Sequence record: MT682705.1
Reading direction: 5' to 3' (one strand)
Source: Escherichia phage vB_EcoS_SP8
DNA: 57,585 nt
In this document: positions 1 to 57,585 of the stretch, piece after piece
How positions within the stretch are numbered: the stretch's first letter is position 1
Layout of the letters: every line of letters starts with the position of its first letter
Notes under the pieces: model-generated
The model's database searches: none
Told to the model about the DNA's origin: nothing
The model's input: the letters and a program-made list of their open reading frames with translations, nothing else
Program-made: the position numbers and the translations under genes

Positions 1-10517: not shown

Positions 10518-10985
10518 TTATATCCTCTGTTTAGGCTCACGTGCGAGCCAGTAGATTGTTACATATTGAGCATCCCAAACACCTTCAACACCACCGCGAG
10601 TGAAGTCTGCAATTGACGTCTGCCCGCCCTGGGAAAACGTCTTTCTTGTCAGTCTTAACATGCAGCCGTCCGGTGCCTGGAGCTGTCTTGGTACACTAAA
10701 GATTTTACTCACATGCCCAAGAACAGCGTTAGATTCTTCAATACCGATATTCAACTGTGAATATACACCAATCTGTAAAAACCCACGCATTTCATTATCG
10801 CCATAAGGGCCTAACGTTACAGGGTCTTCACTGGATGGGGTATTGATAATCTTTAACCACACTTTAAAGCCGCTGGCATCAAATGTCAAGTTCTTCCACG
10901 CCATAGCGTGTGACATTTCAGCATAGTTATTCACTAAGTGTGATTTCAGGGTATCTTCGACCCAATGAAACGGATACGGGATCAT
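10518..10985 (-). CDS. hypothetical head-tail joining / tail completion protein
   Basis: ORF in the connector region between capsid and tail genes; translationally coupled overlaps. Confidence 0.35.
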   Translation of the reverse strand: MIPYPFHWVEDTLKSHLVNNYAEMSHAMAWKNLTFDASGFKVWLKIINTPSSEDPVTLGPYGDNEMRGFLQIGVYSQLNIGIEESNAVLGHVSKIFSVPRQLQAPDGCMLRLTRKTFSQGGQTSIADFTRGGVEGVWDAQYVTIYWLAREPKQRI

Positions 10986-11401
10986 TTATCAAAGCTCCCA
11001 AGTTTAAATCCACTGAATGCTTCTCCACCTCTTGCGATGTTCTTACGCAACATCCCGTTAGGCGCCTGCTTACTGTAACCTTCATATTCAATCTTCTGAG
11101 CATAAGGCTTACCGTTACCAAAATAAATATCCCAATCTTGATGGATTGGGAGATATCTTATTTTAGTAAACAATCTTTGTTTCGTAGCAGCTCCGGACGG
11201 GTCTTCCGGCAGATTGTCCTGAATAAGGTCTGGTGATTTTTGTATCTGCCAACTTCCGCGTAATCCACCGTCCTTAACAGGAGTGTCATCAACAACAGCA
11301 CTAACGAAGCCATAAAGTCTTTGTTTTACCTCACCTGCGGCTTTTTGCATGGCTCTTAATTGAGCACTGGTAAACTGATCACGGAAGCTCTTCTTAGCCA
11401 T
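10982..11401 (-). CDS. hypothetical head-tail joining protein
   Basis: ORF in connector region; ATG overlaps upstream stop. Confidence 0.35.
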   Translation of the reverse strand: MAKKSFRDQFTSAQLRAMQKAAGEVKQRLYGFVSAVVDDTPVKDGGLRGSWQIQKSPDLIQDNLPEDPSGAATKQRLFTKIRYLPIHQDWDIYFGNGKPYAQKIEYEGYSKQAPNGMLRKNIARGGEAFSGFKLGSFDK

Positions 11402-11775
11402 TAGGAACCAACTTTAACGTAACTAATGATTGTAGTTCCACCCGCACCGATAGGCTCAACAGCATTAACGACGAACGAGCGCCCTTTGTGGTCAATAAAT
11501 TTAAAACTAATGCAATCTTCCAGACTAATACCGTCCGGTTCGTAAGTGATAAAGACCTTTTCACCTTGAAGAACTATACTACCGTTTACGTTAGTCTTTG
11601 ACTGCTCGTCATAGAACAAACGCAGTGGTATTTCTTGTTCTTTAAAAGTCGGAGCCCAAGGCTTTGATTCACTTCCATCTTCTTTTACTTTAACAATGAG
11701 TGTTCCATCAAAACCAATTTCTTGGTCGTTCAACATCTCATGTGCCATTGCAATAAATTCTGAAGCAATTGTCAT
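11401..11775 (-). CDS. hypothetical head-tail joining protein
   Basis: ORF in connector region; overlapping start/stop with neighbours. Confidence 0.35.
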   Translation of the reverse strand: MTIASEFIAMAHEMLNDQEIGFDGTLIVKVKEDGSESKPWAPTFKEQEIPLRLFYDEQSKTNVNGSIVLQGEKVFITYEPDGISLEDCISFKFIDHKGRSFVVNAVEPIGAGGTTIISYVKVGS

Positions 11776-12275
11776 CGCATTACTCCTTGTGAGCTAGAGC
11801 TTCGCAGGTAGTCATTAATCAAAGCCCAGAAACGCTGGTGTGGTGTCGCGCTTTCTAATACAGCACTCTGACCAACTGCATATTCAAGCGTCAGCGGTCC
11901 AAGAACACGCTTTTTCAGTGCATAACTGGTACTGTTACTTAATAACGGCTTACCGCTCTGCACCGTATCCGCGACCAGTTGGGCCTGTGCTCGCTTAATT
12001 GCTACGGGTATGGTGTTACCTGGAATCTCTACACCGTCGCTGTATAAGCCGCTGCGCGGGAACTGTAGTTCCTGATCTTGGTTGGTGCGCTTGCCCTTAT
12101 AACGGTTAAGACTTTCCATAAAATCCATCGCGTTGATAAGCATAGGTTTCAACTTATCTTCCGACGGGACAGTAACTCCACGGTCTTCCAAATATTGCGT
12201 AGCATATTCGACATCAATATAGCTATTTGCGTTAGGCACACAAGACCCATCTTCAACAATGATAGTTATAGTCAT
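11772..12275 (-). CDS. hypothetical head-tail adaptor protein
   Basis: ORF in connector region; track start is GTG, ATG two codons downstream preceded by GAGGTG. Confidence 0.35.
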   Translation of the reverse strand: MTITIIVEDGSCVPNANSYIDVEYATQYLEDRGVTVPSEDKLKPMLINAMDFMESLNRYKGKRTNQDQELQFPRSGLYSDGVEIPGNTIPVAIKRAQAQLVADTVQSGKPLLSNSTSYALKKRVLGPLTLEYAVGQSAVLESATPHQRFWALINDYLRSSSSQGVMR

Positions 12276-12282
12276 ATGCACC

Positions 12283-12612
12283 TCAAGCGATATCTATTGT
12301 AGCATTAAGAATTTGACCGTCTGCACTTATAATTTTAATGTCATACCTTGCAGCAGACGATTCGTTAATTGTGAAGGTCTGCAAATCAGACTGATTCTGT
12401 GAGACCAATTCTTTATCTTTAAAGACCTGTACAACGTAAGGTGTTTGTCCATTCTGCCACGTTGTAACGTAATCGGTATCTACCACACCTGTCGACGGGG
12501 GCGGCGTCACCCACCCCAGGACACCGCTTACAGGGTTCAACGTGGCATCTCGACGACGTCTGTTACGTTGTATCATATGAAACAAGAACTTTTTGTCTGT
12601 TCGAAATGCCAT
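12283..12612 (-). CDS. hypothetical protein
   Basis: 109-aa ORF in structural block. Confidence 0.3.
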   Translation of the reverse strand: MAFRTDKKFLFHMIQRNRRRRDATLNPVSGVLGWVTPPPSTGVVDTDYVTTWQNGQTPYVVQVFKDKELVSQNQSDLQTFTINESSAARYDIKIISADGQILNATIDIA

Positions 12613-12620
12613 ATGTCACC

Positions 12621-13292
12621 TTAGCGAGTGCGAATACCGTTACGAACAACCATACGAGGCTGATTGACCACATGTGGGACTTGTACCATCTGCTCGCGGA
12701 AAGATGCTAACGTGTGAGCCAGCTCGGTCTTAGGCTTGCGACGTTCAATTTCAGTGTTGACTTTTGCGTACAGTTTAGCACGAGATTCAACAAGTTCGTG
12801 CATTGCAGATAACATCTGGTTGTCTGCATTGACTTGTTCCGAAAGAACTTTTTCATATTCTTTAAGCTCTTCCACAGAAACAGTGTCAAAGTCAATATCT
12901 GGAATATCTTTGAGCATTGCTTTAACTGCATCGCTCACGTTGACTTCTAAAGCTACTCGCGTAGTGACAATCGATTTACCGTTAACAGTTTCCTTATCTG
13001 CTTCAGCCTTAGATAAGGACTCATATTGTGCATTGTCGGTATCTGCAACAATTTCCGTCTGTTCGGTTTCCTGCAATGAGGAAGTGTCATGCTTTTCTTC
13101 ATGTTCGACGTCCTCAATTACAGGATTTGAACGAGTGAACCCAGGCGCAACAGAATTGACATCTTCTCGCGTGACGGACGGGCCAACTGTAAACTTTAAT
13201 GCTTCAATTTTAGGCAGGCCATCGGCAGTCCAATGATTGTCATTCTCAACGTTGAGTTTACGAAGCCCTTCAATGATCTTGTCTTTCATCAT
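12621..13292 (-). CDS. hypothetical acidic structural-module protein
   Basis: 223-aa Glu/Asp-rich ORF; RBS GAGGAA before ATGATG. Confidence 0.35.
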   Translation of the reverse strand: MMKDKIIEGLRKLNVENDNHWTADGLPKIEALKFTVGPSVTREDVNSVAPGFTRSNPVIEDVEHEEKHDTSSLQETEQTEIVADTDNAQYESLSKAEADKETVNGKSIVTTRVALEVNVSDAVKAMLKDIPDIDFDTVSVEELKEYEKVLSEQVNADNQMLSAMHELVESRAKLYAKVNTEIERRKPKTELAHTLASFREQMVQVPHVVNQPRMVVRNGIRTR

Positions 13293-13304
13293 TCATTCCT
13301 CAAA

Positions 13305-13335
13305 ATAAAAGGTGTTACAAGCGAAGTGTAACACC
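13305..13335 (-). terminator. intrinsic terminator after capsid-associated gene
   Basis: 9-bp stem GGTGTTACA / TGTAACACC with 7-nt loop, followed on the minus strand by UUUUAUUUUG. Confidence 0.5.
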
Positions 13336-13361
13336 CTTTAAAACATCTAGCAATTTAACGT

Positions 13362-13796
13362 TTATGCTGCGGGAGCTGTGGACCAGGCTTGTGTTAATGC
13401 AGTTCCCGTAACTTCCGTCCCGTAACTGTCTTCAACTGTACAGTTGACACTGAACGTTTTACTCAGCATACCTTCCGGAGCCGTACCAGAGATTTTTGCT
13501 TTGTTGACGCCCGTATTTTGAAGGGACAACGCATCACCAGTTCCAGTAGCAATCTGGAACTTATAAACATAAGAACCATCATCCTCTGGATCTACTTCTT
13601 TAGCACGAATATAGAAAGTCAGTGGTGTACTTACTTTCATAAGACCTTCAGGGATTGTATCTTGCCAACCACTTTCACCGTCAGCTGAATACTGAACTTT
13701 ACCTACAGTCTTAATCTTCGCTTTAGGTGTTGCATCTGAACCGTGACGTTCATGACGTACATAACGACGATGTCTTGAATGACGTTGATAACGCAT
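13362..13796 (-). CDS. hypothetical capsid-associated protein with Ig-like C-terminal region (possible decoration protein)
   Basis: ORF immediately downstream of the major capsid gene; strong RBS AGGAGGAAA before the ATG of MRYQRH...; His/Arg-rich N-terminus. Confidence 0.4.
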   Translation of the reverse strand: MRYQRHSRHRRYVRHERHGSDATPKAKIKTVGKVQYSADGESGWQDTIPEGLMKVSTPLTFYIRAKEVDPEDDGSYVYKFQIATGTGDALSLQNTGVNKAKISGTAPEGMLSKTFSVNCTVEDSYGTEVTGTALTQAWSTAPAA

Positions 13797-13853
13797 GTTT
13801 CCTCCTAACAAAAAAGGGACCATATAGGCCCCTTTAATTACATGGCTAAAGCA

Positions 13854-14957
13854 TTAAGCGTGTTCGCGAGTGATCAGGCGAGCAATCTTAATCTGTTTAC
13901 GCTCAGGGAATACACGAGCCCAGTTGGTAGCAGTTTTCAGAGCGGCGTTATCCGGACCACCTTCAGCAGCAGTACCAACCCATGCGTGACCGACAGGGTG
14001 AATGATGTTTTCCCAGCGGTGGAACAGGATTTCAGAACCGCCACCTTTGTAGGATGCAGGTTTACGTTCAGTTTCAACAGGAACTTTCGGTGAACCAACA
14101 CCTAACTGGAATGCACCACGGCCGACCAGCCAAGTTTCGTACTTACCGCCGTCGTGAGGCATCATATCGTCAACGATAACTTCACGGCCCATGTAGGTCG
14201 GGATCATTACTTCAGCACGAGCATCCGGGATGAAGTCGATCAGGTTCATCAGCTGCATACGCTGGTAGACCACACTGTGTACCATCATCATGGTCAGGTC
14301 GTTCAGGGAGTCACCCATAGTACCAGCAGCCAGGATAACACCAGCCGGGTTGAAGTTAGTGACACCATCAACGAAAGATGAACCAGAAATGTCGTGGGTC
14401 ATATCGTTCTGAACGTGAGTAGACTTCTTATCACCGGAACCAGTCGGAGCAGCGGCGTTCATAGCAAACACACCACCGACAGTTGCAACGAATGCACGTT
14501 GCAGACGGCTCTGACGGTAGCTTGCCACTAAGTTAATGATAGCGTCCAGCGGGTCAGTGGAGATCAGGCTGTCCAGCAGGTCTGCAGAACCCCATGAATG
14601 GTTACGGGACAGACGGATCTGGATTTCACGCCCAGATTTGATACCACCAGGAGTAGAATCGGTTGAATCGCTTGCGCTTGAAACGTTTTCTTCGTCACGA
14701 TCCAGGTCTTTGAAGAAACGCTGGTTAAAGGTAGTACCTTCACCCATCAATGCAGCGTTAAGACGCTCAGAAATCTCAATAGCACCAGACTGGATCAGTC
14801 GGGACTTTTCAGTTGTGCGGTTCTGCACATACGGTACGAAGATCTCTGGAACGATAACATCTGCAAGTTGAGTGATTGCACCACGACGAACAGCAGACAG
14901 AAGAATTGAATCGGTAGCTCGCAAATTAAGCATCGGAGCTGACAGAATTTTAGACAT
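13854..14957 (-). CDS. major capsid protein
   Basis: 368-aa ORF between scaffold and decoration-like genes; start at ATG (MSKILSAP) preceded by GGAGA; track ORF extends further upstream without an ATG. Confidence 0.55.
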   Translation of the reverse strand: MSKILSAPMLNLRATDSILLSAVRRGAITQLADVIVPEIFVPYVQNRTTEKSRLIQSGAIEISERLNAALMGEGTTFNQRFFKDLDRDEENVSSASDSTDSTPGGIKSGREIQIRLSRNHSWGSADLLDSLISTDPLDAIINLVASYRQSRLQRAFVATVGGVFAMNAAAPTGSGDKKSTHVQNDMTHDISGSSFVDGVTNFNPAGVILAAGTMGDSLNDLTMMMVHSVVYQRMQLMNLIDFIPDARAEVMIPTYMGREVIVDDMMPHDGGKYETWLVGRGAFQLGVGSPKVPVETERKPASYKGGGSEILFHRWENIIHPVGHAWVGTAAEGGPDNAALKTATNWARVFPERKQIKIARLITREHA

Positions 14958-15095
14958 GGTAGTCTCCGCAAAGTTAATCGATTTACTTTGGAACTCTACC
15001 GCCGTGGGAGGCTCCAATAATCCTTGATTGATCGGAGCCCGTGCTCCGGTTGATGTAAAACTAGCACCAACCGGAGGGAGTGTCAACAAATTTTA

Positions 15096-15986
15096 TTATT
15101 TTTTAACTGGACGTACTGGACGCTTCAAGTCCACGCCAACCATGGCTGCCAGACGGCCTGCTTTTTCAGGATTTTCACGAAGAATTTTACCCTGTTCAGT
15201 AAGGTTCCAACCGTCAGCACTCCACGGGTTCTTACCAGCCGCGCCAGGAGTACGGGAGCCACCAGCACCACCGCCGACGTTTCCAGGGAACCAGTGAGGT
15301 TTCTTATCCTGGATGTCCTGTAACCACATTTCTGGAGTAATGCCAGGAGTTACGCCCACACCGTCGCGTGTTACAACCTGACCGTCTTCGGTGAGCTCAA
15401 ACAAACGAGAACCAATCAGTTCCACGTCGTCAATAGCTTCCGTGATCACTTTAGCAGACATTGCAGCCTTGCTCAGAGCGGTCTTAACGATGCGGTTCTT
15501 CTCTTTTGTGGTCAACTCTTCTACTTGCTTCTCATATGTAGAAAGTTTGTTTTTCAGCTCGTCACGTTCACGCTCAAGCGGAGTTAACTTGTTACGGATT
15601 CGCACGTTAATGATCTGCTCCAACTTTTCATCATCAACTTTATCCGCACGCAGTTTAAGCTCTTCGTATTCAGCGTCGCGCTGCAAGAGTTCGTCAATAT
15701 CACGTCCGTTCAGCTTACTTAGCTTACTCTTGACCGCTTTATGATCGTTGCGTTCTTTTTCAAGTGCAGATTGCAACCTGTCAATATTCTGTTTGCCACC
15801 ACCCTTTACACCAGTGAGGATCCACTTATCACCTTCTTGGGAATAATACTCACGCGCGTTTTCCGGGATTTCATCCTCAGAAGTATATTCAAGTTCCAAT
15901 GCACCAAAACGAGGCATGGACTGGAAGAAGCCAGCGGAATAAGCTACCGCTAGATGAATGTGATATTTGTTCATAAAATTCTCCAT
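15096..15986 (-). CDS. putative capsid scaffolding protein
   Basis: charged coiled-coil-like central region (ELKNKLSTYEKQVEELTTKEK) and Gly-rich C-terminus; sits between portal and major capsid; start ambiguous between two ATGs. Confidence 0.4.
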   Translation of the reverse strand: MENFMNKYHIHLAVAYSAGFFQSMPRFGALELEYTSEDEIPENAREYYSQEGDKWILTGVKGGGKQNIDRLQSALEKERNDHKAVKSKLSKLNGRDIDELLQRDAEYEELKLRADKVDDEKLEQIINVRIRNKLTPLERERDELKNKLSTYEKQVEELTTKEKNRIVKTALSKAAMSAKVITEAIDDVELIGSRLFELTEDGQVVTRDGVGVTPGITPEMWLQDIQDKKPHWFPGNVGGGAGGSRTPGAAGKNPWSADGWNLTEQGKILRENPEKAGRLAAMVGVDLKRPVRPVKK

Positions 15987-16105
15987 TGTGGACCGTTCCA
16001 CTAAAAAGCGCGATAGACCGTTCTACCGCGCTATAAAGACTAATACATCATTAAGAATGAAGCAACTATTTTTTACTCTTGTCTTTTGCTTTACGTTGCA
16101 CGCCT

Positions 16106-17632
16106 TTACTTAGCGGCATTTTCATTCCCCGTCTGTTCTCCAGTTGTTTGCTGGATATGGTTCTGATCGTTTTTAACTTGAGGTAAAAGGAACGGGTATT
16201 CTTTGCGCTCTTCCTCAAGCCGTTTCATCTCCTCTTCAAACGTCAAAGAGGTCATTCCCTTATCCTGCAACCAGTTGTGCATAGACTCAGCACATAACGG
16301 AGCACCAAGATTCTTGGCAGTCTGCACCTGCACCAATTCCTGGCCTTCAATATTAGCTTTGCTGAAGTCAAGGTTAGGTGTAACTTTAACTTCGTCTGGA
16401 TTTAATCCCATCCATATAGCACAAATACGAAGGATTTTTTCTAACGCAGCAGCGCCAGTCTTAGCAATACCAACTAATGAAGCAGTTTTAGTGATAAGAC
16501 GTGTTTCCAGTGCGTCACCAGACTCTTGAGCAGCACTTTCTGCACTGGTTAAATGCCCAGAACGAGTCTGAGCGTCTTTATGGTCAGCTTCAAGTGCTTT
16601 ACGTTGCTCCGGTAAACCTTGTGAATTAGTACCAATGTATTTGGCATCACCGTCCGGAGATACATCAATACGAGCACCAGCACCGACACGAACAGGAGCT
16701 TTATCATCAACTGCGTCACTGTTCGTAATACCACCACGAACAACCAGCGTATCCTGGCTCTGCATAAACAAAGCCTGTCGATAATCAGCTTCACCCTGAT
16801 AAATGGAAATACATCTGTTTGCTAATGCGAGTAGCGGTGGTTTATCTGGTTCTGGGACTAAGTCCATAGCGTTACAAAATACGAAAGGTATCTGCTCAAG
16901 CGGAGTACCTTTATACTGAGGGACTACAACGTCAGAGCTCACCTCTTCTGGTTCGTCATCTTCACCAGGAAGCACTTCTGTCATGTACTGCCCATACACG
17001 TAACCGCTATCTGATGTTTCATCTACGCTGGCGCTTCCAAGAACAAGAACTCGATATTGAACTTTATAAGTCCAATCAAATGAAGTCTTGTCCATTACTT
17101 CTTTGGACTCATCCAGAACAACTAGGTTAAGGTTAAGTGAACCAAGATCATCCTCACCGTCGTCCCAGTTTCGTATACTTAACGCTTCGTATACCGCGAT
17201 GTACGGCAGCGTGTCACGGGTACTTCCCGCTGGCAGCTCCAACAGAAGGCCAAGACGACCATCGCGTAGCTGTAGCTCGTTTATGCGGCGTAGCAACTGG
17301 TCTAAACTTTCGCGCTTGCTGGTAGCAGCTTGACGAAGTGGTTCCATTGCTGAAGGCAACTGGATAATAGCTGCCTTACTATGCAACATACCACCGTGGT
17401 TGATTACTGCATCCGCCACATATTCCGGGAACACTGCACGGTCTTTATAATCATTATAACGAGTATAGCCATCTTCGCCTGGTTTCATACCGTCATAACG
17501 CATAGCAGGTGTCGGTGGAAGATACAAAGTACCTTGAGCCTTGATGTGGTCAGCTCCAAGGAAACAGTCCCGCATCTTCAACCATAATGCACTAAACTGT
17601 AAATATTTAGGATGAACCGAAGAAATGGCCAT
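16106..17632 (-). CDS. portal protein
   Basis: 508-aa ORF directly downstream of large terminase; conserved gene order. Confidence 0.6.
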   Translation of the reverse strand: MAISSVHPKYLQFSALWLKMRDCFLGADHIKAQGTLYLPPTPAMRYDGMKPGEDGYTRYNDYKDRAVFPEYVADAVINHGGMLHSKAAIIQLPSAMEPLRQAATSKRESLDQLLRRINELQLRDGRLGLLLELPAGSTRDTLPYIAVYEALSIRNWDDGEDDLGSLNLNLVVLDESKEVMDKTSFDWTYKVQYRVLVLGSASVDETSDSGYVYGQYMTEVLPGEDDEPEEVSSDVVVPQYKGTPLEQIPFVFCNAMDLVPEPDKPPLLALANRCISIYQGEADYRQALFMQSQDTLVVRGGITNSDAVDDKAPVRVGAGARIDVSPDGDAKYIGTNSQGLPEQRKALEADHKDAQTRSGHLTSAESAAQESGDALETRLITKTASLVGIAKTGAAALEKILRICAIWMGLNPDEVKVTPNLDFSKANIEGQELVQVQTAKNLGAPLCAESMHNWLQDKGMTSLTFEEEMKRLEEERKEYPFLLPQVKNDQNHIQQTTGEQTGNENAAK

Positions 17633-17644
17633 CTGTTGAACTCC

Positions 17645-19243
17645 TTATGTCCCCACAGTCTTACCGATACTACCGCCACGCGCTTCGTTGGCTACGCGAT
17701 AACGAGCTTCGTCAGCAATGTGGTCTTCAGAATCAGTATCGACATCATCAAGATCATCTTCGTCTCTGGCAAGAGTTGGAACAAGATCTATAAAGTGATG
17801 ACAGTTGTCAAAAATAAACATAGAAGGTCTTTCACGTAAAGCGGCAACCTTAGGATCCGGAATTGAAGCAGCTAAGTATTCCCGCATTCGTTTCCAACCT
17901 GCTTTACGAGATCCAGGGGATTTATCACTTCGAATCCACTGTACACCAGGATAAGACCGACCATTGATAGTTATTGGTTTAGACATTGTTGCTGCGGTAC
18001 TGTTACCATCCTTAACGTCCCAAATGCTGTTATCAGCAGGGCCTGGAACTACACGACCGTATAAACCAGCTTCAATTTCCCTGACGATGATACCACGAGC
18101 AATTTCAGAATCCAATAATCTTAAACCTTCGTTCGGTTTCCCGTTAGTACCATACCACTCCATGATCCTAAATAAGTCACCTCGTACTGTTCGTACACGA
18201 CGCCCGTTTGGATACACGATATCGCTACCATCACTTCTTGCCCACCAACCAACAGAAAACGGTTTACTTGAGCCCCAGTCAAATGATCTATCAATTCTCC
18301 AGGAGTGAGGTATTGGGAATGGTTTGACCACATGTATATTCTGGCGCCACAGGTCATCGAACATACCACCGGACGTAATATCCCAGCTACCACCGAGCCA
18401 CGCCATGCGGAGGTTAGGATCGTCAATGTTTACAAGCTGTGCAACATACTCAGGTGTTAAGTTGCGGTTCTCTCTGTATGAACCAAATATATGACAGCGA
18501 GTGCGAACTACGTCTTCCCGTTTCTGTGTACGCGGGTTGAATACGTTCGTTACTTCCTTCTTCATTGACCCAAGCGGGCAAGAGTTAATAAAATACTTCT
18601 TGACCCAGTTATGCCCAACTCCAAATGGGTTAGTCGTAGAAAAGATTTGCAACGGTAAAGGTGGCAGTATGAACTGCATTGCGTATTCGTGGTCCGGTTG
18701 AACAAGCACAAGACGCCCAGTTCTCCGATACACATCACCGTCAATAATTATCGGGTTTTCTTCTGCAACAAAGGATGTACGGTTACAGGACTTCATTGCT
18801 TCATAAAGCCCACTGTCAGGATATTTAGTTAATTCGTTCCATCCAATAAATGGAAATTCCTGACCGTGGTACAGCCAGTAATCCTTAGGCTTTTTAGCAA
18901 CACGGAACATTAGTTCTTCGCCGCTAGGCCATACCCATTTATAATCTGACTTGGAAGATAAGAACTTACAACCGTCATTAAATTCAGGAAACCAACGCTG
19001 TGACTTTGCAACTAAGTCATCTAAGTTTTTGTATTCTCGGTCAAAAATGATACCGCGCCAATGTTTACCGTACCCCATACCAACATAACGACGAAAACGC
19101 ATCAACTGAGCATCGGTCTTTCCAGGGCCACGAGTACCATGATATAAAATCTCATCTGCTGGACAACTCAGTGCCAGTACCTGAGATCCTGGATGTGGTT
19201 TCCATACTACCTTAGTGGACGGTGTTTGAATCATTGAGTCCAT
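17645..19243 (-). CDS. terL: terminase large subunit
   Basis: 532-aa ORF with N-terminal P-loop-like segment (LYHGTRGPGKTDA) and position upstream of portal. Confidence 0.75.
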   Translation of the reverse strand: MDSMIQTPSTKVVWKPHPGSQVLALSCPADEILYHGTRGPGKTDAQLMRFRRYVGMGYGKHWRGIIFDREYKNLDDLVAKSQRWFPEFNDGCKFLSSKSDYKWVWPSGEELMFRVAKKPKDYWLYHGQEFPFIGWNELTKYPDSGLYEAMKSCNRTSFVAEENPIIIDGDVYRRTGRLVLVQPDHEYAMQFILPPLPLQIFSTTNPFGVGHNWVKKYFINSCPLGSMKKEVTNVFNPRTQKREDVVRTRCHIFGSYRENRNLTPEYVAQLVNIDDPNLRMAWLGGSWDITSGGMFDDLWRQNIHVVKPFPIPHSWRIDRSFDWGSSKPFSVGWWARSDGSDIVYPNGRRVRTVRGDLFRIMEWYGTNGKPNEGLRLLDSEIARGIIVREIEAGLYGRVVPGPADNSIWDVKDGNSTAATMSKPITINGRSYPGVQWIRSDKSPGSRKAGWKRMREYLAASIPDPKVAALRERPSMFIFDNCHHFIDLVPTLARDEDDLDDVDTDSEDHIADEARYRVANEARGGSIGKTVGT

Positions 19244-19763
19244 TTAAAGTATCCTCTTGCAGCTTAGTCTGAGACTCCCCAGCAACTTTTTCCCAATCAT
19301 CCATAGAACCAACCATAGGAACCAGCATAACACCAGTAGATACACCAACATCCATCTTCTGTTGCTTAGGAGCTTCAAATCCAAAGATGCTACATAATTG
19401 TTTATATGCAGCAACACGAGCAGCTTGAGAAGATCCAGGTCCACGATAAGTGGATTCAAATCTAAGACCTTCAATAATGCGCTGGCGCTCTTGTTCTATT
19501 TCATATTTGCGGTCACGTTCAGCACTTCTTGCTTTCTGCTGTTGAAGTTCTTTAATTCGCCTTTGGCAATAGCTATCATCCTGAAAACGTTTAGCATAAT
19601 CAAACGCCATTGCGGAGCTCATGCCTACACGTTTACACGCATTAACCCAATCATAATCGAACAGATATTCTTCAACGACAGAGTCACGTATAGCCATCTC
19701 GTCTTTAGTGAGATCAGCTTCGTATTCAATGCTACGTGTCCAAGGTAGAATAGGCTTTACCAT
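19212..19763 (-). CDS. putative terminase small subunit
   Basis: ORF immediately upstream of and overlapping terL; start at ATG (MVKPILPW) preceded by GGGAG. Confidence 0.4.
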   Translation of the reverse strand: MVKPILPWTRSIEYEADLTKDEMAIRDSVVEEYLFDYDWVNACKRVGMSSAMAFDYAKRFQDDSYCQRRIKELQQQKARSAERDRKYEIEQERQRIIEGLRFESTYRGPGSSQAARVAAYKQLCSIFGFEAPKQQKMDVGVSTGVMLVPMVGSMDDWEKVAGESQTKLQEDTLNGLNDSNTVH

Positions 19764-19892
19764 AACGTTACTCCCGTCGATTCTTGACACGAATATAAGC
19801 GGTGGATTAATTAATTGCAAGGGTTATAACAAATGTCAATAAAAAGCCCGCTCGATATAAATTCAAGGAGCGGGCTTTACTTATAAACCAAT

Positions 19893-20135
19893 CTACATTT
19901 CCGCTTTAGGAATGTACGTTATCTCCCGGATGTCTTGTTTGATTTGTTCAACCTTATTGACCACATAAACAGGTGGTGTTGAAGGTTGCAGGTTTGCCCT
20001 GTGTTTCTTGTGCATCTGATCAATTGCGATAGCACTGACTCCAATTTGTGCAAGTCCAATCATCATATAGATGAAAAGCAATCGCGGTTTCTTACACAAT
20101 ATAAGAAGATCATTGATGAAGTGACGCATAATCAA
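19893..20135 (-). CDS. small membrane protein, lysis-associated (possible antiholin or spanin-like)
   Basis: 80-aa ORF with one hydrophobic segment (LLFIYMMIGLAQIGVSAIAI) adjacent to holin-like gene. Confidence 0.3.
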   Translation of the reverse strand: MIMRHFINDLLILCKKPRLLFIYMMIGLAQIGVSAIAIDQMHKKHRANLQPSTPPVYVVNKVEQIKQDIREITYIPKAEM

Positions 20136-20440
20136 CCTCTTTCCTTTTCTCGGTCACATGCTTCTGTCTTTCTCCGTAGAAACTTTAGCATGGTTCTTGA
20201 ACCGGACCAAGATAACACGCCTATGAACGCCCCACTGAGCCCAAGTGAGACACCATGTTCCACGTTAATTACACCTATCAAGAAACCAAAGAATGCAGAA
20301 AAAGCACCCTCTTGAATGAAGACACTAAGTCTGAACCTTTCTTTAGCATCATGGGTTCTTGCAGCGTAGCCAAGGGAACCCCCTACCATCGCAATGGCAG
20401 TGAGAATAAAAACTATATTCCAATCCCAGTTCGGCGACAC
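20132..20440 (-). CDS. putative holin
   Basis: 102-aa ORF with three hydrophobic segments and a charged C-terminal tail (KFLRRKTEACDREKERG); adjacent to endolysin-like gene. Confidence 0.45.
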   Translation of the reverse strand: MSPNWDWNIVFILTAIAMVGGSLGYAARTHDAKERFRLSVFIQEGAFSAFFGFLIGVINVEHGVSLGLSGAFIGVLSWSGSRTMLKFLRRKTEACDREKERG

Positions 20441-20453
20441 TTATAACCTCTTA

Positions 20454-20888
20454 CTATGCCATGTGAATACCCGCGAGCAAAACTTCATCAGAATAAGGTT
20501 GCACACCGTTCTCATGTTTGATAATCGCTTTCACGATCGCAAGCATGATTTTATCATCGGTCACTGAAATCGGCTGTTCTGCACCAACACCACAAGCCTT
20601 AGACACAGATTGAATATAGGCTTCAGTGTTATTTTCATTCGGCGGAGCCCAGCGCGAAATAATTTCCCGTACAGTGTCAATCCCTTTATTTCCGACACGC
20701 TTCATCCCTTCGCGGTTGCGGTAGTTTAGTAAAATACGCGCAATGGCGCGAATACCGTATTTTACATCGATAAATTGACAAAAAGAACGATCGGTCCGTT
20801 TGTCTTCAGGAACAAGACCTTTCCAATTATCACCCCAACGAATATTTCCCGGATTGTTATTCCGGATACCTCGTGGTTGCACAGTCAT
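20454..20888 (-). CDS. putative endolysin (peptidoglycan hydrolase)
   Basis: about 144-aa ORF between spanin and holin genes; start at second ATG (MTVQPRG) preceded by GGAG; family not identifiable by eye. Confidence 0.4.
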   Translation of the reverse strand: MTVQPRGIRNNNPGNIRWGDNWKGLVPEDKRTDRSFCQFIDVKYGIRAIARILLNYRNREGMKRVGNKGIDTVREIISRWAPPNENNTEAYIQSVSKACGVGAEQPISVTDDKIMLAIVKAIIKHENGVQPYSDEVLLAGIHMA

Positions 20889-20978
20889 AAAAAGCTCCAT
20901 TCAGTTAAACCGAATAGAGTATAGTTGAATTATCACATGCACACAATCAATTATGTGCAATTAAGATTGAATGTTTAG

Positions 20979-21323
20979 TTACGCAACCCGGCAAGGACTT
21001 TGCAGTTTATCACTTTTCTTTACGCGGATTTCGCATTGCATCATACTGTAGTTCGCACTGCTCTCCGGCAATACGATACTTTTCAGCCTCTTCTGCCACT
21101 TGTCTGTATTCTGTGACGCTTTCTGAATACAGCTCGGTGAGCACACGGGCGATCTGGGCGGTTGTCTTGCTGTCGGGCTGAGGGCCGGTAGCGTCACCGA
21201 GGTACTTACGGACGGTTGCGATTTCGTTGTGCAACCTGTCATTAGTAGCGCGATAATTATTAAGATCGGCAACCAAAGATTCAATACGAGATCTGTACTG
21301 ACGTTCGATAGTGTCTTTCTCAT
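20979..21323 (-). CDS. putative o-spanin (outer-membrane lipoprotein, Rz1-like)
   Basis: ORF in alternative frame overlapping the 3' part of the i-spanin gene; lipobox-like LLMTGC after a hydrophobic stretch; Pro/Ser-rich mature part. Confidence 0.45.
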   Translation of the reverse strand: MRKTLSNVSTDLVLNLWLPILIIIALLMTGCTTKSQPSVSTSVTLPALSPTARQPPRSPVCSPSCIQKASQNTDKWQKRLKSIVLPESSANYSMMQCEIRVKKSDKLQSPCRVA

Positions 21324-21510
21324 ACACTCTTCGTTTCTCCTCCTCGAAATCAACCTCTTTCTGAGTTTCTTTTTGGTACGACACACCGGCATCGAAACCC
21401 TCCTTTCTAGCTGATTCTATGGCATTGTCATAAGCCCAGTTGGCTAGAATAACAATTATGACAAGTGGTATCCAAGGTGCAACAATACCAATTATTCTTC
21501 TAAGGAACAT
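21010..21510 (-). CDS. putative i-spanin (Rz-like)
   Basis: 166-aa ORF with N-terminal transmembrane segment and charged helical remainder; overlapped by lipoprotein ORF. Confidence 0.5.
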   Translation of the reverse strand: MFLRRIIGIVAPWIPLVIIVILANWAYDNAIESARKEGFDAGVSYQKETQKEVDFEEEKRRVYEKDTIERQYRSRIESLVADLNNYRATNDRLHNEIATVRKYLGDATGPQPDSKTTAQIARVLTELYSESVTEYRQVAEEAEKYRIAGEQCELQYDAMRNPRKEK

Positions 21511-21719
21511 ACTTTGTCACCAACCCCCATAGACAAGTATTGGATAGCAAGAAGAAAGGCTATAGCATCTTTCGTATCCCCTAGATCTTTAAGAGTCTTA
21601 AATTTATCTTCAAGTTGCTGTACATGCTTTTCAAATTGTGGCAAAGCATCAATCTCAGCGGCAGCTCCGCGCATATACACTCTTGCAGCGGCTAATTGCT
21701 CATTTGTAGGATCGCTCAC
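21492..21719 (-). CDS. hypothetical protein
   Basis: 75-aa ORF, overlapping start/stop arrangement with neighbours. Confidence 0.3.
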   Translation of the reverse strand: MSDPTNEQLAAARVYMRGAAAEIDALPQFEKHVQQLEDKFKTLKDLGDTKDAIAFLLAIQYLSMGVGDKVCSLEE

Positions 21720-21907
21720 GATGTTCTCCAGATTACACTGTTTCGAATTTCATCATTCCAAACGTACTTCCCCTTCTCACCGTTTTTATAGGATGGAACA
21801 GAGAAAACGGAGGAACTTGGATACAAATCCGATGTTGTTAAGCGTATACGCTTACCGTCAAAAGGTCCACCAACACAAAGGAACAGACCGGTCTTAGGTT
21901 TCTTCAA
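21716..21907 (-). CDS. hypothetical protein
   Basis: 63-aa ORF in minus-strand operon. Confidence 0.3.
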   Translation of the reverse strand: MKKPKTGLFLCVGGPFDGKRIRLTTSDLYPSSSVFSVPSYKNGEKGKYVWNDEIRNSVIWRTS

Positions 21908-22368
21908 AATGGTTTCTCCTCGATTTTACACTGCGCCACTTTAAGAGTATAGGCTACGTCATAGAACTTAACCCCTTGACCACAACTGTCGCAATATACG
22001 CACGCCAGTCGTACTGCCTCTTCGGCGGTGCAACCTCCCGCCATTGCACCCATCAAGAACTCAAACGCACCACCTTCTGCAATAAATTCGTTAGTGTCCG
22101 GTAGACCTAATTTACCATCCCCGTAAATAGGATATACGACAAGTTCCTGCGTCACGGCAATACCATAACGGGAATCCGGATTTAAGTCCGAAAAAGGTTC
22201 TTTACGTCCACGAACCGTAGTCTTCAGATGGTCTATAATATCAGTTACAGGACGTAGTTTACCAGACATCGCAACAAGACAAAGTCCAATTCCTGGAATA
22301 TTGACAGTATGAACTTTATCCGTAGTTGTTGCAATATTACCCCATGTAACCTGACGATCTACAGCCAA
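21904..22368 (-). CDS. hypothetical protein with Ntn-hydrolase (HslV/proteasome)-like C-terminal pattern
   Basis: segment FIAEGGAFEFLMGAMAGGCTAEEAVRLACVY resembles the Gly-rich region of HslV-type Ntn hydrolases; weak by-eye similarity only. Confidence 0.3.
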   Translation of the reverse strand: MAVDRQVTWGNIATTTDKVHTVNIPGIGLCLVAMSGKLRPVTDIIDHLKTTVRGRKEPFSDLNPDSRYGIAVTQELVVYPIYGDGKLGLPDTNEFIAEGGAFEFLMGAMAGGCTAEEAVRLACVYCDSCGQGVKFYDVAYTLKVAQCKIEEKPF

Positions 22369-22754
22369 TATACCATTACGATAAGCAATTGCGGTCGTAT
22401 TAGACGCCCATATATGTGATAAATTTTATAAGCAGTGGAAAGACCGATATTAAACTCTTTCGCTGCAACCTGAAATCTATTCTCTTTACCAGTGTAATTC
22501 CTAAGAAATTGATAAATTTCCTCTTTATCCAAGTGCCTGTTTCGCACAAGTGTAGGGGACCCAAGCCGGCGCATTTCGGGCGTAGTCGCGAATCTCCGCT
22601 TGATCTGAGCTACTGTACCAACGTACCAATACTTTGCCCCATTTTGCCCAATAGCCGCGTGTACGCATCGCGGCGTACCTGTTTTAGCGAACTTACGCTT
22701 TGCAAATTCACACGCGAGTTCTGCATTGTCAAAACGTTGCAAGCTCATAATCAA
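22359..22754 (-). CDS. hypothetical protein
   Basis: 131-aa ORF in minus-strand operon. Confidence 0.3.
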   Translation of the reverse strand: MIMSLQRFDNAELACEFAKRKFAKTGTPRCVHAAIGQNGAKYWYVGTVAQIKRRFATTPEMRRLGSPTLVRNRHLDKEEIYQFLRNYTGKENRFQVAAKEFNIGLSTAYKIYHIYGRLIRPQLLIVMVYWL

Positions 22755-23191
22755 CCCGGCAATATAATTTCGTAATCAATCAGGAAAGACCGCAGAGGAT
22801 ACGCCAGATCATTACCCTCTGCAACGTGGTCATAGGAATAGTATTGTTTCCCTTGCAGACCTTTACATGGGTCATATACCTTAACATCGCCGAAGCGAGC
22901 GTCAATAATGATCTGATGGAAAAGCCCAGGTAACTGCAAAGAGGGTACAGTCGCAAGATACAAGCGCCCAGGTCGGATCTGGTGCATACCGGCAGTGATA
23001 TGCGGCTGCGCAAAGACACCGTATCGATATAGATAACTAGCAACATCAATATGTCCATGAATATAATCATTTGTGAACTCGTCATATACCTGCTCAGGAT
23101 CTTTGTCAAGAAGCATAGCAAGGCAGGTAGGAATGCAAGCCATTATGCTTTTCTGAGTTTTATGCTTGATTGGATCGTTGATAGTAATCAT
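22751..23191 (-). CDS. hypothetical protein with papain/C39-like cysteine peptidase motif
   Basis: KSIMACIPTCLAMLL resembles the catalytic Cys context of C39-type peptidases; downstream His residues present. Confidence 0.35.
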   Translation of the reverse strand: MITINDPIKHKTQKSIMACIPTCLAMLLDKDPEQVYDEFTNDYIHGHIDVASYLYRYGVFAQPHITAGMHQIRPGRLYLATVPSLQLPGLFHQIIIDARFGDVKVYDPCKGLQGKQYYSYDHVAEGNDLAYPLRSFLIDYEIILPG

Positions 23192-23529
23192 TAGAACACT
23201 TCCTTAAACAAATCAAATTTAACATGCTCGTAGATTTTATTCAGCTGAGTTAGCTTGCGAATAAACTCTTTACTGGTATTCTCGTCAATTGCACAAGTAT
23301 CGGTCTGGATCTTCCATGTGTCGGAGCGCAAACGAAGCAAGAATGACCCGTTCGGATAAACCGTCTTCGCTTCGGGCATATAGTGCAAAATGCAGGATAT
23401 CGTTCCATCAGGTGGTATAAGAACAATATAAGTGTCATTCACATCTGTGTGACTAATAATCCAACCACTTTGTAATAAAGCATCACGAAGCTGGCAATAC
23501 ATTTTCGGAATAACGATATCTTTGGCCAT
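23191..23529 (-). CDS. hypothetical protein
   Basis: 112-aa ORF. Confidence 0.3.
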   Translation of the reverse strand: MAKDIVIPKMYCQLRDALLQSGWIISHTDVNDTYIVLIPPDGTISCILHYMPEAKTVYPNGSFLLRLRSDTWKIQTDTCAIDENTSKEFIRKLTQLNKIYEHVKFDLFKEVF

Positions 23530-23894
23530 TATTGCACTTCCACAATTAACAATTCACCATGACGTTCACGAGCGAGATTATATAACTCTTGTTTCTGCCC
23601 AATACTTAATTCGCAGTCAAGAATCGCAATATCACAATGGAAGCCGCTCGTACGAATAACAGTGTCTTCATACGAATCCCTGCGATGAGCGACCAAACGA
23701 AGATGGAAACGATCAAACTGTACCACAGATGACTCGCGCGACAATTGTACACACCGAACAAACTCAGCATCTTCGCGCAACACTTCTTCGAGCTTCCGGC
23801 GATATTCGTTAGCAGGACATAAAACAAAAGCGACACGATCGTCTTTCAGCTGTGGTCGTAAGATAGACCAGACTTTAACTATATTCTTGTTCAT
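23529..23894 (-). CDS. hypothetical protein
   Basis: 121-aa ORF. Confidence 0.3.
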   Translation of the reverse strand: MNKNIVKVWSILRPQLKDDRVAFVLCPANEYRRKLEEVLREDAEFVRCVQLSRESSVVQFDRFHLRLVAHRRDSYEDTVIRTSGFHCDIAILDCELSIGQKQELYNLARERHGELLIVEVQ

Positions 23895-23979
23895 ATAAAC
23901 CCCTTTAACGTTAACGGAATAACTATAACAGGATACGCAAGTTGATTAACATAGCCGGCCGCAACAATTAGTGACCACA

Positions 23980-24267
23980 TTAAGGCAACGTGAACCAACC
24001 TAAGTTCTGCGCACCGAGCAACCATGCGTACACAATCAGTGAACCTAAAATAAGTACACTAAAGAAGTTCGCTTTCTTGCGTTTGATGTTTGCAGCTTGT
24101 GGGTTGCATACACACCATACGAAGAAATGTTTAACAACTAAATATGCAAGCGAAATGATAACAGCGTAACGCATAAACGGTACATACCAGATCACAAGAC
24201 CTAATATAATTGCAAGGATCCAGTTGATACCTAGCCATATTGCACTACTGAAGGCCAAAACGAACAT
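23980..24267 (-). CDS. small multi-pass membrane protein
   Basis: 95-aa ORF, almost entirely hydrophobic segments; strong RBS GAGGAG; first gene of the minus-strand block. Confidence 0.4.
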   Translation of the reverse strand: MFVLAFSSAIWLGINWILAIILGLVIWYVPFMRYAVIISLAYLVVKHFFVWCVCNPQAANIKRKKANFFSVLILGSLIVYAWLLGAQNLGWFTLP

Positions 24268-24415
24268 AATAGATCTCCTCTCGAGTATTTACATACGGAA
24301 TTAACTTTATACGAACAATATAGGGCAGGTGAGGTGAGGATATAAAGTGTCTAGTGACGAGATAATCTACAAATGATGAATCCTTGGCAGAGATCTAAGA
24401 GCCGCCCCGCGGCGT

Positions 24416-24488
24416 TACTATAACGTCCCGTGATCGTCAGTGAGGTGATTGTTACGTCATGTGACTGTCATGCGCTCTACTATAACGT
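24416..24488. repeat. direct repeat TACTATAACGT (2 copies about 62 bp apart) in divergent control region
   Basis: read directly in the 24.27-24.87 kb non-coding region; GTGAGGTGA also occurs twice nearby. Confidence 0.5.
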
Positions 24489-24620
24489 TGTTTATTGTTA
24501 CACGCGTTATTATTTTTTATTTGATTAGTGTGCTATCTATTACATGACTATACTATACCGTCCAGTGTAATTACATCTGTTACTATCCACCTGCCCACTA
24601 TATGCTGTCTATGTATGTGC

Positions 24621-24690
24621 TACCTGGTATTTCCGGCGTGTGCTGTTACCTGGTATTTTCAGCACGCTCGCGCTACCTGGTATTTCCGGC
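24621..24690. repeat. three direct repeats TACCTGGTATTTCCGGC at 26-27 bp spacing
   Basis: copies at about 24621, 24647 and 24674 (middle copy with 3 mismatches); upstream of the early promoter. Confidence 0.6.
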
Positions 24691-24768
24691 ACACCATCTA
24701 CTGCATAGTCCCGGATGTTATTATTATGAAACACAACTAAAAAAGTTCTAAAATATTGCAGATAATAG

Positions 24769-24797
24769 TTGCATCTGATACCCTGCTGTCATATTAT
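24769..24797 (+). promoter_or_regulatory. candidate sigma70-type early promoter
   Basis: TTGCAT, 17-bp spacer, TATTAT; followed by a 5' UTR hairpin (AAGCGGG...CCCGCTT) and RBS GGGAGA before the ATG at 24873. Confidence 0.45.
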
Positions 24798-24872
24798 AAA
24801 TGCGTAGGGTAAAGGGGGTTTTAAAGCGGGACACGGGTTCCGCGCCCGCTTCACCCGAAGGGAGATTGCATT

Positions 24873-25178
24873 ATGTCCATTATCTACTTACCGCGTTCTA
24901 TGTCCCAGTCCATGATCACCAAACGTATTATCGGCAAGCGCCTGTATCAGCTGGACCTTACTGCGGAAAAAGTCGACGGGGATTGGGGTTTCGACGAGTA
25001 TTTAGTAATGCTCCCGGGCAACGAAAAGTATTCCAGCACCCCGTTATATATTCGCATTAATGAGGACGGTACTGTTAGCTCTCACGCTGTAATGTACGGC
25101 CGAGCAGTATGCCAAGCGAATAGTCTTTGGTCTGTGTTCTGCTTTATTACAATGATAGCGAAGGCCATTCAACAATAA
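24873..25178 (+). CDS. hypothetical early protein
   Basis: 101-aa ORF, first plus-strand gene; RBS GGGAGA. Confidence 0.45.
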   Translation: MSIIYLPRSMSQSMITKRIIGKRLYQLDLTAEKVDGDWGFDEYLVMLPGNEKYSSTPLYIRINEDGTVSSHAVMYGRAVCQANSLWSVFCFITMIAKAIQQ

Positions 25179-25192
25179 TAGCGTGCTAATGG

Positions 25193-25233
25193 TTGCCCAT
25201 TGTAACAGTGGGCTCCCACTAGCAATCCGCTAG
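25193..25233 (+). promoter_or_regulatory. conserved intergenic hairpin element, copy 1
   Basis: TTGCCCATTGTAACAGTGGGC then GCAATCCGCTAG; near-identical copy at 26738-26779. Confidence 0.4.
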
Positions 25234-25254
25234 AACAACATGGAGATATTCACA

Positions 25255-25734
25255 ATGGTTACTATCACCCGTGTAGCAAAAGACGCTCGCTTCTTCGCCA
25301 CTATGTCTAACGCTCGCCGCGCCTTGAAAAAGGTTCTGGATGTAGACACAGCGACAGCTAACAGCTTTATTCACCAGGAACCGCACGAAGACGGTGGCCG
25401 CTACTGGTTCAGCGAAAGCGCCGTTAATAAGGCGGCTAGCGATCTGGTTGAAGCTGATAAAGCAACTGTCGTGGAAGTGACCACACAACAAGCTCCGGTC
25501 GCTCCCGCTAAAAGTAAAACGCGCAGCGAAACGCGCAACGGGGTCCGTCGCCCGATCAAAGGTAAATGCGCAGACGTTTGGAACGCTCTGGATAACATGT
25601 TACCTAATGGTGTGCCAACTATTGGTAACGTCCGTGACCTTGCGAAAGCTAATGGCTGGAATATTAATAACGCAACGATTGAATTCTACGCATGGCGTAA
25701 ATTCAACGGGCTCAATAATAAAGAGGGCAATTAA
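25255..25734 (+). CDS. hypothetical early protein
   Basis: start at ATG (MVTITRV) preceded by GGAGA. Confidence 0.4.
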   Translation: MVTITRVAKDARFFATMSNARRALKKVLDVDTATANSFIHQEPHEDGGRYWFSESAVNKAASDLVEADKATVVEVTTQQAPVAPAKSKTRSETRNGVRRPIKGKCADVWNALDNMLPNGVPTIGNVRDLAKANGWNINNATIEFYAWRKFNGLNNKEGN

Positions 25735-25812
25735 TTATGTTCTACTTATTAGCGTTCTTGATATTCGGAGCTCCAATAGTTGCGGGTCTGTATTATACGG
25801 AGGGTAAATAAT

Positions 25813-25998
25813 ATGGAAACTATCGTTCTGACTTGTTGGGTTGACCTGGACGATCACGAATATTGCGTGAATATTAACAACGGACCAGTCCCGGACGCAA
25901 CTTTCGCATCCTATGACGAAATGGATGCGTATGTAAAAGGTTTCCGCGAATGCGCTCGCACTGCAAATATTAACGTGACTGTAATTTTACCGGAGTGA
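25813..25998 (+). CDS. hypothetical small early protein
   Basis: start at ATG (METIVL) preceded by GGAGGG. Confidence 0.4.
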   Translation: METIVLTCWVDLDDHEYCVNINNGPVPDATFASYDEMDAYVKGFRECARTANINVTVILPE

Positions 25999-26003
25999 TT
26001 ATC

Positions 26004-26270
26004 ATGCGTAAAGCTAACAAGAATTCTTTCGTTGAAATGGCTCGTGTTGTTCTCAACCGTCAGTCCTTCTACCTGTACCACCGTCACGAATTTGATCTGT
26101 GGACTGAAGAGGAAACGTGCTGCCAGTACGAGATCCATACACGGAATGGTGTAATATTCACTTCCAGTAATTATCCGGAAGTTAAAGAATACTGGGACAA
26201 GCTGATCGCTGAAGCGTATGCTGAATTCCAGAAGCAAACTATTTACCTGATGGGCCTTCGCGCTGAGTAA
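26004..26270 (+). CDS. hypothetical small early protein
   Basis: start at ATG (MRKANK) preceded by GGAGTGA. Confidence 0.4.
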   Translation: MRKANKNSFVEMARVVLNRQSFYLYHRHEFDLWTEEETCCQYEIHTRNGVIFTSSNYPEVKEYWDKLIAEAYAEFQKQTIYLMGLRAE

Positions 26271-26305
26271 TTATTAACGTCAACATAATTTAAGGAGTGA
26301 CTATC

Positions 26306-26554
26306 ATGGCACAAGCAATTATCACCAAATTCCTGGCTCCAACTATGTCCCGTGGCGATCGTGTAAAAGCAACATGTTGGAATAGTTCCGTGACTATTGC
26401 CTGGAGTTACCAGTTGGACACATACGGAAACCACCGCGCCGCAGTGGAAGAGCTGGTCAAAAAGTTAAACGCTAAAATGGACGCCGAGTTTAAGATCGTA
26501 GCTGGTGGAGAGCTCCCGGATCAAAGCGGTTACGCGTTCATCATCACTGCATAA
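26306..26554 (+). CDS. hypothetical small early protein (paralogue-like to 26798..27043)
   Basis: start at ATG (MAQAII) preceded by AAGGAG; similar length and residue pattern to the 26798 gene product. Confidence 0.4.
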   Translation: MAQAIITKFLAPTMSRGDRVKATCWNSSVTIAWSYQLDTYGNHRAAVEELVKKLNAKMDAEFKIVAGGELPDQSGYAFIITA

Positions 26555-26564
26555 GGGGATAATT

Positions 26565-26729
26565 ATGGAACGCAACTATTTCCAGTTTATTTATCGCGGT
26601 CGTTGCTATCACATCCGTAACAAGTTTCGCAACCTGACCCGCGATCAACTTGAGTACGCTATTAATCTGGTGAGTGATGGTCACTTCGCTACACTATCAG
26701 AAGCGTTAGAATATCTGTCCGCTGAGTGA
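26565..26729 (+). CDS. hypothetical small early protein
   Basis: 54-codon ORF starting at ATG (MERNYF) preceded by AAGGGG. Confidence 0.35.
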   Translation: MERNYFQFIYRGRCYHIRNKFRNLTRDQLEYAINLVSDGHFATLSEALEYLSAE

Positions 26730-26737
26730 CATATACA

Positions 26738-26779
26738 TTGCCCATAGTAACAGTGGGCAATAATATGCAATCCGCATAG
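26738..26779 (+). promoter_or_regulatory. conserved intergenic hairpin element, copy 2
   Basis: TTGCCCATAGTAACAGTGGGCAA then GCAATCCGCATAG upstream of the 26798 gene. Confidence 0.4.
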
Positions 26780-26797
26780 TTAACTGAGGAAATTATT

Positions 26798-27043
26798 ATG
26801 CAAGCTATCCATGTAAAAACACTGTCCGCCACCGAAACGAAATGTCGTCGCTATAAAGCTGTTGGCCTTGATATGTGTGTTGTCACCCCCATCGACTACA
26901 GACTCAACAGCGAAGCGAATGCAGCTTATGCAGCGCAAGAGCTTGTGGACCGGTACAACGCTCGCGCCCAGTGGAAGGTTCGCATTGTTGGTATCGGTAC
27001 GCTTCCAGATAATACCTGGGCGGTACTATTAGATAACAAATAA
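26798..27043 (+). CDS. hypothetical small early protein
   Basis: 81-aa ORF with RBS GAGGAAA; followed by a strong intrinsic terminator. Confidence 0.45.
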   Translation: MQAIHVKTLSATETKCRRYKAVGLDMCVVTPIDYRLNSEANAAYAAQELVDRYNARAQWKVRIVGIGTLPDNTWAVLLDNK

Positions 27044-27066
27044 CTTCTAAACCATTATACAATCCG

Positions 27067-27102
27067 CGCCCTGTTGAAGTCCAACGGGGCGTTTTTGTTT
27101 TT
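27067..27102 (+). terminator. rho-independent terminator ending the early operon
   Basis: 10-bp stem CGCCCTGTTG / CAACGGGGCG (one G-U pair), 5-nt loop, followed by TTTTTGTTTTTG. Confidence 0.7.
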
Positions 27103-27596
27103 GTACCCGCACCACCTCCCGCGCTACCCTGCTGACCACATATTCCTCACCCATAACTCCACCATTCGCGCTCTAAGAACCTGAATCCCTCTTCCGTACA
27201 TTACCATTGACTCCAATTCAGTCGCCTTATACGCCCTTACAGTGATCCACTCCCTGCTTCCCTGTACGCGATTTTGCGGCATTTTCGCCCCTCACCGCCA
27301 CCCTTACACCGATCCAACCAGTTAATCGCGCTACGCGCCCCGTTTTCGCGGCTATTTTCGCTTTATGGGCGACCCGTTACCCCGATCTCAGCTACCCAAC
27401 CTCACCGAAAAGCCGGCTTTGCCCGAAAAATCCGGCATTTATACCATAAAATAGAATCGTTTTCGGGCTACAAAATTTCAAACTCGCAAATCGCTTTCAC
27501 TTCGAGAGTTACCTCAGCAAAAATCGCTTGCAATCCACTTTTCTTTTGTGTTAGACGCGCGGACGCGCATTATGCGCAGGCGCCAGGCTCTGCCCT

Positions 27597-28018
27597 GTCT
27601 ACTGACGAGCCAGATTTATAAAGTTAATAAATTCGTATATTTTCGCGTAATGTACGAAATGAAAGGGGGTAAGTGCATGAAAAATAAGGTAAAAAATGTG
27701 TGTATGTGTGTATTTATATAAATTTTATAAAGATTTTTTGTTTTTTTAGTTGTCTACTGACGACCCTACGAGACCCCTTTATAAAATTTATAAATTCCCA
27801 CGTTCCCCCCAACTCTCGAAATTTTCCCTTATTTTTCATACACTTCGCTTCGCCGTTTCGTATGTTGCTGGATCTTTATAAATTGTGCATTTTTTCACCG
27901 ATCTTTATAAATTTGCAATTTCTCACCTTCAGACTGCTGTAATTTTTGCAAAAGCAAAAACTTTGCATATACAAACACCGCAAAATGTCACAATTGCAAA
28001 TAGCAAAAACTTCGCATA
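27597..28018. repeat. cluster of direct repeats in a 1-kb non-coding region
   Basis: GTCTACTGACGA at about 27597 and 27752; GATCTTTATAAATT at about 27871 and 27900; AGCAAAAACTT(T/C)GCATA at about 27953 and 28002; TTTATAAA recurring at least 5 times. Confidence 0.6.
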
Positions 28019-28079
28019 AATTAAAACTTGGCAACTGAATTTCAAAATTAATCGATTTTATTTAGTCAAGGGTGAGGTT

Positions 28080-28700
28080 ATGCGCAATCGTAATATTGAA
28101 ATAACGCACGCACACGTACAGGAAATGTTCGGTTATGACGAACAAATGTATGCCAAAGCGGTAGCCATATTAGAACAGCACAAAGACAGCCTAAGTAATG
28201 TGGTCAAAGCGTGGAAGGAGGCTGGCCTCGTGTTGCGGCCGAATGCGGTCAAGAAGTTAGATGACGGGCGGATGTATATGTGCTGGTCGGCTCCGATGTT
28301 GGGTATGATGTTTACTGTCGACATCTACTTCGGGTACTGGTTGTTAGAGGTGGATTGTGTGATTCCGCTCGACAAGTATATGCACAGTAAAGGATTCAAC
28401 AGTTGCTTTGACGTGTGTCCTGATACGGAAGGCAACGCTGTTATGATCCTGGGCTTTAAGTGGGTCGGCGATAAGTGTGAAATTAGGCCGTTGCGATACC
28501 CGCGTGGTAAAGCCCGTCGTGCATATATTGAAGATGGTGTTGTTGGCTGGTGTGATGTACAGAAGCGTCGGATGGGTGCTAACCACATTGCGCATATCAA
28601 GGAGTGCCTCGTTAGACTTCAGGCGAATAATAGTGGTAATGTGCAGTTACAGCAAGAACTGCAAGAGCTCATTGAATACATTGATCAGTTTGGAGCGTAA
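28080..28700 (+). CDS. hypothetical protein
   Basis: 206-aa ORF, first gene after the repeat-rich non-coding region; RBS GGGTGAGG. Confidence 0.45.
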   Translation: MRNRNIEITHAHVQEMFGYDEQMYAKAVAILEQHKDSLSNVVKAWKEAGLVLRPNAVKKLDDGRMYMCWSAPMLGMMFTVDIYFGYWLLEVDCVIPLDKYMHSKGFNSCFDVCPDTEGNAVMILGFKWVGDKCEIRPLRYPRGKARRAYIEDGVVGWCDVQKRRMGANHIAHIKECLVRLQANNSGNVQLQQELQELIEYIDQFGA

Positions 28701-28701
28701 G

Positions 28702-28971
28702 ATGATTGGCGAACAAGATGTTCTTCCTAAATGGTATCCTGATTATCGTAAGTCGGATACTTTGATGCGTATTCAGTTTATCTTAGATCACCAGACTGAC
28801 TTTTCATTGTATTTAAGGGAGGAGCTACAACGAACGGATATGAAGAACCTGTGGGCCATTAAGAAACGTCTTCGTTTACGGAAACATCTTGATGACCTGC
28901 ATAAAGTTATGCAACAACTTATACGGTATAACATCCGTATTAAAGAATCGCGTGATATCTGGAGGAAGTGA
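28702..28971 (+). CDS. hypothetical protein
   Basis: start at ATG (MIGEQD) just after the upstream stop. Confidence 0.4.
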   Translation: MIGEQDVLPKWYPDYRKSDTLMRIQFILDHQTDFSLYLREELQRTDMKNLWAIKKRLRLRKHLDDLHKVMQQLIRYNIRIKESRDIWRK

Positions 28972-28979
28972 TAGTGGGA

Positions 28980-29312
28980 ATGATCAAGTTAAAATGGTAC
29001 GTGGATCCTGAGCCAACAGGACCATACAGGTCTTTCCAACGTAGAGGGTGGCCGACTTGTTACAACGGCAATCCTGATAAAGAAGATTGTGATGTGCTTG
29101 CAATAATTGTCAGTCTTAATCGTGATGGATATGAAGGTCATTACGCAAAGGCAACAGACTTACGTCTGAAAGTCCGTATATACTTCAAGATTGGAGGAGA
29201 ACACCGTACAGGACTCTCTAAGGAAGAGTTCAGTAGCATTGCCGAAGCAAAGTTATGGCTTAAAGACTTCTACAAGAAGAACCCTCAATACTATCCATTT
29301 AAGGAGAAGTGA
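28980..29312 (+). CDS. hypothetical protein
   Basis: start at ATG (MIKLKW). Confidence 0.4.
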   Translation: MIKLKWYVDPEPTGPYRSFQRRGWPTCYNGNPDKEDCDVLAIIVSLNRDGYEGHYAKATDLRLKVRIYFKIGGEHRTGLSKEEFSSIAEAKLWLKDFYKKNPQYYPFKEK

Positions 29313-29662
29313 TGCAAACAGTAAGCAATTCGCCTTTATATAAAGCAAAGGTGCGACTTCTTGAACAAGCTAAGCAGGTAGACCCGAATACAAATCCGGA
29401 TTTACTTGACGCTATTGTCAATGCGATGGAAGTTATGGACTTTGCGGACTTTCTGTTCCATCGCGTGTCGCACGTCGCCAAGGCTTTAGGTTACACGGGT
29501 AATGTCGAAGATTTTCAAAGTGCGTTCGAATACCTTATGCGTAACCGCGAGAAGGCGCTGGTGGTGGATCGTCAATATCAGCTTATCAAAAATAAATCGA
29601 AGGTCGAACGTCTACTTCGTGAGACTTTGGAAATAGTAACGGGAGGTGAAGATGCAAATTAA
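29312..29662 (+). CDS. hypothetical protein
   Basis: start at ATG (MQTVSN) preceded by AAGGAGAAG. Confidence 0.4.
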   Translation: MQTVSNSPLYKAKVRLLEQAKQVDPNTNPDLLDAIVNAMEVMDFADFLFHRVSHVAKALGYTGNVEDFQSAFEYLMRNREKALVVDRQYQLIKNKSKVERLLRETLEIVTGGEDAN

Positions 29663-29780
29663 TCTTACTCAGAAGGCTGTGCGATACTTCGGCGAAGTGT
29701 TCTTTGTTCCAGTGTGGGCGAAATACCTTGCGGTTGACGAGGACGGAACTTTAACTGCATTCGAGAATGAGCCTCAGTAG
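29652..29780 (+). CDS. small ORF ending at an in-frame TAG that is followed by 86 further sense codons
   Basis: ATG preceded by GGGAGGTGA; 42 codons then TAG; the downstream ORF (to 30038) is in the same frame. Confidence 0.3.
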   Translation: MQINLTQKAVRYFGEVFFVPVWAKYLAVDEDGTLTAFENEPQ

Positions 29781-30030
29781 TGCGAATGTATTGATGGCGA
29801 TGGTTTTTGGGTATTGACCGAGCCAGGTATTGAAATCGATATCTGTTATAACGTGGACCTGGAAGGTATGGATTTCAAAGAAACGTGTGTTAATATTGAC
29901 TATAAAGTAAGCGACAACCCACACGACCACACTGAATGGTTCGAACGTATGCGCAAAGACGATTATAAGCGAACATTAAACGGACAATGGACTCCAGCAT
30001 GTGGTCAACTGAATAAAGAAGGTGGCAAAG

Positions 30031-30246
30031 ATGAGTAAAGAACTCCAAACTGCGTTAACTCAAGAAGAAATTGATATTCTTCAAACCGACATCCTTACTT
30101 TGTGCAAGCGTATTAAAGACGCTTATGAAGAAGGTTTATTTGACAAGCAATTGAACCAGGAAGTTCAGACTGACGAACAACTGTGGAACGCGTCTAGTGC
30201 GAAATGTATCTATGACGCATTGATGAAACAAGCTATGGAGCAATAA
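30031..30246 (+). CDS. hypothetical protein
   Basis: start at ATG (MSKELQ) preceded by GAAGGTGG. Confidence 0.35.
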   Translation: MSKELQTALTQEEIDILQTDILTLCKRIKDAYEEGLFDKQLNQEVQTDEQLWNASSAKCIYDALMKQAMEQ

Positions 30247-30248
30247 TC

Positions 30249-30518
30249 ATGATTACAGCACAAGAAGCTCGTACAAATAGTGAAAACTTGGATACCAGTG
30301 CATATCTTGATGATTTGGATAAATGGATTACTAAAGCATCTCTAGATGGCAGGGATCATATTAAATTATTTAAAAAGCCATATAGTGAAATCGGTAGTCC
30401 TAATGCACGTCCTGTAATGAGAAAGGTGACTGAACAACTGGTATCATTTGGATATACAATCTCATATACGCAACCATTAAGCCAGCTGGATACTGAAAGT
30501 GTAGAAATTTTATGGTAA
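30249..30518 (+). CDS. hypothetical protein, low-GC island gene 1
   Basis: 89-aa ORF; visibly AT-rich relative to flanking genes. Confidence 0.4.
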   Translation: MITAQEARTNSENLDTSAYLDDLDKWITKASLDGRDHIKLFKKPYSEIGSPNARPVMRKVTEQLVSFGYTISYTQPLSQLDTESVEILW

Positions 30519-30533
30519 TTGTGAAGGTAATAT

Positions 30534-30947
30534 ATGCTAGTCAAACTCGTTGTCGATGTTAAATTTGAAGAACCAATTAAAGGTCAGAATATTCATACTT
30601 TGGAAATTGGTTCTTTTGATGTAAGTAAATTTTTTAATGGTAGGAGTAAATTCTTTAAAGATAAATCCTTAGATTTACCATGTGATATTAACCACAAATT
30701 ACCATCTCGATCTTCTGCGAAAGTCCGTGGAAATGGGCGTATCCTGTCTTTTGCTGATTCTATGAAAGATTGGGAAGATTTAAAATTTATTGTTAGCGCA
30801 CGTATATTAAAGACCGAATATAAAGTAGCTTCTGATAATTATATGAAACACTTTTATCCGAGAATAATTTTTAAAGATCGTATAAACATCTCTAAAGAAG
30901 AGATAATGTGTAAACCTATCACCTGTCGTTGGGTCATAGTACCGTAA
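30534..30947 (+). CDS. hypothetical protein, low-GC island gene 2
   Basis: 137-aa ORF, AT-rich; followed by hairpin GCAGGGG...CCCCTGC. Confidence 0.4.
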   Translation: MLVKLVVDVKFEEPIKGQNIHTLEIGSFDVSKFFNGRSKFFKDKSLDLPCDINHKLPSRSSAKVRGNGRILSFADSMKDWEDLKFIVSARILKTEYKVASDNYMKHFYPRIIFKDRINISKEEIMCKPITCRWVIVP

Positions 30948-31021
30948 TTTGCAGGGGGTTAGACCCCTGCCGATCCATCAGTATATACTAGGTGTGTCCT
31001 AATGGATCGTAGGAGAATAAC

Positions 31022-31258
31022 ATGTCAGATTTAATTACCGTTCACTATTATGGTTCAGATGTAGAAGTACCAAAAGACACAAGATATATTGCAACAGATT
31101 CTGATGGTTGCGTGTACGCATTTAATAATGACAAGCCCGTCTTTAATGAAAAAGTCGGTACATGGTGTGTTTACACGAATTCTTTTAAGCTGGTAGATGT
31201 CAACTTTAATGTTGTACCATCACGTTCGTTATTTGAAATTAATCCCGCTACGTTTTAA
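31022..31258 (+). CDS. hypothetical protein, low-GC island gene 3
   Basis: 78-aa ORF, AT-rich; RBS AGGAGAA. Confidence 0.4.
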   Translation: MSDLITVHYYGSDVEVPKDTRYIATDSDGCVYAFNNDKPVFNEKVGTWCVYTNSFKLVDVNFNVVPSRSLFEINPATF

Positions 31259-31267
31259 GGTAATGAC

Positions 31268-33817
31268 ATGCTGGAACTTTTTCCTCAAGAAATTAAACAA
31301 TACGAACAGTGGGCTGTCTGCGGTTTCCATCCAGGTACATCATCAGAAAAACAACCTTATGTATGGGACGATGATTTAGGGGATATGGTCCCACTTCGTA
31401 AAGACGGTAATGATAAGAAACCGTCTAACCTGCATTTACTTATGTCTTTTGAAGATGCTGAACGCTGCATTCGTTATTATAACGAGATTGGCCATAACTT
31501 GCGTTTAGGTTTCTATTTACTTCCAAGTGACCCGTTCTGTTGTATTGACATGGACATTAAAGATACCATGTCTGAAATGGAAAAGAAAGTTGCTGGTGAG
31601 CGATATAAGAAGATTGTTGAATCGTTCCATAGCTATACGGAAATTTCCAGAAGCGGTGATGGGTTGCACACATGGATTTATTCTATCCCTCAAGCTGGTA
31701 AGCGCCGTGATGGTGTGGAAGTGTATTCACAATATCGTTTTATTATCTGTACAGGCGATCACTGGGATGTTACTCCGCGCACTGTGTCTGGTGCTCCAGG
31801 CAGTGAAAGCGAAGGGTATATTGCTAATCTCATTCATCAGCTTATGTCTGAGATGAGTGAGATTAATGAGTCTGATGGCTTCCAAATGCTGGAACTTACT
31901 GAAGAAGATTTTAGTAACGACCCATATGCAATGGAAGATCAGGATGTCTATATTCAGTTGTGTGAACAAGAAAACGGGACATTGTTTAAGCAGCTATGGG
32001 AAGGTCGTTGGAGAGCTGAAGAAGTTGATACTTCTATCGGTGAACGCTGTTTCCCTTCTCAGTCTGAAGCAGAATTTGCATTAATTGACTTTCTTTGCTT
32101 TAAGAGCAAGTATAATTTCCAGGTAAGACGCCTATTCATGTATTCACCAATGAGTAGTCGTTACGATGATTCCCGTCGTCTGCCTGGTGAAAAAATCAAA
32201 CGTCCGTATCACCTGGATAGAATGATTCGTAACTACCGCTATGATGCCCATGTTAAATCTATGGGACTTATGCAGATAGTTCAGAATAACGTTAATGCAG
32301 CTATAGAGCGCACGGAGAAACTGCGTCAAGCAACTACACCAGAACGCCCACCTGAAGAAGTGTTGACCACAGATGGCAATTACACTGAAGAGCAGGCAGA
32401 CGGTTTGGCTTGGCCTCCGGGCTTTATGGGCGAGGTTGCGCGTAACATGTATAAAGCGAGCTTGTTGCCTATTAAAGACATTAGTATTCTGTCTGCTCTT
32501 GCTTTATTTAGTGGTATGTGCGGTAAGGCGTGGAACACAGTCACACGAAGTGGTCTGAATAACTACTTTGTATTAATTGCACGTTCTGGTATTGGTAAAG
32601 AAGCGTTTCGCTCTAACATTGAAACTATTCTTTCTCAAGTATCCAATTATGGCGGCCAGGACGGTCAGCAGATATTTGGTATTGAACGTGTTTTGGATAC
32701 AAGTACCTATGCGTCTGATGCTGCATTGCGCAAGGATGTCATAATGGATACGTCCGTTATGTCTTGTGGCTCATCCATCAACTATAAGACTGAAGTCGGT
32801 GCATTTTTCCGTAACGGTAAGATGGAAGTTGGTAAAGCTAAAGACATTATGGATGAAATGCTTTCCCTTTATGACAAGGGGCATTTCTATGCTTTCTCTG
32901 GTGGTTCAAAACACTCTAGTAAAGATAATACGACTGCTGGAGGTAAGGTTAAGGCGTATAGTTTTGCAGGTGAAACAACACCAGATGAATTTTATGGCAA
33001 CGTAGACGACCGTATGATGTCGAGTGGCTTCATGTCCCGCATTATCGCATGGGAATGTACAGCTAACCGCCCATTGATGAATAAGAGTATGCTCCTGGAA
33101 TATCCAGAAGCAATTCTGCGCACTATTGGAGCTATCTATAAACAAGCTGTGCGCATTATGTCAGGGACTGCCCCATGCTATGTTGAAATGGAAGCAGAGG
33201 TACACGAAGCATTTGATAATCTTGATAATGTTGTTGCGAAGTTCCTGAACAGCGGCAATGATGGTGAGCAGGTACAAGACGAAGTAATTCGTCAGATGTA
33301 CACAAGGAAGGCGTTGAAGGTATTGCGTATCGCTTCTCTTCTTGCTGTAGCGGATAACAGTGAGCGTCCTGTTGTTACTATGGAACATTATCGTTGGGCT
33401 GAGTCATTTATTGATCAGGGTAACGAGCGTTTCTTAGAGAAGCGTAATAGTGGGCAGATTGGGTCTACAGATAGTACCAGTCGTGAGAAAATAATGCTCA
33501 ACTCTATCAAGAAGTTCTTGGATGGGGAAGTTAAAGCTGGTGTGTATAAACGGTTCCCAATGTTTAAGGGCGCGTTTATTGTCACACGGAGTGACTTATG
33601 TACTTATTGTAGACAATTTAAAGCGTTCAAGCAGACAAGAAATGACAACATCTTGCAGGTCATAGACAACACAATTTATGGTTTGATGTCTATGGAAGTT
33701 CTTACTGAAATGAGGCCAATGGACTTTTCAAGTTTCTTCGGTGCAGAGTTTACACCACCGAGGATGAAGTGTTATTTGGTAGACATTGAGAGAATGAACG
33801 AAGTTATTAAGTTATAA
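31268..33817 (+). CDS. DNA primase-polymerase (AEP-like) fused to a helicase-like C-terminal domain
   Basis: 849-aa ORF; N-terminal CCIDMDIKD (DxD) and SGDGLHTW motifs typical of archaeo-eukaryotic primase folds; Walker A-like SGIGKE in the C-terminal half. Confidence 0.55.
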   Translation: MLELFPQEIKQYEQWAVCGFHPGTSSEKQPYVWDDDLGDMVPLRKDGNDKKPSNLHLLMSFEDAERCIRYYNEIGHNLRLGFYLLPSDPFCCIDMDIKDTMSEMEKKVAGERYKKIVESFHSYTEISRSGDGLHTWIYSIPQAGKRRDGVEVYSQYRFIICTGDHWDVTPRTVSGAPGSESEGYIANLIHQLMSEMSEINESDGFQMLELTEEDFSNDPYAMEDQDVYIQLCEQENGTLFKQLWEGRWRAEEVDTSIGERCFPSQSEAEFALIDFLCFKSKYNFQVRRLFMYSPMSSRYDDSRRLPGEKIKRPYHLDRMIRNYRYDAHVKSMGLMQIVQNNVNAAIERTEKLRQATTPERPPEEVLTTDGNYTEEQADGLAWPPGFMGEVARNMYKASLLPIKDISILSALALFSGMCGKAWNTVTRSGLNNYFVLIARSGIGKEAFRSNIETILSQVSNYGGQDGQQIFGIERVLDTSTYASDAALRKDVIMDTSVMSCGSSINYKTEVGAFFRNGKMEVGKAKDIMDEMLSLYDKGHFYAFSGGSKHSSKDNTTAGGKVKAYSFAGETTPDEFYGNVDDRMMSSGFMSRIIAWECTANRPLMNKSMLLEYPEAILRTIGAIYKQAVRIMSGTAPCYVEMEAEVHEAFDNLDNVVAKFLNSGNDGEQVQDEVIRQMYTRKALKVLRIASLLAVADNSERPVVTMEHYRWAESFIDQGNERFLEKRNSGQIGSTDSTSREKIMLNSIKKFLDGEVKAGVYKRFPMFKGAFIVTRSDLCTYCRQFKAFKQTRNDNILQVIDNTIYGLMSMEVLTEMRPMDFSSFFGAEFTPPRMKCYLVDIERMNEVIKL

Positions 33818-33845
33818 AAAATGGGCGCTATATGCGCCAATTATA

Positions 33846-34070
33846 TTATTCGTGCAACTCTAAGAACCCACATACAACGTATTCAAACATCTCGTCGTAA
33901 TCTGGTGTTGAAAAATCTCCAACGTGATACTCATCTTTCTCAAATGTGACCACAGTTGAGGATCCCATATATTCATATTTTATTATCGAACTACCTTGCT
34001 CAAATAAGAATTCCTCTGATTTGTTCATTGCAGTTCTGATGTTTCTTTTTATAAGATCTTGGTGAGTCAT
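33846..34070 (-). CDS. hypothetical protein on the opposite strand within the plus-strand block
   Basis: 74-aa AT-rich ORF with RBS GGAGGAACAC before ATG; flanked downstream by hairpin GGCGC...GCGCC. Confidence 0.4.
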   Translation of the reverse strand: MTHQDLIKRNIRTAMNKSEEFLFEQGSSIIKYEYMGSSTVVTFEKDEYHVGDFSTPDYDEMFEYVVCGFLELHE

Positions 34071-34168
34071 TTTGTGTTCCTCCGCTTACAAACTGTATAA
34101 TACATACTATAGAGCATTTCCTTAGGAATGCAATAGGTATCAAGAATTATTTTACGTCCGAGGGTCAA

Positions 34169-34447
34169 ATGTCCAGTTACAATCTAGCAGCTATTAAAAT
34201 TGTGTACGGTGCTCTATACCAGGATGAGGAGTTCCCAGGCATTGAGCAGGCAATTAAAAGAATCAAGTCTAATCGTGTTGACTCGGAACAACTGTTCGAC
34301 TATGCTTTAGCCATAAGTAAGAACGAGGTCCGTCCTTACTATGAAACGCTGTCACGCCAGTTACGAAGTGTAATAGAAGAACGTGACTTAATGCGGCACT
34401 GTGGATATACCTTCTTAACCGGCAGAGCCATGCGTGTCAGCAAATAA
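34169..34447 (+). CDS. hypothetical protein
   Basis: 92-aa ORF; upstream TATAAT -10-like element. Confidence 0.4.
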   Translation: MSSYNLAAIKIVYGALYQDEEFPGIEQAIKRIKSNRVDSEQLFDYALAISKNEVRPYYETLSRQLRSVIEERDLMRHCGYTFLTGRAMRVSK

Positions 34448-34464
34448 ATGAAAGGAGTTAAAAC

Positions 34465-34662
34465 ATGCAAAAGCATCAACCTCTATATAAAGTCCGTCGT
34501 CTTGGTGGTGGTCTCTACGCAGTAGAGCGCAATAAACGTTCTATTACAATAGTAAGTGTTAAAGTGGGATCACGTAAATTCTACAGCGTTCCTAATTGTT
34601 CACCTTTGTTGCCAACACTGCGCGACGCTGTGCTGTATGTGCTGACTGGTACGTTCTTTTAA
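34465..34662 (+). CDS. hypothetical protein
   Basis: 65-aa ORF with RBS AAAGGAG. Confidence 0.35.
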   Translation: MQKHQPLYKVRRLGGGLYAVERNKRSITIVSVKVGSRKFYSVPNCSPLLPTLRDAVLYVLTGTFF

Positions 34663-34698
34663 CTTCCAGTTTGTCATTAAAGATTTAAGGAGTGGGCG

Positions 34699-34920
34699 AT
34701 GGGTAAATTAAAAACGACAATTTATACTAAAAAATCTCTTGAAGGATTCATGCAACATCTGGCTGAGTTGGGTCTGAGTGTGTATGGGCCTTGTATGAAG
34801 GATGAGGTCGAGTACCCTTCCTTGATGGACTACAATGTCGACGATATTATCAATCGACGTAAATGTATCCAGAATGATAGCTTATTTTTTGTGGATGATA
34901 TCACATTAATTGATGATTAG
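34699..34920 (+). CDS. hypothetical protein
   Basis: 73-aa ORF with RBS AAGGAG. Confidence 0.35.
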   Translation: MGKLKTTIYTKKSLEGFMQHLAELGLSVYGPCMKDEVEYPSLMDYNVDDIINRRKCIQNDSLFFVDDITLIDD

Positions 34921-34937
34921 GACACTGGAGAAATAAT

Positions 34938-35171
34938 ATGTGTAATAAATGTGAAGAAATGATGAAAATGATGACAATGATAGACGAAAGAGTATTAGTG
35001 TCTCTGGCAATCATTGAAGCAGCCCAGAATTCATTCATGGAAGCCTATCGCTTATGTAAACCAGAATCCTCGTTAGATGAAATTGAGAAAGCCTGGCAGA
35101 AATCAAACACATGTAGTGTATTAGCTCATCTTATGACGAGCGAAGAACAACCTAAAGAGAATCTACACTAA
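34938..35171 (+). CDS. hypothetical protein
   Basis: 77-aa ORF with RBS GGAGAA. Confidence 0.35.
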   Translation: MCNKCEEMMKMMTMIDERVLVSLAIIEAAQNSFMEAYRLCKPESSLDEIEKAWQKSNTCSVLAHLMTSEEQPKENLH

Positions 35172-35479
35172 TGCCTAGCAAAATATACAAGGTGTTAGGA
35201 TGGAAGCCTTATACTTTTCGCTCAAACTACGACAAGGAAATGAAGTGTATAAGATGCCCAAAGTGTGGTCACACTGAGTTTACAGAGACTGTGGTAGATC
35301 AAGTTGATGGCTACTATTCGCCTGTATGTGAGTCAAAGATTAATTGTAATCATTGTGGGCAAGAGGTAAACTATTGGGCATACGGTTACTACGAACCACA
35401 TCATATGATTGCAGATCGTAGTATGTCGATGTTGATTAATCGTATTGAAGCTAAATTAAGGAGAATTAGTTTACCATGA
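35171..35479 (+). CDS. hypothetical Cys-rich (zinc-ribbon-like) protein
   Basis: CIRCPKCGH and CNHCGQ CxxC pairs. Confidence 0.4.
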   Translation: MPSKIYKVLGWKPYTFRSNYDKEMKCIRCPKCGHTEFTETVVDQVDGYYSPVCESKINCNHCGQEVNYWAYGYYEPHHMIADRSMSMLINRIEAKLRRISLP

Positions 35480-35655
35480 GTAAGAAAACCGATATCCGCA
35501 ATCGCAATGCCGCTATCACTGCTTATCGTATGCGGGAGAAAGGTTTTACTTATAACCACATTGCTGAACATCTTGGTAAGAAACCGCATCAAATTAAATC
35601 GCTCATTTTGTTAGGTGAGCGCCTGGAATCTTTAAATGAGGGGACGACACAATGA
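35476..35655 (+). CDS. small putative helix-turn-helix DNA-binding protein
   Basis: 59-codon ORF not in the ORF track; ATG overlaps upstream stop; segment FTYNHIAEHLGKKPHQIKSLIL looks HTH-like. Confidence 0.3.
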   Translation: MSKKTDIRNRNAAITAYRMREKGFTYNHIAEHLGKKPHQIKSLILLGERLESLNEGTTQ

Positions 35656-35921
35656 ATGTAACTGTACGCCAACCTAATAAGAAAGAGAAGGACCTAATGA
35701 TCGGCTTTACTATGCCCGCTCCACTTGTGCATATCGGAGCGTTATTACGCTGCACAAACGCGAACACGCGGCGCTTTACGCATAACTCTGTGTATAGAGT
35801 ACATCGCACTGTACATAACGCCCGTAGCGGCTTAGCTTTGCCTGTTACACGAGACGATTATGGTGAAGAAGTGGTGTGTACGTCTTTATCTTTCGCATTA
35901 GGTCATTGGAAGAAAGTATAG
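35652..35921 (+). CDS. hypothetical protein
   Basis: 89-aa ORF; ATGA overlap with upstream ORF. Confidence 0.35.
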   Translation: MNVTVRQPNKKEKDLMIGFTMPAPLVHIGALLRCTNANTRRFTHNSVYRVHRTVHNARSGLALPVTRDDYGEEVVCTSLSFALGHWKKV

Positions 35922-35927
35922 TGTATT

Positions 35928-36404
35928 ATGGATTGGAATCACTATTTTCAATATAGATGCGGAAAACTTTATTGGAAAATCAATAAAGGACGTTCTAAGG
36001 TAGGTGATGAAGCTGGATATATTCATAAATCACATGGATATATTTGTATCACACTTAATCGTAAGGAGTATTATGCCCACCGCATCATTTGGGAAATGCA
36101 CTATGGGCCAATACCAGAAGGAATGGAAATCGATCATATCTGGCATGATCGTCAAGATAACCGCATTGAGAATTTACGGTTAGTGAGTAAATCAGGTAAT
36201 GCTAGAAATCAGTCTAAGTTTAAGAATAATAGTAGTGGCGTGACTGGTGTCAGTTTTGACAAATCAGTTGGTAAATGGATAGTTCAAATTGGAGTAAATG
36301 GAATTAATAAAACTCTTGGATGTTTCGAAGAGTTTAATAAAGCTGTTGAAATTCGTCGTAAAGCAGAGATTAAATACGGTTATCATGTAAATCATGGTAA
36401 GTAA
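35928..36404 (+). CDS. HNH homing endonuclease with AP2-like DNA-binding domain
   Basis: EIDHIWHDRQDNRIENLRLVSKSGNARN (HNH) followed by SGVTGVSF...KWIVQIGVNG...FEEFNKAVEIRRKAEIKYGY (AP2-like); AT-rich. Confidence 0.6.
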   Translation: MDWNHYFQYRCGKLYWKINKGRSKVGDEAGYIHKSHGYICITLNRKEYYAHRIIWEMHYGPIPEGMEIDHIWHDRQDNRIENLRLVSKSGNARNQSKFKNNSSGVTGVSFDKSVGKWIVQIGVNGINKTLGCFEEFNKAVEIRRKAEIKYGYHVNHGK

Positions 36405-36583
36405 TAGCTGACGAATTCGTGTATTGTAATCAAACACGTAAACAGGTTAACATTATTTGCGAGAGTGGTTGGTAGATTACCCCTTTTCGAAGGCTGTCTC
36501 TCGCTGACATGTTATTATCTATTATATGCTTCGCTTTCTGGGGTACTTGTGTACCCCCTATTTTTTGGATGGAGATTTATAAC

Positions 36584-37045
36584 ATGGGAGCTAATCCTCG
36601 TACCAAAGGTCAAACAGGTGAGCGTGAAATTTGTAAATTCTTTAATGATATCTACGAAGAAGTTTACGCCGCTCTTGGAATGACTTATCCGGAAAAGCCC
36701 ATAGCACAACGTAACCAGAATCAGAGTGCTGTAGGTGGTTGTGATATCACAAATACCTGTTTCTATGCGGTGGAAGTTAAACGCCAGGAACAGTTATCAA
36801 TTAATACATGGTGGGCACAGTGTGTTAAGAGTGCATTAGAAGCAGACAAGTTTCCAGTTCTTATGTACCGTCAGAATAAAAAGCCCTGGCGCGTAGTCCT
36901 GTATATGAACCCTATCATGCTTTTCGCGGATGAAGCGAAACATCACAAAGAAGATCCCCCAAGATGTGAAATATCCCTGGAAGATTTTCGGATAATCTTT
37001 AAATCACATGCTTATGAATATATCAAGAGGAATGGTCACGCTTAG
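36584..37045 (+). CDS. putative PD-(D/E)xK family nuclease
   Basis: GQTGERE ... GGCDITN ... FYAVEVKRQE arrangement resembles E / D / E-x-K catalytic residues; start at ATG (MGANPR). Confidence 0.35.
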   Translation: MGANPRTKGQTGEREICKFFNDIYEEVYAALGMTYPEKPIAQRNQNQSAVGGCDITNTCFYAVEVKRQEQLSINTWWAQCVKSALEADKFPVLMYRQNKKPWRVVLYMNPIMLFADEAKHHKEDPPRCEISLEDFRIIFKSHAYEYIKRNGHA

Positions 37046-37193
37046 GAGGTGCAAGAAGTGAGTTGTGAGGAAAGTCCTGTTCAATGGTGTGAACGTATGC
37101 AACGGGAAGCTGAAACTGGTGAGGACGCTTATCGTTATTATTAGTTAAAGCAACAGTGGGAACAACGTCTGTCTGATAAAGAGAGTGAAAAAC

Positions 37194-37703
37194 ATGACTA
37201 ACAAAGACGATATGTCTAATATCATCAAAGATGTAACTGTCAAAGGTACTATTGCGGTTCAAGATCGCGCTGTGCAACAGCTAATCGTGGAGCTCCTTAC
37301 GGATACTGCTCAAATGCCGCGATTTGCCACTCCAGGTTCTATGTGCTTTGATATCTATGCGGATGAACCAGAGCCCGTAACTATCTATGCAGGTCGTGCG
37401 TATACGTTCAGCACGGGTATTAAGCTACAGATCCCTCATGGTTACGGCCTGGAAGTTTATTCGCGTAGCGGTCACGGGTTTAAACACGGGATTCGTTTAG
37501 GTAACTGTACTGGTATCATTGATCATGATTACCGTGATGAGTTGAAGATACGTCTACATAACGACTCTTGTGAACCTTATACAGTCCAGGTTGGCGAACG
37601 TATTGCACAGGCGCGTCTTGTGGAGTTGGTTCGTACGCGTATTGTTTCTGGTATTGTAGAAGAAACAGGCCGCGGAGGTTTTGGTTCTACTGGTAAGTTG
37701 TAA
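37194..37703 (+). CDS. dut: dUTP diphosphatase (dUTPase)
   Basis: trimeric dUTPase motifs: SRSG, GIIDHDYRDE, GERIAQ, C-terminal RGGFGSTG. Confidence 0.75.
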   Translation: MTNKDDMSNIIKDVTVKGTIAVQDRAVQQLIVELLTDTAQMPRFATPGSMCFDIYADEPEPVTIYAGRAYTFSTGIKLQIPHGYGLEVYSRSGHGFKHGIRLGNCTGIIDHDYRDELKIRLHNDSCEPYTVQVGERIAQARLVELVRTRIVSGIVEETGRGGFGSTGKL

Positions 37704-37778
37704 TCATATTTAGGGGTATTTACAAGGAATTTAATTCTAAGTATTATACCCCTGTTAGCAAACAACGAGGGCAATAAC

Positions 37779-38204
37779 ATGGTCCAACTACCAGAAATGA
37801 ACTTAACTGAAGAGCAGAAGTACGAACTCCTTTACAAGTGGTATTCTAAGAAAGAAGAATTGGCCAAAGTGCAAGCGCAAGAACGCGCACTGCGCCAAAG
37901 TGTGGTTAGCGTCTTCTTTCCAGATGGTCTTAACGAAAATACTAACAAGATCAAACTTGATACAGGTGATGACCTTGTTGTAACTCAACCTTATACGCGT
38001 AAAGTTGATAAGGCTATCTTTAGTCAAATCCTTCCAGATCTTGTAAAAGCTGGAGTTGACGTCAACGAAGTTACTGAAACTAAAGTGGAACTTCGAGTTG
38101 CTAAATACCGTCAGTTAACACCGGAACAGTTGGCAATCTTTGATGAATGTGTGACCACAACTCCAGGTTCTCCACAGGTTAAGATCGCTGTTAAGAAGGG
38201 TTAA
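37779..38204 (+). CDS. hypothetical protein
   Basis: 141-aa ORF. Confidence 0.4.
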   Translation: MVQLPEMNLTEEQKYELLYKWYSKKEELAKVQAQERALRQSVVSVFFPDGLNENTNKIKLDTGDDLVVTQPYTRKVDKAIFSQILPDLVKAGVDVNEVTETKVELRVAKYRQLTPEQLAIFDECVTTTPGSPQVKIAVKKG

Positions 38205-38795
38205 ATGCTCATCACGATAATATCGGATGCATCGTTTTGTCACCGTACTAAATGTGGAGGCTATGGGATTTGGGTAGCCTCCAAGCGGGGTAAGAAGGCT
38301 TTTGGTGGTCCTGCTCATGGCCACACGGATAATACCGTAGTTGAATGTATTGCAGTAGCTAACGGTTTATATCACGGTATAGAGGCTGGACTTATCTACA
38401 CAAACGACGTTATATTGTTCCAGACGGATTGCAAAGCAGCTATCCATATGTTCGAAGGTAAACGTCCACCGAGAGGAGAAGAGCAACAAGTATATAAATG
38501 GTTCATGGATACTATTGTCGAGAATAGGCTTAGTTTCCAATTTCGTCATGTTAAAGGTCATTCAGGTAGGATGGATTCCCGTAGTCTTGCACAAGACAAG
38601 TGTGATGAAATTGCGGGTATGCACATGCGAACAGGTAGACGACGCACGGACTACGATAAATTAAAAGTAGATACAGCAAAATCCGTTATTCCTAAACCGA
38701 AGAAAGTTAACATTGAGAAACAGCAATCTTGGGTTAGGAAGTTAAAACTTCTTGTTCGGGAACACACAAAGGTAAATTTCAATGGCTCGATTTAA
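38205..38795 (+). CDS. ribonuclease H
   Basis: collinear with E. coli RNase HI motifs: IISDAS...GGYG, TDCKAA, VKGHSG, CDEIA. Confidence 0.65.
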   Translation: MLITIISDASFCHRTKCGGYGIWVASKRGKKAFGGPAHGHTDNTVVECIAVANGLYHGIEAGLIYTNDVILFQTDCKAAIHMFEGKRPPRGEEQQVYKWFMDTIVENRLSFQFRHVKGHSGRMDSRSLAQDKCDEIAGMHMRTGRRRTDYDKLKVDTAKSVIPKPKKVNIEKQQSWVRKLKLLVREHTKVNFNGSI

Positions 38796-39726
38796 ACCAT
38801 TTCTCGCGATAGATTGGGATTCAGCTAAACAGAAATATCCTGTAGGCATTATGCCTAAAATTGACGGCGTTCGTGGAATGAAGCCGTTTGGGGAACTTGT
38901 TGGACGAAGTCTTAAATCTTTTGCAAATAAGCAGGTCGCAAAGGTATTTGGATCTCCCATCTATGATGGTATGGACGGTGAGCTTGCCGTTGGGGACGAA
39001 ACGGACTTTGACTTATGTCGCAAGACAAGTAGTGCAACATCTAAAATTGAAGGTGAATACGTTTGGACGTGGCATGTATTCGATTTGTGCGAACCAAGCG
39101 TTGCACATCTGCCGTACAAAGAGCGGTACGACATGCTTAAGAAGTATGTGGACGAATGCCATGCTAACGGCGAGTTGATGGACGTGAAGGTTGTGCCGCT
39201 GTATGTGGTCAACAACGAACAAGAACTCCTGGAGTGGGAAAATATTTGGCTTGATATGGGATACGAAGGTGTAATCATTCGTGACCTTGAAGCAAAATAT
39301 AAATGGGGTCGTAGTACGCAGCGTGAAGGCGGTTATCTCCGCATTAAACGTTTTACTGATGGTGAAGGTGAAATCATTCGTATCATCGAAGGTTGCACCA
39401 ACGAGAATGAAGCGCAGATTAATGAATTGGGGCAAACTTATCGTTCAAGCCATCAAGCCAATATGATACCGAATGGTATGGTTGGTTCATTTGATGTGCG
39501 CGTTCTTACAGTACCTGAAGGTCTTGAAGGTCTTATTGAAGTTGGACAAGAAATGCGTGTAGGTGCTGGTCGTCTTACACATGAAGAACGTAAATATTAC
39601 TTTGAGCATCCTGATGAATTCATCGGGAAGATTTCTAAATGGAAATTCTTTGCTCACGGTATGAAGGACAAGTTGCGTATTCCTACGCATCAAAGTTTCC
39701 GTGATTCAACGGATATTAGTGAATAA
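38782..39726 (+). CDS. ATP-dependent DNA ligase
   Basis: adenylation motif KIDGVRG (KxDG) near the N-terminus; size about 314 aa. Confidence 0.65.
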   Translation: MARFKPFLAIDWDSAKQKYPVGIMPKIDGVRGMKPFGELVGRSLKSFANKQVAKVFGSPIYDGMDGELAVGDETDFDLCRKTSSATSKIEGEYVWTWHVFDLCEPSVAHLPYKERYDMLKKYVDECHANGELMDVKVVPLYVVNNEQELLEWENIWLDMGYEGVIIRDLEAKYKWGRSTQREGGYLRIKRFTDGEGEIIRIIEGCTNENEAQINELGQTYRSSHQANMIPNGMVGSFDVRVLTVPEGLEGLIEVGQEMRVGAGRLTHEERKYYFEHPDEFIGKISKWKFFAHGMKDKLRIPTHQSFRDSTDISE

Positions 39727-39790
39727 TCACGTTTTCATTCAGGGTAATTGGGTCCTAGTATTGCAGCCGTAACCACACAAGAGGTAACTT

Positions 39791-40537
39791 ATGCAATTTA
39801 CAACTACCGCTCAAGCAGTTTTGGACACTGGTGTCAAGATGCTTGTGTATGGTGAATCCGGTATGGGTAAGACCATGCTTACAGCAACTCTTCCAAGACC
39901 GTTGCTGATTTCTGCGGAGTCTGGGCTTTTATCTTTAACACCGAATAACATTGCTCGTGTATTTGGTGAAAACAGACCAGATATCTGCTACGATATTCCA
40001 ACCATCACGGTTGAAAATATCCAGGATGTAGAGCAGGCTTATGTTTGGGCGACTAACCCTGCAAACAATCCTGTAGGTGAAGATGGTTTACCGCGCTTTC
40101 AGTCTCTTGCGCTGGATTCACTTACTGAGATTGCTGAAAAGTGCCTTAACAATGCGAAGCGTACTGTGAAAGATCCGCGTCAGGCTTATGGGGATCTTAT
40201 TGAGAAGATGCAAACTTTAGTTCGCGCTTTTCGAGATATCCCTGGACTTAACGTGTACATGGCAGCTAAAATGTCCCGTAACAAGGACGAGTTGACAGGT
40301 ATTACGTCTTACGGTCCTTCTATGCCTGGTGCAAAATTAGGTCCAGAATTACCATACTTTTTTGACGAAGTGTTCAAAATTAGTGTTGGTAAAGACCAAA
40401 ATACTCAAGCAGATTTTCGTTATCTGCTGACCAGACCAGATCTGTCAAATGTATGTAAAGATCGTTCTGGTTCGTTAGAACAGATGGAATATCCACATCT
40501 TGGTGCAATCATTAACAAAATCAAAGGGGTACAATAA
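39791..40537 (+). CDS. RecA-like ATPase (Sak4-like recombination protein)
   Basis: Walker A YGESGMGKT near N-terminus; about 248 aa; followed by SSB-like and nuclease genes. Confidence 0.45.
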   Translation: MQFTTTAQAVLDTGVKMLVYGESGMGKTMLTATLPRPLLISAESGLLSLTPNNIARVFGENRPDICYDIPTITVENIQDVEQAYVWATNPANNPVGEDGLPRFQSLALDSLTEIAEKCLNNAKRTVKDPRQAYGDLIEKMQTLVRAFRDIPGLNVYMAAKMSRNKDELTGITSYGPSMPGAKLGPELPYFFDEVFKISVGKDQNTQADFRYLLTRPDLSNVCKDRSGSLEQMEYPHLGAIINKIKGVQ

Positions 40538-41457
40538 TGGCCGGTTTAGGAATGCAATTTAACGCTGGACAACACGCAGAGCGTCAACACAATAGCTTGA
40601 TGCCAGCTGGTTGGTATGTTGTTCAGATTGTAAACTCTGAGATCAAACCGACTAAAACTCCAGGCGGTGCGCGTCTGAATCTTCAGTTTAAGATTATGCA
40701 GGGTGATTTTGCTGGTCGTGTAATGTTTGGCGGTTACAACGTCAAAAACGCAAACCCTGTCGCTGTACAGATTGCAATGGAAGAACTGGCAGAGCTGTCC
40801 CGTGCTGTTAAAGTTCCAGTCTGGAACGATACTGAACAACTGCACGGTATTCCGTTCAACCTGAAAGTGAAAGTTCGTCAGCAACCTGGCTATGAGCCAA
40901 ACAACGAACCTCAGATTTATCAAGCAATTGATAATATGGAAGGTGTTGTATACGCAACTAAAGCGGATATGGCTAACCTGCCTAAATCAACTCCAGCAGC
41001 GGCAGCACAGTCTCCAGCATTTGGTGGCGGTGCGTTCGGTGGTACTCAGCAGCCACAGCAGCAACCGCAGCAGGGTTTCCCGGGCGCATTTGGGCAGCAG
41101 CCGCAGCAACAGCAGCAGCAACCTCAGACTCAGGGGTTCCAGCAGCAACAACAGCAACAACAGCCGCAGCAGCCGGTACAGCAACAGCAGCAACCGCAGC
41201 AGTCTGGAACAGTTGATTTTAACAGTGCGGCACAATCTCAACCGTGGGCTAATGGTGCGCAGAAGCAGACTCAGCAGCAACCTAACTGGGCAACTCAGCA
41301 GGTACAGCCTGGAGCAGAGCAACCGCAAACTCAAGCTCAGAATACTGGTACTGCTAACCATGCAGAACCTGAAGTCCAGGATGATATCGCTAAAGCAGCT
41401 CAGACCAAGACTCCACCGTGGAAACGTTCCACTGAAGGCGATGACGCTGCACAGTAA
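40537..41457 (+). CDS. putative ssDNA-binding protein with Gln/Pro-rich tail
   Basis: position after Sak4-like gene; internal 50-residue Q/P-rich low-complexity tract; function inferred from context only. Confidence 0.3.
   Translation: MAGLGMQFNAGQHAERQHNSLMPAGWYVVQIVNSEIKPTKTPGGARLNLQFKIMQGDFAGRVMFGGYNVKNANPVAVQIAMEELAELSRAVKVPVWNDTEQLHGIPFNLKVKVRQQPGYEPNNEPQIYQAIDNMEGVVYATKADMANLPKSTPAAAAQSPAFGGGAFGGTQQPQQQPQQGFPGAFGQQPQQQQQQPQTQGFQQQQQQQQPQQPVQQQQQPQQSGTVDFNSAAQSQPWANGAQKQTQQQPNWATQQVQPGAEQPQTQAQNTGTANHAEPEVQDDIAKAAQTKTPPWKRSTEGDDAAQ
41044..41202 (+). repeat. CAG/CAA-rich simple sequence tract encoding poly-Gln/Pro
   Basis: cagcagccacagcagcaaccgcagcag... read directly. Confidence 0.6.
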
Positions 41458-41476
41458 TTAAAAATCATGTTATAAT

Positions 41477-41504
41477 AAAGCTCCTCCGGGAGCTTTATTT
41501 TTCT
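41477..41504 (+). terminator. rho-independent terminator
   Basis: stem AAAGCTCC / GGAGCTTT with 4-nt loop, followed by ATTTTTCT. Confidence 0.6.
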
Positions 41505-41519
41505 ATATAGGATTATGAT

Positions 41520-42470
41520 ATGCCACATTTTTATCCTGCTACTAAGACAATGGAGTTATTCAATGACTGTATTGAACGAGATCAAGGATCCGCTTACAGA
41601 GTATGGCTCGGAAAAGTATTACCGCATATTGAAGACGCATATCGAGAGGGGGATGGCGGATTCCGTTCGCATCTTGGGATTAGTCTTATTGGACAAGAAT
41701 GTAGTAGAGCAATCTTCTACGGATGGAGATGGGCAACTAAACCACACTTTAACGGTAAAACCTTACGTCTATTCAATCGCGGGCATCTTGAAGAAGGTCG
41801 CTTCGTGGCCTTACTACTTACCGCCGGTATGCAAGTCATCCAACAAGACGAAAATGGCAGCCAGTATCGAGTCAGCTATCTCAACGGGCACTTTGGCTCT
41901 GCGATAGATGGTATTGTCATTGGTTGCCCCGACATGCCGCAACCTTCTACACCAATCTTGACGGAAATGAAAACGCACAATAACGATTCGTTCAAGAAAC
42001 TTGTCGTTAATGGTGTGAAGGAATCTAAGTGGGAGCACTATGTCCAGATGCAGGAATACATGTTGTATTATGGACTTCCAGCCGCTCTTTATATTGCAGT
42101 TAACAAGAACACAGATGAGATTTGGGCAGAGCTTGTACCGTTTGACAGTGAGACCGCAGAACGTTACAAGGACCGTGGATTTGTAATTGCATTGGCAGAA
42201 TGTCCACCGCCTAAACTCAATGAAAGTAAATCTTACTATAAATGCAAATGGTGTGATCACAAGGCGGTGTGCCATAACAACAAAATGCCTGAAGTTAACT
42301 GCCGCACATGTAAGCACTCATACCCACTTGAAGATGGAACCTGGAGATGTGCAATTAAAGTAGCTTCCGCTACTGCATACATCACTGATGGAACCGAAGG
42401 TGTATTAACGAAGGAAGATCAGATGGCAGCATGTGGTCAATACGAAGCAGCAGATTATTACGGTGAGTAA
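41520..42470 (+). CDS. PD-(D/E)xK exonuclease with C-terminal Cys cluster (Cas4/RecB-like)
   Basis: AIDGIV ... ILTEMK (D, E-x-K) and C-x13-C-x2-C-x5-C (CPPPK...YYKCKWCDHKAVC) typical of Fe-S-containing Cas4/AddB-type nucleases. Confidence 0.5.
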   Translation: MPHFYPATKTMELFNDCIERDQGSAYRVWLGKVLPHIEDAYREGDGGFRSHLGISLIGQECSRAIFYGWRWATKPHFNGKTLRLFNRGHLEEGRFVALLLTAGMQVIQQDENGSQYRVSYLNGHFGSAIDGIVIGCPDMPQPSTPILTEMKTHNNDSFKKLVVNGVKESKWEHYVQMQEYMLYYGLPAALYIAVNKNTDEIWAELVPFDSETAERYKDRGFVIALAECPPPKLNESKSYYKCKWCDHKAVCHNNKMPEVNCRTCKHSYPLEDGTWRCAIKVASATAYITDGTEGVLTKEDQMAACGQYEAADYYGE

Positions 42471-44474
42471 ATGTTCAAACTACGTGATTATCAGCAAGAA
42501 GCTGTAAACAGTACATTGCGCTATTTCATCAAGCATGGTGAAAAGTCAGGAAATCCTGTTATCTTGTTGCCTACAGGGACTGGTAAGTCCCTTGTAATTG
42601 CTGGTCTATTAAAGACAATTCACGATAATTGGGGTAGTACCCGCATGATGGTAATTACTCACGTAAAAGAATTGATAGACCAGAACCACGATAAATTTAA
42701 GAAGTTGTGGCCTGAAGCACCGACTGGTATTTATAGTGCTGGTATGGGTCGCAAGGATAAGAATGCAATGATAACGTTCGCAGGTATTCAGTCTGTTGCA
42801 AAACAAGCTAAATACTTTGAGGACGTTGATATTATTATAGTGGACGAATGTGACCTTATTAGTCCAAATCAGCAAACAAGTTATCAGAAGTTCTTTGCAC
42901 ATATCCGTGAAAAGAACCCATATGTAAAGATTATCGGTCTTACTGCTACAAGCTGGCGTCTTGGTTTTGGTTCTATTATCAAAGATGACTATGCTCCTAA
43001 TGCTCTATTTGATGAAATCGTATTTAACGCGTGTACTGTAGAGTGCTTCAACTGGTTTATTGATGAAGGTTATCTGGTTCCGTTAGTACCACGTAAAACA
43101 AAGAAAGAGTATGATGTAAGTGGTGTTCATACTCGAGGCGGTGAGTTCATTGAAAGTGAACTTCAGAAGGTTGTAAACGACCCTGATGTAACACGCCATT
43201 TGTTAGATGATGCGATTAGTATTGCGGAAGAAGAGAATAGAATGAGTTGGCTTATCTTTTGTGCTGGTGTAGACCATGCAAAAGATGTAAAAGACTATCT
43301 TAATGAACGCGGTATTAGTTGCGAAGTTGTAACTGGTGACACACCAAAAGCCTTGCGTGACCAGTACCTCATTGACTTTAAAGCTGGTCGTTTGCAGGCA
43401 ATAGCGAACAACAACGTATTGACGACAGGCTTTGACCATCCTGGTCTTGACTTGATAATTGGTATGCGCCCGTCCCAATCTTCCCGCTTATGGGTTCAGA
43501 TGCTTGGACGTGGTACTCGACCTGATTATGCTGATGGTTTTGATTTGACCACAACGGAAGGTCGTTTGCAAGCTATCTCCGCTTCACATAAACAGAACTG
43601 TCTTGTACTAGACTATGCAGGTAATACAAGACGTCTTGGGCCTATTAACGATCCTGTAATTCCTAAGCGTCCAGGGCAGAAAGGAAAGTCCGCTGCACCT
43701 GTTAAAGAATGCCCGGTATGTAAGACCTGGAACCATGCGTCAGTTCGCTATTGTGGTGGGTTAAAACCATTCGATACAAGCAGTATGTCTCATGAAGAAA
43801 TACTCTATCTACAAGGATTAGGATATACCATTACGAATAATAAAGCGTGTCGTGCTGGTTATTGCGGTCATGAGTTTACTTTTGAGAAGAAACTAATGGC
43901 GAGTGCAAGTACGAAAGCTATTATCAAGAATGATTTACCAGTTACAGAAGTGTTGAAAGTTGATATGGTGAGTTACTATCGTCACGAGAACAGAGGTGAC
44001 CGTTCTAAGCCACCAACACTTCGTGTTGACTATCTTTGTGGCTCACAAACTATTCAACAATATATTTGCCTATTCCATACTGGCTTTGCAGGTAAGAAAG
44101 CGCGTAACTGGTGGCGTGAGCATTGCAGCTTGGCAATCCCAGCTAACATTGACGAAGCTCTCAATGTGGTTAGCCAGCTTCGTGTACCGACGCACATTTA
44201 TGTCAACTTGAAGGGTAAGTTCCCCGAAGTGTTGAATAGTTGTTATGACGGTAGTGAGTTCGGTAAGAAAGAAGCAACAAACGAACGTCCGGTTGTACAA
44301 ATTGCAGCAATGAATGGTCTGTCCCAGTTTGGTGGAAGTTATACGAATAAGTTTGATGAAGATGAGCAGACTGATTCCCGTACGACAGTATTGCATTCTA
44401 CGTTTAATCAACCTATTCTTACTGGTAACGGTAAAGAACTACCACCAGACTTTGATGACGACATTCCGTTTTGA
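42471..44474 (+). CDS. SF2 DNA helicase (DEAD/DEAH-like)
   Basis: motif I LPTGTGKS, motif II IVDECD; 667 aa. Confidence 0.7.
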   Translation: MFKLRDYQQEAVNSTLRYFIKHGEKSGNPVILLPTGTGKSLVIAGLLKTIHDNWGSTRMMVITHVKELIDQNHDKFKKLWPEAPTGIYSAGMGRKDKNAMITFAGIQSVAKQAKYFEDVDIIIVDECDLISPNQQTSYQKFFAHIREKNPYVKIIGLTATSWRLGFGSIIKDDYAPNALFDEIVFNACTVECFNWFIDEGYLVPLVPRKTKKEYDVSGVHTRGGEFIESELQKVVNDPDVTRHLLDDAISIAEEENRMSWLIFCAGVDHAKDVKDYLNERGISCEVVTGDTPKALRDQYLIDFKAGRLQAIANNNVLTTGFDHPGLDLIIGMRPSQSSRLWVQMLGRGTRPDYADGFDLTTTEGRLQAISASHKQNCLVLDYAGNTRRLGPINDPVIPKRPGQKGKSAAPVKECPVCKTWNHASVRYCGGLKPFDTSSMSHEEILYLQGLGYTITNNKACRAGYCGHEFTFEKKLMASASTKAIIKNDLPVTEVLKVDMVSYYRHENRGDRSKPPTLRVDYLCGSQTIQQYICLFHTGFAGKKARNWWREHCSLAIPANIDEALNVVSQLRVPTHIYVNLKGKFPEVLNSCYDGSEFGKKEATNERPVVQIAAMNGLSQFGGSYTNKFDEDEQTDSRTTVLHSTFNQPILTGNGKELPPDFDDDIPF

Positions 44475-44481
44475 GGCTTAT

Positions 44482-44721
44482 ATGGCAAAGATGACGTTTA
44501 GAAGTGACGACTATTCACCGGAAGATGGTGAATGGAAGACTTTTAAAGAGTGGGAGGCGTTAGGTTACGGTGTAATTAAAGGAGAAAGAGCTAAACGATT
44601 TATTCATGGTGTAGCAGTTTTTCACGAAAGTCAAGTAATCAATATTGAAGACGAGTTTGAAAATTACATGCGTGAAGAACTACGTGGAATGTATTGTGGG
44701 CCCGAATGGTGGAAGGATTAA
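44482..44721 (+). CDS. hypothetical protein
   Basis: 79-codon ORF starting at ATG (MAKMTF). Confidence 0.35.
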   Translation: MAKMTFRSDDYSPEDGEWKTFKEWEALGYGVIKGERAKRFIHGVAVFHESQVINIEDEFENYMREELRGMYCGPEWWKD

Positions 44722-44722
44722 T

Positions 44723-45445
44723 ATGTACGTCTTAATTGATTACGATCGGATGCAGGTATTAGCCAAACATCCAAACTTCCAACGTCTTCATGAGTATGGA
44801 ATTCTATGCTGTAGCGAAAGTTCTGTAGTTCTTCCGTTAGAAGTTGAAGAACTGTATAAAGAGTTTGATGATGTGCAAATGCAGCTTTTGTACATCAACT
44901 TAACGGGTAATAAGCAAGGTGCTTTATATCCAAAGAAAATGATCAGTAAGATCATCCATTACTTTTTAAATGAAATACCGGAGACAGTAATAGATGCGGA
45001 TGTGGCTGAACAAGCGGACTGGGCAATTGCTAGTAATAAAGAGGGTGAGTGCATGTACCGCGAAGGCAGCTCTGTTCCAGATTTGGGGGAGGAGCCTAAT
45101 ATTCAAGTACGGAATGATAGTTCATTGGAATCCGCCATCATTGACGGCCCAACCGTACAAACAAATATGGGCATACAAGGGGCATGGACACCGACAAGAG
45201 AGCGGCAAGGTACTAGCACACCGGCAAACGAAAAACGTGCCGCAACGTCGCGTACAGCCGGCACTCGCGATATTATTTTCGCTGTTGCTGACGAAATGTG
45301 GAAAGAAGCTGGTGAACCTCGTGACAAGAAGGAAATCCTTCAGCTTAGAAAACAAATGATGGATCGTTTAGAGGCACAAGGTGTGAAGCGTAATACATCA
45401 AGTAATACATTAGGGGTCTGGGTAAAAGAACGTGGCTTAAATTAA
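44723..45445 (+). CDS. hypothetical protein
   Basis: 240-codon ORF starting at ATG (MYVLIDYD). Confidence 0.35.
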   Translation: MYVLIDYDRMQVLAKHPNFQRLHEYGILCCSESSVVLPLEVEELYKEFDDVQMQLLYINLTGNKQGALYPKKMISKIIHYFLNEIPETVIDADVAEQADWAIASNKEGECMYREGSSVPDLGEEPNIQVRNDSSLESAIIDGPTVQTNMGIQGAWTPTRERQGTSTPANEKRAATSRTAGTRDIIFAVADEMWKEAGEPRDKKEILQLRKQMMDRLEAQGVKRNTSSNTLGVWVKERGLN

Positions 45446-45457
45446 TTAACTAAAATA

Positions 45458-45486
45458 TTGCATAGTTCTTTTAGAGGGGTTATAGT
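45458..45486 (+). promoter_or_regulatory. candidate sigma70-type promoter
   Basis: TTGCAT, 17-bp spacer, TATAGT; shares the AATATTGCA context with the early promoter at 24769. Confidence 0.5.
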
Positions 45487-45541
45487 GCAACCACTTAGAA
45501 CGTAGTTCACAACCAATAACCACACTGTGAGGATTTAAATC

Positions 45542-46366
45542 ATGGCTAAAGAGAAAACTCCAGAGCAACTGGAAGCAGAAGAAGCAGCAAAGAAAGCAGC
45601 AAAAGAAGCTGAAGCAAAGAAAAAACGTGAAGCTGAAGAAAAAGCAGCACGTGAATTGCAGGCTAAAGTTGATGCCGCAATGAACGAAGCCACTGCCGGT
45701 TACAATGTGATCGAAGGTGTTGTGTCCGCTGTTAAAGAACAGTTTGACACTCTGCACGAAGGTTCGTTGCTGGACGAAGTTAAAGCAGTTGAGAGCGTAG
45801 TTACCGCTCAACTGAAGACCGCTAAAGAAGGTCTGAAAGCTGTTAAAGCAGCAGTACGTAAAGTTAAAGACAACGATCAACTGAAAACTGCCGTTGCAGC
45901 ATCTGAAGATCTGGTTTCCGGTGTTGAAGCCACTCTGAAAGATGTTAAAGGTCGTGTATCCGCTGCCCGCGAAGCCACTAAAGCCGCTGAAAAAGCGAAA
46001 CTTGACGCTGAACGCGCTGAGAAGAAACGTCTGCAGGACGAAGAGCGTGCTCGTAAAGCAGTAGAACGCGAAGCTAAGAAAGAGCCTGAACAGAACGGTA
46101 TTCGCAAGCCTGGTGTTGGTACTCTGTGCCGTGCTGCATGGGATATCTTTGACGCTGTGACCCTGGAGCTGGGTCAGACTGCACCGATCAGCTACGTTCT
46201 GCCTGTTGCACTGGACAAAGGCCTGAACGAAGCGAACGTTAAAGCGGAATATGCTCGCTGGAAGAAATACATGGGCATTACTGGTCGCGTATCCGTTCCA
46301 GTACCTGCTAATATTGCACAAGCGGCCGCTAACGTAGAAATTCCGTCTCAGAAAACTGCAGAGTAA
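45542..46366 (+). CDS. hypothetical Lys/Ala/Glu-rich helical protein, predicted highly expressed
   Basis: own promoter, RBS GAGGA, strong downstream terminator; codon choice biased to CTG, CGT, GGT, GAA, AAA. Confidence 0.5.
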   Translation: MAKEKTPEQLEAEEAAKKAAKEAEAKKKREAEEKAARELQAKVDAAMNEATAGYNVIEGVVSAVKEQFDTLHEGSLLDEVKAVESVVTAQLKTAKEGLKAVKAAVRKVKDNDQLKTAVAASEDLVSGVEATLKDVKGRVSAAREATKAAEKAKLDAERAEKKRLQDEERARKAVEREAKKEPEQNGIRKPGVGTLCRAAWDIFDAVTLELGQTAPISYVLPVALDKGLNEANVKAEYARWKKYMGITGRVSVPVPANIAQAAANVEIPSQKTAE

Positions 46367-46390
46367 TCTGTAGATACTTCGGAAACTCAG

Positions 46391-46411
46391 AAGGGGCATT
46401 TACTGCCCCTT
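46391..46411 (+). terminator. rho-independent terminator
   Basis: stem AAGGGGCA / TGCCCCTT with 5-nt loop followed by TGTT. Confidence 0.55.
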
Positions 46412-46434
46412 TGTTATCTTACCCCGAGGTTCAA

Positions 46435-47199
46435 ATGTTTGCACAAGCCATTATCGCCCACCACTGGGCTCAAGCCAAATTTGGAAATCATATGAAAATT
46501 ATTAATACTCAGGAACCTGAGAAGTTAGTTCGTGAACGTGGTATTCTTGATGTACATTCCATTTTTCATACCATTCAAGGCGAAGGCCCGTTTTGTGGTC
46601 AACCTGCCGTGTTTGTTCGTTTAGCTGGTTGTAACCTGCAATGCCCAGGATGTGATACAAACTATACGTCCAATCGTAAGAAGATGAGTCATAACGATAT
46701 CTGGCAAGAGATTGTCCGTGTTACTGGCGAAGCTAAGACTGAGTTAGTTGTTATCACTGGTGGCGAACCTTTCCGCCAACCTGAGGTTGCTAATTTTATC
46801 AATTACCTTATTGATATGAAAGGTTATCGCGTACAGGTTGAAACTAACGGAACTATGCCTATCCCGCGTGAACTCAACTATAACTGTGTGGTAGTATGTA
46901 GTCCTAAGGCGGCAAAGATACACCCTAGCGTTTCAGCTCGAGCAGATGCTTTCAAATATGTAATGAAAAGTGGAAACGTCAACGAGGAAGATGGGTTGCC
47001 GTTGCAGGCACTGGATCACCGTGCAACACCATTTATCGCACGTCCGCCTGTACACTTTAAAGGTAAAATTTATCTTCAACCTATGGATGAACAGGACGAC
47101 GATGCTAATAAAGCAAACGCTCAAGCTGTCGTTAAATACGCAATGAAGCACAATTATATCGTGCAATTGCAGATTCACAAATATTTAGGTGTAGAGTGA
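46435..47199 (+). CDS. queE: 7-carboxy-7-deazaguanine synthase (QueE, radical SAM)
   Basis: radical-SAM cluster motif CNLQCPGC (Cx3Cx2C) after FHTIQGEGPFCGQP; start at ATG (MFAQAI) preceded by GAGGT. Confidence 0.7.
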   Translation: MFAQAIIAHHWAQAKFGNHMKIINTQEPEKLVRERGILDVHSIFHTIQGEGPFCGQPAVFVRLAGCNLQCPGCDTNYTSNRKKMSHNDIWQEIVRVTGEAKTELVVITGGEPFRQPEVANFINYLIDMKGYRVQVETNGTMPIPRELNYNCVVVCSPKAAKIHPSVSARADAFKYVMKSGNVNEEDGLPLQALDHRATPFIARPPVHFKGKIYLQPMDEQDDDANKANAQAVVKYAMKHNYIVQLQIHKYLGVE

Positions 47200-47311
47200 A
47201 GTTATACATATTTAAAAACGCATGGATGATTGCTGTGGCTAATGATCATTATGCTGGTGACGGTCAACGCGCTAAAAGACACGGTATGTTCAACTAATAA
47301 GGTAAATCGTT

Positions 47312-48070
47312 ATGAATAAGCATATTCAATTACTCGGTCAAATTGTTCCACAAAATGTGTTAAACCAGTGTCTGTTTGATGAAGACGGATTTGTAAAACA
47401 TTATGTGACCACAGTTTCTCAGGCGGCGTCCAATACAGCTCTTGCATCTGTAATTCGAGAAGGGTATTTAGTAGATGTCTTGAACGATATCAGTCCCGAA
47501 CTCACTGTCTTTGTTGAAGGTATGGATGGACATGATCTTATGAACTTAAAGACAGTCTACAATACGCATGTAACGCCTCCACGTAACGCACTTTACAAAT
47601 GGCGCATTAGTGCTTCTGTTAGCGGAACACAGAAAGTGGAAGAAGTGGAAGAGATGGTTAAAAATCATAAAACTTCTTCTGAAAAATTAGCTGGTATCAT
47701 GGAAGATGTACTTTCGAGCGTGTTTAAAGTTGATCGTAACAAAGAAGGCGAGCCGGAACTATTCGTTAATGACGCGTTTGTTAATAAGGATTGCATTCAG
47801 GAGATTAAAGCTCCACGTCCGAATAAATATATGCGCAAAATCAAAAGTTTTGAATCACATGACATTAACGGTAGCCCGATTGAAATTGATGTGTGGGTTG
47901 ACGTGTACGATGTAATTAAAGCATTCAATGTAACCAGTGGACCTATGCAACACGCACTGAAGAAAGTGTTGTGTGCTGGTGAGCGCGGTCATAAAGACTT
48001 ACTGGAAGACCTCAACGATATTATTGCATCCGTTGAGCGTGAAATTGAAATGGTTAAAGAAGGTAAATAA
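47312..48070 (+). CDS. hypothetical protein embedded in the deazaguanine cluster
   Basis: 252-aa ORF between queE and gat-queC; no motif recognised. Confidence 0.45.
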   Translation: MNKHIQLLGQIVPQNVLNQCLFDEDGFVKHYVTTVSQAASNTALASVIREGYLVDVLNDISPELTVFVEGMDGHDLMNLKTVYNTHVTPPRNALYKWRISASVSGTQKVEEVEEMVKNHKTSSEKLAGIMEDVLSSVFKVDRNKEGEPELFVNDAFVNKDCIQEIKAPRPNKYMRKIKSFESHDINGSPIEIDVWVDVYDVIKAFNVTSGPMQHALKKVLCAGERGHKDLLEDLNDIIASVEREIEMVKEGK

Positions 48071-48071
48071 T

Positions 48072-49487
48072 ATGTGCTCCATCTTTGGTGTTATTACTAA
48101 TGGTCAACCTGAACGTGAAATTATTCGTAACGATGTCAGTGATCTTATTAAAGCTAGTATCAGCCGTGGTCGGGATGGTCTTGGTGTACGCTTTACGCAT
48201 GGTGACCACAGTATACACCCGCAACGTATCGTTCGTGTCGGTAAGGGAACAACTCAGGAACGTCTTGTTAAAATTGAGCGCATTGCGTCCCGTGCTGGGG
48301 ACATTGGTAGCTTCACAATGATTGGTAACGCTCGTGCTGAACCGACTACAGAGTGGGTCGTTGACAAGAACGAGTGGGACCAGCAACCGTATCATATGGA
48401 TGGTTGGACTATTGTTCATAACGGTACTATTGCGAACGATAAAGACCTTCGTACCTATGCACTACAGACTAAAATTGATAGTGCTGCGATTGTTGAACAG
48501 TTAGCAGAATGTACACTTTCAGCGGATGAAATGTGTTTGTCTGACTTCAATTACCTGTACAGTGTATTTCATGAAGTTATTCGCAAATTGAAAGGTAGCT
48601 TCGCAATTCTTGCAACACATGATTCCTTTCCAGGATGTGTGTTTGCAGCATGTAATTATCGTCCAATTTGGATTGGTAAGACTCAGACTGGTATGTATTT
48701 TGCCAGCCAAGAAGATATGCTTCCAACCCGTGCCATTAAACAGATGCTGAAACCTTACACCTGCAATGTGGTCACATCTACTGATGTATGCAATGAAGTT
48801 GATCTTATTCCAAATAAGCAGACTCAACGCGCGTTAGTTGTCGCCAGTGGTGGTATGGACAGTACGGTTGCAGCTCAGATGTGTAAGTCCAATGGTTTAG
48901 ATGTCACTTTAATTAACTTCCAGTATGGTTGTCGTGCAGAAACTAATGAGCTGTATGCTATTCGTAAGATTGCGGAGGTGATGGGGGTTCCATTAATTGA
49001 ATTTCCAATCCCGATTTATGATAAGAAAGATAGTCCATTATTTGATCAAGATGCTACAATTGCTGGCGGTGAAGAAGGAGCTGAGTTCGCGCATGAATGG
49101 GTTCCAGCTCGTAACCTTGTGATGCTTTCTGTTGCTACTGCATACGCAGAAGCTAACGGTTTCGACTATATTGTTCTTGGTAACAACTTAGAAGAAGCTG
49201 GAGCCTATCCGGACAACGAGCCTGAGTTCATTAATCGCTTTAATCAAGTGTTACCGTTCGCTGTAGGCGACGGTAAGCGCGTTGAAGTGCTCATGCCAGT
49301 AGGTAACTTAATGAAGCACGAAATTGTCGCTACAGGTCTGCGTTTAGGGGCCCCGTTGGAGCACACCTGGAGCTGTTACCGTAACGGTGATCTGCATTGC
49401 GGTACTTGTGGCCCTTGCATGATGCGTCGGACTGCGTTTAATATTAATAACGCACAAGAAGTTATTAAATACGAAAGCGAGGAATAA
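48072..49487 (+). CDS. gat-queC: glutamine amidotransferase-QueC fusion (Gat-QueC)
   Basis: N-terminus MCSIFGV (Cys2 nucleophile of class II amidotransferases, as in AsnB); PP-loop SGGMDS; C-terminal zinc motif WSCYRNGDLHCGTCGPC; track ORF starts upstream at a non-ATG codon. Confidence 0.8.
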   Translation: MCSIFGVITNGQPEREIIRNDVSDLIKASISRGRDGLGVRFTHGDHSIHPQRIVRVGKGTTQERLVKIERIASRAGDIGSFTMIGNARAEPTTEWVVDKNEWDQQPYHMDGWTIVHNGTIANDKDLRTYALQTKIDSAAIVEQLAECTLSADEMCLSDFNYLYSVFHEVIRKLKGSFAILATHDSFPGCVFAACNYRPIWIGKTQTGMYFASQEDMLPTRAIKQMLKPYTCNVVTSTDVCNEVDLIPNKQTQRALVVASGGMDSTVAAQMCKSNGLDVTLINFQYGCRAETNELYAIRKIAEVMGVPLIEFPIPIYDKKDSPLFDQDATIAGGEEGAEFAHEWVPARNLVMLSVATAYAEANGFDYIVLGNNLEEAGAYPDNEPEFINRFNQVLPFAVGDGKRVEVLMPVGNLMKHEIVATGLRLGAPLEHTWSCYRNGDLHCGTCGPCMMRRTAFNINNAQEVIKYESEE

Positions 49488-49488
49488 A

Positions 49489-50010
49489 ATGGGTTACACT
49501 GTCATTCGTTCACATGAAATTTGCGCTGGGCATCGTGTCGTAGGGCATGAAAGTAAGTGTCGTCACCTTCACGGTCACAATTATAAGTTTCACTTTAAGG
49601 TTGCGCCGAAGCGCGTAGAGAGCGAAAACTACATCCCGGGCTCGAAAGGTTTCTCGTCTGAAGGTAAACTGGATGATGTTGGTCGCGTTATTGACTTTAG
49701 TGTGGTTAAAACTACGCTTTGCCAGTGGTTGGAAGATAATTGGGATCATAAATTCCTGCATTGGAGTCGTGATAACTTGATTGACGCTTTGAAAATTGCA
49801 GCAAGTCGCCCGAGTTGTCCTCTGGAACATGAAGACCATGAGCATTTCTTAGGCTCATTGGTAGCTTTGCCATTCAACCCAACTGCGGAAAACTTAGCTG
49901 CGTATATGGTTGACGTGATTGGTCCACAACTGCTTGACCAATATGGTGTTGAATTGGTAGAATGCACCATTGAAGAAACGTCCAAATGCCATGTTAACTA
50001 TTGCAAATAA
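49489..50010 (+). CDS. queD: 6-carboxytetrahydropterin synthase (QueD)
   Basis: CRHLHGH zinc-binding motif typical of QueD/PTPS; about 173 aa; RBS GAGGAA. Confidence 0.7.
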   Translation: MGYTVIRSHEICAGHRVVGHESKCRHLHGHNYKFHFKVAPKRVESENYIPGSKGFSSEGKLDDVGRVIDFSVVKTTLCQWLEDNWDHKFLHWSRDNLIDALKIAASRPSCPLEHEDHEHFLGSLVALPFNPTAENLAAYMVDVIGPQLLDQYGVELVECTIEETSKCHVNYCK

Positions 50011-50036
50011 TTGACCACACAAGGAAACTGCAAACC

Positions 50037-50651
50037 ATGAATGAATTTACAAAGATGACAAACCGAGCAGAAATTTCACACAGTATTGAAAAGATTTTAA
50101 AGTTGATTGAAGGTGGCGATGAATTGCGTGAAGGTTTAGTAGAAACTCCAGATCGTGTAGCTAAGGCTTATGCTACATGGTTCGGGGGTTATTCTGTCGA
50201 TATCGCATCCCTGTTCAAGACATTTGAAGATGGTGGGGAAGACTGCGATGAAATGGTCATCGTGCGTGATATCCCTGTATATAGTCATTGTGAGCATCAC
50301 ATGGCTCCTATTATTGGTCATGCGGTGGTTGGATATGTTCCAAATGGAAAAATTGTCGGTCTCAGCAAGTTATCTCGGGTAGTTGATGCTTTCGCTCGAC
50401 GTTTGCAAGTCCAAGAACGTCTAACTAACCAGATTGCGGACGCTATCCGTGACCATTTAGAGCCGAAAGCTGTGTGCGTCTACATCGATGCAAAACATAT
50501 GTGCATGGAGTCGCGCGGTATTAAACAGGTATGCGGTAGCTCAACTATCACTAAGGCATTCCGCGGGCGTACTGCATTGGGCGATGGTGTGTTACCGGAC
50601 GTAACTGGTGACACATGGCGTCGGGAATTTCTTGAAGCGTGTAAAAAGTAA
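50037..50651 (+). CDS. folE: GTP cyclohydrolase I (FolE)
   Basis: YSHCEHHMAPI motif and overall collinearity with FolE; start at ATG (MNEFTKM) preceded by AAGGAAA. Confidence 0.75.
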   Translation: MNEFTKMTNRAEISHSIEKILKLIEGGDELREGLVETPDRVAKAYATWFGGYSVDIASLFKTFEDGGEDCDEMVIVRDIPVYSHCEHHMAPIIGHAVVGYVPNGKIVGLSKLSRVVDAFARRLQVQERLTNQIADAIRDHLEPKAVCVYIDAKHMCMESRGIKQVCGSSTITKAFRGRTALGDGVLPDVTGDTWRREFLEACKK

Positions 50652-50720
50652 CTGATTTGCGAATCATACATTATCTTTAATATAATAAGCGCCTACGGGC
50701 GCTTATTTGTTAGGTGAACA

Positions 50721-51209
50721 ATGCACATTATATCTAGAAAACAAGCTATAGAGAAGGGGCTAAAACGTTATTATACTGGTAAACCTTGTAAGAGAGGTCA
50801 TATAGCAGAAAGACATGTCACTGGTGGATGTGTAGTTTGTGCTAACGAAGACCAGATTAAATATTATCAACAAAATCCTGAAAAATACAGGAGAGCTAAC
50901 AGAGATTATTTTCAAAGACCAGATGTTAAAGAGAGAAATAGAATTAGACAATCTCAATTCTATGAAGATAATAAACATTTATGTAGAAGTATATCGTCCC
51001 ATTGTAGAGCACAACGTTTATTAAGAGTTCCAGCATGGTCAGAGAAAGAAGAGATTAAACGATTCTACGAAAATTGCCCAGATGGGTATGAAGTGGATCA
51101 TATAATACCTCTACTTGGCGAGTTGGTAAGTGGACTTCATGTAATGTGTAATTTACAGTATTTACCAAAGCACGAGAACAGATCGAAAGGAAATAAGTTC
51201 GATGTATAG
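50721..51209 (+). CDS. HNH endonuclease inserted in the modification cluster
   Basis: Cys-rich N-terminus (CKRGH...CVVC) and EVDHIIPL...H...N HNH core; AT-rich; overlaps dpdA start. Confidence 0.55.
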   Translation: MHIISRKQAIEKGLKRYYTGKPCKRGHIAERHVTGGCVVCANEDQIKYYQQNPEKYRRANRDYFQRPDVKERNRIRQSQFYEDNKHLCRSISSHCRAQRLLRVPAWSEKEEIKRFYENCPDGYEVDHIIPLLGELVSGLHVMCNLQYLPKHENRSKGNKFDV

Positions 51210-52155
51210 AGAAGATATAGATTATACATTCAATTTATATTTAGCGGCTGTATACACAAACAGTTATAAACCTGGAATGAATCGCTTTGTAAAATTGACA
51301 CCGCATGAACAAAAACTTGTCATGGGAGTTCCTAATATATTGGAGTCCTACCATTACGTTGGAAAGCAATCCTATGTTGATGCCATGCGTGCCGATGGGG
51401 CCAAGATATTCCTCGACTCCGGGGCGTTCTCAGCTTACACTTTGGGAGTTACGTTATCGGTTAAAGAATACTGTGATTACATCCAACGAAACATAGATAT
51501 CATTCGTGTAGAGGATGGTTCGCTTATGGCTTCTGTACTCGATGGTATCGGAGATCCACTTCAAACGTGGCGCAACCAGGAAGAGATGGAAGCCAGGGGT
51601 GTAAGACCTTTACCATGCTTCCACGCCGGTGAACCTTTTGAATACCTGGACCATTATGTGCGAAATTATGAATATATCACTCTCGGTGGTCTTGTTGGAG
51701 CGAGTACACAACAACTTCAAGTATGGCTGGACAGGGTATGGGATAAACACCTTGTAGACGGTAGTGGACGCGCTAAGATTAAAGTCCATGGCTTTGGTAT
51801 TACGTCCCGCCCGCTTATGGAGCGTTACCCGTGGTACTCCTGTGACTCATCCTCCTGGATTCAATCTGCAGCATTTGGCGCTATTGAAACTCCTAAGTGG
51901 GGTCCAATGCAGGTATCTGAAAAGTCCCCGTCACGCCATTATCAAGGGCAGCATATCTGTAACCTTTCAGAAATAGAACAGAATAACGTTCTACGCTACT
52001 TAGAGGAGTCAGGTTTCACATACGAACGACTTTCAACGATATACGAATCACGCGCTGCATACAATTTATGGGCGTATGGTGTGGTCAACGCTATGATTCT
52101 TGCTAACCACAATGGGAAGTTCAACGAACGTCTCCAGGATTTATTTGACGAATAA
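51202..52155 (+). CDS. dpdA: DNA-guanine transglycosylase (DpdA-like, TGT superfamily)
   Basis: FLDSGAF resembles the TGT DSGG motif; about 317 aa; located with folE/queD/queE/queC. Confidence 0.55.
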   Translation: MYREDIDYTFNLYLAAVYTNSYKPGMNRFVKLTPHEQKLVMGVPNILESYHYVGKQSYVDAMRADGAKIFLDSGAFSAYTLGVTLSVKEYCDYIQRNIDIIRVEDGSLMASVLDGIGDPLQTWRNQEEMEARGVRPLPCFHAGEPFEYLDHYVRNYEYITLGGLVGASTQQLQVWLDRVWDKHLVDGSGRAKIKVHGFGITSRPLMERYPWYSCDSSSWIQSAAFGAIETPKWGPMQVSEKSPSRHYQGQHICNLSEIEQNNVLRYLEESGFTYERLSTIYESRAAYNLWAYGVVNAMILANHNGKFNERLQDLFDE

Positions 52156-52163
52156 GGTTACTT

Positions 52164-53156
52164 ATGGATTTGCTTGATGCTTTAAAGTTTGTTCAAGGCT
52201 CCGTCGCGAAGAAAGAACTCCAGGAAGGTTTGACTCACTTCCGTATTGTTGATGGTACTGTGCGCGGGTTCAACGGAACTATTTCATTGTGTAGTCCAGT
52301 GCCGCTGAATATTGACTGTACACCTAAAGCTGAACCAATGTTGAAGGCTATTGCAGCATGTGATGAAGCTGTACAGATGACAATGTTGGCGAACGGTAAG
52401 TTGAGCATTAAGTCTGGTGGCTTTAAGGTTAGTGTAGATACTCTTCAGAAACCAACTGCACACGTAGAGCCAGAAGGAACAATTCACGAAATAGACGGTC
52501 AGCTTTTTCTCAACGGTTTAAGCCGTGTAACGCCGTTTATAAGCGACGATGCTTCCCGCCCGTGGTCTTGCGGCGTGCTGGTAAAACAGGGCAGCATGTA
52601 CGCGACCAACAACGCTAGTATTATACAGTATTGGTTCGGTGCTGTATTCCCTGTAGATTGTGTTGTGCCACGTATGGCCATCAAAGAATTATTGCGTATT
52701 AAAAAGCCACCAGTAAGAATTCAATGTACAGATACCAGTATGACATTTCACTACGAAGACGGTTGCTGGTTGCGTACCCAATTACTGGAATTAAAATGGC
52801 CCAATATTGACAAGATAATTGAGCGTACAGAAAAGGGGTCTAACGTCTATACGCTTGATACTGAGCTTTTTAACTGCTTAGAAAAGATAAAACCGTTCTG
52901 TGAACGTGATGGGCGTATTTACATGGAAAATGGTGTTGTGCGTACCCATTACAACGAGCTGGACGGCGCTAGTGCAATGTTCCGGGAATCTAAGTCGATT
53001 GGTGTGTATAATATAGATCTTATTATGCAGTTGAAAGGACTTGCAACGGATTGGGACGCTTCTCGTTTCAATGAAAAGGACGAAAGGGGTCTTTCAACTC
53101 CTATTATTTTTTATGGTGAAAATCTACGTGGGGTAATTGTAGGATTTCGTCTATGA
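52164..53156 (+). CDS. hypothetical protein, possible sliding clamp (DnaN-like pattern)
   Basis: by-eye collinearity with E. coli beta clamp segments (e.g. CVVPRMAIKELLRI vs VIVPRKGVIELMRM); immediately upstream of the DNA polymerase gene; weak. Confidence 0.3.
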   Translation: MDLLDALKFVQGSVAKKELQEGLTHFRIVDGTVRGFNGTISLCSPVPLNIDCTPKAEPMLKAIAACDEAVQMTMLANGKLSIKSGGFKVSVDTLQKPTAHVEPEGTIHEIDGQLFLNGLSRVTPFISDDASRPWSCGVLVKQGSMYATNNASIIQYWFGAVFPVDCVVPRMAIKELLRIKKPPVRIQCTDTSMTFHYEDGCWLRTQLLELKWPNIDKIIERTEKGSNVYTLDTELFNCLEKIKPFCERDGRIYMENGVVRTHYNELDGASAMFRESKSIGVYNIDLIMQLKGLATDWDASRFNEKDERGLSTPIIFYGENLRGVIVGFRL

Positions 53157-55126
53157 GAAAAGACGCGATTGGGTTTTTCTGGACGGATTTACCTCCCGCT
53201 AAGAAAGAGAAGAAACAGAAAGTAAAACGTCAACCAGTTGAAAGGGTATGGGAACGCCCAGACTACCTTCCAGGTCTTGATGCAGCAATGCGTTTTGCAG
53301 CTAATGATCCGCGTATGACAGACGGTGAATTAGTGGAAATGTATTTTGCACAAGAAACGTTCGTATACGATATCGAATGTTATAAGAATTATTTTCTTGT
53401 GGCGTTTAAAGGGGTTAAGTTCGGTAAGGTTTATTATCTAGAAATGACTGCCGGTCAGACACTTGACACGGAAAAATATGAATGGATAATGAAGAACTTT
53501 CGTACCGTTGGTTTCAACTCAAGAAACTACGATAATACGATGACATTCCTTGCCATTGCTGGTTTAACTGTTGACAAGCTAAAAGAAGCAAGTGACAGGA
53601 TGATCCAGGAAGAGTGGGCTCCGTGGGACATTCTTAACAGTTTTGGGGTAAAACAGTTTTGGATTGACCACATTGACGTTCAAGAAGTAGCTCCGGGCTT
53701 CGGTTCGTTGAAGCTGTATGGTGGCCGTATGCACATGCAGAAGCTCCAGGACTTACCATTCCCACCACATTGGGCGTTATCCGTAGAACAGATTGCTATT
53801 GTGCGCTTCTACTGTATTAACGACCTTGATACAACAATGGCTCTGTTTAACTCACTGGAAGAGCAAATCCATCTACGTGAGATTATGAGTGAAGAGTATA
53901 AAGTAGATCTTCGCTCTAAATCCGATGCACAGATTGCAGAAGCTGTAATCCGCCATGAAATGAAGGAAATGCTGGGCTTCGTACCACAGAAGGGTATGGT
54001 GGAAGTTGGCAGAACCTTTAGGTACAATCCTCCAGTGTGGTTAGGTTTCCAAACGCCACTAATGAAGTCCGTATTTCAGGTTGTGCTTGATAGTTACTTC
54101 CGAGTCGCAGAGGATGGTAAAATTAAGCAACCATCGACAATGAACTCTCTGAAGTTTACAATCAATCAGACAACTTACAACATGGGTATCGGTGGTCTGC
54201 ACTCATGCGAAGAGTTAATGGAGATTGTACCATCTGAAGATGAAGAGATGTGGGATGCTGACGTAACGTCATACTACCCGATCTGTATCATTAACCAGCG
54301 ACTATATCCTGAGCACCTGGGCCCGCGCTTTATAGATATTTTCGTTAAGATCGTAGAACGACGTATTGCAGCTAAGATGGCTCATGACGATAAGACCTCA
54401 CAGACTCTTAAGATCGTTATTAACGGTTCTTATGGTAAGTTCGGTTCACCGTTCTCTATTCTGTATGCACCGCATCTTATTATTCAGACCACATTGACAG
54501 GTCAGTTGGCTCTGCTTATGCTCATTGAAACACTAGAGCTTAACGGCATTCAGGTCGTTAGTGCTAACACGGATGGTATCGTTATTAAGCCTTGCAAAGC
54601 TAAGAAGCAATTAATGACGGATATCATTAAGTGGTGGGAAGAAACAACTGGCTTTGAAATGGAGTTGAACCAATACCTGCGTCTTAACTCTGCAAACGTC
54701 AACAACTACGTCGCAATCAAAGCAGATGGTAAAGCCAAGCGTAAAGGTTGGTTCGCAGAGACAGGTCTAGCTAAGAACGCGGAAGGTGAGATTATTATGG
54801 ATGCTGTGGTCAACCTTCTCCGTGACGGTACACCAATTGCTAAAACTATCACAGAGTGTCAGGACATTCGTAAGTTTGTTTGTATCAAGACAGCTAACGG
54901 TGGCGCTGCATGGAATAGTGAGCCATTGGGTAAAGTCGTTCGCTGGTATTATACAAAAGAGGAAGTACCTGAGATACTAATAGTCAAGAGTGGTGGTCGT
55001 GTCGGTAAGACAGCAGGGGGTAAACCTATGATGGAACTCACTGACCAGTTACCGCCGGATCTCAACCACGAAGTGTACATAGCTAAAGCGGAAAAATTGC
55101 TGGAAAAACTCGCATACGCCGCTTAA
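53153..55126 (+). CDS. DNA polymerase, family B-like
   Basis: Exo I-like YDIECY; motif A DVTSYYP; motif B KIVINGSYGKFG; motif C SANTDGIVI. Confidence 0.7.
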   Translation: MRKDAIGFFWTDLPPAKKEKKQKVKRQPVERVWERPDYLPGLDAAMRFAANDPRMTDGELVEMYFAQETFVYDIECYKNYFLVAFKGVKFGKVYYLEMTAGQTLDTEKYEWIMKNFRTVGFNSRNYDNTMTFLAIAGLTVDKLKEASDRMIQEEWAPWDILNSFGVKQFWIDHIDVQEVAPGFGSLKLYGGRMHMQKLQDLPFPPHWALSVEQIAIVRFYCINDLDTTMALFNSLEEQIHLREIMSEEYKVDLRSKSDAQIAEAVIRHEMKEMLGFVPQKGMVEVGRTFRYNPPVWLGFQTPLMKSVFQVVLDSYFRVAEDGKIKQPSTMNSLKFTINQTTYNMGIGGLHSCEELMEIVPSEDEEMWDADVTSYYPICIINQRLYPEHLGPRFIDIFVKIVERRIAAKMAHDDKTSQTLKIVINGSYGKFGSPFSILYAPHLIIQTTLTGQLALLMLIETLELNGIQVVSANTDGIVIKPCKAKKQLMTDIIKWWEETTGFEMELNQYLRLNSANVNNYVAIKADGKAKRKGWFAETGLAKNAEGEIIMDAVVNLLRDGTPIAKTITECQDIRKFVCIKTANGGAAWNSEPLGKVVRWYYTKEEVPEILIVKSGGRVGKTAGGKPMMELTDQLPPDLNHEVYIAKAEKLLEKLAYAA

Positions 55127-55160
55127 TAAAAAGTGGGCCAATACGTTTGTACTGGCCCAC
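55124..55160 (-). terminator. intrinsic terminator for the tail-fibre gene (minus strand)
   Basis: stem GTGGGCCA / TGGCCCAC; followed on the minus strand by UUUUUAUU; lies between convergent pol and fibre genes. Confidence 0.45.
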
Positions 55161-55279
55161 AATAAAATGCCCTAAAATGCCGCACGTTGCCTCTGCTTAT
55201 TCTTCTTTTTCTTGTTTTTTATTTGATTCTTGGATGCCTAGCACAGCAATACGTTGTGCAATATCAACTTGTTGCTGAG

Positions 55280-57469
55280 TTAACTTTCCAGCGTTGTTGG
55301 TTTGTTGAGTAACGCCGCTACCGCCGCCTTAAGATCTGCAATTTCAGATTTCAGTGTTTCGATCTCCTCTTGTTGCTTGTCAACTTGATCACTTATTTCG
55401 TTGAATGCGTTAACCAAAAGAGCAGTAACCCCGCCATAGCTAACACCTAAATATTCAGAATCTGAAACCTTGTAAACCGCTTCCGGCAGAACTGTTTGCA
55501 CATCTTGAGCGATTACACCAGCCTCCTCCGAATATATAGAATGTTCATCTTCATAAAGATTACTGCGCTTAAAGTAAGTGTAACCCTTGATTGACTTCAC
55601 TTTTTCTCTAGCGCTCTTAATCTCCTTCAAGTTTGCTTTCAGTCTAATATCTGACGTACTGACCCATTGAACACATGAGGCGTAACCAGCTCCATTAAAT
55701 GTGTAAATCGCACTCCTTACATTAAAACGAGCCTCGCAATCTCCACTGCTATATCTGGCAACATCAAGACCAGCAACCCAATCATAACCCCACCGAACGG
55801 CCTTAAAGATGTTTGAGGCTGTATCATCGCCTGGCAACTCAACAAGAAGACCAGACGCTCGATCCCTCCATTCAACAAAAGCACCTCCAGATACTTGACC
55901 GCCAATTAGAGCATTACCGCCACCAATTCTAGATCCTGAAACTCTAATGCCATTTGCATTATTATCAATAGGCCATATGTTTAAAAGACCGTTAAGATGA
56001 AGGTTTTGATGATCAAATGAGGCAACATTTGTACCATTACAAAAAACCTGCAACACTCCGTTACCGCCTTGCTTAAATCCAGTGCCGCTATCACCTATAA
56101 CTAACGAATTAGTCCCAAGTGAATTTGTAATGCCTCTACCAATTGTTATTGTATTGTAATTTATGGCGTTTCCGCTTTCGTCAAATTGATAATAGTTTGT
56201 GTCTCCACCTTCTCTTGTTACATGTATTGTTGCATAAGCAGTACCACCTAGAATTTCATTGTAGATCCTTGAGTATGAAAGTTGCACACCTTCTGCGTTC
56301 TTATTTCTAAGGTAAAGAATGCCTGATGATTCGCCGTTGTTGTTATCAAGATGTACACCCAAGAACACAGGAATATGATTTGTCGCAAGCCCTAAAATGT
56401 GCCTTACTCCATCTGGAGTTGTTGCACCTGTACCACCTGAAGATATAGGAAGTGGAATAAATCCAACATTACCTTCTTCCGTTGAATAAACACCCCAAGA
56501 CGATTCACTTATTGTTATGTATTTTTCTCTTCCGGGAGAGAATAACACAGTTTCATTAGGATACTGCTCCAACCTGTCTACACGAATATTTTTTCTGGAG
56601 ATTTCTACGTTAAAAAGATCCGAAAGATTATTTTCTTTTAGCAATGATTTACCAATAATACCTTCAGCTTTTCCAGCAGCCACTTCAGCACGACCAGCGT
56701 CTGTAGATGCACTTTGTGCGCTACCAGCGGCATTGCCAGCCTGTTGTCCTGCTTCGGTAGCACTATTACTTGCTTGTACAGCGGAAGCAGCAGCAGCGTC
56801 TTTTAGCGCGGTAGTTTCGGACACAGCAGCGTCTTTAATTGCTTGCGTCTCGCTTACTGCGCTATTCTTAATACCCTGTGTGTCTACTTTTAACTGCTCA
56901 ACGTTAGATTTTAAACCTTGAATTGTGGTTACAGCTTGTGATGCAGTGTTAGCAGAACCGGCAGCGCCCGCCTGTGCTTGTCTAGCAGCGTCTTCACTAG
57001 CTTTAGCATCATTTTTATAGACAAGTGCATCCGAAGCGGATTGAGCAGCTGAAGCCTTACTATTGCGAGCGTCAGTAGCATCCGCGTTTGCTGCCGCAGC
57101 AGAGCGGCCAGCTTGCAAAGAGTATTCTTCAGAAGCAGCCACAAGTTGTTGAACTTGTTTGATAACATCTGGTGTTAGTTCTTCTTCCACCCAATTAACA
57201 AGATAACCATTAAGTGACCCATCTGGACTATCTGCATATAGCACAATTTCTCCAGCCTTATATGGTTCTTTTCCTTGAGGGCCCACTATAACCACATAGT
57301 GTCCTGGGTTCACTGTGATATTATATGCACCTTGAGAATCTGTACGGAATATCGCTTCGCTACTACCTAACACTATGAGTGTATTACTTCTTGCTATCAA
57401 GGATACGGTTGCATTAACAATAGGTTTATTCAAACCATCTGTTAGGATACCATATAGACGAATTGTCAT
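55280..57469 (-). CDS. tail fibre protein with C-terminal intramolecular chaperone (peptidase S74-type) domain
   Basis: 729-aa ORF; Ala/Ser/Gln-rich repetitive central region; C-terminal STSDIRLKANLKEIKS... matches the self-cleaving chaperone module of phage fibres; RBS AGAGGTAAA. Confidence 0.6.
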   Translation of the reverse strand: MTIRLYGILTDGLNKPIVNATVSLIARSNTLIVLGSSEAIFRTDSQGAYNITVNPGHYVVIVGPQGKEPYKAGEIVLYADSPDGSLNGYLVNWVEEELTPDVIKQVQQLVAASEEYSLQAGRSAAAANADATDARNSKASAAQSASDALVYKNDAKASEDAARQAQAGAAGSANTASQAVTTIQGLKSNVEQLKVDTQGIKNSAVSETQAIKDAAVSETTALKDAAAASAVQASNSATEAGQQAGNAAGSAQSASTDAGRAEVAAGKAEGIIGKSLLKENNLSDLFNVEISRKNIRVDRLEQYPNETVLFSPGREKYITISESSWGVYSTEEGNVGFIPLPISSGGTGATTPDGVRHILGLATNHIPVFLGVHLDNNNGESSGILYLRNKNAEGVQLSYSRIYNEILGGTAYATIHVTREGGDTNYYQFDESGNAINYNTITIGRGITNSLGTNSLVIGDSGTGFKQGGNGVLQVFCNGTNVASFDHQNLHLNGLLNIWPIDNNANGIRVSGSRIGGGNALIGGQVSGGAFVEWRDRASGLLVELPGDDTASNIFKAVRWGYDWVAGLDVARYSSGDCEARFNVRSAIYTFNGAGYASCVQWVSTSDIRLKANLKEIKSAREKVKSIKGYTYFKRSNLYEDEHSIYSEEAGVIAQDVQTVLPEAVYKVSDSEYLGVSYGGVTALLVNAFNEISDQVDKQQEEIETLKSEIADLKAAVAALLNKPTTLES

Positions 57470-57585
57470 TTTTACCTCTTATCTGTAAAATTAATAGATA
57501 TTTCAGGGCATACAAATATGGTAAATTAAATTAGAATATAAAACAATATTATCTATCGTCTTTAACCACATTATTTGGAGTGATT

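What the first reader, a model, noticed from the sequence alone, without database searches (positions are those of the whole stretch)
21904..23191. Two peptidase-like proteins in the late region next to the lysis cassette
One ORF has a Gly-rich segment resembling HslV/proteasome-type Ntn hydrolases, and the adjacent region includes an ORF with a C39/papain-like Cys motif (ACIPTCLAML). Neither is an obvious morphogenetic protease by position, since they lie outside the head module. They could act in lysis regulation, in processing host or phage proteins, or in anti-defence.
Basis: inference. Interest (0 to 1): 0.45.

Follow-up and report, generated by a model that had tools for sequence, protein, structure and literature searches.

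The report
Phage proteasome-like and C39-like peptidase pair
This 9g-like coliphage carries two real but uncharacterised peptidase genes, a small proteasome/HslV-type threonine peptidase and a stand-alone C39-type cysteine peptidase. They form a conserved gene pair in this phage group, both belong to known families, and in this genome the proteasome-like gene has lost its ATG start codon.

Summary

The window is a Nonagvirus (97% identical to phages BRET and JenK1). Public records already annotate these genes as 'peptidase HslV family' and 'papain-like cysteine protease'. The order C39-like then PPH is kept across Queuovirinae and in Providencia phage PSTCR4, down to about 30% identity. Elsewhere each gene occurs alone and away from lysis genes.

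A capsid-maturation role is unlikely. The head module is scaffold-only, PPH is frameshifted in phage 9g, and here a single T-to-C change turns the ATGA overlap into ACGA. That removes the PPH start codon and the upstream gene's stop codon together.

Function is untested. The most likely role is accessory cytoplasmic proteolysis of host or phage proteins. Interest is moderate to low: these are new members of known kinds.

The parts
22751..23191 (-). orfC: stand-alone C39-type (clan CA, papain-fold) cysteine peptidase homologue, 146 aa. Predicted catalytic residues are Gln13 (23155-23153), Cys19 (23137-23135), His92 (22918-22916) and Asp107 (22873-22871).
22359..22754 (-). orfB: small conserved protein with a weak resolvase-type HTH at its C-terminus. 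It is 117 aa in relatives. Here it is read through to 131 aa because its TGA stop (22397-22395) has become CGA.
   Evidence: phrog_17085, E 9e-81. Pfam HTH_7 E 0.12, below threshold. Junction alignments. Found only in Nonagvirus loci.
21904..22398 (-). orfA: PPH-type proteasome homologue (Ntn threonine peptidase fold), 164 codons. Key residues are Thr2 (22395-22393), Asp14, Lys28 and Gly46. Residue 110 is Gly, where close relatives have Ser.
   Evidence: phrog_1040 'peptidase HslV family', E 5e-31. AF2 pLDDT 91.7 with one helix (48-58) between the sheets, so H2 is absent. Foldseek to HslV 1m4y E 6e-7 and BPH 5ovt E 2e-6. T2 and K28 are invariant, and M1, D14 and G46 are at least 98% conserved in 81 relatives. 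PPH family definition from PMC8665760.
22396..22398 (-). Position of the ancestral ATG start of orfA, which is ACG in this window. A T-to-C change at 22397 on the coding strand also destroys the overlapping TGA stop of orfB (ATGA becomes ACGA).
   Evidence: All 9 aligned relatives have ATGA and the window has ACGA. The change is unique to the window in 4 pairwise comparisons. The next in-frame start is TTG at 22368, which would delete Thr2.
21716..21907 (-). s63: conserved 63-aa protein (motif C-V-G-G-P-F-D-G) that immediately follows orfA. It belongs to the conserved block; function unknown.
   Evidence: phrog_12090, E 2e-34. A homologue lies directly after PPH in L011-L021.
23191..23894 (-). 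Two conserved upstream genes of the same block: p112 (23191-23529, unknown) and p121 (23529-23894, weak sigma-factor-like).
   Evidence: phrog_21152 and phrog_17838. NCBIfam RNA polymerase sigma factor E 0.0016, far below its cut-off. The 9g annotation reads 'potential sigma factor'. Conserved upstream of the C39-like gene in L012-L021.

Best explanation
The region encodes two separate cytoplasmic peptidases of known superfamilies. In 9g-like phages (Queuovirinae) and a neighbouring genus they are inherited as a gene pair, at the promoter-proximal end of the long leftward operon and upstream of the lysis and packaging genes.

Shown: orfC is a stand-alone C39-type papain-fold enzyme with an intact Gln/Cys/His/Asp set. 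orfA is a PPH-type proteasome homologue. Its Thr would become the free N-terminal nucleophile once the initiator Met is removed, and it has the Asp, Lys and Gly partners.

Inferred: orfC makes site-specific cuts, by analogy after small-residue pairs such as Gly-Gly. orfA assembles into rings and degrades peptides or unfolded proteins. Both act on host or phage cytoplasmic proteins as accessory functions that improve fitness (host takeover or counter-defence). They are not capsid-maturation or core lysis enzymes.

In this particular genome orfA has ACG instead of ATG. It is therefore made at roughly 1% of the normal level or less, or as an N-terminally truncated and catalytically dead protein. 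orfB is extended by 14 residues.
For: Folds. Catalytic residues are conserved over deep alignments: C39-like (100 sequences, 25% mean column identity, only Q13/C19/H92/D107/P108 invariant), PPH (T2 and K28 in 81/81, D14 and G46 in 80/81, 78/81 begin exactly Met-Thr). Sequence links: 9/100 C39-like relatives hit Pfam PF03412, the profile's best PDB match is LahT150 with Q..C, H and DP aligned, and the PPH profile finds HslV and BPH weakly with PF00227 precomputed for some relatives. The PPH definition (about 140 aa, no propeptide, no H2, phage-borne) is and matches the model. Purifying selection is shown. Pair conservation: 14 of 20 PPH loci have the C39-like gene just upstream, including K4PH164, EC151, L011 and PSTCR4 where the two are directly adjacent. 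Not morphogenetic: the head has a scaffold plus an SPP1 gp13-like capsid protein and no protease, the PPH gene is frameshifted in 9g, and it has no start codon here. Not tied to lysis: the C39-like gene lies between the topoisomerase II subunits in Kuttervirus and among early genes in Shewanella phage S0112, and PPH lies among non-lysis genes in PEi21 and 4L372D. ACG initiates at about 0.1-1% of AUG in E. coli reporters.
Against: There is no experimental or substrate evidence for either protein, and literature searches found no functional study. The window proteins themselves do not reach Pfam or NCBIfam thresholds. The loci that keep the pair are mostly one related clade, so synteny could reflect shared descent rather than functional coupling. 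Papain-fold and Ntn-fold enzymes also include amidases, transferases and ligases, so 'peptidase' is an inference. The ACG could be a sequencing error.
Confidence: 0.55

Rival explanations
1. Lysis accessory: orfC is a cell-wall peptide-stem endopeptidase or amidase that cooperates with the adjacent endolysin, spanin and holin, or the pair regulates lysis timing by cleaving a holin or antiholin.
Confidence: 0.12
2. Counter-defence: orfC is a deconjugase or 'clippase' for Gly-Gly-linked ubiquitin-like modifiers, or it cleaves a host immune protein. PPH degrades the products or another defence factor.
Against: No defence-related family hit was found (PADLOC). No paper links these genes to escape from any defence system. 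The DUB-like matches are weaker than the C39 matches.
Confidence: 0.15
3. Virion or capsid maturation protease located outside the head module.
For: No recognisable prohead protease was found between the portal and capsid genes.
Against: The scaffold plus SPP1 gp13-like capsid architecture does not need a protease. PPH is frameshifted in the viable type phage 9g and has no start codon here. The C39-like gene also occurs in Ackermannviridae phages, which by general knowledge have their own T4-type prohead protease. The 9g capsid protein is annotated at 367 aa, which leaves only about 27 residues ahead of the capsid-family match and no long pro-region.
Confidence: 0.04
4. The two proteins are not proteases at all. 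They would be transferase, ligase or amidase enzymes built on the same folds, for example a connectase-like ligase (Ntn fold) or a BtrH- or phytochelatin-synthase-like acyl or peptidyl transferase (papain fold).
Against: The best matches for both proteins are true peptidases. The full proteasome triad and the full papain Gln/Cys/His/Asp set are conserved.
Confidence: 0.08

Closest known systems
[quoted passage not shown]
   Same: It is a small single-domain proteasome fold with no propeptide (Met-Thr start). It has the Thr/Asp/Lys triad and the oxyanion Gly. Helix H2 and the C-terminal S12/H5 elements are missing. It is phage-borne in Proteobacteria.
   Different: It is 164 aa rather than about 140 (relatives have a median of 149). 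A direct match to the paper's representative sequence could not be run. The family's function is unknown, so membership gives no mechanism. The copy in this window lacks an ATG.
HslV (ClpQ), the peptidase of the HslUV ATP-dependent protease, and BPH
   Same: These are the best structural matches (1m4y E 6e-7, 5ovt E 2e-6, TM about 0.6). The N-terminal Thr nucleophile, Asp and Lys align.
   Different: Identity is only 15-18%. Pfam Proteasome (PF00227) is not reached. H2 is absent. No AAA+ partner gene lies nearby. Whether it docks onto host HslU is unknown.
C39 double-glycine peptidase domains of PCAT/AMS transporters (PCAT1, LahT150, ComA PEP)
   Different: It is a stand-alone 146-aa protein and is not fused to an ABC transporter. 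It is encoded by lytic phages, and no bacteriocin-like substrate gene with a double-glycine leader was identified. The window protein itself has no Pfam hit.
Pseudomurein endoisopeptidases PeiR/PeiW/PeiP and the C39-like N5 domain of mycobacteriophage LysA
   Different: Those enzymes carry wall-binding or additional lytic domains, and orfC has none. Homologues of orfC in other phages are not in lysis cassettes.

Membership tests
[quoted passage not shown] | Proteasome/Ntn alpha-beta-beta-alpha fold | tested here: met
   The AF2 model has pLDDT 91.7. 184 PDB matches have E <= 1e-3; the 50 listed are all HslV/ClpQ, BPH, Anbu or 20S proteasome entries.
[quoted passage not shown] | No propeptide: the catalytic Thr directly follows the initiator Met | tested here: met
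   78 of 81 relatives start 'MT' and Thr is invariant. The window keeps the Thr codon.
[quoted passage not shown] | Intact initiator codon so that Thr becomes the N-terminus (in this genome) | tested here: not met
   The window has ACG where 9 of 9 relatives have ATG. The next in-frame start, TTG at 22368, removes Thr2.
[quoted passage not shown] | Equivalents of Asp17, Lys33 and Gly47 | tested here: met
   D14 is present in 80/81, K28 in 81/81 and G46 in 80/81 relatives. They align to the HslV Asp and Lys in the profile match.
[quoted passage not shown] | Second helix (H2) and the C-terminal S12/H5 elements are missing; compact size | tested here: met
   DSSP on the model shows one helix (48-58) and then a loop (59-76) before the next strand. 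The protein is 164 aa.
[quoted passage not shown] | Sequence clustering with the published PPH representative (WP_042125023.1) | not tested
   The representative sequence could not be fetched with these tools.
HslV proper (HslUV protease subunit) | Pfam Proteasome PF00227 above threshold and an HslU partner | tested here: not met
   There is no PF00227 hit. Identity to HslV structures is 15-18%. None of the seven ORFs scanned around it (21492-23894) has an AAA+ hit. The RefSeq name 'peptidase HslV family' is an annotation label only.
Peptidase C39 (MEROPS C39, Pfam PF03412) | Papain-like fold closest to C39 domains | tested here: met
Peptidase C39 (MEROPS C39, Pfam PF03412) | Oxyanion Gln about 6 residues before the catalytic Cys, plus His and Asp | tested here: met
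   Q13, C19, H92 and D107 are invariant in 100 sequences and aligned to LahT150.
Peptidase C39 (MEROPS C39, Pfam PF03412) | Pfam model reached by this protein | tested here: not met
   The window protein has no Pfam hit even at E <= 1. 9 of 100 relatives hit PF03412 at E <= 0.01, the best at 2.4e-6.
Peptidase C39 (MEROPS C39, Pfam PF03412) | N-terminal domain of a bacteriocin or peptide ABC exporter | tested here: not met
   It is a stand-alone 146-aa ORF. The listed family members are mostly 135-160 aa. No transporter gene is nearby.
Peptidase C39 (MEROPS C39, Pfam PF03412) | Cleavage after a double-glycine leader | not testable with these tools
   This needs biochemistry. No convincing double-glycine-leader substrate was seen in the neighbouring ORFs.

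The most novel reading that the evidence does not exclude
The conserved module C39-like, PPH and the small s63 protein is a dedicated two-protease counter-defence or host-takeover system. The C39-like enzyme would clip a Gly-Gly-type site, for example a ubiquitin-like conjugate or a host immune or regulatory protein. The phage proteasome homologue would then destroy the product, possibly using host HslU as its unfoldase. This would give the first function for a viral proteasome homologue.
Probability: 0.1. Interest if true: 0.75.

Novelty: new member of a known kind. Interest (0 to 1): 0.33.

Why it matters
Phage-encoded proteasome homologues (PPH) were catalogued in 2021 as the first truly viral members of the proteasome family, but nobody knows what they do. 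The stand-alone phage C39-like family is large: about 690 clusters at 50% identity and 173 phage genomes. PHROGs still lists it as 'unknown function'.

The two genes are a conserved neighbour pair in a genetically tractable coliphage group, and BASEL phage Bas20 (FritzHoffmann), seen here, belongs to it. PPH is naturally knocked out in some isolates. Together these facts give a practical entry point for knock-out and substrate-finding experiments. As it stands, this is a sound annotation and not a discovery.

Tried and rejected
- Single-sequence searches against Pfam, NCBIfam, PADLOC and PDB gave nothing for either peptidase. Only profiles and structure prediction resolved them.
- I first suspected that the window-specific Ser110-to-Gly change in PPH hit the equivalent of HslV Ser124 and, together with the start-codon loss, indicated selected inactivation. 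I rejected this. In 81 relatives that column is Ser 37, Ala 32, Gly 4, so Gly is tolerated.
- A capsid-protease role was considered because the longest capsid ORF has about 70 residues ahead of the family match. I rejected it because 9g annotates a later start (367 aa) and the capsid is SPP1 gp13-like with a scaffold.
- s63 was considered as a double-glycine substrate of orfC because of its motif CVGG-PFDG. The leader is too short, Pro follows the Gly-Gly, and the upstream hydrophobic pattern is not conserved in L011. I left this as unsupported.
- The promoter and terminator scan of 19000-25300 found no more sites than shuffled sequence, so it gives no information on timing.
- The search for related loci with the 100-sequence alignment failed because no stretch was conserved enough. 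I used tblastn against phage genomes instead.
- Literature searches for functional work on these genes in Queuovirinae found none.

Full report
**What the window is.** The 1.9 kb around the finding is 90-97% identical to 17 records of 9g-like coliphages and Salmonella phages (genus Nonagvirus, subfamily Queuovirinae). The best match is phage BRET at 96.9%. Some of those records already label the genes. RefSeq calls the first one 'peptidase HslV family'. Phage ESCO3 calls the two 'proteasome subunit alpha type-2' and 'papain-like cysteine protease'.

**Anatomy.** All real genes here are on the minus strand.
- Reading 5' to 3' along that strand: p121 (23529-23894, weakly sigma-like), p112 (23191-23529), orfC (22751-23191, 146 aa), orfB (22359-22754), orfA (21904-22398), s63 (21716-21907) and s75 (21492-21719).
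- These are followed by the spanin, endolysin, holin, terminase, portal, scaffold and capsid genes.
- The block therefore opens the long leftward operon, next to a divergent intergenic region.
- Antisense and overlapping ORFs have no family support.
- orfA, orfB and orfC all evolve under purifying selection, with dN/dS of 0.03-0.25 against seven relatives.

**orfA is a PPH-type proteasome homologue.**
- Pfam, NCBIfam and a single-sequence PDB search found nothing. PHROGs gives phrog_1040 'peptidase HslV family' at E 5e-31.
- A profile of 26 relatives weakly finds HslV, BPH and proteasome beta in the PDB (E 0.03-1.8). The Asp and Lys align with HslV's Asp17 and Lys33.
- The AlphaFold2 model is confident (pLDDT 91.7). 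Its Foldseek matches are HslV (1m4y, E 6e-7), BPH, 20S beta subunits and Anbu, all at prob 1.0.
- In 81 diverse relatives, Thr2 and Lys28 are invariant and Asp14 and Gly46 are present in 80 of 81. Seventy-eight begin exactly Met-Thr, so there is no propeptide.
- The model has only one helix between the two sheets.

**The start codon is missing in this genome.**
- All nine aligned relatives have an ATGA overlap, in which the ATG of orfA shares bases with the TGA of orfB. The window has ACGA.
- One T-to-C change at 22397 removes both the orfA start and the orfB stop. orfB is read through for 14 extra codons.
- Apart from this and Ser110-to-Gly, the protein is identical to that of JenK1. The other 17 nucleotide differences are all synonymous, so the lesion is recent.
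- Ser110-to-Gly is not significant. That column is Ser 37, Ala 32, Gly 4 across the family.
- ACG initiates at roughly 0.1-1% of AUG in E. coli reporters. The next in-frame start, TTG at 22368, would delete the nucleophile.
- Phage 9g independently carries a frameshift after about residue 58, and its annotated gene is an 84-aa remnant.
- PPH is therefore dispensable for plaque formation.

**orfC is a stand-alone C39-type cysteine peptidase.**
- There was no Pfam, NCBIfam or PDB sequence hit.
- An exhaustive HMM search finds 692 clusters at E <= 1e-3, and the 150 best listed are mostly stand-alone proteins of 135-160 aa.
- In 100 diverse members the only invariant columns are Gln13, Cys19, His92, Asp107 and Pro108. 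This is the papain arrangement of oxyanion Gln, Cys, His and Asp with C39 spacing.
- Nine of the 100 hit Pfam Peptidase_C39. The profile's best PDB match is LahT150, with these motifs aligned.
- The model (pLDDT 93) places Cys19 at the start of a helix and His92 in a strand.

**Comparative context.**
- By tblastn, the C39-like gene is in 173 phage records and PPH is in 79.
- Fourteen of the 20 PPH-bearing loci fetched from metagenome and virus collections and from more distant phages have the C39-like gene just upstream. Among the nine named Nonagvirus genomes, a C39-like ORF was aligned in all nine, a full-length PPH ORF is present in eight, and 9g carries the frameshifted copy.
- The two genes are directly adjacent in L011, Klebsiella phage K4PH164, Enterobacter phage EC151 and Providencia phage PSTCR4 (genus Craquatrovirus). 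In Nonagvirus and Seuratvirus a variable small ORF separates them.
- orfB is specific to Nonagvirus. s63 follows PPH throughout Nonagvirus and in relatives at about 50% identity.
- Outside this clade each gene occurs alone. The C39-like gene lies between the topoisomerase II subunits in Kuttervirus, among early genes in Shewanella phage S0112 and near a holin in PMBT14. PPH occurs without it in PEi21, in 4L372D and in four metagenomic contigs.
- These loci are not phylogenetically independent. The pairing is suggestive of functional coupling but does not prove it.

**Function.** A capsid-maturation role is unlikely. The head has a scaffold and an SPP1 gp13-like capsid protein and no protease, and PPH is naturally inactivated in viable phages. 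A lysis role is not supported by context outside this clade, although the PeiR match and the LysA N5 domain keep it open for orfC. No defence-related family matches, and no paper addresses these genes. The promoter and terminator scan was uninformative.

My best reading, which is inference, is accessory cytoplasmic proteolysis of host or phage proteins. orfC would be a site-specific endopeptidase, by analogy cutting after Gly-Gly-like sites. PPH would be a ring-forming peptidase.

**Verdict.** Both proteins are members of known kinds and are already annotated as such in some records. The additions from this work are the precise family assignments, the conserved pairing, the corrected gene boundary and the start-codon loss.

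Noticed in passing
window 22395-22398 (minus strand): A single T-to-C change turns the ATGA start/stop overlap into ACGA. It abolishes the ATG of the PPH gene and the TGA of orfB, which becomes 131 aa instead of 117. The change is unique to this genome among 10 compared. It may be a real start-loss allele or a sequencing error.
   Followed up: yes
L001 (phage 9g, NC_024146.1) about 3203-3700: The PPH gene of the type phage 9g is frameshifted after about residue 58, and RefSeq annotates only an 84-aa remnant as 'peptidase HslV family'. This is a second, independent natural knock-out.
   Followed up: partly
window 24619-24690: Three direct copies of a 19-nt motif (GCTACCTGGTATTTCCGGC; identities 100%, 84%, 100%) lie 26-27 nt apart in the divergent intergenic region upstream of the leftward operon. 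This could be a regulator-binding array.
   Followed up: no
window 23529-23894 (minus strand): A 121-aa protein at the head of the block has a weak match to an RNA polymerase sigma factor model (NCBIfam E 0.0016, far below its cut-off). The 9g record calls its homologue a 'potential sigma factor'.
   Followed up: no
L033 (Aeromonas phage 4L372D) 2932-3483 and 3501-4385; L023 3659-4591: Some phages carry two adjacent HslV-family genes, one of them 294 aa with a C-terminal extension. An IMG/VR contig has an open frame of 311 codons (stop to stop) with an N-terminal PPH domain. [quoted passage not shown]
   Followed up: no
L026 (Salmonella phage SeF6a, Kuttervirus) 2911-3441: The C39-like homologue sits between the genes for the two DNA topoisomerase II subunits, overlapping both. 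This is a replication-gene context unrelated to lysis.
   Followed up: partly
window 21716-21907 (minus strand): A conserved 63-aa protein with the motif C-[VI]-G-G-P-[FY]-D-G always follows PPH in Nonagvirus and in relatives at about 50% identity. Its function is unknown.
   Followed up: partly
L009 (phage JenP1) 1191-1484: JenP1 has an extra ORF of about 270 bp inserted between orfB and PPH. The slot between the two peptidase genes is therefore a variable insertion site.
   Followed up: no
window 20979-21392 within 21010-21510 (minus strand): An o-spanin-like ORF (phrog_11621) is embedded out of frame in the i-spanin gene. This is the classic Rz/Rz1 arrangement.
   Followed up: no

What the first reader, a model, noticed from the sequence alone, without database searches (positions are those of the whole stretch)
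24268..24872. Divergent control region with iteron-like repeats and an early promoter
About 600 bp separate the first minus-strand gene from the first plus-strand gene. The region holds three copies of TACCTGGTATTTCCGGC at 26-27 bp spacing, two copies of TACTATAACGT, two copies of GTGAGGTGA, and a sigma70-like promoter (TTGCAT-17-TATTAT) followed by a 5' UTR hairpin. Regularly spaced repeats just upstream of the promoter suggest operator sites for a phage or host regulator that controls the early/late switch.
Basis: seen in the sequence. Interest (0 to 1): 0.5.

Follow-up and report, generated by a model that had tools for sequence, protein, structure and literature searches.

The report
Phage 9g-type genome end and early promoter
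This 605-bp gap is the already-described junction of a 9g-like E. coli phage, where the packaged DNA begins and early transcription starts; the three regularly spaced repeats are real and conserved but dispensable, probably protein-binding sites, and are a modest new detail.

Summary
The window is a Nonagvirus (phage 9g-like; 94-97% identical to JenK1, SE1 and 9g).

The physical left end of packaged DNA, mapped independently in 9g, HdSG1 and HdK1, corresponds to window 24398|24399. The region is therefore the left boundary of a ~3.4-kb direct terminal repeat (24399-27785). The 80 bp around the cut are about 100% conserved.

The GTGAGGTGA pair flanks the cut and persists in relatives whose TerS is only 62% identical, so it likely belongs to the packaging module.

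The promoter TTGCAT-17-TAYTAT is well supported. Its hexamers are invariant in 19 genomes, while JenP1 has an unrelated spacer. A stable hairpin follows it.

The TACCTGGTAT units occur nowhere else in the genome, and their core is near-invariant in 49 units. Their number varies: 3, 2, 1, or 0 in JenP1. JenP1's terminase small subunit is nonetheless 98% identical. The units are therefore non-essential and not packaging sites. They are not coding and have no host or plasmid counterpart.

They are most likely accessory binding sites that modulate the adjacent promoter block; a lambda-like origin is the main rival. No binding protein was identified and no transcript data exist.

The parts
24268..24872 (.). 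Whole non-coding gap between the late-side gene (95 aa, minus) and the first early gene E1 (101 aa, plus). It is more conserved than the flanking genes.
   Evidence: Conservation profile over 18 genomes: 0.89-1.0 in the gap against 0.7-0.9 in the coding flanks.
24398..24399 (.). Physical left end of packaged DNA, which is also the left boundary of the direct terminal repeat (the window reads ...GAGATCTAA|GAGCCGCCCCGCGG, with 24399 as the first base of the packaged DNA). Assigned by homology.
   Evidence: The 9g read-start pile-up at record position 28,243 (PMC4276943) maps to window 24399. The record ends of HdSG1 and HdK1 map to the same base.
24399..27785 (+). Direct terminal repeat (~3.39 kb). 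It carries the promoter block, seven small early genes (24873-27043) and a terminator-like hairpin with a T-run at 27064-27090.
   Evidence: HdSG1 has a 3363-bp and HdK1 a 3367-bp 100%-identical terminal repeat. Both boundaries map to window 24399 and ~27785.
24378..24470 (.). Near-invariant block straddling the cut, the probable terminase recognition and cleavage module. It includes the short GC-rich inverted repeat GCCGC-CCC-GCGGC (24401-13) and the first TACTATAACGT copy (24416-26).
   Evidence: Identical in all 13 aligned genomes apart from three polymorphic sites. Conservation 0.98-1.0. Block-wise conserved in K9PH25C2 and Ec1-ASingh. The hairpin itself is not significant.
24328..24362 (+). 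Left copy of an imperfect ~32-bp direct repeat (GTGAGGTGA ... GTCTAGTGACGA). It ends 39 bp left of the cut.
   Evidence: local alignment score reached by 1 of 500 shuffles. The GTGAGG pair with GTCTAsTGrCGA between its copies is found in most of 10 distant relatives.
24439..24471 (+). Right copy of the same repeat (GTGAGGTGA ... GTCATGTGAC). It starts 40 bp right of the cut. TCGTCAGT (24434-41) is an inverted copy of ACTGACGA.
24478..24586 (+). Two ~36-bp units (24478-24513 and 24551-24586) that begin with TACTATAACGT / TACTATACCGT, with an AT-rich stretch between them. Function unknown.
   Evidence: JenP1 has three such units. Related TAGTAAC/TTACAC units occur in distant relatives. AT-rich stretch 24507-24546.
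24583..24591 (+). Weak DnaA-box-like 9-mer, CTATCCACC (7/9 match to TTATCCACA).
   Evidence: Read from the sequence. The box core is mutated in PD328 and ESCO3, so support is weak.
24619..24637 (+). Array unit 1, GCTACCTGGTATTTCCGGC. It contains the 9-bp palindrome TACCTGGTA.
   Evidence: The 3' part varies among relatives.
24645..24663 (+). Array unit 2, GTTACCTGGTATTTTCAGC.
24672..24690 (+). Array unit 3, GCTACCTGGTATTTCCGGC. It is the best-conserved unit, the one retained in the 1-unit variant, and the one homologous to the single unit in L039.
24717..24768 (.). AT-rich, almost invariant block between the array and the early promoter. It is the 6th least stable 40-mer of the genome.
24723..24752 (-). 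Candidate leftward sigma70 promoter (TTTAGA-18-CATAAT), equivalent to 9g's annotated 'Pl'. Its transcript would cross the array at about +26 to +97.
   Evidence: A consensus match only; no transcript data exist.
24770..24798 (+). Early promoter P_E: TTGCAT, 17 nt, TA(T/C)TAT.
   Evidence: Hexamers and spacer length are invariant in 19 genomes while spacer bases vary. JenP1 keeps both hexamers with an unrelated spacer.
24807..24856 (+). Stable GC-rich hairpin that would begin 1-3 nt after the predicted transcript start, followed by the Shine-Dalgarno sequence AAGGGAG (24858-64).
   Evidence: -32 kcal/mol, z -3.4. Retained in JenP1 and FritzHoffmann although their neighbouring sequence differs. 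No covariation, and no Rfam match.

Best explanation
The region is the junction where the unique late arm of a 9g-type phage meets the left boundary of its ~3.4-kb direct terminal repeat.

Reading left to right, it holds:
1. A near-invariant packaging module. The terminase cut at 24398|24399 is flanked about 40 bp on each side by an imperfect ~32-bp direct repeat that contains GTGAGGTGA.
2. Two ~36-bp TACTATAACGT units with an AT-rich stretch between them.
3. Three 19-bp sites, each with the palindrome TACCTGGTA. Their spacing of 26-27 bp is about 2.5 helical turns.
4. An AT-rich block with a candidate leftward promoter.
5. The early promoter TTGCAT-17-TAYTAT. Its transcript begins with a stabilising hairpin and encodes seven small early proteins inside the repeat.

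The three sites are most likely binding sites for a dimeric DNA-binding protein, either from the phage (retained in JenP1) or from the host. Bound protein would modulate the adjacent promoter block. The most plausible mode is a roadblock or brake on leftward transcription heading off the genome end or into the late arm. Upstream modulation of the early promoter is an alternative or additional mode.

The array is a lineage-specific accessory element, not an essential switch.

Shown: the position of the genome end, the terminal repeat, conservation of the promoter hexamers, conservation of the site core, variation in unit number, and the non-coding status. Inferred: that a protein binds the sites, which protein it is, and the direction of any regulatory effect.

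The confidence of 0.55 is for the whole statement. The genome-end and promoter parts alone would rate about 0.85, and the binding-site role of the array about 0.45.
For: - Genome end: three independent mappings converge on window 24399. The terminal repeat is 3363 bp in HdSG1 and 3367 bp in HdK1.
- Packaging module: conservation is about 1.0 at 24380-24459. Its motifs persist in relatives whose TerS is 62% identical.
- Promoter: both hexamers are invariant in 19 genomes, and JenP1 has an unrelated spacer. The hairpin folds with z -3.4.
- Array is not chance: 3 exact cores against 0.10 expected.
- Array core under selection: TACCTGGTAT is conserved in 48-49 of 49 units from 18 genomes, while the unit flanks vary.
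- Deeper ancestry: one homologous unit survives in the otherwise unalignable gap of relative L039, which shares 63% E2 identity.
- Dispensable: clean whole-unit deletions leave 2 or 1 units, and JenP1 has none.
- Not coding: the GTG start is lost in 10 of 18 relatives, and variable sites fall 15/11/16 across codon positions against 16/11/51 in gene E1.
- Not a packaging signal: JenP1's TerS is 98.4% identical to the window's.
- Not borrowed: no match in E. coli genomes or plasmids.
Against: - Gene presence/absence found no phage gene that tracks the array.
- The array lies 80-150 bp upstream of the P_E -35 hexamer, too far for simple occlusion.
- The leftward promoter is only a 9/12 consensus match.
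- A spacing of 2.5 helical turns puts adjacent sites on opposite faces of the DNA, which is unusual for cooperative repressors.
- No published transcript maps were found for this genus.
- JenP1 shows that the phage lives without the array.
Confidence: 0.55

Rival explanations
1. The array is the iteron part of a lambda-type replication origin. Palindrome-containing repeats would bind a phage initiator, and the adjacent AT-rich block (24717-24768) would melt, helped by transcription from the flanking promoters. Because the origin would lie in the terminal repeat, each genome would carry two copies.
For: The units are 19 bp long, each with a dyad, and repeat directly at regular spacing. AT-rich, low-stability DNA lies on both sides, including the 6th least stable 40-mer of the genome. 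A DnaA-box-like 9-mer lies 30 bp upstream. [quoted passage not shown]
Against: JenP1 lacks both the array and the AT-rich block yet replicates. Other relatives survive with 1-2 units. No initiator-like (Rep or O-like) family was found in the adjacent genes. No gene co-varies with the array. The DnaA-like box matches only 7/9 and is mutated in two relatives. Nine of ten more distant relatives with the same replication genes lack the unit.
Confidence: 0.17
2. The array is an accessory packaging signal: terminase small-subunit binding sites comparable to lambda's cosB R sites, positioned 220-290 bp inside the cut.
For: It lies close to the mapped cut site. It consists of three direct repeats, as in lambda cosB (from my own knowledge). 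The cut itself is surrounded by other conserved repeats.
Against: JenP1's TerS is 98.4% identical to the window's, as close as any array-bearing relative, yet JenP1 has no array. Unit number varies from 1 to 3 with no matching change in TerS. The motifs that do track the terminase lineage are the GTGAGGTGA and GTCTAsTGACGA elements next to the cut, not this array.
Confidence: 0.05
3. The array has no function of its own. A single ancestral unit was amplified by slippage or unequal recombination, and the copies are conserved only because the genomes are closely related.
For: One unit is present in L039. Unit number rises and falls by whole units. All array-bearing genomes are 90-97% identical overall.
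Against: Within the units, the 10-bp core is invariant while the neighbouring 3' positions and spacers vary across the same genomes. The single unit in L039 is conserved amid otherwise unalignable DNA.
Confidence: 0.12
4. The repeats lie inside a small protein-coding gene, the 70-aa ORF 24528-24740, which is annotated as a CDS in phage ChristophMerian.
For: The ORF is open in most relatives and is annotated in one GenBank record.
Against: The GTG start is GTA in 10 of 18 relatives. There is no Shine-Dalgarno sequence. Variable sites fall 15/11/16 across codon positions, against 16/11/51 in the real gene E1. The 26-nt spacing puts the repeats in different reading frames. The ORF is broken in the deletion variants.
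Confidence: 0.02

Closest known systems
The 603-bp early/late intergenic region and physical left end of phage 9g (Kulikov et al. 2014, PMC4276943)
   Same: It is the homologous sequence, 94-96% identical. The end position is the same, and so is the layout of divergent early and late gene blocks with predicted divergent promoters.
   Different: That paper does not mention the short repeats; a text search for iteron, operator and palindrome found none. Its rightward BPROM promoter corresponds to window 24521-24555, not to the comparatively supported 24770-24798 promoter. It could not determine the size of the terminal repeat.
Terminal-repeat early regions of T5- and T7-type phages: a genome end followed by host-RNA-polymerase early promoters and early takeover genes
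   Same: The layout is the same: an exact genome end, strong-looking sigma70-type promoters within a few hundred bp, and small early genes. As in T5, these early genes lie inside a long terminal repeat. This comparison rests on my general knowledge of T5 and T7.
   Different: There is no sequence or protein homology. The repeat is 3.4 kb, against about 10 kb in T5 and 160 bp in T7. Two-step DNA entry and transcription-driven entry are untested here.
Lambda-type operator or iteron arrays: OR/OL triple operators, and the four dyad-symmetric ori iterons next to an AT-rich region
   Same: It has three to four regularly spaced sites of about 17-19 bp, each with internal dyad symmetry, next to promoters and an AT-rich block.
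   Different: The sites do not overlap the core of the supported promoter. No Cro, CI or O-like gene was found. The spacing is 26-27 bp. The array is dispensable in a natural relative.
Lambda cosB R sites, the terminase small-subunit binding repeats
   Same: Three direct repeats lie near a terminase cut site.
   Different: They fail the co-variation test with TerS and lie 220-290 bp from the cut. The GTGAGGTGA-containing repeats next to the cut are better candidates for that role.

Membership tests
Nonagvirus (9g-type) genome terminus / left boundary of the terminal repeat | Sequence homologous to experimentally mapped virion DNA ends | tested here: met
   The 9g read-start hot spot (28,243) and the record ends of HdSG1 and HdK1 all map to window 24399.
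Nonagvirus (9g-type) genome terminus / left boundary of the terminal repeat | Ends demonstrated for this particular phage (read pile-up, doubled coverage over the repeat) | not testable with these tools
   No reads are available for the window. The assignment rests on homology: 100% identity over 24380-24419 in all relatives.
Sigma70-type early promoter | -35 and -10 hexamers at 17 +/- 1 bp | tested here: met
   TTGCAT (3/6), 17 nt, TATTAT (5/6) at 24770-24798. It falls below the scan's threshold because of the weak -35 hexamer.
Sigma70-type early promoter | Hexamers and spacer length conserved while spacer sequence drifts | tested here: met
   19 genomes compared. JenP1 has an entirely different 17-nt spacer with identical hexamers.
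Sigma70-type early promoter | Mapped transcription start | not testable with these tools
   No transcript-start or RNA-seq study of the genus was found.
Operator array of a phage repressor (lambda OR/OL type) | Sites with dyad symmetry | tested here: met
   Each unit contains the 9-bp palindrome TACCTGGTA.
Operator array of a phage repressor (lambda OR/OL type) | Sites overlap the core promoter they control | tested here: not met
   The array ends 80 bp upstream of the P_E -35 hexamer. It lies downstream (about +26 to +97) of a leftward promoter that is only predicted.
Operator array of a phage repressor (lambda OR/OL type) | Cognate DNA-binding regulator encoded nearby and co-varying with the sites | tested here: inconclusive
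Iteron-type replication origin (lambda ori / plasmid type) | Three or more direct repeats of 17-22 bp next to an AT-rich unwinding region | tested here: met
   Three 19-bp units, with AT-rich 24717-24768 ranking as the 6th least stable 40-mer. The spacing is 26-27 bp, not the roughly 22 bp usual for plasmid iterons.
Iteron-type replication origin (lambda ori / plasmid type) | Cognate initiator gene | tested here: not met
   No Rep or O-like family among the adjacent early proteins.
Iteron-type replication origin (lambda ori / plasmid type) | Retained in all relatives that share the replication machinery | tested here: not met
   Absent from JenP1. One or two units in L024 and L031. Absent from 9 of 10 more distant relatives.
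Terminase small-subunit binding repeats (cosB / pac type) | Co-variation with the TerS sequence | tested here: not met
   JenP1's TerS is 98.4% identical, yet JenP1 has no array.
Known RNA family (5' leader) | Match to a curated covariance model | tested here: not met
   No Rfam match at E <= 1 in 24200-28200.

The most novel reading that the evidence does not exclude
The three TACCTGGTA sites would form a timing gate tied to the terminal-repeat layout. The promoter block exists in both repeat copies. The leftward promoter in the right-hand copy (or in circularised or concatemeric DNA) can read into the late arm, whereas the left-hand copy only reads off the DNA end. A protein bound at the three sites would block this leftward transcription until an early product or replication removes it. 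DNA-end topology plus a roadblock would then set the early-to-late switch. Alternatively, the same sites could be a lambda-like origin present twice per genome.
Probability: 0.15. Interest if true: 0.5.

Novelty: new member of a known kind. Interest (0 to 1): 0.3.

Why it matters
The value is mainly in annotation. Most GenBank records of this genus start at the terminase gene and show this gap as empty or filled with spurious small CDSs. In fact it holds the genome end, the packaging signals and the real early promoter.

Knowing the exact end and the 3.4-kb repeat matters for engineering these archaeosine-DNA phages. These phages are of interest because their DNA resists restriction enzymes. 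It also matters for interpreting early-gene ('takeover') expression.

The three-site array is a clean, dispensable and naturally variable cis-element. It could be used to look for an unknown DNA-binding regulator. Nothing here suggests a new kind of mechanism.

Tried and rejected
- Rfam scan of 24200-28200: no match.
- Pfam and PHROGs on 15 neighbouring proteins: only families of unknown function.
- Search for a phage gene absent from JenP1 but present in all array-bearing genomes: the only candidate (28968-29312) occurs in just 3 of them, so it was rejected.
- Array against E. coli genomes and plasmids: no match.
- Two-core pattern in GTDB genomes and IMG/VR: the only hits outside Nonagvirus are unrelated taxa or coding repeats. 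There were no Enterobacterales hits.
- A hairpin formed by the spacers flanking unit 2: not conserved among relatives, rejected (reading).
- Covariation in the 5' hairpin: none; the variable positions do not compensate.
- The GC-rich inverted repeat at the cut as a DNA hairpin: not significant, z -0.4.
- Seuratvirus comparison: ECP2304 has a 3695-bp terminal repeat, but its boundary lies outside the divergent gap, so the layout does not transfer.
- Matching the core from memory to E. coli regulator motifs (LexA, Fis, IHF, FadR, NarL, ArcA): no convincing fit. This was not a formal test.

Full report
**Identity of the window.** The 1.1 kb around the finding is 94-97% identical to twelve distinct Nonagvirus isolates (17 GenBank records, several isolates being held twice): JenK1, SE1, ChristophMerian, 9g, JenP2, HdSG1 and others. 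These are siphoviruses of subfamily Queuovirinae whose DNA carries archaeosine. No phage outside this genus matches the gap at the DNA level, even with sensitive blastn.

**The observation.** All listed features are present.
- The gap is 605 bp (24268-24872), lying between a 95-aa minus-strand ORF and a 101-aa plus-strand ORF.
- The array consists of 19-nt units at 24619, 24645 and 24672, spaced 26 and 27 nt apart.
- The 10-nt core TACCTGGTAT occurs exactly three times in 57.6 kb, all in the array. The chance expectation is 0.10, and 0 of 100 shuffles reached 3.
- TACTATAACGT has two exact copies plus one 10/11 copy in the gap.
- GTGAGGTGA occurs only at 24329 and 24440.
- TTGCAT-17-TATTAT lies at 24770-24798, and the hairpin at 24807-24856 folds at -32 kcal/mol with z -3.4.

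Kulikov et al. 2014 (PMC4276943) found a sharp pile-up of read starts at position 28,243 of their 9g assembly. They concluded that this is the physical left end of the packaged DNA. It lies 473 bp before the first early gene, inside a 603-bp intergenic region for which they predicted two divergent promoters. They inferred a terminal repeat of unknown size.
- Position 28,243 maps to window 24399.
- The GenBank records of HdSG1 and HdK1 were built from points where most long reads ended abruptly (Korf et al. 2019, PMC6563267). Both end at exactly this base.
- Those records carry 100%-identical terminal repeats of 3363 and 3367 bp. The boundaries map to window 24399 and about 27785.

The gap is therefore the junction between the late arm and the left boundary of a ~3.4-kb direct terminal repeat. 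That repeat contains the promoter block, seven small early genes (24873-27043) and a terminator-like hairpin. The region is 'divergent' only in circular or concatemeric DNA.

**The module around the cut.**
- In 18 relatives the gap is more conserved (0.89-1.0) than the flanking genes (0.7-0.9). The peak of about 1.0 lies at 24380-24459, straddling the cut.
- The two GTGAGGTGA copies are the cores of an imperfect ~32-bp direct repeat (24328-24362 and 24439-24471). These end 39 bp before the cut and begin 40 bp after it (the score was reached by 1 of 500 shuffles).
- GTCTAsTGACGA occurs three times in the genome. One copy lies 50 bp before the left boundary and one lies 34 bp before the right boundary. 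An inverted partial copy lies 35 bp after the left cut.
- In more distant relatives (TerS 62% identical, E2 52-67% identical) the gap cannot be aligned by BLAST. Even so, most of them keep a GTGAGG pair with GTCTAsTGrCGA between the copies, and the K9PH25C2 group also keeps the blocks around the cut.

I infer, without direct proof, that these elements and the first TACTATAACGT copy form the terminase recognition and cleavage module.

**The early promoter.** Across 19 genomes both hexamers (TTGCAT and TA[T/C]TAT) and the 17-nt spacer length are invariant, while spacer bases vary. JenP1 has replaced everything upstream and has an unrelated spacer, yet it keeps both hexamers.

This is better comparative support than exists for the BPROM-predicted rightward promoter annotated in 9g, which corresponds to window 24521-24555.

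The hairpin would begin 1-3 nt after the predicted start. A hairpin in that position usually protects a transcript's 5' end from degradation; that point is general knowledge, not something tested here. The hairpin is retained in JenP1 and FritzHoffmann although the neighbouring sequence differs. It shows no covariation, and it has no Rfam match.

**The three-unit array.**
- Core conservation: stacking 49 units from 18 genomes gives G[C/T]TACCTGGTAT[T/g]T[T/C]CGGC. TACCTGGTAT is conserved in 48-49 of 49 units, whereas the 3' part and the spacers vary. Each core contains the palindrome TACCTGGTA, which suits a dimeric binding protein.
- Variable unit number: most genomes have three units. One metagenomic contig has two after an exact one-unit deletion, one has a single unit after a two-unit deletion, and one has a mutated third core.
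- JenP1: this viable phage has none. Window 24598-24788 is replaced by about 700 nt that carries an unrelated 102-aa ORF.
- Deeper ancestry: one more distant relative, L039, keeps a single recognisable unit (CACCTGGTATGTTCGGCACAC) about 100 bp upstream of its early promoter, within otherwise unalignable DNA. Nine others have none.

The unit is therefore under selection, but the array is lineage-specific and dispensable.

**Tests of the alternatives.**
- Packaging sites: JenP1's terminase small subunit is 98.4% identical to the window's, as close as in any array-bearing phage. The array is therefore not needed for packaging.
- Coding: the 70-aa ORF covering the array is annotated in ChristophMerian. 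It loses its GTG start in 10 of 18 relatives. Its variable sites fall 15/11/16 across codon positions, against 16/11/51 in E1. It is broken in the deletion variants.
- Borrowed host or plasmid element: no match in 5,426 E. coli genomes or 72,556 plasmids. The two-core pattern gave no Enterobacterales hit in GTDB genomes.
- Dedicated phage binding protein: comparing the window with the complete JenP1 genome gave one candidate gene (28968-29312). It is present in only three array-bearing phages.
- Origin of replication: the layout of dyad-containing repeats next to an AT-rich block, the 6th least stable 40-mer of the genome, together with a weak DnaA-like box, resembles lambda ori. Against this, no initiator family was found, and loss of the whole segment in JenP1 argues against an essential origin.

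**Most likely mechanism.** The array is a set of accessory protein-binding sites acting on the adjacent, almost invariant AT-rich promoter block. Relative to the predicted leftward promoter (24752-24723, minus strand), the sites lie at about +26 to +97, which is a roadblock position. Relative to P_E they lie at -80 to -150. That protein binds, which protein it is, and the direction of any effect are all inferred. No transcript data exist for the genus.

**Verdict.** The region's nature as an early/late junction with a genome end and divergent promoters is already published for 9g. The new points are:
- the comparatively supported early promoter and its leader hairpin;
- the repeat structure around the cut;
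- the three-site array with its natural 0-3 variation in unit number.

These refine a known kind of phage control and terminus region and do not amount to a new mechanism.

Noticed in passing
window 27044-28080: A ~1-kb non-coding, repeat-rich stretch straddles the inner boundary of the terminal repeat (27785|27786). It holds a terminator-like hairpin (27064-27090), GTCTACTGACGA at 27597 and 27752, GATCTTTATAAATT twice (27873 and 27901), several TTTATAAA copies, and the least stable 40-mer of the whole genome (27711-27750). The layout recalls the repeat-rich injection-stop region that follows the pre-early genes of phage T5.
   Followed up: partly
L012 (JenP1) 1830-2520; L011 (FritzHoffmann) 2270-2443: JenP1 replaces window 24598-24788 with about 700 nt that carries its own upstream signals and a 102-aa ORF with no Pfam or PHROG family. 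FritzHoffmann replaces the first early gene E1 with an unrelated 57-aa ORF while keeping the promoter and hairpin. The promoter therefore acts as a boundary for swapping gene cassettes.
   Followed up: partly
window 25255-25734 (+): Early protein E2 (159 aa) has two conserved domains joined by a variable Ala/Pro-rich linker. Its C-terminal domain (about residues 88-150) is found in over 100 phage records across Queuovirinae and in Vibrio, Pseudomonas and other siphoviruses, usually near a genome end and often in two copies per record. One record labels it 'transcriptional activator'. Its fold search was inconclusive.
   Followed up: partly
L002 (ChristophMerian) 1831-2579; L011 1831-2151: The BASEL-collection records annotate small CDSs inside this gap: 99 nt, 213 nt, and a 5'-extended E1. 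The 213-nt ORF fails the coding tests, and the E1 extension is closed by a stop codon in the window. These annotations are probably spurious.
   Followed up: yes
window 24317-24346 (-): A second leftward promoter-like site (TTTATA-18-TATATT) lies left of the genome end, in the unique region 40-80 bp upstream of the 95-aa gene. The first GTGAGGTGA copy sits in its spacer.
   Followed up: no
L036/L037 (Seuratvirus ECP2304): The sister genus has a 3695-bp terminal repeat in this record, but its boundary lies beyond the divergent gap. The position of the end relative to the promoters therefore differs between the two genera.
   Followed up: partly
window 26306-26554 and 26798-27043 (+): Two early genes inside the terminal repeat are paralogues, both matching the N-terminal half of PHROG 3199 (unknown function). 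The 9g record calls the homologue of the first a 'TetR family regulator', but Pfam gives no support for that.
   Followed up: no
window 35928-36404 (+); 54650-54723 (-): A 158-aa HNH/AP2-type homing-endonuclease-like ORF is absent from JenP1. A single tRNA-Ala(TGC) gene is also present.
   Followed up: no

What the first reader, a model, noticed from the sequence alone, without database searches (positions are those of the whole stretch)
25193..26779. Conserved hairpin-containing element repeated upstream of two early genes
Two intergenic sites share TTGCCCAT(T/A)GTAACAGTGGGC followed about 8 nt later by GCAATCCGC(A)TAG; one lies before the 25255 gene and one before the 26798 gene. The first part can fold as a hairpin with no U-tract, so it is unlikely to be a simple terminator. 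It could be an RNase processing site, a translational operator or a binding site for an early regulator.
Basis: seen in the sequence. Interest (0 to 1): 0.5.

Follow-up and report, generated by a model that had tools for sequence, protein, structure and literature searches.

The report
Conserved intercistronic RNA hairpin, early operon
The two repeated sites are copies of a conserved folded RNA hairpin of about 55 nt that sits between genes in the first-transcribed operon of 9g-like phages and their relatives, and it most resembles the RNase III cutting sites that separate the early genes of phage T7.

Summary
There are exactly two + strand copies, at 25193 and 26738, with none expected by chance.

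The element is larger than described. The "hairpin" and the second box "GCAATCCGC" are the upper stem and the 3' lower strand of one irregular hairpin of about 55 nt and 20-21 bp (25179-25232 and 26721-26775). It begins at the upstream gene's stop codon and ends about 20 nt before the next start codon.

The window is a Nonagvirus (phage 9g group), and the operon is the first DNA transcribed. A covariance model finds 1-3 copies per locus or genome examined in Nonagvirus, Seuratvirus, unclassified Queuovirinae and Craquatrovirus. Every copy lies between genes and is sense to the flanking genes, including copies in the divergent operon. Covariation is strong: 10 of 16 pairs change on both sides, and 0 of 500 shuffles reach the observed score. 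G.U pairs outnumber A.C mismatches 32 to 6, which points to + strand RNA.

The element has no U-tract, no Rfam match and no consistent sigma-70 geometry, and it does not occlude the RBS. Its geometry matches T7 early RNase III sites, but it is not homologous to them.

The best reading is an mRNA processing/stability hairpin, probably cut by RNase III. This is unproven. It is an undescribed RNA family of a known kind and of moderate interest.

The parts
25179..25232 (+). Site 1, whole irregular hairpin (21 bp). Lower helix 3: 25179-83/25228-32. Lower helix 2: 25184-88/25220-24. Lower helix 1: 25190-92/25216-18. Upper stem: 25195-25202/25206-13. Triloop: 25203-05.
   Evidence: MFE -28.7 kcal/mol, z = -6.2, 0 of 300 shuffles as stable. 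CM hit of 42.4 bits, E = 1e-6.
25195..25213 (+).
   Evidence: In ten relatives only the loop centre varies. The stem covaries in distant relatives.
25219..25233 (+). Site 1 alternative small hairpin HP2 (CUAGC-AAUCC-GCUAG). It shares its 5' arm with the long hairpin's 3' strand. Its status is tentative.
   Evidence: It forms 3 nt from the 5' end of the RNA that a cut after the upper stem would leave. It is the only hairpin kept in L040/L079, as CCAGC-AAUC-GCUGG.
26721..26775 (+). Site 2, whole irregular hairpin (20 bp). Lower helices: 26721-22/26774-75, 26724-28/26768-72 and 26730-34/26763-67. Upper stem: 26737-45/26753-61. Loop: 26746-52.
   Evidence: MFE -20.6 kcal/mol, z = -3.7. CM hit of 65.8 bits, E = 8.5e-12.
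26764..26778 (+). Site 2 alternative small hairpin HP2 (UAUGC-AAUCC-GCAUA). Its status is tentative.
   Evidence: It is not the MFE fold of the hypothetical processed RNA.
25176..25178 (+). Stop codon (UAA) of the upstream gene 24873-25178, immediately 5' of the hairpin base.
   Evidence: The same arrangement holds in 20 of 21 annotated copies (annotation combined).
26727..26729 (+). Stop codon (UGA) of the upstream gene 26565-26729, inside the 5' strand of the lower stem.
25255..25734 (+). Gene downstream of site 1 (159 aa, phrog_17772). A copy of the element directly precedes its homolog in Nonagvirus, Seuratvirus, Craquatrovirus and the Klebsiella phage K9PH25C2.
   Evidence: AF2 model and Foldseek search were inconclusive.
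26798..27043 (+). Gene downstream of site 2 (81 aa, phrog_3199, a paralog of 26306-26554). Other genes take this position in other phages.
24769..24797 (+). Candidate sigma-70 promoter of the operon (TTGCAT-17-TATTAT), read by eye. The 9g record has a BPROM-predicted promoter further upstream in the same divergent region.
   Evidence: 9g paper PMC4276943.
27066..27102 (+). Strong intrinsic terminator that ends the operon (11-bp stem followed by a T-run).

Best explanation
Both sites are copies of a sense-strand RNA element in the polycistronic immediate-early mRNA. The element is an irregular hairpin of about 55 nt. It has a 9-11 bp upper stem with a conserved U.G pair, a small internal loop, and two or three short lower helices, for about 20-22 bp in all. 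Its 5' base overlaps the stop codon of the upstream gene, and its 3' base lies about 20 nt before the next start codon. I propose that it is an mRNA processing and stability signal of the kind known from the phage T7 early region. Host RNase III, which binds about 22 bp of dsRNA, would cut in the lower stem or the AU-rich 3' shoulder (about 25214-25224 and 26760-26770). That would separate the flanking cistrons and leave the upper stem as a 3'-terminal protective hairpin on the upstream mRNA. In Nonagvirus the released 3' strand could refold into the small hairpin HP2 near the new 5' end. What is shown: the structure, its conservation and covariation, its orientation and its placement. What is inferred: cleavage, the nuclease involved, and the consequences for mRNA stability. 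My rough sub-probabilities are 0.85-0.9 for a structured RNA element, 0.55 for endonucleolytic processing or stability control, and about 0.4-0.45 for RNase III specifically.
For: Exactly two + strand copies, with none expected by chance. All 14 divergent copies fold into a single hairpin of 18-25 bp with z from -3.3 to -7.5, and further lineages give 19-25 bp. Core helix on a MAFFT alignment: 88% of cells paired, 6 of 11 pairs changed on both sides, 0 of 500 shuffles as high. On 25 distinct CM-aligned copies: 10 of 16 pairs changed on both sides, covariation 0.339 against 0.124 for shuffles and at most 0.10 for slid registers. Lower helices covary: CAUAU/AUAUG, CUUAU/AUAAG, UUUAU/AUAAA and GGUUUA/UAAACC, and GAGUG/CACUU, GAGUG/CACUC, GAUUG/CAAUC and GGGUG/CAUCC. 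G.U outnumbers A.C by 32 to 6 cells in the core. Every copy lies between genes and is sense to them, including the copies between - strand genes in CAjan, Hafnia yong3 and CSP1C. The whole CAjan genome has exactly 3 copies, all within 1.3 kb of the divergent early promoters. In 20 of 21 annotated copies the upstream stop codon falls at model positions 1-9, and the next start follows 13-38 nt after the model (annotation calls). T7 early gaps of 63-80 nt (from the gene coordinates) fold into repeated, related hairpins of 21-25 bp with G.U pairs, an AU-rich 3' shoulder, and a lower stem that starts at the stop codon. RNase III accommodates about 22 bp, and the median distance between its two cuts in vivo is 58 nt (PMC6212723). 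The operon is the first part of the genome transcribed, when only host enzymes are present (PMC4276943).
Against: There are no cleavage data and no transcriptomics for these phages. The published RNase III pair-preference matrix could not be obtained, so sequence-level compatibility is untested. The family is not homologous to the T7 sites (best 8.7 bits, E = 2.8). The invariant primary sequence (UUGC...GCAA UAAUAA) would also fit a protein-binding site or promoter hexamers. One CAjan copy reaches the promoter scan threshold (TTGCCC-17-AATAAT). FritzHoffmann site 1 and L040 site 2 show that HP2 is dispensable. HP2 is not the MFE fold at site 2. The A3 alignment was fitted to the model, which inflates pair counts somewhat.
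Confidence: 0.45

Rival explanations
1. The same RNA hairpin acts without RNase III. It would be a 3'-exonuclease barrier that stabilises the upstream cistron, and/or its AU-rich 3' shoulder (AAUAAUAAG / AAUAAUAUG) would be an RNase E site that is exposed when the terminating ribosome melts the lower stems.
For: The upper stem is stable and conserved. The upstream stop codon lies in or at the 5' strand of the lower stem, so a terminating ribosome must open it (and the position table). The AU-rich segment next to a stem is typical of RNase E sites (established knowledge).
Against: A simple barrier would not need the lower helices, yet they are maintained by covariation to a constant total of about 20 bp.
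Confidence: 0.15
2. The hairpin is an RNA operator bound by a phage or host protein that controls translation or stability of the flanking genes. One candidate is the conserved 159-aa protein encoded just downstream of site 1.
For: Primary sequence is invariant in the stem ends and shoulder (UUGC, GCAAUAAUAA). A copy directly precedes the 159-aa gene homolog in several genera. That protein has a disordered basic linker and a three-helix bundle.
Against: Copies also lie between unrelated genes and in the opposite operon. RBS accessibility is not changed by the element. The protein has no significant structural or family match.
Confidence: 0.1
3. The element is a cis-acting antiterminator RNA of the HK022 put type. 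The nascent structure would modify RNA polymerase so that it reads through downstream terminators such as 27066-27102.
For: It occurs as related, structured, sense-oriented copies near the promoters in both divergent early operons. Strong terminators lie downstream in the window and in PSTCR7. A two-hairpin fold (upper stem plus HP2) is possible in Nonagvirus.
Against: HP2 is absent outside Nonagvirus and dispensable within it. Two copies in one operon and the strict placement from stop codon to SD are not expected for put. No terminator was found downstream in CAjan. Promoter-like repeats upstream of 28080 could drive the next operon (read by eye). I did not compare the sequence with put.
Confidence: 0.08
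4. The element acts at the DNA level as an internal sigma-70 promoter (TTGCCC-17-TAATAT) with a palindromic operator for an early regulator.
For: Site 2 reads TTGCCC-17-TAATAT, which is 8 of 12. CAjan L069 1825-1853 is flagged as TTGCCC-17-AATAAT. TTGC and AATAAT are nearly invariant in type-2 copies. T7 also has minor E. coli promoters annotated in or near the same gaps.
Against: Site 1 and its orthologs have CCACTA at the -10 position. Neither window site is called by the promoter scan. The -35-like hexamer changes to ATGGGC, CTGCTC or TTGCAT with compensating changes in the other arm. The spacer varies from 14 to 19 nt, and the arms are 4-7 nt apart. The '-10' covaries with an upstream partner. 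G.U pairs are in excess.
Confidence: 0.07
5. The element is a translational coupling device. The hairpin would bring the upstream stop codon and the downstream SD close together so that terminating ribosomes re-initiate across the gap of about 70 nt.
For: The stop codon sits at the 5' base and the SD about 10-15 nt beyond the 3' base in nearly all copies (position table).
Against: The ribosome itself must melt the lower helices when it reaches the stop codon. Downstream genes have their own good SD sequences. There is no direct evidence.
Confidence: 0.05
6. The element is a single-stranded DNA hairpin on the lagging-strand template (a priming or replication signal), or merely a recombination scar or boundary sequence.
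For: The orientation flips across the divergent region, as replication strands would if the origin were there. G.T pairs are tolerated in DNA hairpins. The element sits at mosaic junctions and forms recombinant hybrids.
Against: The precise fit between stop codon and SD, and the restriction to the first few early genes, point to mRNA. Purifying selection with compensatory change over several genera is not expected of a scar.
Confidence: 0.04

Closest known systems
RNase III processing sites of the phage T7 early region (R0.3, R0.5, R1, R1.1, R1.3)
   Same: Both are families of several sequence-related copies per genome. Both are sense-oriented and lie in 63-86 nt gaps between genes of the early operon transcribed by host RNA polymerase. 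Both have an upper stem of about 10 bp with G.U pairs, an AU-rich conserved 3' shoulder, weak lower helices that begin at the upstream stop codon, and about 20-25 bp in total.
   Different: No sequence or structure homology was detected. Cleavage is not demonstrated here. Copy number is lower (1-3 per genome or locus examined), and in the two genomes scanned in full, or nearly so, all copies lie within about 2.5 kb of the divergent promoters. The positions of the T7 cleavage sites are recalled from Dunn & Studier 1983, because they are not annotated in the record I used.
HK022 putL/putR antiterminator RNAs
   Same: Both are related structured RNAs, sense-oriented and near the promoters in the two divergent early operons. 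Terminators lie downstream in some of these phages.
   Different: put consists of two defined stem-loops acting on RNA polymerase. Here the conserved unit is one long hairpin, and the second hairpin is lineage-specific and dispensable. Several copies can occur in one operon. No functional or sequence comparison was possible.
T4-type PeSL cassettes (promoter-early stem-loop; Arbiol et al. 2010, recalled from memory)
   Same: Both are short conserved intergenic stem-loop-containing repeats between small early genes that coincide with mosaic or recombination junctions.
   Different: A PeSL is a stem-loop followed by a genuine sigma-70 early promoter. Here most copies lack a usable promoter, and the '-10-like' box is a helix strand.
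Lambda nut sites (boxA + boxB)
   Same: Both are small GC-rich hairpins in early transcripts, with one copy just upstream of an early regulator-like gene.
   Different: boxB is a 5-bp stem with a fixed pentaloop preceded by boxA. Here the stem is 8-11 bp, loops vary from 3 to 7 nt, and no boxA is present.

Membership tests
T7-type phage RNase III processing site | Cleaved by RNase III in vivo or in vitro | not testable with these tools
   No transcript-end data exist for these phages.
T7-type phage RNase III processing site | Irregular hairpin of about two helical turns (about 20-22 bp) with an internal loop | tested here: met
   18-25 bp in 14 copies and 19-25 bp in 12 copies. RNase III holds about 22 bp (PMC6212723).
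T7-type phage RNase III processing site | Sense-oriented, in intercistronic gaps of an early polycistronic mRNA, with several related copies | tested here: met
   combined with the annotation tables. T7 gaps are compared.
T7-type phage RNase III processing site | Base-pair preferences around the cleavage site (proximal and distal boxes) | not testable with these tools
   The matrix (Table S4 of PMC6212723) is not held.
T7-type phage RNase III processing site | Homology to the T7 R-site sequences | tested here: not met
   Model R1 on the T7 early region gives at best 8.7 bits, E = 2.8. The relation is analogy, not common descent.
Intrinsic (Rho-independent) terminator | GC-rich stem immediately followed by a U-tract | tested here: not met
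   Neither site is listed by the terminator scan. The tails are UCCCACUA and AAUAAUAU.
Sigma-70 promoter | -35 and -10 hexamers with a 17+/-1 spacer, conserved among copies | tested here: not met
   Site 2 scores 8 of 12, and site 1 has CCACTA at the -10 position. Neither is called. Hexamers and spacing are not conserved, and arms flip. One CAjan copy reaches 9 of 12.
Dimeric-regulator DNA operator (palindrome) | Fixed half-site spacing, symmetric half-sites and no strand bias | tested here: not met
   The arms are 4, 5 or 7 nt apart. The asymmetries are G.U on the sense strand, 32 cells against 6 A.C.
Lambda nut (boxA/boxB) | 5-bp boxB stem with a GNRA-like pentaloop, and boxA upstream | tested here: not met
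   Stems are 8-11 bp, loops are 3-7 nt and variable, and there is no boxA.
HK022 put | Two stem-loops that act in cis to suppress downstream terminators | tested here: inconclusive
   A two-hairpin fold is possible only in Nonagvirus. A terminator lies downstream in the window and PSTCR7 but none was found in CAjan. Activity is not testable here.
Any Rfam 15 family | Match at the gathering score, or a suggestive E-value | tested here: not met
   No hit in the whole window and none at the sites with E up to 10.

The most novel reading that the evidence does not exclude
The element may not be a passive cleavage site. It could be a co-transcriptional RNA device. One possibility is a factor-independent, put-like antiterminator that lets host RNA polymerase read through the strong terminator at 27066. 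Another is a switch that senses translation termination: the ribosome stopping at the codon embedded in the lower stem would flip the RNA from the long hairpin to the upper stem plus HP2 fold, and so gate processing and expression of the next gene.
Probability: 0.1. Interest if true: 0.7.

Novelty: new member of a known kind. Interest (0 to 1): 0.45.

Why it matters
If correct, this defines an unannotated structured-RNA family, absent from Rfam, that is shared by Queuovirinae and Craquatrovirus phages. It would show that siphoviruses with deazaguanine-modified DNA organise their very first transcripts as T7 does, by cutting a polycistronic early mRNA into separately stabilised messages with a host nuclease. 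It offers a concrete and easily tested handle (rnc hosts, end mapping) on early gene expression in the BASEL model phages Bas19 (ChristophMerian) and Bas20 (FritzHoffmann). It would improve annotation, since part of each early 'intergenic gap' is functional RNA rather than a promoter. It also explains why these gaps act as recombination junctions where early genes are swapped.

Tried and rejected
- Rfam at the gathering threshold and at E up to 10 found nothing.
- The IMG/VR pattern scan for the upper stem returned 44 loci. About 27 of them were chance matches, many of them coding sequence in GC-rich contigs, and only Nonagvirus-like contigs plus L021 were informative.
- The search for related loci with a single protein reached only close relatives. 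tblastn against phage records and the look-up of encoding contigs were needed to reach distant ones.
- A generic energy-based scan for long hairpins over the window gave about 94 hits per strand and did not discriminate.
- The sigma-54 -24/-12 reading (TGGGC-N-GCA with GG-N10-GC spacing) fits both window sites by eye but fails in L040 site 1 and L021. I dropped it.
- The RNase III pair-preference matrix is not held.
- The T7 RefSeq record lacks RNase III site features, so the site positions rest on memory.
- The structure prediction and Foldseek search for the 159-aa neighbour gave no significant hit, and neither did Pfam or PDB sequence searches.
- RBS-occlusion modelling showed no effect.
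- I first read HP2 as a second conserved hairpin. Later data show that its 'loop' bases pair and covary within the long hairpin, so HP2 is at most an alternative fold or a fold adopted after cleavage.
Full report
**Observation**

The 21-nt motif TTGCCCAT(T/A)GTAACAGTGGGC occurs at 25193-25213 and 26738-26758 on the + strand and nowhere else in the window, even with three mismatches allowed. No dinucleotide-preserving shuffle produced a match. GCAATCCGC follows 8 nt later at both sites, and the repeat finder links the two sites as one 38-nt family. Both sites are intergenic and lie 60-62 nt upstream of ATGs preceded by GGAG or GAGG (25255 and 26798). Neither site is called as an intrinsic terminator or as a sigma-70 promoter by the consensus scan.

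**Context**

The window is a Nonagvirus, 91-95% identical to phages 9g, SE1, BRET, JenK1 and others. The 9g paper places the physical left end of the genome and a pair of divergent promoters just upstream of this region, and it describes the rightward genes as the early region (PMC4276943).

In the window, a good candidate promoter (TTGCAT-17-TATTAT, 24769-24797, read by eye) precedes a compact operon running from 24873 to 27043. The operon ends at a strong terminator, an 11-bp stem plus T-run at 27066-27102. Site 1 lies between the first and second genes, and site 2 lies before the last gene. All the operon's proteins are of unknown function. The promoters annotated in the 9g record lie in the divergent region, not at the element.

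**Anatomy**

Folding showed that the second box also pairs: CUAGC-AAUCC-GCUAG at site 1 and UAUGC-AAUCC-GCAUA at site 2. Comparison with relatives then showed that the selected structure is larger.

- Site 1 spans 25179-25232: UAGCG-UGCUA-a-UGG-uu-GCCCAUUG-uaa-CAGUGGGC-uc-CCA-c-UAGCA-auc-CGCUA. It has 21 bp, an MFE of -28.7 kcal/mol and z = -6.2.
- Site 2 spans 26721-26775. It has 20 bp, an MFE of -20.6 kcal/mol and z = -3.7.
- The stop codon of the upstream gene abuts the hairpin base at site 1 (25176-78) and lies inside the 5' lower strand at site 2 (26727-29).

**Conservation and covariation**

All ten Nonagvirus relatives I fetched carry both sites. At site 1 only the centre of the triloop varies.

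Upstream of the homolog of gene 25255, more distant phages keep the hairpin with compensatory changes:

| Phage | Upper-stem arms |
|---|---|
| window | GCCCAUUG / CAGUGGGC |
| Ec1-ASingh | GCACAUUC / GAGUGUGC |
| Klebsiella K9PH25C2 | GCGCAUU / AGUGCGC |
| Providencia PSTCR4 and PSTCR7 | UUGCGCAUU / AGUGCGCAA |
| Seurat | UUGCCUACU / AGUGGGCAA |
| CAjan | CUGCUCAUC / GGUGGGCAG |
| Hafnia yong3 | UUGCCGACU / AGUCGGUAA |

On a MAFFT alignment of 14 copies, the core helix is 88% paired, 6 of 11 pairs change on both sides, and no shuffle out of 500 reaches the observed covariation.

A covariance model built from that alignment finds only the two + strand copies in the window (65.8 and 42.4 bits, against 18 and 16 bits for the reverse strand). 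It finds 30 significant copies in the relatives. On the 25 distinct sequences, 10 of 16 pairs change on both sides, 84% of cells are paired, and the covariation score is 0.339 against 0.124 for shuffles and at most 0.10 for slid registers. That alignment is fitted to the model, which inflates these numbers somewhat. The core columns are unambiguous, however, and the MAFFT-based count agrees.

The lower helices also covary:
- CAUAU/AUAUG, CUUAU/AUAAG, UUUAU/AUAAA and GGUUUA/UAAACC.
- GAGUG/CACUU, GAGUG/CACUC, GAUUG/CAAUC and GGGUG/CAUCC.

This means the -10-like 'TAATAW' and the 'loop' of the small second hairpin are both helix strands.

The total paired length stays at 18-25 bp, and mostly 19-22 bp, in every lineage.

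**RNA rather than DNA**

Four lines of evidence favour an RNA-level element.

1. Non-Watson-Crick cells in the core are mostly G.U on the sense strand: 32 cells against 6 A.C, or 7 against 2 when each column and pair type is counted once. This includes one-sided C-G to U.G changes in Seurat, CAjan, Hafnia yong3 and L078.
2. The two arms are 4, 5 or 7 nt apart in different phages, which is hard to reconcile with a dimeric DNA-binding protein.
3. Copies found between - strand genes in CAjan, Hafnia yong3 and CSP1C score on the - strand. The element therefore always lies sense to transcription.
4. Some copies flip the core G-C pairs (AUGGGC...GCCCAU), which destroys any -35-like hexamer while keeping the helix.

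Orientation alone would also fit promoters or lagging-strand DNA hairpins, so I keep those as minor rivals.

**Distribution**

In the complete CAjan genome there are exactly three copies, all within 1.3 kb of the divergent early promoters and each sense to its own operon. Across 21 annotated copies, the upstream stop codon falls at model positions 1-9 in 20 cases. The downstream start codon follows 13-38 nt after the model, and the stop-to-start gaps are 64-86 nt (annotation combined).

Where the 159-aa gene is the first gene of its operon (L040, L079), the long hairpin is absent and only a short 5'-UTR hairpin remains.

The element is not found in 5,426 E. coli genomes. By BLAST it is detectable only in Nonagvirus, so the distant copies need a structure-aware search. 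Rfam has no matching family, and I found no description of it in the literature.

**Mechanism**

The closest known system is the set of RNase III sites in the T7 early region. Using the gene boundaries in the T7 record, the 0.4/0.5, 0.7/1 and 1.2/1.3 gaps are 63-80 nt long. They fold into a repeated, sequence-related hairpin with an upper stem of about 10 bp containing G.U pairs (AAGGUCGCUC...GAGUGGCCUU), a conserved AU-rich 3' shoulder (UUAUGAUU), and weak lower helices that begin at the upstream stop codon. The folded gap regions contain 21-25 bp in total.

That these gaps hold sites R0.5, R1 and R1.3 is recalled from Dunn & Studier 1983. It is not a tool result.

RNase III accommodates about 22 bp, and the median distance between its two cuts in E. 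coli stem-loop targets is 58 nt (PMC6212723). Both figures match this element.

I therefore propose that host RNase III cuts the lower stem or 3' shoulder, separates the cistrons, and leaves the upper stem as a 3' protective hairpin. In Nonagvirus, the freed 3' strand could refold into HP2 near the new 5' end. It does so in silico at site 1 but not at site 2.

All of this is inference. The family is not homologous to the T7 sites, the RNase III pair-preference matrix could not be obtained, and there are no end-mapping data.

**Rivals**

- A sigma-70 promoter fits site 2 weakly (8 of 12) and one CAjan copy at 9 of 12. It fails at site 1 and in the flipped copies, and it cannot explain the covariation of the '-10' with its upstream partner.
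- A translational operator that works by occluding the RBS is not supported. The unpaired probability of the SD-to-AUG stretch is 0.47 in all contexts at site 1, and 0.43 rising to 0.61 at site 2.
- A protein-bound RNA operator remains possible because the stem ends and shoulder are invariant in sequence. The neighbouring 159-aa protein is uninformative. Its AF2 model has pLDDT 77 and shows two domains joined by a basic linker, but the best Foldseek E-value is 0.7.
- A put-like antiterminator is suggested by the promoter-proximal, bidirectional, sense-oriented placement and by the downstream terminators in the window and PSTCR7. It is weakened by the dispensability of HP2, by multiple copies in one operon, by the absence of a detected terminator in CAjan, and by promoter-like repeats ahead of the next operon.
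- An RNase E site or exonuclease barrier without RNase III is the most serious rival. It differs from my reading only in which nuclease acts.

**Side effect: mosaic junctions**

The element marks mosaic junctions. Site 2 is followed by at least three different genes and preceded by several different contexts. FritzHoffmann site 1 is a hybrid of a site-2-type left part and a site-1-type right part, with a restored perfect GAUUG/CAAUC helix. In L040 site 2 the element is fused at ATGCAA to the remnant of a gene start. Conserved intergenic RNA elements evidently serve as recombination points for exchanging early genes.

**Verdict**

This is a real, conserved, covarying structured RNA of the early operon, and an undescribed family of a known kind (phage intercistronic processing hairpins). 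My confidence is about 0.85-0.9 that it is a functional RNA structure and about 0.45 that it is specifically an RNase III-type processing site. Interest is moderate (0.45).

Noticed in passing
window 24619-24690: Three direct repeats of 19 nt (GCTACCTGGTATTTCCGGC, two of them identical) spaced 26-27 nt apart in the divergent promoter / genome-end region. They could be regulator, terminase or replication-protein binding sites (D10).
   Followed up: no
window 27100-28080: About 1 kb of non-coding DNA after the operon terminator, dense in repeats. TGTCTACTGACGA occurs twice (27597 and 27752, plus a variant at 24349). There are multiple TTTATAAA-type direct and inverted repeats, a 24-nt inverted repeat (27671/27822), and two TTGCAA...GCATA promoter-like repeats (27950-78 and 27999-28027). 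Possible roles are an origin, an ejection stop or a promoter array.
   Followed up: partly
window 25737-25811: An unlisted 24-codon ORF, MFYLLAFLIFGAPIVAGLYYTEGK. It is hydrophobic and conserved in the diverged contig L040 (about 11450-11524). It is annotated only in the BASEL phages and is probably a real small membrane peptide.
   Followed up: partly
window 26306-26554 and 26798-27043: These two genes of the operon are paralogs (both phrog_3199). One of them is the gene downstream of site 2.
   Followed up: no
L008 2240-2293 (phage FritzHoffmann): Site 1 is a recombinant. Its left part is of the site-2 type and its right part of the site-1 type, behind a different upstream gene. The lower helix is restored as a perfect GAUUG/CAAUC.
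   Followed up: yes
L040 11705-11790: The upper stem plus CAATATGCAA is fused to a remnant of the phrog_3199 gene's 5' end (ATGCAAGACATCCATGTTAAAGCACTAGC), followed by a different gene. This is a recombination scar at an ATGCAA microhomology.
   Followed up: partly
L021 6770-6830 (IMG/VR contig of 7.3 kb): An otherwise unrelated-looking contig has the identical upper stem TTGCCCATTG-TCT-CAGTGGGC, with the outer 3-bp helix swapped (CCA...UGG instead of UGG...CCA) and followed by a second hairpin, CCUGG-GCUUUU-CCAGG. It lies between two + strand genes and scores only 23.6 bits on the core. It could be a distant member or a chance match.
   Followed up: partly
L070 and L071 about 2055-2085; L074 about 2150-2175: Enterobacter EC151, Klebsiella K4PH164 and Pseudomonas JG054 have an unrelated hairpin in the leader of the same gene: GGGAGC..GCUUCC, GGGAGU..ACUCCC and GAUGCA..UGCAUC respectively. 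In JG054 it comes right after a terminator plus a TTGCAT-16-TATAGT promoter, so it sits at the 5' end of the mRNA.
   Followed up: no
window 25255-25734: The 159-aa protein is conserved across Queuovirinae and beyond (116 phage records). The model shows an N-terminal alpha/beta domain, a disordered basic linker (residues 71-87) and a C-terminal three-helix bundle. One record calls it a 'transcriptional activator'. There is no significant structural match.
   Followed up: partly
window 41040-41290: A run of CAG/CAA-rich imperfect repeats (a glutamine-rich low-complexity coding stretch) within a + strand gene (D1-D3).
   Followed up: no

Follow-up and report, generated by a model that had tools for sequence, protein, structure and literature searches.

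Two small genes of one operon, g5 and g7, encode true paralogues whose sequences point to an ancient divergence, and both belong to a very large, phage-restricted and uncharacterised protein family (phrog_3199). The DNA analysed was a 57,585-nucleotide stretch from Escherichia phage vB_EcoS_SP8 (MT682705.1), here called the window. Judging from the position of the two genes and their variability, the likeliest role of their products would be host takeover or anti-defence, to which we give about an even chance.

Paralogues g5 and g7 and their phage family

The region 24800-27300 of the window shares 90-94% nucleotide identity with Nonagvirus phages (BRET, SE1, 9g, JenK1 and others), which are siphoviruses of the Queuovirinae with E. 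coli and Salmonella as hosts. The features of the operon are collected in Table 1; a terminator is annotated in HdK1 at the position equivalent to window 27066-27102. Six Nonagviruses (window, BRET, SE1, 9g, JenK1 and HdK1) were used for the divergence statistics, and among them g1 has a mean amino acid identity of 93% and a dN/dS of 0.11, and g6 a mean identity of 96% and a dS of 0.09. Searches of Pfam gave no match for any of the operon proteins g1-g7, g1 included, and g4 matched no family.

Table 1. Features of the operon and its flanks (window coordinates, except in the last row)
Feature	Coordinates	Strand	Remarks
Divergent non-coding region, ~600 bp	24268..24872		Upstream of operon; no credible ORF
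g1, 101 aa	24873..25178	+	First operon gene; kept in six Nonagviruses
g2, 159 aa, phrog_17772	25255..25734	+	Mean aa identity 93% (six Nonagviruses)
g3, 61 aa, phrog_5461	25813..25998	+	Not a paralogue of g5/g7; Shine-Dalgarno-like GGAGG
g4, 88 aa, variable insertion ORF	26004..26270	+	Among the six genomes only in window and BRET
g5, 82 aa, family copy 1, canonical type	26306..26554	+	Shine-Dalgarno-like AAGGAG; orthologue of 9g gp3
g6, 54 aa, phrog_18706	26565..26729	+	Unrelated ORF separating g5 from g7
g7, 81 aa, family copy 2, divergent subclade	26798..27043	+	Last operon gene; Shine-Dalgarno-like GAGGA
Intrinsic terminator ending operon	27066..27102	+	11-bp stem with 7 GC pairs, then TTTTGTTTTT
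85-aa ORF next to copy 2	L006 3494-3751; L008 3192-3449

BLASTP aligned g5 and g7 at 35% identity over 72 residues without a gap (E=4e-12), and phmmer found that, among the 606 six-frame ORFs of the window, the two match only each other (E 6-8e-8). The phrog_3199 HMM recognised both proteins over profile positions 1-81 (E 4.9e-33 for g5 and 1.5e-26 for g7), and an HMM built from 81 diverse family members gave E-values of 8e-39 and 1.5e-28, respectively. The shared residue pattern described for the two products in the earlier note was borne out, as QAI..K.L..T...R.KA...Y.L...N..A.ELV..NA...IV..G.LPD fits the BLASTP alignment. The g5 protein retains T13, R19, N42-H43 and the LPD signature, and g7 has Ala in place of the conserved His43. 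Both ORFs are short and carry no annotation, as would be the case if their similarity were due to chance or if they were not true genes; this reading is refuted by the pairwise E-value, the thousands of homologues, a dN/dS of 0.21 across six genomes, the ribosome-binding sites in front of both genes and the confident fold prediction described below, and we consider it practically impossible.

The earlier note had counted the 25813 product (g3) as a third member of the family. The pairwise and profile alignments divided this group: g5 and g7, both of phrog_3199, stayed together, and g3, of phrog_5461, fell outside. BLASTP gave no alignment between g3 and g5 and a non-significant one between g3 and g7 (E=1.3), phmmer found no match of g3 to g5 or g7 among the 606 six-frame window ORFs, and hhalign of g3 against phrog_3199-type profiles returned probabilities of 1-5% across 10 columns. 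These searches and the PHROG assignment rule out g3 as a third paralogue. Its relatedness had been argued from a TCW-containing N-terminus, and this tripeptide sits at positions 7-9 in one protein and 23-25 in the other, so that by its placement in the two sequences the coincidence is one of chance. The family of g3 is narrow and strongly conserved, with only 3 clusters, and g3 itself is acidic (pI 4.1) and 95% conserved among Nonagviruses. Its AF2 model had a pLDDT of 52.8, too poor for use. By eye, a 156-aa protein encoded at the same operon position in the distant 9g-like contig L099 (3178-3648) is similar to g3 in its C-terminal third, and g3 may be a truncated domain of a protein of this type.

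Word-based searches retrieved Nonagvirus-like orthologues only, and an exhaustive profile search was needed to reach the wider family; it returned 2,788 representatives of 50%-identity clusters at E<=1e-3, of which 159 reached E<=1e-10. With few exceptions these proteins are 75-100 aa long. Their consensus is MQAIxTK[YF]LGPTNT[RK]GxR[IV]KA...GS.T..[WY]D[YH].L....NH.AAA.AL..KL.W...G.LPDG.GYAFV, in which R19 is invariant and conservation is 85% or higher at each of I5, T7, K8, T13, A22, H43, A46, L50, G68 and P71. By tblastn we located the family in 252 phage records, every one of them annotated as hypothetical, from Nonagvirus, Seuratvirus, Chi-like phages (Chivirus), Vequintavirinae, several Pseudomonas phage groups, T7-like Klebsiella phages and others, and the structural matches to the family in BFVD were exclusively phage proteins. 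A scan of genome contigs gave only 4 loci and says little on the bacterial or prophage distribution, because its search pattern was very strict.

Pfam at E<=1 returned nothing for g5, for g7 or among the 81 family members, and Pfam, NCBIfam and PADLOC returned nothing for the window proteins, the 81 members and 10 longer fusion members. With PADLOC at E<=0.1, neither the window proteins nor five distant members had a match, and PDB sequence searches with two profiles produced noise only. The family matched none of the anti-defence families that have Pfam, NCBIfam or PDB entries; across Pfam, NCBIfam, PADLOC, PDB and tblastn, we found no annotated homologue, domain match or solved structure for it, and the literature on phrog_3199, its motif, Nonagvirus early or anti-defence genes and Chi gp65 held no characterisation that we could find. 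The orthologues in 9g (gp3, 9g_00036, and gp5, 9g_00034) and SE1 (gp40 and gp42) occupy the identical operon position and are 77-99% identical to the window proteins for copy 1 and 96-99% for copy 2. As g5 and g7 are near-identical to deposited hypothetical proteins of Nonagviruses and PHROGs already imply that the two are kin, the pair is modest in itself. The family is notable for its thousands of sequence clusters, which share a sharply conserved signature and have neither a Pfam entry nor a solved structure.

Several members are longer than the family domain. P0179, P0261, P0194, P0201 and P0244 have C-terminal extensions with paired CxxC that look zinc-ribbon-like by eye, and the metagenomic P0144, P0252 and P0189 have another common tail after the family domain, helical in appearance; Pfam matched none of these extension- or tail-bearing members.

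Genomic position, pairing and divergence

The window operon is collinear with the 9g genes 9g_00038 to 9g_00034. The 9g study located two predicted promoters of divergent orientation, together with the physical left end of the virion DNA, in the ~470-600 bp non-coding region immediately upstream, and argued that on DNA entry transcription is possible from this side only (PMC4276943). By analogy with 9g, we infer that 24268-24872 of the window carries the early promoter region. The earlier note had called the operon early, and its counterparts in 9g are indeed the genes that open the predicted early region, next to the left end; its timing is a prediction, because the operon was placed by genome layout and by the promoter predictions for 9g.

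The family recurs among the genes predicted to be expressed first in unrelated phages (9g-like, Seurat-like, Chi-like and T7-like). The family gene comes first behind the divergent region of Seuratvirus Greed and third in Chi (gp65). RCIP0028, a T7-like Klebsiella phage, has it as its second class-I gene, upstream of those for the 0.7 kinase and the RNAP (gene 1). In the metagenomic phages L002 and L003 it opens a series of small ORFs next to the terminase genes; in L099 it closes the homologous operon, and in large myoviruses it lies within long arrays of small genes. Clustering of the neighbouring genes in 80 IMG/VR loci revealed no conserved partner gene; terminase genes stood upstream on the opposite strand in 23 of the 80, and primase/helicase genes were nearby. 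The genomic slot resembles that of the T7-like class I genes, for example 0.3 (Ocr), with the RCIP0028 member second from the left end, and class I products are, like g5 and g7, small and devoid of an enzymatic signature. By analogy, the slot is also like that of the T5 pre-early genes and of the anti-defence genes in plasmid leading regions.

Every Nonagvirus examined has exactly two family copies, and the distant metagenomic phage L002 likewise has two separate ones. In gp65 of Salmonella phage Chi (179 aa; L095 3498-4037), P0142 and P0241, two family domains are joined in one chain, and the 181-position length of the phrog_3199 profile is probably due to two-domain members of this kind. The conserved His is lost in g7 (Ala), in copy 2 of L002 (Tyr) and in domain 2 of Chi gp65 (Ala). 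Subtype HMMs gave no support to domain 2 of Chi gp65 as a copy-2 subtype. This small sample suggests that the family domain may work in pairs in which one partner is able to degenerate. A single copy was found in 80 of 80 IMG/VR loci (within +/-4 kb), in Seuratvirus and in the T7-like phage (genome-wide), and the idea of a heterodimer rests on few lineages because most of the phages examined are single-copy.

Among the six Nonagviruses, the mean amino acid identity was 0.79 for g5 and 0.76 for g7 (minimum 0.62), compared to 0.92-0.96 for the other operon genes. Nucleotide identity, taken over 100 bp, was 0.75-0.81 in g5 and g7 and 0.92-0.97 in the surrounding DNA, and the edges of the two islands were sharp. 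The dN/dS was ~0.21 for g5 and g7 alike, and the dS reached 0.63 in g5 and 0.83 in g7, compared to 0.09-0.32 in the neighbouring genes. The g7 alleles fall into two classes (window, SE1 and 9g versus BRET, JenK1 and HdK1), and the g5 of 9g is a chimera of two allele classes. As read from these alignments, the divergence indicates old alleles that were exchanged by recombination under purifying selection; with a dN/dS of this size and a raised dS, it is therefore attributed to old-allele exchange rather than to fast adaptive change, and relaxed constraint and a burst of positive selection were rejected on the same grounds. The rapid diversification that had been proposed for such genes thus holds in one respect, that g5 and g7 are by far the most diverged genes of the operon, and gives way in the other to the exchange of old alleles. 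An excess of divergence like theirs is what would be expected for arms-race genes.

Directly upstream of copy 2 in BRET, JenK1 and HdK1 there is a different 85-aa ORF, which accompanies the second allele class of this copy. The family HMM search rejected it as a phrog_3199 member.

The reading of the tandem paralogues as a recent duplication failed. The g5 protein is nearer to family members from unrelated contigs (mean 41% identity, up to 52%) than to g7 (33%), and g7 groups within a long-branched, monophyletic subclade with Ala at the position of the conserved His. Distant 9g-like contigs carry the g7 type only, and Seuratvirus carries a single g5-like copy.

Predicted fold and proposed function

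The structure prediction gave a confident fold for g5: its AF2 model (pLDDT 91.6) has five strands and one helix in the order beta3-alpha-beta2. From this topology we infer that the beta1-beta2 loop (T13, R/K16, G17 and R19), the N-terminus of the helix (N42-H43) and the LPDG hairpin between beta4 and beta5 would lie at one end of the fold, a clustering deduced from the alternation of loops in the predicted topology. A Gly/Thr/Arg loop beside the N-terminus of a helix is often seen where anions or phosphate are bound, which is taken here as a lead only. The pI is 7.87 for g5 and 9.06 for g7, with a family median of 7.98, and these values rule out an acidic DNA mimic of the Ocr/ArdA type. Ocr, whose fold is helical, has no homology to the g5/g7 family, which is alpha/beta.

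The authors of the 9g study proposed that gp3, the orthologue of g5, is 'similar to TetR' (PMC4276943), and along this line g5 and g7 could be small DNA-binding regulators of the early-to-late switch that sit as dimers on repeats of the neighbouring promoter region. We consider this unlikely. The AF2 model is of the beta3-alpha-beta2 type and not all-helical, and Pfam gave no TetR_N or other HTH match for g5 or g7 at E<=1. Between allele classes the proteins diverge by 35-38%, whereas the flanking non-coding and promoter-proximal DNA is 0.93-0.96 identical, so that operators and proteins do not co-vary. Phages whose regulatory layouts are unrelated also carry the family, among them a T7-like phage with an RNAP of its own. 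Membership of the TetR family itself is ruled out by the absence of TetR_N in g5, g7 and the 81 members, and by size and fold: TetR proteins are all-alpha, two-domain proteins of ~200 aa, whereas g5 has 82 aa and a mixed beta/alpha fold. The published label of 9g gp3 as a TetR-like regulator is thereby corrected. The 9g record (KJ419279.1) carries the note 'TetR family transcription regulator' for 9g_00036, the g5 orthologue, and 'similar to bacterial oxidoreductases' for 9g_00035, the g6 orthologue, both without support from domain searches.

The structural likeness of the predicted model indicates a common beta-beta-beta-alpha-beta topology, not homology. Another explanation makes g5 and g7 mimics of HicB/UPF0150-like antitoxins, which would neutralise a host toxin (for instance a HicA-type RNase or a toxin of abortive infection) at an early stage of infection. 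The HicB N-terminal domain and UPF0150 (TTHA1756, PDB 2yzt; B. pseudomallei HicB, 6g1c) have no sequence or profile similarity to the phage family, which differs from HicB in having an extra C-terminal strand and in lacking the C-terminal DNA-binding domain. The family profile matched E. coli HicB (PDB 6hpb_B) with an hhalign probability of 0.2%, and on this and the negative Pfam result HicB membership was rejected at the sequence level. No HicA-type toxin gene was found beside g5 and g7, either by Pfam within the operon or as a recurrent partner in 80 viral loci. We regard the antitoxin explanation as very unlikely.

The explanation that we prefer, and to which we lend about half of our confidence, is that g5 and g7 are small non-enzymatic immediate-early effectors with paired domains, which serve host takeover or anti-defence and whose alleles are swapped. 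It builds on the paralogy, the size and phage distribution of the family, the predicted fold, the purifying selection and the divergence islands, which are established. The two proteins would be made first after DNA entry, from an immediate-early operon at the leading end of the genome. Their functional unit would be a domain pair, formed by the canonical 26306 product and the degenerate 26798 product that has lost its His; in other phages, the single copy would form a homodimer, or both domains would be fused in one protein. One end of the fold, comprising the beta1-beta2 loop, the helix N-terminus and the LPDG hairpin as placed by the strand topology, may form the binding surface. The target would be conserved across proteobacterial hosts and could be a protein of the host or of a defence system, or else a nucleic acid or phosphate-bearing ligand. 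Such effectors would be kept constant at one surface and vary elsewhere, with alleles passing between co-circulating phages. A large family, an early slot and allele islands are typical of host-takeover and anti-defence factors, and this combination, in a family so conserved, therefore makes g5 and g7 a well-defined and cheap screening target.

A more specific version, to which we give only a small chance, treats the family as a very widespread and hitherto unrecognised class of immediate-early effectors that act as an asymmetric domain pair, bind a phosphate-bearing ligand or a nucleic-acid-handling component of the host or its defence, and have alleles under defence-driven balancing selection. 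The Thr/Arg/Gly loop, the pocket at the helix N-terminus and the LPDG hairpin would then do the binding, and the proteins might sequester an immune signalling nucleotide or block a conserved nuclease.

Non-coding DNA on both sides of the operon

Three direct repeats of 19 nt, GCTACCTGGTATTTCCGGC (100%, 84% and 100% identical), spaced 26-27 nt, stand at 24619-24690, where they separate the predicted early promoter area from g1. They could serve as an operator or form an array related to packaging at the physical genome end. After the operon terminator, ~1 kb of DNA (27100-28080) has no credible ORF and no Rfam match. In its AT-rich core at 27600-27930, CTTTATAAA(A/T)TT is repeated many times in direct and inverted orientation, and a 24-nt inverted repeat lies at 27671-27694 and 27822-27845. 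We regard 27100-28080 as a candidate origin of replication or regulatory region before the next operon; in L099, the homologous gene is followed by a comparable gap.

What the first reader, a model, noticed from the sequence alone, without database searches (positions are those of the whole stretch)
27044..28079. One-kilobase non-coding region with several families of direct repeats
After the early-operon terminator there is about 1 kb without a convincing gene; the track ORFs here lack an RBS and have skewed composition. The first half is strongly C-rich on the plus strand, with a recurring TTTTCG(C/G) motif and the palindrome GCGCATTATGCGC. The second half is AT-rich with at least three repeat families (GTCTACTGACGA x2, GATCTTTATAAATT x2 each containing GATC, AGCAAAAACTTYGCATA x2) and many TTTATAAA palindromes. 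This architecture fits a replication origin with iterons and an unwinding element, an array of regulatory binding sites, or a structured non-coding RNA.
Basis: seen in the sequence. Interest (0 to 1): 0.65.

Follow-up and report, generated by a model that had tools for sequence, protein, structure and literature searches.

The report
Inner end of phage terminal repeat
This conserved 1-kb gene-free stretch of a 9g-like (Nonagvirus) coliphage is where the phage's roughly 3.4-kb direct terminal repeat ends, so it most likely holds the stop signals of the first early operon, the site where the genome's right end is cut for packaging, and the control region of the next operon, rather than a non-coding RNA or a classical iteron origin.

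Summary
The window is a Nonagvirus (phage 9g-like) genome. The stretch is non-coding yet constrained: 69% of columns are invariant in 18 genomes, against 36-50% at third codon positions of the flanking genes.

Two relatives deposited with their physical ends, HdK1 and HdSG1, carry exact 3,367- and 3,363-bp direct terminal repeats (DTRs). In window coordinates the repeat runs from 24399 to 27782/27785. Base 24399 matches the read-start hotspot published for 9g. So about 740 bp of the finding is the inner tail of the DTR and about 295 bp is unique DNA upstream of the next operon.

- **Right terminus:** it falls inside an invariant TTTATAAA. All six genomic copies of this palindrome lie in 27615-27911.
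- **Shared box:** the terminus lies 19-22 nt after an invariant 13-mer, TGTCTACTGACGA. A G-variant of this box sits 38 nt before the left DTR end.
- **Upstream part:** an intrinsic terminator is followed by the most C-rich, G-poor tract of the genome, which looks like a Rho-loading (rut) site.
- **Rejected readings:** there is no Rfam hit, no excess RNA folding, no DnaA or IHF consensus site and no true iterons.

The closest analogue is T5 Repeat Region 3. The cutting function and the stop-signal function are inferred, not shown.

The parts
24348..24360 (+). Left copy of the 13-bp box (TGTCTAGTGACGA, G-variant), 38 nt before the left DTR terminus
   Evidence: An exact match to TGTCTASTGACGA occurs only 3 times in the window, about 0.003 expected by my arithmetic. 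It is present at this place in 14 of the 15 relatives whose locus covers it; JenP2 has one mismatch. The distant UViG L049 also has it.
24399..27785 (.). Predicted direct terminal repeat (about 3.39 kb). It carries the first early operon (24873-27043) and the first ~740 bp of the finding.
   Evidence: HdK1 has an exact 3367-bp DTR and HdSG1 an exact 3363-bp DTR. Both ends map to window 24399 and to 27782/27785. Base 24399 equals the 9g read-start hotspot 28,243.
27066..27102 (+). Intrinsic terminator closing the DTR-borne early operon
   Evidence: 11-bp stem, 7 GC pairs, T-run. Annotated as a terminator in HdK1 and HdSG1. A hairpin sits at the same place in L049.
27100..27450 (+). C-rich, G-poor, unstructured untranslated tract (rut-like); contains the TTTTCG(S)/CGAAAA cluster at 27282-27465
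   Evidence: C 136, G 52; top-ranked windows of the genome. (RNA z = +0.42). (the same composition peak directly after the terminator in L049). (motif enrichment; four copies invariant in 18/18).
27431..27565 (.). Most conserved core block, function unknown; a possible rightward promoter lies here in the sister clade
   Evidence: 92% invariant columns at 27431-27480. Recognisably conserved in L049, L051 and L052.
27566..27640 (.). Variable cassette. In this genome it holds an extra box copy (27596-27608) and TTTATAAA (27615-27622), and it overlaps the GC palindrome (27565-27577).
   Evidence: 25% invariant columns; alternative alleles; box copy in 4/18 genomes.
27671..27845 (.). Nested inverted repeat (arms 27671-27694/27822-27845 and 27717-27732/27777-27792) centred on the box
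   Evidence: I1: 24 nt, 92% complementary; I4: 16 nt, 100%. (DNA fold z = -4.53; 0 of 200 shuffles fold as well).
27735..27763 (+). T-run followed by the invariant right box TGTCTACTGACGA (27751-27763, C-variant)
   Evidence: 18/18 identical. Also present in L049. Absent in L051 and L052.
27778..27785 (.). Invariant palindrome TTTATAAA that contains the DTR right terminus (after 27782 by HdK1, after 27785 by HdSG1)
27871..27913 (+). Two copies of (G)ATCTTTATAAATT, 29 bp apart, in unique DNA just outside the DTR. The TTTATAAA cores are invariant.
27946..28023 (+). Two 49-bp-spaced units, TTGCAA-N16/17-TAnAnn. Each encloses a short palindrome GCAAA-N3-TT(T/C)GC. Read as candidate promoter/operator units for the operon that starts at 28080.
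   Evidence: for the sequences. They fall below the threshold of the consensus scan, so the function is inferred only.

Best explanation
The region is the inner (right-hand) junction of a direct terminal repeat of about 3.39 kb, window 24399-27782/27785. It is a composite of cis-acting DNA signals, not a gene.

1. Shown by homology: the virion DNA's right end lies at 27782-27785, inside the invariant TTTATAAA.
2. Inferred: the first early operon is carried on the repeat and so is present at both genome ends. It is closed by an intrinsic terminator (27066-27102). The 350-nt C-rich, G-poor, unstructured tract that follows acts as a Rho-loading back-up. Together they insulate the terminus and the next operon from early read-through.
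3. Inferred: the AT-rich segment 27660-27850 is the site where terminase recognises and cuts concatemeric DNA to make the right end. It contains a T-run, the invariant box TGTCTACTGACGA, nested inverted repeats and the genome-unique TTTATAAA palindromes. If the left, early-gene end enters the cell first, as the 9g authors proposed, this is probably the packaging start. The G-variant box 38 nt before the left terminus would mark the other cut.
4. Inferred: the 295 bp outside the repeat (27786-28079) carry promoter/operator-like repeats for the delayed-early replication operon, which starts at 28080. Its primase-helicase gene is at 31268.

The confidence of 0.6 is for the composite reading. The narrower claim that the repeat ends inside this region I put at about 0.85.
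For: - Identity of the phage: 17 phage records, all annotated Nonagvirus, match the region at 87-93%.
- DTR in relatives: HdK1 and HdSG1 are linear records with exact 3367- and 3363-bp terminal repeats. Their ends were set where reads stop abruptly. Both left ends map to window 24399, the same base as the 9g read-start hotspot. Their right ends fall 3 nt apart in a locally identical sequence, although the unique genome lengths differ by about 460 bp. This argues for a sequence-specific cut rather than a headful cut.
- Box at both boundaries: 14 of the 15 relatives covering the left site have an exact left box (JenP2 has one mismatch). All 18 aligned genomes have the right box. The G/C difference between left and right is fixed, and the distant relative L049 shows the same arrangement.
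- TTTATAAA occurs only in this region.
- The inverted repeat around the box folds far better than shuffles (z = -4.53).
- Nucleotide-level constraint without any coding signal.
- The C>G extreme of the genome lies here and recurs in L049; the RNA is unstructured.
- A related lineage, phage iggy, also has DTRs.
Against: - No read data exist for this particular phage. The terminus is transferred from relatives that are 87% identical over the region.
- The 9g study reported only one read-pile-up hotspot, the left end, and no second one.
- The box lies at different distances from the two termini (38 nt against 19-22 nt).
- Sister-clade contigs L051 and L052 keep the left boxes but lack the right one. 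In L052 the box is missing while its flanks are kept. So the right box is not universally required, or those phages end their repeat elsewhere.
- JenP1, L051 and L052 carry a homing-endonuclease gene after the 81-aa gene. In JenP1 it replaces 27044-27272, so the terminator and the first third of the C-rich tract are dispensable.
- The inverted repeat is only weakly retained in L049 (z = -1.06), and no compensatory changes were seen.
- Promoter calls in 27860-28030 fall below the scan threshold.
- Rho dependence and terminase binding are untested.
Confidence: 0.6

Rival explanations
1. Replication origin. The AT-rich segment would be the unwinding element and the short repeats (TTTTCGS, TTTATAAA, box) would be initiator sites for the phage primase-helicase encoded 3.2 kb downstream. 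This reading is not mutually exclusive with the terminus reading.
For: - The genome-wide cumulative G-C minimum is at 28053, at the right edge of the region, and the maximum is at 55034.
- The DTR-borne early genes on the + strand have about zero skew, while the next + strand operon has +0.22 to +0.33. A replication-linked component to the skew would produce this.
- An AT-rich T-run and a strong cruciform-prone repeat are present.
- The region lies directly upstream of the replication-gene operon.
Against: - There are no iterons in the usual sense. The direct-repeat families have two copies, with irregular spacing and partial conservation.
- No consensus DnaA box or IHF site is present.
- The skew minimum is produced mostly by the C-rich tract itself and coincides with a switch in transcription units, so it is not independent evidence.
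- The AT-rich repeats are replaced by unrelated sequence in L049, L051 and the Seuratvirus KS_A3.
Confidence: 0.15
2. T5-like DNA-entry checkpoint. The repeat-rich non-coding DNA at the inner end of the left repeat would halt genome ejection after the DTR-borne genes have entered, until their products allow transfer of the rest.
For: - The architecture parallels T5 Repeat Region 3. That region is 1.2 kb, untranslated, full of repeats and palindromes, mostly inside the left terminal repeat, overruns into unique DNA by 270 bp, and follows the pre-early genes.
- Here the figures are 1.04 kb, about 740 bp inside and about 295 bp outside, following 7 small early genes of unknown function.
- The region is conserved more strongly than synonymous sites.
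Against: - The paired DnaA boxes that characterise the T5 region are absent.
- No DTR gene matches any annotated family, so none was recognised as an A1, A2 or dmp homologue.
- No evidence exists for two-step transfer in any Nonagvirus.
- The similarity is architectural only.
Confidence: 0.08
3. Purely transcriptional control region. The box, the TTTATAAA sites and the AGCAAAAACTTYGC units would be operators for phage regulators or a nucleoid protein that time the early-to-middle switch. The nearby terminus would be incidental.
For: - The left box lies in the divergent early/late control region, next to a triple operator-like repeat.
- The units at 27946-28023 look like promoters with embedded palindromes.
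- TTTATAAATT resembles the H-NS high-affinity site TCGATAAATT (recalled from memory, not tested).
Against: - TTTATAAA and the box are absent from every other intergenic region of the genome. Operators or promoter elements of a general regulator would be expected upstream of other operons too.
- The mapped terminus falls exactly inside one invariant TTTATAAA in two phages.
Confidence: 0.12
4. A structured non-coding RNA or a hidden small protein gene.
For: The stretch is long, conserved and free of annotated genes. Different annotators have called small ORFs here in SE1, HdK1, PD328, BRET and JenK1.
Against: - There is no Rfam match at the gathering score or at E<=1.
- Folding energies do not differ from shuffles on either strand.
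- The annotated ORFs differ from genome to genome.
- No PHROG or Pfam hit for ten conceptual ORFs.
- No codon periodicity.
Confidence: 0.03

Closest known systems
Bacteriophage T5 Repeat Region 3, the untranslated inner end of the left terminal repeat and proposed injection stop signal
   Same: Both are kilobase-sized untranslated regions dense in direct repeats, inverted repeats and palindromes. Both lie after the terminal-repeat-borne first-expressed genes, are mostly inside the repeat and overrun by 270-300 bp into unique DNA. Both are more conserved among relatives than many neighbouring ORFs, and homing-endonuclease insertions occur nearby.
   Different: There is no sequence similarity. 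No DnaA-box pairs are present. The repeat is 3.4 kb rather than 10 kb. No A1, A2 or dmp homologues were recognised. Two-step transfer has not been shown for Nonagvirus.
T7/T3 concatemer-junction processing signals (pac elements and the inverted repeat implicated in hairpin-primed duplication of the terminal repeat). Recalled from the literature, not re-read here.
   Same: Both are exact, sequence-defined direct terminal repeats. Specific sequences lie next to the repeat boundaries, and an inverted repeat next to one boundary could form a hairpin.
   Different: The T7 repeat is 160 bp and non-coding, whereas here it is 3.4 kb and carries an operon. There is no sequence similarity. The terminase here is distant from T7's: its relatives in the phage collection are Seuratvirus, Yuavirus-like and other siphoviruses.
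pac sites of headful phages with flanking repeated elements (P1 pac hexamers, SPP1 pacL/pacC/pacR). Recalled from the literature.
   Same: A cut site is embedded in an AT-rich segment and flanked on both sides by repeated short elements, here CTTTATAAA in opposite orientations.
   Different: The right ends of two relatives coincide within 3 nt despite unique genomes that differ by about 460 bp. This indicates sequence-specific termination, not headful termination. The GATC in the repeats is not conserved, so P1-like Dam control is unlikely.
Rho-dependent terminators (rut sites), e.g. lambda tR1
   Same: A C-rich, G-poor, untranslated tract of more than 80 nt lies downstream of an operon end and is predicted to be unstructured.
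   Different: It follows a strong intrinsic terminator, is unusually long (about 350 nt), and its first third is dispensable in JenP1. Rho dependence is untested.

Membership tests
Boundary of a sequence-defined direct terminal repeat (T7/T5-type genome ends) | The same sequence is present at both ends of the virion DNA, with fixed end positions | tested here: met
   Exact 3367- and 3363-bp repeats in the HdK1 and HdSG1 records. The ends are homologous to window 24399 and 27782/27785. The left end equals the 9g read hotspot. This is transferred by homology; it was not measured for this phage.
Boundary of a sequence-defined direct terminal repeat (T7/T5-type genome ends) | The end position is independent of genome length, so it is not a headful cut | tested here: met
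   The right ends of HdK1 and HdSG1 are 3 nt apart, although the unique lengths are 60,692 and 60,232 bp.
Boundary of a sequence-defined direct terminal repeat (T7/T5-type genome ends) | Terminase recognises and cuts this sequence | not testable with these tools
   Needs in vitro cleavage, EMSA or mutant phages. The box/TTTATAAA architecture is circumstantial.
T5-type injection stop region | Untranslated repeat-rich region at the inner end of the left terminal repeat, after the pre-early genes | tested here: met
T5-type injection stop region | Conserved paired DnaA boxes (TTWTNCACA) | tested here: not met
   No consensus boxes in 27044-28079. One-mismatch sites number 5 against 2.7 expected.
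T5-type injection stop region | Two-step DNA transfer dependent on A1/A2-like proteins | not testable with these tools
   DTR proteins hit only PHROGs of unknown function and no Pfam family. The transfer kinetics need an experiment.
Iteron-type replication origin | Three or more regularly spaced direct iterons, conserved among relatives | tested here: not met
   The direct-repeat families have 2 copies; the one 3-copy family is an 11-mer spread over 590 bp. Several families are not conserved.
Iteron-type replication origin | AT-rich unwinding element and host-factor sites (DnaA, IHF) | tested here: inconclusive
   An AT-rich T-run is present. DnaA and IHF consensus sites are absent.
Iteron-type replication origin | Replication initiates here | not testable with these tools
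   The skew minimum at 28053 is confounded by transcription direction and by the C-rich tract.
Rho-dependent terminator (rut site) | C>G, unstructured, untranslated RNA of at least ~80 nt downstream of a coding region | tested here: met
   C 136 and G 52 over 351 nt, the genome's extreme. RNA fold z = +0.42. No ORF support.
Rho-dependent terminator (rut site) | Termination depends on Rho | not testable with these tools
   Needs bicyclomycin or rho-mutant transcriptomics.
Structured non-coding RNA | Match to a known family, or folding or covariation above background | tested here: not met
   no Rfam match; z-scores near 0.

The most novel reading that the evidence does not exclude
Nonagviruses, and perhaps Queuovirinae generally, may use a T5/SPO1-like strategy in a 60-kb siphovirus. 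A host-takeover operon sits on a long terminal repeat, and the repeat's non-coding inner junction is a multifunctional checkpoint. That junction would stage DNA entry or the early-to-middle switch. It would also serve as the packaging start, where a box-guided cut and a hairpin-forming inverted repeat allow duplication of the 3.4-kb repeat from concatemers.
Probability: 0.12. Interest if true: 0.75.

Novelty: new variant of a known kind. Interest (0 to 1): 0.5.

Why it matters
The 9g paper left the size of the terminal repeat unresolved. In the papers I could search, nobody has described where it ends or what lies there. Placing the right terminus inside this conserved non-coding block has four consequences.

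- It explains why a kilobase of non-coding DNA is kept under selection.
- It shows that the first early operon is diploid in the virion and sits at both genome ends.
- It gives short, testable candidate signals for DTR-type packaging, a mechanism poorly understood outside T7: a 13-bp box with fixed left and right variants, and a genome-unique palindrome.
- It affects practice. Most deposited Nonagvirus genomes, this window included, are probably missing about 3.4 kb of true virion sequence and are opened at arbitrary points. Engineering or deleting this "empty" region would probably damage packaging.

Tried and rejected
- **Rfam scans:** the whole window at gathering score and the region at E<=1 gave nothing.
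- **RNA folding:** three segments on both strands showed no excess structure.
- **Hidden genes:** ten conceptual ORFs were scanned against Pfam or PHROGs, with no hits.
- **Sigma-70 consensus scan:** no promoter above threshold on the + strand inside the region. The promoter reading of 27946-28023 therefore stays an inference.
- **Host-factor and Chi sites:** there are no DnaA or IHF sites and no Chi-like enrichment in the C-rich tract.
- **More distant relatives:** a search with the 206-aa downstream protein found only the same 17 records.
- **Exact-motif scan of IMG/VR:** most of the 35 loci were chance matches. Five new Nonagvirus contigs and one distant relative were useful.
- **TerL relatives:** searched as a guide to packaging type; the result was uninformative.
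- **Phage iggy:** its record layout was too different to compare.
- **Left DTR boundary:** tested for a matching cruciform; none was found (z = +0.53).
- **Box as a universal feature:** rejected, because L051 and L052 lack the right copy and the Seuratvirus KS_A3 has no box at all.
Full report
**What the window is.** The region and its flanks match 17 phage records at 87-93% identity (13 distinct phages; some are present as both GenBank and RefSeq copies). All are annotated Nonagvirus: 9g, SE1, JenK1, JenP1, JenP2, HdK1, HdSG1, BRET, the BASEL phages Bas19 and Bas20, and others. No record outside this genus matches the non-coding stretch, even with sensitive blastn. The map is the one described for 9g. 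Late genes lie on the minus strand up to about 24.3 kb. A divergent control region follows. A short early operon on the plus strand (24873-27043) is followed by the finding region. A long plus-strand operon then starts at 28080 and includes the primase-helicase gene at 31268.

**Checking the observation.**
- An 11-bp-stem terminator with a T-run lies at 27066-27102.
- Segment 27100-27450 has 136 C and 52 G. It contains the most C-over-G-skewed 100-nt and 350-nt windows of the whole genome on either strand.
- TTTTCG or its complement occurs 7 times between 27282 and 27645, out of 27 copies in 57.6 kb.
- GCGCATTATGCGC lies at 27565-27577.
- The three two-copy repeat families are at the stated places.
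- The palindrome TTTATAAA occurs six times, and all six copies are within 27615-27911. There is not one copy in the remaining 57.3 kb. Local dinucleotide shuffles give a mean of 0.10 copies and never more than 3.

**Non-coding but constrained.** I aligned the region from 18 genomes: the window, 12 GenBank phages and 5 IMG/VR contigs. In 27044-28079, 69% of columns are invariant, and 73-84% in the best blocks. In the two flanking genes the figures are 65-83% at codon positions 1-2 and only 36-50% at position 3. Variable sites show no 3-nt periodicity. Stop-free frames differ between genomes. The small ORFs that various annotators placed here do not coincide. Ten conceptual ORFs hit no Pfam or PHROG family, whereas 7 of the 8 flanking genes tested hit a PHROG. 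The stretch is therefore under selection as DNA or RNA, not as protein.

**Not a structured RNA.** There is no Rfam match at the gathering score in the window, nor at E<=1 in the region. Predicted RNA folding is no better than shuffles: z = +0.42 for 27096-27460, z = -0.25 for 27440-27660, and z = -0.24 for the minus strand.

**The key fact: a genome end lies inside the region.** Two relatives, HdK1 and HdSG1, are deposited as 64-kb linear records. [quoted passage not shown]
- The two ends of each record are exact repeats of 3,367 bp (HdK1) and 3,363 bp (HdSG1), with no mismatch.
- One boundary of both repeats aligns to window base 24399 (GAGCCGCCCC...).
- This is the same base as position 28,243 of the 9g record. 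The 9g authors found a read-start hotspot there and concluded it was the physical left end. They also concluded there was a terminal repeat whose size they could not measure.
- The other boundary aligns to 27782 (HdK1) and 27785 (HdSG1), in the locally identical sequence ...GACCCCTTTAT|AAA|ATTT.
- The two phages have unique genome lengths that differ by about 460 bp, yet they end within 3 nt of each other. The right end is therefore set by sequence, not by a headful.

Transferred to this genome, the terminal repeat is 24399-27782/27785. The first ~740 bp of the finding are the inner tail of the repeat. The last ~295 bp are unique DNA in front of the next operon. This step rests on homology; no reads exist for this phage.

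**Anatomy around the terminus.**
- The terminus lies inside the TTTATAAA at 27778-27785, which is invariant in 18/18 genomes. The copies at 27875 and 27904 are also invariant.
- Nineteen to twenty-two nucleotides upstream is a T-run followed by TGTCTACTGACGA (27751-27763), also invariant in 18/18.
- Exact matches to TGTCTASTGACGA occur only three times in the window. The third is at 24348-24360, 38 nt upstream of the left terminus, in the same orientation. By my arithmetic about 0.003 matches are expected by chance.
- In 14 of the 15 relatives that cover the left site, the left copy has G at position 7; JenP2 has one further mismatch. In all 18 aligned genomes the right copy has C.
- A clearly more distant metagenomic relative, L049, shares only 68-78% identity in patches. 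It has the same arrangement: a G-type box plus a second variant at the left, and a C-type box preceded by a T-run in its 1.17-kb non-coding region.
- The right box sits at the centre of two nested inverted repeats: 24-nt arms at 27671-27694/27822-27845 and 16-nt arms at 27717-27732/27777-27792. As single-stranded DNA, 27660-27860 folds with z = -4.53, better than all 200 shuffles.
- CTTTATAAA sites point inward from both sides.
- The left boundary has no such structure (z = +0.53).

**Anatomy upstream.**
- In L049 the 300-nt window with the largest C excess also starts right at its terminator, although the sequence has diverged. Composition, not only sequence, is therefore conserved.
- A long C-rich, G-poor, unstructured, untranslated RNA segment just after an operon end is the defining make-up of a Rho-loading site. 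I read it as a back-up terminator and insulator, but this is inference.
- Four of the TTTTCG/CGAAAA copies are invariant in 18/18 genomes. The motif is also over-represented in the non-coding regions of L049, L051 and L052. Its partner protein is unknown.
- Block 27431-27565 is the best-conserved part (92% invariant at 27431-27480) and is recognisable in the sister clade. Its role is unknown.
- Segment 27566-27640 is a variable cassette with alternative alleles. They are not general features.

**Anatomy downstream of the terminus.**
- Two (G)ATCTTTATAAATT units keep their TTTATAAA core in all genomes, but not the GATC.
- Two 49-bp-spaced units have the form TTGCAA-N16/17-TAnAnn with an internal GCAAA-N3-TTYGC palindrome. 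They look like weak sigma-70 promoters with operators for the operon that starts at 28080.
- These units do not reach the threshold of the consensus scan, so this is a suggestion only.

**Best explanation.** The region is the inner junction of the direct terminal repeat and a composite of DNA signals. It contains:
1. the stop signals of the repeat-borne early operon;
2. conserved elements of unknown role;
3. the site where the right genome end is made;
4. the control region of the next operon.

The 9g authors argued that the early-gene end enters the cell first. If so, that end is packaged last. Packaging would then start at the right terminus, which fits its much more elaborate architecture compared with the left terminus. 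The two box variants could tell the start cut from the end cut. All of this mechanism is inferred.

**Evidence against it.**
- The 9g study reported only one hotspot.
- The box-to-terminus distance differs at the two ends.
- Sister-clade contigs L051 and L052 have left boxes but no right box. In L052 the box is missing while its flanks are kept.
- The Seuratvirus KS_A3 has an analogous ~530-bp AT-rich non-coding gap about 2.9 kb from its divergent region, but with other repeats and no box.
- In JenP1 a homing-endonuclease gene replaces 27044-27272, so that part is dispensable.

**Rivals.**
- A replication origin cannot be excluded. The genome-wide cumulative G-C minimum is at 28053. The repeat-borne plus-strand genes have no skew while the next operon has a strong one. 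But there are no real iterons and no DnaA or IHF consensus sites, and the skew is confounded by transcription direction.
- A T5-like injection stop is suggested by a close architectural parallel with T5 Repeat Region 3, which is 1.2 kb, mostly in the left repeat and overruns 270 bp into unique DNA. The DnaA boxes of that region are absent here, and no A1/A2-like proteins are recognisable.
- A purely regulatory array is hard to square with motifs that occur nowhere else in the genome and with a terminus that falls exactly in one of them.
- The RNA or hidden-gene reading is rejected.

**Novelty.** Direct terminal repeats with first-expressed genes and repeat-rich inner junctions are known from T5 and SPO1. 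DTRs are also reported for the Queuovirinae-related phage iggy (1,091 bp). For Nonagvirus, the repeat length and its right boundary are present only implicitly in two GenBank records. They are not discussed in the papers I could search. The box pair, the genome-unique palindrome at the terminus and the extreme C-rich tract are new details. I file it as a new variant of a known kind.

Noticed in passing
window 24619-24690: Three direct copies of GCTACCTGGTATTTCCGGC (19 nt, spaced 26-27 bp) lie in the divergent early/late control region, just inside the left end of the terminal repeat. They look like an operator array in front of the early promoter.
   Followed up: partly
window 24401-24413; L049 (reverse complement) about 7437-7444: The left genome end starts with GAG followed by a GC-rich palindrome (GCCGC-CCC-GCGGC). 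The distant relative L049 has a different GC palindrome (GCCCGGGC) at the homologous place. So both termini coincide with short palindromes, GC-rich on the left and TTTATAAA on the right. I read this from the sequence only.
   Followed up: no
L014 (JenP1) 3896-4369; L051 and L052 about 6250-6730: An HNH homing-endonuclease gene on the opposite strand sits directly after the 81-aa gene in JenP1 and in two sister-clade contigs. In JenP1 it replaces the terminator and the first ~230 bp of the C-rich tract. T5 also has an HNH insertion between its repeat regions.
   Followed up: partly
window 26297-26551 and 26798-27040: Two genes on the terminal repeat are paralogues (31% identity, both phrog_3199, unknown function). 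HdK1 and others carry a third, more divergent copy in between.
   Followed up: partly
window 25995-26270: A ~250-bp segment (26019-26269, with a 91-aa ORF that has no PHROG hit) is absent from most relatives. BRET and PD328 align across it. The early operon on the repeat is mosaic.
   Followed up: no
window 26501-26508: One of only four exact Chi sites (GCTGGTGG) of the genome lies inside the terminal repeat on the plus strand. In that orientation it would act on RecBCD entering from the right genome end. It may be chance.
   Followed up: no
L049 (reverse complement) about 10150-10200; L051 about 7060-7100; window 27506-27540: In the sister clade the conserved core block contains a near-consensus rightward sigma-70 promoter (TTGACA-N16-TGTAAT). 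The homologous window sequence is much weaker (GTTACC-N16-TGCAAT). Transcription across the terminus region might matter for its function.
   Followed up: no
L064 (Seuratvirus KS_A3) 6992-7519: The sister genus has an analogous ~530-bp AT-rich non-coding gap about 2.9 kb from its divergent control region and ahead of its primase operon. It carries repeated ATAGTGG / GTTTATA elements instead of the Nonagvirus box. This suggests a subfamily-wide architecture with lineage-specific signals.
   Followed up: partly
window 17648-19243: The large terminase is 100% identical in protein sequence to that of FritzHoffmann and at least 99% identical in 17 records, while the non-coding junction is only about 90% identical to the same phages. 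Conservation is very uneven along the genome, consistent with mosaicism.
   Followed up: no
PMC4276943 (9g paper), section 3.5: The 9g authors saw about 1.5-fold higher read coverage over the whole early half of the genome, with a sharp break at the left terminus. A 3.4-kb repeat does not explain this, and it remains unexplained.
   Followed up: no

What the first reader, a model, noticed from the sequence alone, without database searches (positions are those of the whole stretch)
29652..30038. Two ORFs in the same frame separated only by a TAG codon
A 42-codon ORF with a strong RBS ends at TAG, and the same frame then stays open for 86 more codons. The downstream part has no ATG with a convincing RBS at its beginning. 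This could be one gene interrupted by an amber codon (laboratory amber mutation, suppressor-dependent read-through or recoding), a sequencing error, or two genes with a non-ATG start for the second.
Basis: seen in the sequence. Interest (0 to 1): 0.4.

Follow-up and report, generated by a model that had tools for sequence, protein, structure and literature searches.

The report
Amber-interrupted accessory gene in Nonagvirus phage
The two same-frame ORFs are one small phage gene of unknown function cut by a single G-to-A change (Trp TGG to stop TAG) that no related phage carries, so this is an ordinary recent gene knock-out, not recoding or two genes.

Summary
ATG 29652 opens a frame that meets TAG at 29778-29780 and then stays open to TAA at 30036-30038. 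The window is a Nonagvirus (9g/JenK1-like E. coli siphovirus, about 94% identical to known members). The 387-nt stretch is the ortholog of 9g_00030, a 128-aa hypothetical protein (phrog_1972). All 23 other copies examined have TGG (Trp) at codon 43, so the window differs by one G>A at 29779. The frame is under strong purifying selection on both sides of the stop (dN/dS 0.03-0.05). An AlphaFold model puts codon 43 inside a strand of a single beta domain. Recoding is excluded: this is the only one of 78 orthologous genes with an in-frame stop, six genes end in TAG, and the only tRNA is tRNA-Ala. No downstream start codon has a usable RBS. The substitution spectrum shows no systematic G>A miscalling. 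The most likely reading is a recent loss-of-function nonsense mutation in a dispensable early gene. The same gene has an independent TGG>TGA in phage FritzHoffmann (Bas20), plus a deletion and a frameshifted copy elsewhere. A single-base sequencing error cannot be excluded without reads. This is ordinary and of low interest.

The parts
29652..30038 (+). Whole interrupted gene (128 codons plus TAA), ortholog of phage 9g gene 9g_00030 / JenK1 AKA61103; family phrog_1972, function unknown
   Evidence: It has the same 387-nt length and position as the single CDS annotated in the relatives. tblastn with the JenK1 protein gives 96.9% identity over 1-128 with one stop. phrog_1972 matches residues 1-128 at E=2.3e-43.
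29778..29780 (+). Amber codon TAG at codon 43; a G>A transition at 29779 from ancestral TGG (Trp)
   Evidence: TGG is present in 12 GenBank relatives, 6 IMG/VR contigs and 5 metagenome contigs, and TAG in none. The change is private to the window.
29642..29648 (+). Shine-Dalgarno sequence GGAGGTG of the gene
   Evidence: Read from the sequence.
29652..29777 (+). The 42 codons that are still translated: the N-terminal half of the beta domain (strands 1-4 and the start of strand 5)
   Evidence: AlphaFold model of the intact ortholog: strands at residues 7-12, 15-20, 25-28, 34-37 and 41-45. dN/dS across relatives is 0.05.
29781..30035 (+). The 85 codons left untranslated: the second half of the beta domain (conserved W53 and the VDLEGMDFKETCV segment) plus a variable C-terminal tail
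   Evidence: dN/dS is 0.03 for codons 44-95 and 0.33 for codons 96-128. Conserved columns W53 and L70 come from the 50-sequence alignment. No restart codon has a well-spaced SD.
30031..30246 (+). Next gene of the operon; its ATG overlaps the natural end of the interrupted gene (ATGAGTAA) and it has its own SD AAGGTGG
   Evidence: JenK1 ortholog 95.8% identical and intact.
31022..31258 (+). Intact stand-alone paralog carrying the same small beta domain (phrog_19703), just upstream of the primase/helicase gene
   Evidence: It hits phrog_19703 at E=7e-57 and also phrog_1972 at E=7e-12, over profile positions that span the site of the TAG. It aligns with the family.

Best explanation
A single real G>A transition at 29779 turned Trp codon 43 (TGG) of a conserved 128-codon accessory early gene into an amber stop. 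In an ordinary non-suppressing host, translation ends after 42 residues, in the middle of a single small all-beta domain. The product is then almost certainly non-functional and the remaining 85 codons go untranslated. The event is recent: the rest of the gene still looks fully selected. The phage tolerates it because the gene is dispensable. Shown here: one gene, a Trp ancestor, uniqueness of the TAG, no recoding machinery, a cut within one domain. Inferred: loss of function, dispensability, and that the change is biological and not a base-calling error.
For: All 23 other copies have TGG and an uninterrupted ORF of the same length. The phrog_1972 profile match runs from residue 1 to 128 across the stop. 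dN/dS is 0.05 upstream and 0.03 downstream of the stop in this frame. The window's other private changes in the gene are 4 synonymous and 0 missense. In the AlphaFold model, residues 11-80 have pLDDT 87-95 and form one beta domain, with codon 43 inside strand 41-45. Stand-alone homologs of 74-100 aa cover profile positions ~1-82 as one unit. This is the only one of 78 JenK1 orthologs with an in-frame stop, and there are no frameshifts. Terminal stops are TAA 52, TGA 17 and TAG 6. The only tRNA is tRNA-Ala. Dispensability: FritzHoffmann has an independent TGG>TGA at Trp96, P0005 has a 19-aa in-frame deletion, P0007 is a frameshifted copy, and HdK1 lacks the first 9 codons. The private-substitution spectrum is balanced (G>A 174, A>G 182) and G>A contexts equal the background.
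Against: No reads are available, so one miscalled base cannot be ruled out. The host is unknown. On a supE/supF-type laboratory strain the amber codon would be partly suppressed and the gene would still work, since position 43 is variable in the wider family (Leu in P0003, P0004 and P0006; many residues in distant homologs). The lack of any decay downstream is equally expected if the gene is still expressed.
Confidence: 0.77

Rival explanations
1. Sequencing or consensus error: the true genome has TGG at codon 43 and the A at 29779 is a miscall, possibly helped by 7-deazaguanine-modified DNA, which lowers Nanopore base quality in this phage subfamily.
For: The change is a single base, is unique among 24 copies, and the gene shows no other sign of decay. 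Queuovirinae DNA carries about 25% modified dG and gives lower Phred scores on Nanopore. The CAjan DpdA is reported to act on GA, GGC and GGT, and the ancestral context here is T-G-G-T (PMC10484667).
Against: The assembly is otherwise clean: 77 of 78 orthologous genes have no stop or frameshift. The window's 174 private G>A changes are balanced by 182 A>G changes. They are not enriched at GA, GGC or GGT (24%, 3% and 4% against background 27%, 4% and 7%), the same as in four control genomes. Substitution errors are much rarer than indel errors in finished assemblies (general knowledge).
Confidence: 0.12
2. The amber codon is functionally read through, either because the phage was isolated or propagated on an amber-suppressor E. 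coli (such as a supE44 or supF strain) or as a laboratory amber mutant, so both a 42-aa and a 128-aa product are made.
For: Related phages have been isolated on supE44 laboratory strains (ESCO3 on DH5a; the supE44 genotype of DH5a is my own knowledge). Position 43 is variable, so Gln or Tyr there should be tolerated. The intact downstream codons fit continued use.
Against: There is no phage-encoded suppressor tRNA. The stop is not conserved in any relative. No significant RNA structure follows it (z = -1.5). The next base is U, which to my knowledge favours efficient termination in E. coli. Conditional-lethal amber mutants are selected in essential genes, whereas this gene is broken in other viable phages. 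The balanced spectrum shows no mutagenesis signature.
Confidence: 0.08
3. Two genuine separate genes, the second starting at a non-ATG codon after the TAG, or genome-wide reassignment of TAG to a sense codon.
For: Only the bare layout of two same-frame ORFs.
Against: All relatives encode one continuous protein. One structural domain spans the junction. The first in-frame start is TTG at 29814, without an SD. TAG terminates six other genes and interrupts none. There is no tRNA with a CUA anticodon.
Confidence: 0.02

Closest known systems
Orthologous gene 9g_00030 (AHN84546) / JenK1 AKA61103 / family phrog_1972 of Nonagvirus phages
   Same: Same position between the same neighbours, same 387-nt length, 97% protein identity, full-length profile match.
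   Different: The window copy has TAG instead of TGG at codon 43, so it cannot make the full protein without suppression.
bas20_0066 of Escherichia phage FritzHoffmann (Bas20, MZ501068)
   Same: Same gene, also knocked out by a G>A transition in a Trp codon. These are the only two in-frame nonsense codons seen in 335 ortholog comparisons.
   Different: A different codon (Trp96) and a different stop (TGA). It is an independent event in a different lineage and leaves the beta domain intact.
Classical phage amber (UAG) nonsense mutants, such as T4 am and lambda amber mutants (own knowledge)
   Same: A single-base change to UAG that truncates the protein and is suppressible by supD/E/F hosts. TGG>TAG is a typical route.
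   Different: Those were selected as conditional lethals in essential genes after mutagenesis. Here the gene appears dispensable, there is no mutagenesis signature, and no known link to a suppressor host.
Stop-codon-reassigned phages (TAG read as a sense codon, e.g. some crAss-like and Lak phages; own knowledge)
   Same: An in-frame TAG inside a conserved gene.
   Different: Those have many in-frame TAGs, often a suppressor tRNA, and avoid TAG as a terminator. The window has one in-frame TAG in 78 genes, no suppressor tRNA, and six TAG terminators.

Membership tests
phrog_1972 / 9g_00030 gene family | Full-length sequence match to the family profile | tested here: met
   E=2.3e-43, residues 1-128 against profile 24-160 of 160, with Trp restored at codon 43.
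phrog_1972 / 9g_00030 gene family | Conserved genomic position (between the 116-aa and 71-aa early genes, upstream of primase/helicase) | tested here: met
   Same gene order in the relatives' loci.
phrog_1972 / 9g_00030 gene family | Uninterrupted reading frame | tested here: not met
   TAG at codon 43. The window copy is a member by descent but a disrupted allele.
Genome-wide TAG reassignment (recoded phage) | Many in-frame TAG codons in conserved genes | tested here: not met
   1 of 78 orthologous genes.
Genome-wide TAG reassignment (recoded phage) | Suppressor tRNA (anticodon CUA) encoded by the phage | tested here: not met
   Only tRNA-Ala(TGC) at 54650-54723.
Genome-wide TAG reassignment (recoded phage) | TAG not used as a terminator | tested here: not met
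   Six orthologous genes end in TAG.
Programmed stop-codon read-through site | Stop codon conserved among relatives with a selected downstream extension | tested here: not met
   0 of 23 other copies have a stop at this codon.
Programmed stop-codon read-through site | Stimulatory RNA structure or leaky context 3' of the stop | tested here: inconclusive
   The fold of 29765-29880 gives z = -1.49, and 13 of 200 shuffles fold as well. The effect of the UAG-U context was not measured.
Laboratory conditional-lethal amber mutant | The mutation lies in an essential gene | tested here: not met
   The same gene is truncated, deleted or frameshifted in other viable phages and contigs. Essentiality itself is inferred, not assayed.
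Laboratory conditional-lethal amber mutant | Propagated on a suppressor host; mutagen signature | not testable with these tools
   The host of the window phage is unknown. The spectrum of private substitutions is balanced, which argues against mutagenesis.
Two independent genes | Own start codon with RBS for the second ORF, conserved in relatives | tested here: not met
   The first in-frame start is TTG 29814 with no SD, and the relatives are continuous.
Sequencing artefact | Lack of read support for A at 29779 | not testable with these tools
   No reads available. Indirect tests (clean assembly; no G>A excess or motif bias) argue against it.

The most novel reading that the evidence does not exclude
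The gene may be a target of recurrent, selected inactivation and not merely dispensable. The only two in-frame nonsense codons found in 335 ortholog comparisons across five Nonagvirus genomes both fall in this 128-codon gene (window W43am, Bas20 W96op), and a 19-aa deletion and a frameshifted copy exist in metagenomes. That pattern would fit a protein that is costly on some hosts, for example one sensed by a bacterial defence system, so that knock-outs are escape mutants.
Probability: 0.08. Interest if true: 0.45.

Novelty: already known. Interest (0 to 1): 0.1.

Why it matters
It matters mainly for annotation. The two ORFs should be recorded as one disrupted gene (a pseudogene or amber allele of the 9g_00030 family), not as two small genes, and not as evidence of recoding. 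It adds one natural knock-out, suggesting that this widespread but uncharacterised small phage beta domain is dispensable for growth of a Nonagvirus. It also gives a minor lead: the same gene is independently knocked out in BASEL phage Bas20.

Tried and rejected
(1) I looked up contigs encoding exactly the 42-aa fragment. Three were found, but in all of them the gene simply runs off the contig end, and one ends ...CAGTG, the TGG allele. This was uninformative.

(3) Pfam gave no family for the protein, its paralog or the multi-repeat homologs; only sub-threshold noise.

(5) Literature searches for 'Nonagvirus' with 'amber' or 'nonsense mutation' returned 0 papers.

(6) I tested whether G>A miscalls or mutations concentrate at deazaguanine target motifs. 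No enrichment was found, so the idea was rejected.

(7) The promoter and terminator scan of 27500-34200 gave counts at or below the shuffled expectation, and no signal inside the gene.

(8) An RNA structure after the stop was not significant.

(9) The minus-strand ORF 29751-29930 (59 aa) overlapping the site was dismissed, because the plus-strand frame carries the homology and the selection signal.

Full report
**Observation.**
- A Shine-Dalgarno sequence GGAGGTG lies at 29642-29648, followed by ATG at 29652.
- Then come 42 sense codons, TAG at 29778-29780, 85 more sense codons in the same frame, and TAA at 30036-30038.
- From base composition, an 85-codon open stretch after a stop has a probability of about 0.006. 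Only 2.4% of all stop-to-stop intervals in the window are that long.

**What genome this is.** The region and a 24-kb stretch around it match 17 records of the genus Nonagvirus (Queuovirinae) at 90-95% identity, with no closer record. These are the siphoviruses of E. coli and Salmonella typified by 9g, JenK1, JenP1, JenP2, SE1, BRET, and Bas19 and Bas20. Their DNA carries 7-deazaguanine modifications. The window holds the expected FolE/QueD/Gat-QueC/QueE/DpdA cluster, polymerase, primase/helicase and structural genes.

**One gene, not two.**
- In 9 of the 12 relatives fetched (JenK1, 9g, HdSG1, ESCO3, SE1, PD328, JenP2, BRET, ChristophMerian), a single 387-nt CDS is annotated at the equivalent place, exactly the length of window 29652-30038.
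- JenP1 has a 57-nt in-frame insertion, HdK1 starts at codon 10, and FritzHoffmann has its own stop (see below).
- The DNA alignment shows the window differs at codon 43 by one base: TAG against TGG (Trp) in all 12.
- A two-allele pattern scan (TRG) found 6 IMG/VR contigs and 5 metagenome contigs. All carry TGG and an intact ORF. Two IMG/VR contigs have exactly the lengths of JenP2 and SE1 and are probably those genomes.
- In total, 0 of 23 other copies have TAG.

**The frame is a selected protein on both sides of the stop.**
- Across relatives, dN/dS is 0.05 for codons 1-42, 0.03 for codons 44-95 and 0.33 for the variable tail 96-128.
- With Trp restored, the protein matches phrog_1972 (unknown function) from residue 1 to 128 at E=2.3e-43. 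There is no Pfam hit.
- A profile search of 1.84 billion representatives found 83 relatives. Most are stand-alone 74-100 aa proteins that match profile positions ~1-82 as one unit. Some are 430-1000 aa proteins with 5-9 tandem copies.
- The consensus is 'YFG..VP.W..YLA.D.DG....F...P – variable loop – W… VDLEG.DWK.TLV'. The nearly invariant residues are Y12, A27, D29, G32, P41, W53 and L70. Position 43 itself is variable.
- The window also carries an intact stand-alone paralog at 31022-31258 (phrog_19703).
- An AlphaFold model of the intact ortholog (50-sequence alignment) has pLDDT 87-95 over residues 11-80. It forms one seven-stranded all-beta domain, and codon 43 lies inside strand 41-45. 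The amber codon therefore cuts a single fold in half.

**No recoding, no suppressor, no restart.**
- I mapped all 86 JenK1 proteins onto the window. 78 have a counterpart, and only this gene has an in-frame stop. None is frameshifted.
- The terminal stops of the orthologs are TAA 52, TGA 17 and TAG 6, so TAG is a normal terminator here.
- The only tRNA is tRNA-Ala(TGC).
- The in-frame start candidates after the TAG are TTG 29814, GTG 29853, ATG 29868 and ATG 29949. None has a well-spaced SD. The GGAAGGT before 29868 abuts the ATG.
- The RNA downstream has no significant structure (z = -1.5).
- The next gene (ATG 30031) overlaps the natural stop and has its own SD AAGGTGG, so it can initiate independently. 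Any polar effect on it is inference only.
- The promoter and terminator scan shows nothing within the gene.

**Real mutation or error?** Reads are not available. Indirect evidence favours a real change.
- The assembly has no other broken gene.
- I polarised lineage-private substitutions with five genomes. The window has 462 in 31.8 kb, with G>A 174 against A>G 182, like the four controls.
- The contexts of its G>A changes (GA 24%, GGC 3%, GGT 4%) equal the background of all G sites (27%, 4%, 7%). These are the motifs reported for the only mapped Queuovirinae DpdA, that of CAjan (PMC10484667). Nothing points to systematic miscalling, or to hypermutation, at modified G sites.
- Within the gene, the window's other private changes are four synonymous and no missense. 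This fits a very recent event, but equally fits an error or a still-expressed gene.

**Dispensability.**
- The same gene is damaged independently elsewhere. FritzHoffmann/Bas20 has TGG>TGA at Trp96. P0005 lacks 19 residues, including codon 43. P0007 is a frameshifted copy, and P0008 is a C-terminal fragment called from Met73.
- A census with JenK1 proteins over five genomes (335 ortholog comparisons) found only two in-frame nonsense codons, both in this gene. Frameshifts occur in other genes of 9g, BRET and Bas20.
- Neighbouring small early genes are also occasionally lost. 9g keeps only a 24-aa remnant of the ortholog of 30249-30518. One metagenome contig has a frameshift in the ortholog of 29309-29662.
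- The gene has five Trp codons, which enlarges the G>A nonsense target. The recurrence is therefore suggestive but not compelling evidence of selected loss.

**Conclusion.**
- The feature is a TGG>TAG nonsense allele of a conserved but dispensable accessory early gene of a Nonagvirus. It yields a 42-residue fragment of a single beta domain in a non-suppressing host (confidence about 0.77).
- Rivals: a one-base sequencing error (about 0.12); functional suppression on an amber-suppressor host (about 0.08; plausible because position 43 tolerates many residues, but unsupported by any positive evidence); two genes or TAG reassignment (about 0.02, effectively refuted).
- It is a known kind of event and of low interest. 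The annotation should treat 29652-30038 as one disrupted gene.

Noticed in passing
L011 (MZ501068 FritzHoffmann/Bas20) locus 851-1237; record 50147-50434 and 49840-50163: The same gene carries an independent TGG>TGA at Trp96. The record annotates a shortened CDS (bas20_0066) and an upstream-extended neighbouring CDS (bas20_0065). Across five genomes, the only two in-frame nonsense codons are both in this gene.
   Followed up: partly
window 29652-29900 and 31022-31258; proteins P0009-P0014, P0021: There is an uncharacterised ~80-aa all-beta phage domain (YFG..VP.W..YLA.D.DG....F...P – loop – VDLEG.DWK.TLV). It has no Pfam family and no structural relative in the PDB. It occurs as stand-alone proteins and as 5-9 tandem copies in 430-1000 aa proteins. 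The window has two members.
   Followed up: partly
window 28968-29312 (+): A 114-aa ORF (GTG start) lies between the orthologs of JenK1 AKA61105 and AKA61104. It is absent from JenK1, 9g, JenP1, SE1 and most others, but present in JenP2, BRET and PD328-like genomes. This is a mosaic indel in the early-gene cluster.
   Followed up: partly
L029 (phage 9g KJ419279) 19683-22231 and about 30418-30735: The 9g record has apparent frameshifts in the primase/helicase gene (annotated as two CDSs, 9g_00025 and 9g_00026) and in the ortholog of a 164-aa JenK1 gene. 9g also keeps only a 24-aa remnant (9g_00028) of the ortholog of window 30249-30518. These may be sequencing errors in that older record.
   Followed up: no
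window 1-4600 and 55200-57585: The tail-tip and tail-fibre region is only 53-71% identical in protein to JenK1, and six JenK1 genes there have no counterpart. The rest of the genome is 94-100% identical. This is host-range module exchange. Overall the window is about 94% identical in DNA to every known Nonagvirus, which suggests a separate species-level lineage.
   Followed up: no
window 33824-33838: A perfect GC-rich hairpin (GGCGCTATATGCGCC) directly follows the primase/helicase stop. It scores as terminator-like on both strands and probably marks the end of the early operon that contains the interrupted gene.
   Followed up: no
window 54650-54723 (-): A single tRNA-Ala(TGC) gene is the only tRNA in the window. 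It is irrelevant to amber suppression.
   Followed up: no
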